Positions 1 to 34,325 of a DNA stretch of 34,325 nt are shown piece after piece (the first letter of the stretch is position 1; each line of letters starts with the position of its first letter). The stretch comes from Ministeria vibrans ATCC 50519 (Eukaryota > Protista > Filasterea): the NCBI GenBank assembly GCA_943704425.1, contig CALSCP010001964.1, forward strand, positions 1 through 34,325, in the 5' to 3' direction. The translations under genes were made by a program, and so were the position numbers. Under the pieces are notes generated by a model. The model did not search any database and was not told where the DNA came from. It worked only from the letters and a program-made list of their open reading frames with translations.

Positions 1-2
1 TG

Positions 3-5
<3 letters not shown>

Positions 6-63
<58 letters not shown>

Positions 64-183
64 AAGAGAGTTCAAGAGAGAGAGAGTTCAAGAGAGAGAG
101 GAGGGAGAGAGAAACAAAGTGATAGAGAAACAAAGTGATAGAGAAACAAAGTGATAGAGAAACAAAGTGATAGAGTGTGTGTG

Positions 184-214
<31 letters not shown>

Positions 215-300
215 GAACCAAAGTGATAGAGAGAGTGAGCAAAGTGATAGAGAGAAAGTGATAAGAGAGAGAGAAACAAAGTGATAGAGAGAAAGAGAGA
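6..300. repeat. (GA)n microsatellite followed by tandem ~17-bp GAGAAACAAAGTGATA(GA) units and (GT)n, intronic
   Basis: Directly visible; lies upstream of the splice acceptor at 376-377. Confidence 0.9.
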
Positions 301-377
301 ATTGAAGCACTTTCTTCCAATTGAGAGGATCTAAAGAGAATGATTTTAATTTCATACTCACTCTCACTCTCCCTCAG

Positions 378-470
378 TTACGCTTGCCCGCCTATTCGTC
401 GTTCGACTCATTCCATCGATCACTCACTATTGCAATCACGCACGGAAGTGAAGGATTCTCCAACGCATAA
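378..470 (+). CDS. Terminal exon of a HECT-domain E3 ubiquitin ligase (gene starts upstream of the window)
   Basis: After a pyrimidine tract and CAG acceptor the frame reads LRLPAYSSFDSFHRSLTIAITHGSEGFSNA*. This matches the HECT C-terminal pattern L-x-LP-x-Y-x-S...L-x-x-AI...G-x-EGF, with Phe four residues from the end. Confidence 0.8.
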   Translation, partial: LRLPAYSSFDSFHRSLTIAITHGSEGFSNA

Positions 471-539
471 AAAACCCACACATACATTCTGTACACTATG
501 ATTATGATAATAATAATTTTAATAATATTAATAGTTTTA

Positions 540-1950
540 TTACACAGCCGACTCTTCAATTGTCAGCGAATGGATTTCATGATCTTCTTTCGAGCCTACA
601 GTCAGTCGTGACCGTTCTTGCAACAAACAGAGCTGAACGTGCTCCTTCACGAGAGCACTCAGCGCCCCTCTTTCATCATCAGTCACGACCACACACTCAC
701 TTAGCGTGCGATCATCTTTCACTGTGTTGTGATTGTTGCGTGGTGACACTCGCACGACAAATCCCAACAGTACACCAGAGAGAGTTAGCACAATGATAAT
801 AAAGAACAGATTAATCGTGAGTAGTTCAGGACTCTGCAATTGCACCGAATGCAGTCCACCAATTGCCGGAAAGGCACTTTCCATTGCAACAACAGAGAGA
901 GAGAAGATTACCGCAATCTACGAAAAGGACACAGAATAGTAAACGAAAAGAAAAGCTCCCTCAAAGAAATAATACAATGAAAGAGTAATACAGCAGATGA
1001 AGCACGCACAGGCCCACAAAACGAGACACAGAGTATAATAATAAAATAATAATAACAAACAATAAACTTACAAAGGGAGAGAATCTGTGATTGAGCAGTC
1101 GTAAGAGCCGTCTTGATTTTGAGTGGGCGACGGAACGAGAGGACGGTTTGGTGTGACGACAGAGGAGGACGATAGAAAAGACAAAGGCAGTGAAGAGACC
1201 CGCACCAGTGTAGAGGCCCGGAATGATGCCGAGCGCATTGTAGAGATTACGCGATCCAAAGCATGGCAAGAGTGACTGGTAGCAAAGAAGGTCAACGTGC
1301 GTTGAGTTTGACTCTGTGTGTGTGTGTGACACGATGAGTATCAAAGATGATAAATAACATTATAATTATCATGAACCTTGTCCTTGACAGGAGTACACAG
1401 TGGTTCGATCAACTGCCAGGTAGCAGAGGTAGTCCGCTTTGATGCACAGACCACTTTCAAAGAAGCGCACTGCTGCACTACAGGAATCAGCACCTTTCAC
1501 CTGCATGCGAACGTGAAGGAGGTTATAATAGTACTATAATATCATACTAACCTGATAGATGTTGGTAAGAAAGAAGAAAGCCCACGTATTTCCCGTGATG
1601 AATAGAACAAATGCCAAGAGAAAGGCAAAGGCGAACTTGTGATTCACCTACACACACAAAGTGTCTCTCTCTCTCTCTGTCTGTCAGTCTGTCTGTCTGT
1701 GTAATGTACCTCCACCGCAGTTTCCAGCACAGCGATCGGCGACTGCTTGTCCTGCCTCTATCAACACAGGTTAGGAGCGTCTGCTGCCGTACAGCCAACC
1801 TACCGCGTTGAGAGATTGGCAGTTTCGCAGAGTGTTGACACACTTTTTCACTTCCTTCGCTGGCACGAAAAAGAGGTCGTCAAAGACGCGGAACCCCTGT
1901 TCATCAGTGATCCATATGCGCACCAGGTACGGCAGTAGGAGCAGCGGCAT
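540..1950 (-). CDS. Hypothetical multi-pass membrane protein, about 6 exons
   Basis: GT-AG splicing joins MPLLLLPYLVRIW...SLNA | RQDKQSPIAVLETAVE | VNHKFAFAFLLAFVLFITGNTWAFFFLTNIYQ | VKGADSC...CQGQ | ESNSTHVDLLCYQ...FSPF | IAVIFSLSVVAMESAFP...EESAV* in frame. About 4 hydrophobic segments and a Cys-rich loop; no family recognised. Confidence 0.6.
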
Positions 1951-2198
1951 GATCACGATCGTGCCTGTTCGCGAATGAGGTGAGTGATCCACTGCCCTCA
2001 ATTGCTCTCACCGAAGAGAATGCAACACGCGTATACGACAGAAAATTGATACGGCGTTAGTGTCATTGGTAAACAAATATCCTCATGAACAAAAAAGCAA
2101 TACGAAGATGTATATAAAAAGTAATAAGTATCAAAATAATGAATAGTTTTGATCACACAGTTTTGGTACTTTATTTCTCATTCACGCACATTCATTCA

Positions 2199-2701
2199 AT
2201 GATCAGACTAGTCGCCGCGCGTCGCACCATCACCACGGTGGCTCACCACGTGCCAGCAATCTCGTTTCCGCAGCGTCGCACTGCCGAGGGTTTACGTACG
2301 GCTGAGCATTCAATGGCGGAGTTTGTCATCTCACCTGTGCTCGCTCCTCCTGTCGACAGCACTCGTCACCCTCTCGGTGGAGAACTTTAACAAGTCACTT
2401 CTCGTGATGCCGCCCGCGACACAGGCTGAGAGTGCCTATGTGCCGAGAATTGTGAGACTTTTTTTTTCTGAAGGAATTTTCCAAACTTGCACTCATTCTT
2501 GTCGTTCCAGCCAAAGCGCTGGGGCGTCGCAAGTGCCAGCGCACCCCTCGTGGACTTTACTCCCGAGCACTACGATTCGCCTGAGTTTTCCGCCTTTGAG
2601 CAGAGTCTAATTGAGGTAGGAACGACAGAAAGAGTCTTCTCTCTCTTACGGCCGTTTGCTCTCTCGCTGTCTAGACGGGCGGAGCAAGTGCCTTTGACTG
2701 A
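2199..2701 (+). CDS. KGD4/MRPS36-like small mitochondrial protein (2-oxoglutarate dehydrogenase E4 adaptor), 4 exons
   Basis: Arg-rich presequence-like N-terminus MIRLVAARRTITT, then HVPAISFPQRR (cf. the H-x-P-x-I-x-F motif). The spliced C-terminus is FSAFEQSLIE|TGGASAFD* (cf. E-x-x-x-I-x-x-GGA). Confidence 0.6.
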
Positions 2702-2781
2702 TCCGCGCGGTTTGTATATATGAAAACAACCACCCCCTTCCCTTTGATAACCCAACTAAAATCAATCACAGCGTTGGTTTA

Positions 2782-3020
2782 CTCCTGTGCGTGTGACATG
2801 GCGTACTGATGGCGCACGGTGTGTGCAATGCGAGGCTCTCTTGTGACCACGAGAGGTCAGTCACGGTCCTTTGCTTACCGACAATGGGTGTCGGTGAGCC
2901 CACCAGGTGCAACCACCTGCGACTTGACCCTTACGTCACGACTGAGTCGGGCACAGGGGCGAGACGCGCCATGCTGAGACCGTGCTAACTGACGATGGGT
3001 TTGCGAGAGTGCCATCGCTT
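2782..3020 (+). ncRNA. Candidate structured non-coding RNA or structured 3' element, family unassigned
   Basis: At least six helices in ~240 nt between two convergent stop codons. Non-Watson-Crick positions are G-U on the + strand. No convincing ORF. Confidence 0.4.
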
Positions 3021-3142
3021 AAGCAGTAATGACGTCGAAGAAGAAAAGTAACAGAAGCGGAGACCGGTTCGATGATGGTTAGACAATTGGCATGGTACAA
3101 TATACAATAGTAGTAAGAGAGAGAGAGAAGGGGGGGGGGGGG

Positions 3143-3304
3143 CTTCATACGTTGAAGAGGGGTGCAAGGATGTGCTGGGCAAAGAGCTCAGAGTCAAGCA
3201 TGGAAACATGTGGGGGAGAGGTGCCTTCATACGTTGAAGAGGGGTGCAAGGATGGCAATTAGCTGCTGGGCAAAGAGCTCAGAGTCAAGCATGGAAACAT
3301 GTGG
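3143..3304. repeat. Direct duplication of the last ~80 nt of the FAM135-like CDS
   Basis: 3143-3213 matches 3225-3304 except for a 9-nt deletion (GCAATTAGC). Confidence 0.9.
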
Positions 3305-5544
3305 AGTGCGACCAATGAAGGCATCGAGGGGTCCGAGGGTGGGTACAGCGGCACGAGCGTGGCTCACTGTCAGGCGCAGCAGCAGCAGCAATTGACCTGT
3401 CGGTGTGGGGGTTGGATTAAACGACTGGTGCATGTTGGCGGTGAGTGTTGCCAGTGCTTGACCCATGCGCGTGGTGGGGTTGGCGCGGGACGAGGGAAGC
3501 GCAAGTGCCGAGCTCAGGGGCACATAGGCGTCGTCGGGTGAGCCAGCCAAAACAATGTGCGAGAAGTGTGAGAGACGGTCACGTTCGCTCAGGCGCACGA
3601 GGAACGCCTCGCGAGGATCGCTTGTGTCGGAGAGACTCAGTTGCGCGAGGGAACGACTCTGCTTGAAACGCTGCGCAAGACGCATTCCGGTGGACACCAG
3701 AGTGCTTGAGCTGTACACTGTACCAGCGTGTGGGCCAGCAAGCGACACAAATGTGTGCAGATGTGACAGATACGAGGCGAGAGCGGGACGCGTGAGTGCG
3801 TTGCGCACAATCACAGAGCCCAGAGAGTGTGCCACAAACGACAGAGCCATGCAAGTATTCGTTGTCTCCTCCTCACTCAGCTGCTGTTCTAACTGTGGCA
3901 TCAATTCATCCACAAAGCTGTCGGTGAGCACTTCCAAATCAAGCCATGTCGAGCGTTCGTTTGCGCTCGACATGATGATGTTGGCAGAGGGCAGGGCGAG
4001 TGACAGGAAGTTCTTCACAATGCGGAGGTCGTGTCGGTTGCCAAGGAAACCATGCACAAAGACAATGGTGTGCACAATGACGTTGCTTTCAGTGCCAGTC
4101 GTATTGTGAGGACAGTAATCAGAATATGGTACAGATGGTGTGGTGGGATACGAGCAGTCGACAGAGTGACCTGTTTCCGTGACGTACAGTGCTTCTGTTC
4201 CATTAAACCTGCGCGTCTTTGACTCAGTGGGAGTGTGAAGCTGACGCAAGAGCGCACGGCGGTCAGATTCAGTGGCGTATGAGTCCTCGAGTGGAGCGTG
4301 TGCCAGGAAGGGGCAGAGAGAAGCGGGAAGTGTGTGAAGATGTCGATACGTCGTCGAGTGAGGATGGGGGATTGCAAAGTGTGCTTGGGTGGGACTGTGA
4401 TCGTGTGGTGGCGCTTGAAACTGCGCAATGGTTAGGGGAAGGAGAGAGGGAGACGAAGCATCAAGTGCAGGACATTCAATGGTGAGGGATGGTAGACGGT
4501 GATGGAGGAATGGGGACTGGCGGAAATGGCGCAGACGGCTCGCGTGCGCGTCGACGTCCTCTGACAATCCAACTTGGCCCAGCGAGTAGACGTGTTGGGA
4601 GGCGACAGCGTGCAGAAATCGGGCTCTTCGCGACTCTTTGTGCCACTTGTGCAGTTTTGTGAGTACATTTGAGTTGTGTGGGGAGGTCAGAGTGCTGAAG
4701 AGGGACAATACAATTGAGGGCGCAGCTGGGTCTACGTGTTGAATGTTGATTTTAGTGCTCTCTCTTTTGAGATGAGTTGTGACGTGTTACCTGTCGGGGA
4801 ATCAATGTCGGGAAATAGAAAGCGGTGTGTGTCAAAAAGGTACTGGAGCGAGGGCATGGCGGAAGGAGAATCGAGGTGGTGCGTTGGAGAGAGAGTAGCG
4901 TCGAGCGTGGCGGTGCGGTTGAAGTGACTGTTGAGTGTGCTGGTGAGGCGGTCCGTGGCGCAATTAAGGCCAACTTGGGCGGCCACTACAACCAAGCGAG
5001 CAGTGCAAAAGTTGATGTAGTCAAAGACAAGGTCGAAGGCGGCAACGACACCGGTGGAGGCAACACGACGCAACACCAGCTGACGACGACTCACTGCCGC
5101 CCACGCCACACAGCGCGTCGCCTGATGATCCTCTCGAGGTTTGAACCACAGGTCAACGTGCAGCACCAGAGAGTTGTGAGTGTAGGTGGAGGCGCCGGGG
5201 TCGAGGATGTCGGGAAGAACGAGGGAGAAGAGCGCGTTGTCATGGAGGGCGAAACGGTCGTTGACATAGTTGACGTTGATTGGACTTGAGCTGAAAGTCG
5301 CTGTGGCGAGCGGCGTGGCGTTGGCGTCTGAGAGGCAATGGATGGACTCAAGACGAGCAGGTGGGGGGAATGAGCAGCGTAGTTGGTAGGTTCTGTAGCG
5401 GTGTGTTTGGAGAGGTGTGTGACAATCACAATGAGTATTGAGTCATTTGAATTATTCTTGTGTTTACCCTCGGTTGATGAGATCGACGTTATGAAAGGAC
5501 TGCAATGAAAGCGCTACAAGAACATGAGGTGTTGACCAGGGCAT
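3227..5544 (-). CDS. FAM135: FAM135-like protein with C-terminal DUF676 putative lipase (alpha/beta hydrolase), 3 exons
   Basis: N-terminal LQSFHNVDLINRG|TYQLR (cf. FAM135 LHKFYNVDLFQRGFYQIR). C-terminal VFVHGFLGNRHDLR, SFVAHSLG, FVSLAGPHAG, SPDDAYVP and IGRTPHVSMLDSELF. Introns at about 5467-5394 and a 41-nt intron at about 4735-4695. Confidence 0.9.
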
Positions 5545-5634
5545 GGAAACGAATCTGAGTGGTGTGTGAGTAAATACTCAAATTGATTATTGGGCGATTT
5601 TTTGATCAATCAAATTTCTCATTCTCTACACACG
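5545..5634. promoter_or_regulatory. Probable bidirectional promoter (90 bp between the divergent ATGs of FAM135 and eEFSec)
   Basis: Head-to-head start codons at 5544 (-) and 5635 (+). Confidence 0.55.
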
Positions 5635-8901
<3,267 letters not shown>

Positions 8902-9078
8902 AACAATCATATTTGTGACTTCTCAGGCCCGCCTTCTTAATACAGTTATATTGGTCGCGTCTGACGATGTTTTTTCTCAATTTCCACGTATACGTCCGGT
9001 TTGCTGCTGATGCGCTGTATTATTTGGGTGCGTTGAGTATTGTTTGATTCTCTTATGGAGACCATTCAAGCGCTACTG

Positions 9079-9400
9079 TGTACAATTGTCATAGAGTATA
9101 TATGCTACATGTATGTGTCAGGTTTGCTAATGCAGCTGAGACCAAGTCGCAAGCCGGACGTGACTTCAGTCTGTACCTCTCATGAATAGTATGTACAATA
9201 GTCATAGAGTATACTACATGTATGTCTCAGTCCTGCTAGTGCAGCTGAGGCCGACAAATCCAAGTCGCAAGTCGGACCTCTCATGTACCTCTCATGAATA
9301 GTATGTACAATAGTCATAGAATATACTACATTTCCATTGGTGTTTGTGCCAGTTTTGCTAATGCGGCTGAGACTGACGAATCCAAGTCGGACGTGACTTG
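9079..9400. repeat. Three degenerate tandem ~112-bp units; the third overlaps the MED7 stop codon
   Basis: Units start with TGTACAA at 9079, 9192 and 9304 and share GTCATAGA, CTACAT, TGCTA(A/G)TGC(A/G)GCTGAG, CCAAGTCG and CGGAC. Confidence 0.85.
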
Positions 9401-10032
9401 GCGGCGTTTCTCCAATTGACTGTGCAAGAGCTGTTCGAGTTGTTCACGCGCCTGAAACGGTCGGTGTTCGTTGAGAATGTGGTGGATATTGATAAAGAGA
9501 GCTTCCAAATCGGTGAGTTTTCGAGCGTACTATCGAGAGAAAGAAGAGAATGATGAGTTGGTGAGTGTGCGATCATGCGACTCACTTGGTCTGGATCGCT
9601 CTGAAGGATTTGAATAAGCTCGAGGAAGTTGAAAAGGGCGCTCTGGTGTAACCGACGGAGCTCCTCGCGGATATCTGCGCGATAAAGAGAAGGCGATGTT
9701 GAGCAGAGAGCGAAAAAAAAAGAGAAAGAGAGAGAGAGAAAATCACCTTGAGTGGAATCGTAGAGTTTGGTCAATCCCAGCTCTTCCAGGGGACGAATTA
9801 AGGGGGCGTTGGCGGCAAACGGTTCTCCAAAGACGGTCAGTGGCGTGCCGTCGGCAGGAGGCGGAGGTGGAGGCGGGGCAGTGCCTGCTTGGACGCGTTC
9901 GTTGGTGTACAGTCGCGAGAGCGTTGGAGGCGGCGGAAGCGTGTCTACCAGGCCGGATGCAGCAGCGGCGGCGGCAGCGGCAGCAGCAGTAGCCGAACTA
10001 GAGGCGGTCGGCGTTGCTGAGGCAGTACTCAT
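9326..10032 (-). CDS. MED7: Mediator of RNA polymerase II transcription subunit 7, 3 exons
   Basis: PPPPP...VFGE...IRPLEELGLTKLY, DIREELRRLHQSALFNFLELIQIL and LFINIHHILNEHRPFQAREQL match the MED7 signature. Confidence 0.93.
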
Positions 10033-10077
10033 TCAAAATTATTGTCATATTTTGAAGTCAGAAGTAATCAAGTAAAT

Positions 10078-10194
10078 GAAGACGTTTCTTATTATTTTAT
10101 TATCACTTCATTATCAATCACAAACGAAAAGCGACAACACAAACAGCTCAGAACCACTTTCTAAGCTACGGGAGCGCCGAGAGGGAGCGGAGAC
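10078..10194 (-). repeat. Dispersed repeat, copy A (upstream of MED7)
   Basis: Reverse complement of 10140-10164 is identical to 21933-21957 (TTAGAAAGTGGTTCTGAGCTGTTTG), with degenerate similarity on both sides. Confidence 0.85.
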
Positions 10195-10356
10195 AGGTTG
10201 GCTAATGGCCAGACAAGTGACGCGATAGACACCAGATACACAATATCCTGAGAGGGACATAAGGCTCTGCCAGCACAAGGGCCGGCACCCAATTATTATT
10301 GCACTTGTGCTTTTGTAATAGATCTGGTGACTGTAATGAATAAATGGGTTGTATTC

Positions 10357-10391
<35 letters not shown>

Positions 10392-10451
10392 GAATAACAT
10401 ATTGCATGTAATGTACAAAAAACGCAATAACACACTGACATAACACAATCC

Positions 10452-11397
10452 CTAAGAGAGAAAGAGCACACGAGCGGGGTACTCGGACTTTGCGGCTTCC
10501 TGGCAGCGCGCACGGAAGTTTTGAAGGCCTTCATGAATAGACGAGAGCCACAGGTCGCGCGACTGGACGTTGTCTGCTTGCAGAAAGTACGTGCGATGTA
10601 GGGTCGTCACAACAAACAGTTCGTTTCCTGCAATTGCTATAATTCCAGATACGGGTACCGCGGGTCAATTGGGAAGGGAGTGTGATGAGTGGGTACCTTT
10701 TGCGTGAGACTCGGTGTAGTCGCCAGGGGTTCCAATGCGCACGTCGACAATCTGTACACAAGAAGTCAAAAACGTTGAGTTGCTGTGTAAGAGAGGACCA
10801 GTCGAGCGTACCTCACGCACGTCTAACGACCCCATTTGCTTTTGCACACCCGCACCGGGTTCCTTGTCAAAGTACAGGATACGATACTCCCCGTGAAAGG
10901 TGAACCAGCGGCGCAACCAGTTCTTGCGGACCTTTCCTCTCTAAACAGTCAAAGAGAGAGAGAGAGAGAGAGTAAAGTGAGTGTTGTGAGCGGATTCGTA
11001 AAAAGGGAGTGCTTTGCTGCAACTTCAACTAACGGGGAACACCCACACGCTAGCATACCTTAGTCAGGAAGCCACAGCAGGGGTCGCGGACGCCGCTTTC
11101 GGACACGGCAGGACCGACTTTGGAAAAGAAGGACGGTGCGTCGTGTTCGCTCTCACGGTCGTCCTCATCGACCGCGGTCAGCGGCGGCGACGGCACCCGT
11201 GGTGGCACGGCAGTCGGTGCGTCTGATGAGAAGAATGAGGGGACGTCGCTCGCGGCGTACTGCGCGTTGGGCTGATGTGCAGGGAAGACAGTGCTCGAGG
11301 GCGGATACACTGCGCTCGGCGGATACACAGCGCCCGGTTGGGGCTGCGCCTGTTGCGGAGGGTAGCTGCTACCCGCGGCCGAAGGAGGGTAGGCCAT
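10452..11397 (-). CDS. PH-domain protein with Pro/Gln-rich N-terminus, about 4 exons
   Basis: Spliced CCGFLTK...GKVRKNWLRRWF...ILYFDKE...GSLDVRE | IVDV...| ...LFVVTTLHRTFFLQADNVQSRDLWLVSIHE gives a canonical PH fold with the C-terminal helix Trp. The 3' end is uncertain. Confidence 0.85.
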
Positions 11398-11660
11398 GTT
11401 TTAACGATTTAATAGTGTGTGTGAACTGTGAATCTGAGTGGAACTCACTATCATTCACAATCGCTTTCATATTTTTTGCAAAAGAAGACTTTATTCGCTG
11501 TCCAATCGCTCCATTCCCCAACCATTGAAGTGAAAAATCATGCCACACGGGTATTGGTAAAGTCTTTAGAGTCATAATTATTTCACAGGAGCAGCGAGCA
11601 GTGAACGACAATCTTCTATTCAATCTTCAAAAATCAAAATTCAATCAGTTTTTATTTTTC

Positions 11661-14600
11661 ATGATACTCTTCGCTCTGGTGCTCGCTCTGCTGGGGCCAT
11701 CTGCGTCGCTCCTGGCCAACGAGTATACACCACTTGACACAGAGTATCTTCTGCCGCAGCCGCGCTCCATGGCAGCCAGTGCTCTGGTGAAGAGTGCGGG
11801 TTTTCAGTACACCGACGCGTACTTCATCACGGGTGGGCTCTCGCGCACTCTGGCGCTCAACACGACGTTCGCCTGGCACAGTGTTCTCCAGCGATGGACG
11901 TACATTGACACAGGGGACACGTGGTACACGCCACGAATCGGGCATGTTGCGGGGGCGCTGTCCTTCACGCCCGGACACGTCGCAGGCGCGCTCGACGCGG
12001 CGACCACCGCCAACGCGTCGGCGCTCGTCATCTACGGCGGCATGGCTGTCAACTTTGACCTGGTGCTGCTTGACTCGGTGTTTGTCTTGGACTACGATGA
12101 GGCTGCGGACGCGTGGGCGTGGCGTCAGTGGAACCTCACGACAGGTCCGTCACCGCGCGCCTTTGGCACAGCCGCGACGCACAACAACCAAATTTTCATG
12201 TATGGCGGCAACTCCGGCTCGGAAACCAACAACGAAATGTGGCGTCTGAGTCCATCCAAGGGTTGGGAGTTGCTTCCGACCTGCGCTAGTGCGTTTTGTC
12301 CCCTTGCCTGTGCCAATGCCATTGGCGTCATGTTTCAAGATGCGTTTGTCGTCTCGGGCGGTGTCCAAGTCACAACCGGTACAAAAGGCTGTGTCCCCCT
12401 CCCCCCGTTCTTACCCCTCTTTTTATTATTATTATTATTATCATTATATTTTATCATATATTTTATTCTTTTATTAGGATTGATACTGAGTAACACTTGG
12501 GCATACAATACGACCAGCGGCGAATATCTATCCCTCCCTGTCAACACGACTGGCTTCACGGGCACCTACTCGTCGTGTGCCGCGCTGGTAGACGAGCATC
12601 TGCTCACTGTATTTGGTGGAGTGGGTGAAAAACACGGCGAGGCGTTTCAGGCGAATCTCGTTCAACTGGACGTAGCAGCGGCGTTCGCTGCGATTGCAAG
12701 TGATGAGACTGTCGAACCAAATTTACATTGGGTGACTGTACAAGCTGAAGGCACACCAACGCTGCGTGTGGAGTGCACTGCAACCATTATCAATTCGCTT
12801 TTCACCGTGTTTGGTGGTGCCTCGAGTGCCGGTGTGCCTTTGAATGGTCTCTGGCAACTTCACCCACCCACCAACAACTTGGGATTTCCGTCGTGGCTCG
12901 AACTCGCTGGAGGCCTCACGGCACCCGAACCCTCTGCGCGTCTCATGAGTGCCATTGCGGTGAGTCAGCAGCGTATTTTTATCTGCTTTGGTTTGTCCGT
13001 CTTTTTTATTACCGACTCGTCGCTTGGTGACTGCTGGACGCTCGAACTGAACGTCACCAATGGCTGGTCGCGCATCCAGCGCCCCAACACGCCCACGGCG
13101 CGTCAAGCCCACTCACTTACAGCAGTCAACGACAACACACTCATGCTGTATGGCGGCTGCTACGGCGACATGATTACCTCCGATTGTACGTCGCTGTCAT
13201 CTTCGAATGCACTGTACCGCTTTGACACAATCGAGTACGCGTGGGAGCTCATGCCATTGCCGTCGACTGGACCCGCTTCCTTTGTGCGTTATGGTCATTC
13301 AGCACACGCCTTTCACGATGACAGCGACACTGTCGGAATCTTTGTGTGGGGCGGCCGACTCGCACTTGACTCGCGCGCACCTATCACCTCCCCCAAAGAG
13401 TCGCTTTTTTTCTTTCTCAACGGCACCGTCGCCGACACGACTGTGAGTGCGTCCGCGAGTGTGCCTCCGCCCCGCTCCTTCTTTGCGTCGGCCCTCGTCA
13501 AGGGACGCTTCTTCGTCTATGGTGGGGTGAGCATGCTCACAGGACAGGTGTACAATGACCTGTGGATCCTCAGCAGCGTGACACCGGGTACGGCTAGCAT
13601 TGGCACATGGACCGAGGTCACCACACAGCAGCCGTGGTTTGTGAATCCGCGAGCGGGCGCGGCGACTGCGACCATTGGCAACAAGATGGTCGTCTTTGGT
13701 GGCACCTGGGTGCACAGCAAGACGGTGACTCTGTCCGAATTGGGCACCCTCTACAACACAACGGTCGTGTACAACACGGACACAAATGAGTGGTCTTTTG
13801 TGTGTACCGACAACATGTCTCCTCTCATCTATCCTGCGGGCACTGCGACCGGCAATCGCATGTTCGTCTTTGCCGGCGGCGAGTATGTCTTTGGCTCGTC
13901 GACTGCCTATCAAATGGAACTGGGCTGTCCGTCCGGCTCGTACGGCGACGTTGCAAGTCGCTGCACGTTGTGTCCGCTAGGCACCTACTCGACTCAGGCG
14001 GGCGCCTCGGCATGCACCGACTGCCCAGGCGTCTCCTACAGCAGCACAGAGGGTGCCGCGTCGCTCGACGAGTGCGACGTTTGCCAGCCGGGCACTTGCC
14101 ACTACCACGGTGTCTGCCACCTTGCTTCCCCCGGCTCGCTTGCCGCCGATTGCGACTGCAACGCCGGTTACCTGCCTCTGGACAGTTGCCATCGTGCCCT
14201 TGCCGTTCCCATTGGTCTCGGCGTCACAGCTGCCGTTCTGCTCATTCTGCTCCTTGTTTTCTTCGTGCGTCGTCGTTCACGTCAGTTCCGCAAGACTGAG
14301 TCCATCTACGAGCATTTGCTAAAAGAGTCTCACTATCAGGCAAGGAAAAAACACAAACTATTCTCAAGGTCGTTCCTTAACTCGTTTTGATATTGTCGGT
14401 GTATAGATTTCGGAATTATCACAATTTTGGCAGATTGATGAAAATGAGCTGAAAATGGATCGAGTGATGGCGCGCGGGGCGTCTGGTGTGGTCTGGCGTG
14501 CAGTGTATGATGAGAAGGAGGTTGCGGTGAAGGTTTTGCACGAAGGATTGGTGGAAATGGCGGATTCATCGGAGGAGTTTGAGCGGGAGATTCATTTGAT

Positions 14601-15282
14601 GCGGACGTTGCGTCATGCGAATCTGGTGCCGTTCTTTGGAGCGGGAGTGCTTGAAGGACGACTGCCCTTTTTGGTGACGGAGTGGATGCCACGCACTCTG
14701 CGAGGGATGTTGGAGGAGGAGCAGGCACTGGCGTCGACGATTCGTGTGCGACTGGCGACGGATCTTGCGCGTGCCGTGGCCTTTCTCCACTCGCGAGGGT
14801 ACATTCATCGTGACATTAAGAGTCTCAATTGTCTTGTGTCGAACGCACTGTCGCTTAAATTGGCTGATTTTGGTGAAGCGAAACTGCTGTCGCGTGAAAA
14901 GGTGCTCAAGGGAGGCAGAGAAGACGCGAGCGCAATGGTTAGTGGTGCGAAGAATGACAACAGTCAGCGTACACTGACCATTGGAGTGGGCTCACTGTTG
15001 TGGCGCGCTCCCGAGATCCACCAGAAGCATCCATTTACACCGGCAGCGGACTGTTTTGCCATTGCGATTGTGCTGTGGGAGATTTGGAGTCCTTCTGCAG
15101 AGCTGCCCTTTTCCAATATCTCCTTTTGGGAGTTGCCTGAGCGAGTGATTGGCGGAGTGCGACCGACCGTGCCCATTGGTTGTCTTGTGGGCGATTTAAT
15201 GGAGCAGCTATGGCAGACGGACCCCGAAGCACGGCCTACTGCGCAGCATGCGTTGGAGGAGTTGCGCAAGCTGGATGAGTAA
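11661..15282 (+). CDS. Single-pass receptor-like TKL protein kinase: signal peptide, Kelch propellers, Cys-rich (ephrin-receptor-like/GCC2-GCC3) module, EGF-like module, TM helix, kinase; 3 exons
   Basis: Signal MILFALVLALLGPSASL; many Kelch units (PR-x-x-H...YGG/FGG...W); CTLCPLGTYSTQAGASACTDCP; TM LAVPIGLGVTAAVLLILLLVFFV followed by RRRSR; kinase motifs ARGASG, VAVK, HRDIKSLN, DFG, WRAPE, RP. Introns at about 12379-12477 and 14340-14406. Confidence 0.9.
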
Positions 15283-15476
15283 TTGATTTTATTGTTCTTC
15301 GGTTCTTTACTGATATTATTAAAATAGTTGCGTACTTTATTGTAAAATTAATAATAATAATAAAAATAAAATTAATAGTAATAATAATAAAAAATTACGA
15401 GGAATTATAATAGTTTATTTTATTATTATTATTATTGATGATAATAAGAATAATAAAATAATTATAATAATACATA

Positions 15477-17754
15477 TTAGTCAGTGTACTGGAAGTGACT
15501 GGTGTAACAGGGAAGAGCCAATGAGCGGTGTGACTTGGAGCACTGTAAGTTGATGCTAGCGACGAGGCGACAGAGGCAGTGCGAGAGGGAAGAGTCGTCG
15601 ACAAAAGCAGCGGGGACAGCAGTGCGCTGGAGTACCAAGTCACGATAGGCGCGGAGGACGTGCAGCTCCGAGGCACAATCAAAGCAGTGATCCAGACCGA
15701 CACGATGCATTTCCTCGTCGCTCAGGGGAACGTCAAAGAAGGATGTCCGGGTGACCGTGTTGAAGTGGAACATGAAATCCTCGTACATTTGGTGATCGTA
15801 CTCGCGCATTGCGTCCTAAGGAAAAAAGATGATGCATGAGAGGAAGTCGATCTCGAAAATTGACTGGGTCCTGACCGGATCAGTGACAATGAGACGCGTT
15901 TCGGTGGTTGTACGCCCGCCCCAGACCGGCAGATACACATCGCCATTGAGGTAGTGCGTTGCAGTGTAGTCAGGGGCACACTTGTCGGTATAGGGCAAGC
16001 GGAACTTAAGCATGGCTGCCTTGGGCCGCATTAGCTTGACCCACTGCTCCTGCCACTCCATGTCCACTTGGACTCGACTCTCCTTGCGAAGAGGGTCGTT
16101 TGCATTGTCCATGGACCGCACATCACAGATAAATAGTGTGTCCTCGTCGCGCAGGGCCTCTGCAAGTTCATTGGTGAAGTATGTCTGGCGCAGCTTGATC
16201 CTGTCCGATGGGGCACACACAAAACTTGCGGGGTCCACCAGCAGCCACTTCATGTCCGGGAACATTCCCGACAAAAAATTGATGTGGTCTCCAGGAGCGG
16301 CGCCTACAGATGAATGTTTTGATGAGCGTTCTTTTCTTCTTCTATCTCAATTTGGGTCGCTCCCACACTGTGTGTCTCAAATGGTGTGTTTCACAATGTG
16401 TGTGTGTGTGTCAAATGTGTCTCTCCATATCACAATAAACGTCTCTCTATTATCGCATTGTGTGTCTCTCCAAATCACTTTTGTGCATCTCTCTGTCTCA
16501 CACTGTGTTCACATTGCCTCTCTTTCGGACAAAAATAAAACAGTCTTTACCTGCATACACAACCTTTTTTGCGCGGTGTCCATGAAGGCACAGAAACTCA
16601 ATCTCCGACAAGAGCAGCTTGCGCTGTCCCCAATGCTCCACTGTCTTCACCTCCCCCTGTCGGCGCTTGTACGACAGGCGCGGCTCAAGCGACGCTGGCG
16701 CCACACGGTCTGCTGCCGTCAGTGCCCGTCCCATTTGCACAAAGGCACGTCCGTTTACGAATACCTGATTCAAATGCGGGTTCTGCTTGTACAACTTCAC
16801 TTGTGCTGCGTCCGTCAGGTGCGCAACAACTCGGTCCCCATGAAGCTCGTTGGGGAGGATGATCCGTCCGCTGCTACCGTCCCGCCGAATCACACACTTA
16901 AAGGTCGTGTAGTACTTTTCTCGGTCAAACACAGACCGTGTTGAGCCAACATGACCCGACCGACGGATAATGTCTCTTTCGTCCAATTGAAAGATCTTGC
17001 GTCCCGTCGCTGTGTCTGACGCACTCACCAGTGAGCCCACATCGTGACTCTCGTCCAACCGTAGATCCTTGCGTCGCTTTTCAGAGTGATCTACGTGCAC
17101 TCGGTGCGGCATCAGAATCGCTCCGGTACGCACGTTGCGGAAGCGCATGGTGCCGTCTTGGGAGGGTGCATGTTCGTAGAGCGGTAGTGTGGGCTCGCCC
17201 ATGCTCTGCCAGATCATTGGCGTCGACCAGCTCATCTCAAGCGTGTGCACGTTGCGCCAACAGTCGCGCTCATCATGCGTCTGTTCCTTGATCCAGTCGG
17301 TGGGTCGCTCGGGCGATGGCGATCTCTCGTGCGAGCGACGATGGTGGCGACGCCCGCTCTGTGGCGAGCGATCCCAATCCCGCCTGCGACCGCGGCCTCT
17401 CGAGTCGCGACTCGAGTCGCTTGGTGACAAGGGGCCGTCTCCATTCCGCCGATAGGGAGTTTCATTAAGGCGAAGACGACCGACGCGGTGTTGAAGTTCA
17501 CCGTCGGAAACGGACGAGCTGGATGCCTCCTCAGACGTCTCTCTGGCGCACGGTCGCGTCGACGTCGACGCGTGCTTGTCGTCATGGCTGTCAAAGGCTT
17601 CGTCGGAGGCAGATGAGGTCGATACGTGACGAGCTCGCCACTTTGGTGAGAGTGTTTGTTTTGATTTTGCATTTGCGACAGTTGCTTCTGAAATTGAAGC
17701 GGATGCGAGTGAACCGCCGCTCTTGGTGGGCGGTTCACCCGGTTGGTCGTTCAT
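15477..17754 (-). CDS. VP39-like cap-specific mRNA (nucleoside-2'-O)-methyltransferase (poly(A) polymerase regulatory subunit family) with RS-rich and WW-containing N-terminal extension, 3 exons
   Basis: HWGQRKLLLSEIEFL, VVYAG|AAPGDH, LVDP, LFICDVR, DMEWQEQW, MLKFRLPY, LPVWG..TTTETRL, YD...YE..MFHFN and GLDHCFDC. The K-D-K-E catalytic tetrad candidates are present. Introns at about 16551-16306 and 15874-15817. Confidence 0.88.
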
Positions 17755-17974
17755 AAACCAAAGTGAGGGTAAGAATTGAAAGCAATGAATAGAATTGAGT
17801 GAAATAATTTCGTATTGATGAATGGCCAATGTAATGTATGTATCGGGAAGGTGTTAAGAAATAGAAAAATCTATTGTCTTATTATTGTCGATTAATGTGC
17901 CATACTACAACTTAATGCAAACGAATTGGAAATATATTGACGTATACTAGTGAACAGAATAAAGTATACATCTT

Positions 17975-18218
17975 TTAGTTTATTGCCTCGACGGCACTCT
18001 CTGTCGCTTCGCGGAGCAATCTGTTTCTCCGTCGAATGTCCACAAAGAGAAACCCGACGAGCGACAGTCCCAACACAGCACATTGACACCAGATTTGCGT
18101 CAGCGTTCCGTCGGGCCCATGAACTGGCACAGGAATCGCATAATAATACCTATCACATACATCACATTAATTATTAATCCGCTCTAAGCTGCTATTTTTT
18201 TTGTTGCTCTGTCTCTTT

Positions 18219-18254
<36 letters not shown>

Positions 18255-19529
18255 ATTATATATATAAATATAATAATATACTCGCTCATTCATTACCCGA
18301 CAAGTGAACCGATATTTTGCCACAGTTGAAAAATGACAAAAGACGCAACCGAGTCCATTCCAACGGGATACAACTGGCCCAACAGCGCATAAACCTTTCA
18401 AAACAAAACAAAAAAGAACGAGAGAGAAACATTAATATGAGTATAACTCAGAATAACTTATTTGGGCTCTGACTTGAGTGTTGAATCCACTGTCGCCCAA
18501 ACCCAAAAAGACCGCTAAAGTGAAAGGGAACAAATTATGAAAAACACAACTAACGTTATGCATACCAGCACACCAGGCACTCCAAGGAGCACAGTAGGAC
18601 TGGACACACAGCTGATGGTCCGTTTCATGTGGGTTGCGCTGAAGGACCACGGTGAAGTAGAGTCCAAAAGCGTAAAAAATGGTCCCCATGACAACGCCAG
18701 CACTGCGACCAATGCGGTCAGAGACGGCACCAATGACAAAGCCACCAACAGCATCGCCTACACCTGCACCAACCATGACCAGCCCGATGATTTTGGGATC
18801 GAGCAACTGTGGGAATTCGCCCGTCCAAAAAGAAAGCTCAAAGCCGGTGAGGAAGAAGATGGGCCACAGCGCAATGAGGGTCGGGTTAAGCAAGAGACGC
18901 CAGACGGCGCGCAGGGTGCCCATGATGCCGGCACGACGGCGCTCTTCCGCCAGTGGATCGAGTACGGTGTTGGGCAGTGTTGGGGCGCGACGCAGCAGCA
19001 CAAGCATGAGTGTACCGGCGGCCGCAATGACCGAGAAGGTGGTAAAAACCATGGTTTGCGTGAGCATCTGGAAGAGATAGAATGCAATGAGGTTGCCAAT
19101 GATGTTACACAGTTGAAAGATGCCCCAGAAGATGCCGCTGTTGCGACCGTAGTCTTCTGGTGTCGAGTTGGACGTCAGATAGGCGCCCAGTGCCACCCAC
19201 AGGATGGCCGCACCAAAGCCAATGACAACGGACATGGCGTAGACAACACCAGGAATGACGTGCACCAGAGACACAATGTAGACAACGTAGCAGAGGCCGC
19301 CCAGGAAGAGGGTGATGCGCTCGCCGATGCGCTGCACAATGTACGGCGTGACAATCACCGATGCCGCTACGACGCCATAGAGGATGCTCAGCGACGTGTT
19401 ACCCACGCCCGGTGGTAACAGTGTCGTGACAAAGTTTTGCACTGTGTTGTACGCAACAAAGAGCACCATCAGCGACAGAGAGACCCAAATCACATTGAAC
19501 ATTCGAATGCGAACGCGTCCGCCAAACAT
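17975..19529 (-). CDS. UNC-93-like MFS protein (MFSD11-like), 4 exons
   Basis: FVAYNTVQNF, SLSILYG, GFGAAILWVALGAYLT, GRNSGIFWG, TGFELSFWTG and LGLGDSGFNTQ|VYALLG. Downstream exons end ...VEAIN* at 17975. Confidence 0.9.
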
Positions 19530-19960
19530 GGTTGGCTCCTCCTCCGCACTCTACGTCGAAAAACAGCCCTTTTCAGCACGAGAATCAAACGACCGTCGCA
19601 GCACTCTTAAGAATGGGACGGAATGCAAGGCATACAGAGACGCCCCTTACCTCAAGCAGCGGTTTCTCTTCGTCTCCGTAAGCCATAACTTTTGTTGTTG
19701 TGTTTTTTTTTCTTTTTCTTCTTCTTTTTTTTTTCGTGTTGGTACAGGCAACTCCAGTCAAGACTCAACACTTGCAGAAGTGTTTGTAGAGGAGGTGCAG
19801 AATCTGTGCTAGGAATTAGGGAAAGGATTAGATATTAGTGATAACAAATTACAAAATAATTAATACTAATAATTATTATTTTTAAATTTTTTGCAATCAA
19901 ACTAATCAGTAAAATATTTTCTTTCACTTCTCTCTCGTTCGTTACTGAATACTAACCATT

Positions 19961-21021
19961 ATGTCTGGACGTGGCAAAAAAACAGGCGGTTCAGGTCGCG
20001 GGAAGCAGTCGCGTTCGTCGCGCGCTGGTCTGCAAGTAAGTACATGAAACTGTCATTGTGACGAGAAACGAACGAAAATCGAACGGGGCGGAAGGCAGAA
20101 GGATGCGAGGCTATTACGAGCCGTAGTCCAGCAGTGGCCAGTGGGTGATAGTACTGAATACTGACATGAGCCGTGCCGCATTGGCTGTTTCCCCGAGAGG
20201 CGACAATCTCACGCAGTGTTGTCGTTTTACCGTAGTTCCCTGTTGGCCGTATCCACCGCCTCCTGCGCAAGGGACACTACGCACAGCGTATTGGTGCGGG
20301 TGCCCCCGTCTACCTGGCGGCCGTCATGGAGTACCTCGGTGCGGAAATCCTTGAGTTGGCCGGAAATGTCGCGCGCGACCACAAGAAGTTGCGTATCAAT
20401 CCTCGACACCTACAACTTGCCCTCCGCAACGACGAGGAGCTCAACAAGCTGTTGTCGGGAGTAATTGTTGCTCAAGGCGGGGTGATTCCCAATGTTCACC
20501 CTGTGTTGCGCCCACGACGTCGATCAAATGCCAAACCGAAGAGTTGGATTTTCGCCACACGACTGACGCATCGCGGAAAAGTGTTTGGCACGTATCAAAC
20601 TTGCCAGTACGCCCATGTTCCCAAGCTTACGGCTGCAATGCTCGAGCCATTTACCAGGTTCAAGACGTTTGACGATTTGATGGCGCTCAGCGACGACGAG
20701 CGTCAGTCACTGCTCACACGCTCCGTCACTGACTGCGTCTTAGAGCTGAACCCACGACGGAGAGTCTTCTATGTCGACTCGCAAGGTTGTGTTATTTGGT
20801 ATCTCAACGACGACGGGACTGTTGGAACGGCGCTCAATATTCCTGCGGAAGTGGTCGCGTCGTCGCTTGCGGAGTTCCTCGCACGCATGGATCTCGAGAA
20901 TCGTATTTGGCTCCACTCGAATAATTATGGCGATCACCTGCTCACCGACCACGCCAAAGAGTACCTCGCCTTGTTAGAGGAAAAGGCGCCTCATTTTTCC
21001 CATCTTAAGTCTCCTTTCTAA
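19961..21021 (+). CDS. H2A: Histone H2A fused to a ~160-aa C-terminal non-histone domain (286 aa; exons 19961-20035 and 20236-21021)
   Basis: MSGRGK...SRSSRAGLQ|[44 protein letters not shown]...[35 protein letters not shown] continues without a stop or intron into a further ~165 aa. Confidence 0.93.
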
Positions 21022-21884
21022 TCCGCCTGAGCGAATCCCCTGGGAATGCCAGAGCTCCACAAGGGAGTCCACGAAATAAAAAGATTGAACAGCCATAATA
21101 ATAATAATTATCAATCTTATTTTTATTATTGAACTCAGCTGGGAACTTCAACTCTCCCAAGTAGCTTCGTGTAAATTTGCCATTTCGGTATTCGTCACTC
21201 TTTGACCTGGGCGCGGACGACTGGGCAAGACCCTGGGTGTTCGCACTGAGAAATTTCATCGAAAAAACAAACTGATCGCGCGAGAAACTGTATAAAACAT
21301 CAAACCACCTTAAAGAAAGAGTCGAATGCGTCGAATCTCAGTCAAGTTCGAAATTTTTATTGCTAACATTTTTATTCAGAATCTACCTTCAAGCTAGATG
21401 CGCTCTATTGAGAATTTCATTGTCGTTGCCGCGCTCCTTCATCAAGCGAGCGCGCTCTTGACGGTATGAAAATTCATGCGAAAATATATGAGAATACAAC
21501 CCATATATGAAGTGTGGACGAAACCTCGACTTTTTTTTTATTTTCGCCTCTTCATCATAACTACCGCCCACCCCAATACTCGCAATAGTTTAAATAATTT
21601 GCACTACACACGCAACTGGCCCAGTTTGGTGCTTGTAGCGCTCGCGCTTTTTTTTTTAATCTTTTTTGTGGTCCGACAAAATTCCGACAAAATTTATTTT
21701 GGCCTCTCTTTCTCCCGCGATGCACGCTGATGACAATTGACAAACGCCCTACTAGAGTGAGTGAGTAACGAGACAGACTACTAGTATCATATCTGTCACG
21801 ACGGGGTTGTTTTTCTTCAAATTCTCTCGTCTATTCTCCTCGTGTGCTTTCTAAAGCTGAGTCGGCTCGTTCGGCCGTCATTTT

Positions 21885-22005
21885 TCTCCGCTCTCTCTCG
21901 ATTCCTGTAGCCAGTAGCTTAAAAAGAGTGAGTTAGAAAGTGGTTCTGAGCTGTTTGCGTTGTTGGTTTTCGTTTGTGTTCGATAACAAATTGGAAATGT
22001 CTTCT
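21885..22005 (+). repeat. Dispersed repeat, copy B
   Basis: Matches the reverse complement of 10078-10194. Confidence 0.85.
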
Positions 22006-22067
22006 TCTTCTTATCTTCTATTGATTGACGTGCAGTCGTTGCATCACTTGTCAGCCTGTTTGAAGTT

Positions 22068-22138
22068 TAGAACGTGGATTTACGTGGTTCTGAGCTGTTT
22101 GTGTTAACGTTAATGTCGCTTTTTGTTTGTGACTGATA
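22068..22138 (+). repeat. Dispersed repeat, copy C (partial)
   Basis: GTGGTTCTGAGCTGTTTGTGTT...TGTCGCTTTTTGTTTGTGACTGATAA matches copy A with a 9-nt insertion. Confidence 0.85.
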
Positions 22139-22196
22139 AAAATTGAAGAAGAAGAGAAGGAGAGTACTCTGATGAAACTCTGATAATAATACCAGC

Positions 22197-22278
<82 letters not shown>
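22197..22278. repeat. (AAT)n microsatellite
   Basis: Directly visible, upstream of the acceptor at 22333-22334. Confidence 0.95.
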
Positions 22279-22282
<4 letters not shown>

Positions 22283-22334
22283 TCTTTGTCATACTCTTGA
22301 TTGACACACTGCTTCTCCACCAAATTTCTTTCAG

Positions 22335-34325
<11,991 letters not shown>

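Follow-up and report, generated by a model that had tools for sequence, protein, structure and literature searches.

A histone H2A gene of Ministeria vibrans fused in frame to a non-macro globular domain with relatives in giant viruses

The genome of Ministeria vibrans, a filasterean and close unicellular relative of animals, contains a gene in which a complete histone H2A is fused in frame to a globular domain that is not a macro domain. It lies on the forward strand of the window, as we call the whole stretch of DNA that was analysed (34,325 nucleotides of contig CALSCP010001964.1, strain ATCC 50519). The fusion is real in the genomic sequence, and we consider it probable that it encodes a lineage-specific H2A variant, composed of an H2A.X-type duplicate and the domain of a family without a name, that is placed in nucleosomes and likely provides a SUKH-type docking module there. 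Such a protein would join macroH2A as another kind of H2A that bears a globular appendage, and would carry a domain of an undescribed family.

The fusion gene comprises two exons, 19961-20035 and 20236-21021, and its spliced product, as read from the sequence, has 286 amino acids. Exon 1 (75 nt) opens with the ATG at 19961 and encodes 25 amino acids of the H2A N-terminal tail (MSGRGKK...SRAGLQ) before a GTAAGT donor. The following 200-nt, phase-0 spliceosomal intron (20036-20235, GTAAGT...CCGTAG) splits the H2A signature A-G-L-x-F-P-V, with AGLQ ending exon 1 and FPV opening exon 2. Exon 2 is a single open frame of 261 codons plus stop. It begins with the histone part (20236-20508, starting FPVGRIHR), which contains the histone fold, the acidic patch and the docking domain, and continues with a basic linker of 11 residues (20509-20541) that, judged from the translation against the H2A.X paralogue, replaces the usual H2A C-terminal tail. 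The globular C-terminal domain of 159 aa (20542-21018), delimited by AlphaFold2, its relatives and their alignment, begins at a Ser-Trp pair (20542-20547), the exact point at which stand-alone relatives start. A TAA stop codon occupies 21019-21021, and an AATAAA hexamer lies 54 nt past it (21075-21080). The original prediction had assigned H2A, linker and tail to one exon, which is true of exon 2, but the span from 19961 to 21021 also holds the intron, which it did not mention.

That the histone part is a complete H2A of canonical type with intact acidic patch and docking domain, as had been predicted, is borne out by Pfam matches of exon 2 to Histone (PF00125, E 1.1e-11) and Histone_H2A_C (PF16211, E 3.6e-13) and by the translation, in which the acidic-patch residues E-Y-L-G-A-E-I-L-E and D-E-E and the docking segment can be read directly. 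The histone fold is 86% identical to the H2A.X-type genes of the same genome, which end in SQEY, and all of its changes relative to these paralogues are conservative. Both paralogues (on G000:C2250 and C1671) possess the same 25-aa exon 1 ending in AGLQ, a GT donor and an exon 2 that runs from FPVGR, and the intron position is identical in the fusion gene and in the paralogues; their phase-0 introns measure 187 nt in L006 (G000:C2250:70629-73910) and 71 nt in L005 (G000:C1671:1-3199). Against either paralogue, dN is 0.058 and dS 0.95-1.14 (dN/dS about 0.05), the masked codons of 20419-20454 being left out of the comparison. The low dN combined with a dS near saturation (~1) shows the histone duplicate to be old and under strong constraint. 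We read the H2A part of the fusion gene as an old duplicate of an H2A.X-type gene, and the dN/dS ratio suggests that the predicted histone part is incorporated into nucleosomes with H2B. Its tail has changed: the LLPKKSKK...SQEY of the paralogue is replaced, both lysines of LLPKK have become arginines (LRPRRR, window 20506-20541) and SQEY is missing. The LLPKK motif is the PRC1 ubiquitylation site in animals. The genome also contains a further, divergent H2A-like gene (L010-L013; G000:C1833 ~2900-3300 and C846 ~600-1000; 56-61% identity) in which GLQFPV is uninterrupted and the intron sits elsewhere, after ...EYLAAEV; no Macro domain was found near this gene.

A chimeric join near 20520, named with the original prediction as something that would overturn it, is not borne out by the data. 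A metagenome contig from ENA that stems from a different assembly (L002, 1039 nt) extends uninterrupted over the intron end, all of exon 2 and the 3' UTR and differs from the window by two substitutions, at 20606 and 20886. This independent contig spans the join, which is therefore no chimera created in assembling this genome, and that candidate was ruled out. Values of GC3 are 0.61 in the domain, 0.66 in the histone part and 0.63 in an adjoining gene, and the genes flanking the fusion carry introns and are of host type; together with the shared intron, these observations also ruled out a recent viral insertion. There is no in-frame ATG from 20326, inside the histone fold, to the first conserved residue of the domain, and the complete domain is thus translatable only as part of the fusion. 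Four runs guessed to be RNA contained 0.63-0.68 of the words sampled from 19900-21250, compared to 0.95-0.96 in two other runs; the lower share fits, without proving, what spliced mRNA would give. In a search with Rfam, no histone 3' stem-loop was found within 480 nt of the stop of the fusion gene (21019-21500). On L006, the H2A.X paralogue matches the Histone3 stem-loop at 1359-1404 (RF00032, 21 bits, E 0.002, under the gathering score) and thereby unites an intron and such a match in one gene. The AATAAA hexamer and the missing stem-loop suggest that the fusion message is polyadenylated and replication-independent.

Neither exon 2 nor the tail matched Macro (PF01661) in Pfam, even at E<=10, structure searches returned no macro domain, and a macroH2A identity was dropped. 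The domain is modelled by AlphaFold2 with a mean pLDDT of 95.3 (94.5 in the core) and a pTM of 0.90. In the model, a beta-hairpin (residues 8-12 and 25-29) is followed by three short helices, a four-stranded meander (73-77, 82-85, 92-95 and 111-113), a long helix (116-133) and two terminal helices. The non-macro, folded globular tail of the original prediction is therefore upheld by the Pfam result, the model and the existence of stand-alone homologues, and its candidate class of H2A variants, in which H2A bears a folded domain other than a macro domain, is supported. Pfam gave no family for the domain; a ParBc_2 match (E 0.028, below the cut-off), absent among the top families of other members, was taken as chance. 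A sequence search of the PDB returned only rows at chance level and no relative, and neither Pfam nor the sequence and Foldseek searches of the PDB matched the domain to a known ligand-binding or enzyme family. The window copy keeps every residue conserved in its family (W9, T24, Y25, Y30, P34, S68, T70, C72, D86, Q88, C90, W93, E118, R122, E126, W130 and Y148, numbered from 20521), the first five of which belong to the N-terminal hairpin region. Across 121 family sequences D86 is invariant, and W9, Y25, P34, S68, T70, Q88, C90, W93, E118, F119, R122 and E126 are each found in at least 90%. Within this set, the polar cluster formed by S-x-T-x-C, D-x-Q-x-C and E-F-L-x-R-x-x-x-E is invariant or nearly so; the family has no conserved His or metal-type motif.

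By full-length similarity and by its motifs the domain can be assigned to a family without a name that is exemplified by the hypothetical protein AYV75500.1 of Terrestrivirus (UniProt A0A3G4ZKX7), its sole named member, which matches the window domain at E 1e-7 in phmmer and at E 1.7e-8 with 33% identity in Foldseek. An exhaustive phmmer search returned at least 122 cluster representatives at E<=1e-3, mostly stand-alone proteins of 140-190 aa, whose motifs W9, TY24-25, SPTxC, DxQxCxxW and SLPEFLxRxxxExxxW are all present in the window copy. The closest relatives, P0003 (46% identity, phmmer E 7e-39) and P0002 (44%), stand alone and have their Met exactly where the window domain begins, with an in-frame stop just upstream of the start in P0002. 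The P0002 gene starts ~50 nt past the stop of a coiled-coil gene on the same strand, behind an A-rich spacer, in a very compact, virus-like layout (L003 1-130). Further members occur in giant-virus MAGs (GVMAG contigs) of IMG/VR and on dense, intron-free contigs with genes for RING, Arf/Ras, eEF1A, RNase III, ERCC4 and resolvase proteins, which look like giant viruses; the family is also present in uncultured marine or soil eukaryotes, as small stand-alone proteins. The GC content of member contigs spans 0.20-0.69, and two JGI contigs (Ga0214473; L047 and L048) contain members at 66-67% GC beside Pro/Ala-rich repeat ORFs. A tblastn search of phages gave no match. No bacterial family member was identified, and no toxin domain was found among the genes called around members on five contigs (L016, L032, L033, L034 and L035); an adjacent polymorphic nuclease or deaminase toxin is a mark of the bacterial immunity role of SUKH proteins and not of their fold. 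Other fusion partners in the family are OPRTase-like Pribosyltran, ankyrin, MIP-T3_C and ALIX-like domains. The first of these is represented by P0004 (L033 4130-5164), whose copy of the domain is accompanied by a Pribosyltran domain resembling orotate phosphoribosyltransferase (E 1.7e-12); P0004 occurred on 7 contigs, among them L033, a dense giant-virus-like contig with RNase III, eEF1A and ERCC4 genes. In the 121 relatives, Histone was not among the 25 Pfam families listed of 90 matched, and no H2A motif was found at 36 family loci outside this species. Within this genome the family is single-copy, represented by the fusion gene itself, and the fusion with H2A was seen in one species only. 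The original prediction had missed this distinct family shared with giant viruses, as well as the invariant polar cluster, which is untypical of immunity proteins.

The same prediction had likened the tail to the SUKH/SMI1-KNR4 superfamily, an idea that is partly sustained by an aligning helix and by weak, converging matches, while the window copy itself matched no SUKH model in Pfam. Among the 121 relatives, twelve weak Pfam matches point to the superfamily, namely five to US22 (best E 4.3e-4), three to SUKH-4, two to SMI1_KNR4 and two to Syd, and these are four of the five Pfam families matched by most relatives. An hhalign comparison with an SMI1/KNR4 profile of 11 sequences, in which natural plasmid genes are combined with the SMI1_KNR4 protein of this genome, covered only 19 columns at the terminal strand and helix (E 0.028, probability 1.7%), pairing VA-x-S-L-x-E-F-L with iA-x-s-F-E-x-F. 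Language-model neighbours of two family members were SUKH-4 and SMI1_KNR4 clusters (scores 0.87-0.91). In the viral structure library BFVD, four betaherpesvirus proteins (GP26, T23, UL29 and UL28) were returned at E 1.3-2.4; UL28 and UL29, like UL23, belong to the US22 family, and the domain family resembles US22 in being common in large DNA viruses. A Foldseek search of the PDB gave nothing significant; the solved structures that come nearest to the domain are all five SUKH founding structures, Knr4 and FBXO3. The SUKH core consists of four helices and six strands, with a beta-hairpin and a four-stranded meander forming a split sheet whose cleft makes these domains protein-binding scaffolds (PMC3113570). 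The modelled domain has six strands. It resembles SUKH proteins in its alpha+beta composition, in helices near the N-terminus, in a beta-meander of four strands and in a long C-terminal helix with a-x-S-(L/F)-x-E-F-L, but its predicted hairpin comes ahead of the helices and not, as in the canonical SUKH fold, between them. We regard a binding module of SUKH type (Syd/US22/Knr4), though a very divergent one, as the most likely identity of the domain. The genome encodes one bona fide SMI1_KNR4 (SUKH-1) protein (L014 1201-1929, G000:C408:96111-96839; PF09346, E 2.8e-11). When the plasmid collection was searched with it by tblastn, bacterial SMI1/KNR4 genes came out as its best relatives (26-34% identity); a homologue search with its domain found nothing.

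The fusion might be genomic only, with alternative polyadenylation, a missed intron or a separate start leading the cell to make a normal H2A, the domain as a protein of its own, or both, as would suit a family whose other fetched members are stand-alone or have other partners. This is improbable given that the reading frame runs on from H2A into the domain without a stop and that neither an AATAAA nor a stop lies near residue 125-130. Moreover, the domain lacks an ATG for a full-length separate product and yet maintains its N-terminal conserved residues, the usual H2A tail (KK, SQEY) is replaced and not retained, and the join is conserved in the second, slightly different sequence of L002. 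Hardly credible is a decaying or neutral accident, i.e. a recent chimera, a pseudogene or an integrated piece of a giant virus without function. Knowledge of the fusion from a single species and the mostly viral or environmental nature of the domain family would agree with such an origin, but a dS of ~1 against a dN of 0.058 relative to the paralogues speaks for long-term purifying selection, and the retention of all family-conserved residues, the host-like GC3, a spliceosomal intron common to the host H2A.X genes and the adjoining intron-bearing host genes all argue in the same direction.

With regard to function, the domain might bind a small molecule such as a nucleotide or metabolite, or act as a catalytic module, which would make the fusion protein a functional analogue of macroH2A and a sensor or sink of metabolites on chromatin. 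What speaks for this is the near-invariance of S68, T70, C72, D86, Q88, C90, E118, R122 and E126 in 121 divergent members, unusual for SUKH immunity proteins, as well as the phosphoribosyltransferase-like partner of P0004. Conversely, no known ligand-binding or enzyme family was matched, a conserved His or metal-type motif is missing, the ankyrin, MIP-T3_C and ALIX-like partners are not metabolic, and every one of the nearest structures is a SUKH module that binds protein, making this reading rather unlikely, if worth keeping in mind. A chromatin-borne role in defence or counter-defence would be another option, in which a SUKH-type immunity or anti-effector module, exchanged with giant viruses, sits on H2A, so that each nucleosome with this histone would present a decoy or inhibitor to nucleases, deaminases or chromatin-degrading effectors of viral or toxin origin. 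The distribution in giant viruses makes an immunity function attractive; we accord this option only a small probability. If it were true, the stand-alone viral relatives would, following Rosetta-stone logic, act on host nucleosomes.

For the lineage-specific, nucleosome-placed H2A variant that we favour, the origin by duplication and fusion is largely shown: an old H2A.X-type duplicate shed its C-terminal end and was joined in frame with a family gene of ~150 residues. The histone part would then pair with H2B and be built into nucleosomes as other H2As are, given that strong purifying selection has kept its fold, acidic patch and docking domain intact. In nucleosomes, the C-terminus of H2A emerges close to where DNA enters and exits, so that the basic linker of 11 residues would keep the domain next to linker DNA in a macroH2A-like geometry. 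There, the domain might offer a protein partner or a small ligand a permanent place to dock on chromatin; as SUKH domains are protein-binding scaffolds, docking is its most likely role. Against it count the position of the predicted hairpin, the occurrence of the fusion in one species only, and the invariant polar cluster, which is better matched to a fixed ligand-binding or catalytic site than to the variable protein-binding surface of an immunity protein. Expression would be independent of replication, in line with the missing stem-loop and the AATAAA hexamer.

The fusion gives a first functional handle on a domain family with a wide distribution among giant viruses and uncultured eukaryotes, for which it predicts a function at or on chromatin. 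Since the protein is small and should be readily expressed, its partners, ligands and genomic distribution are directly testable. A second, unrelated case besides macroH2A would show that the attachment of a module to the H2A C-terminus arose more than once.

MacroH2A is the textbook core histone with a folded accessory domain, and the fusion protein resembles it in combining a full H2A fold, a basic linker and an autonomous globular domain at the H2A C-terminus. The fusion gene, judged from its 3' end, also appears to be of the replication-independent, variant type, like macroH2A. However, the appended domain is a macro domain in macroH2A and a non-macro domain here, the linker has 11 residues compared to roughly 40 in macroH2A, and the histone part, at 86% identity to the canonical/H2A.X type, is much closer to that type than the histone part of macroH2A is. 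No macroH2A was detected in this genome, in which Macro-domain matches (counts are lower bounds) lie on contigs other than those of all H2A matches. A full-text literature search found no description of such an H2A fusion. Terrestrivirus AYV75500.1 and its environmental relatives belong to the same domain family and share SPTxC, D-x-Q-x-C-V-x-W and SLPEFLxRIxxEN with the fusion protein, but these uncharacterised proteins are stand-alone or have other N-terminal extensions, and no histone fold was seen in them among the Pfam families listed or at the family loci fetched. Lineage-specific H2A variants with a longer extension in place of the C-terminal tail also exist in bdelloid rotifers (H2Abd types). 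Their extensions are short and not known as folded domains, whereas the H2A of M. vibrans ends in a domain of 159 aa that AlphaFold2 predicts to be folded and that has stand-alone homologues.
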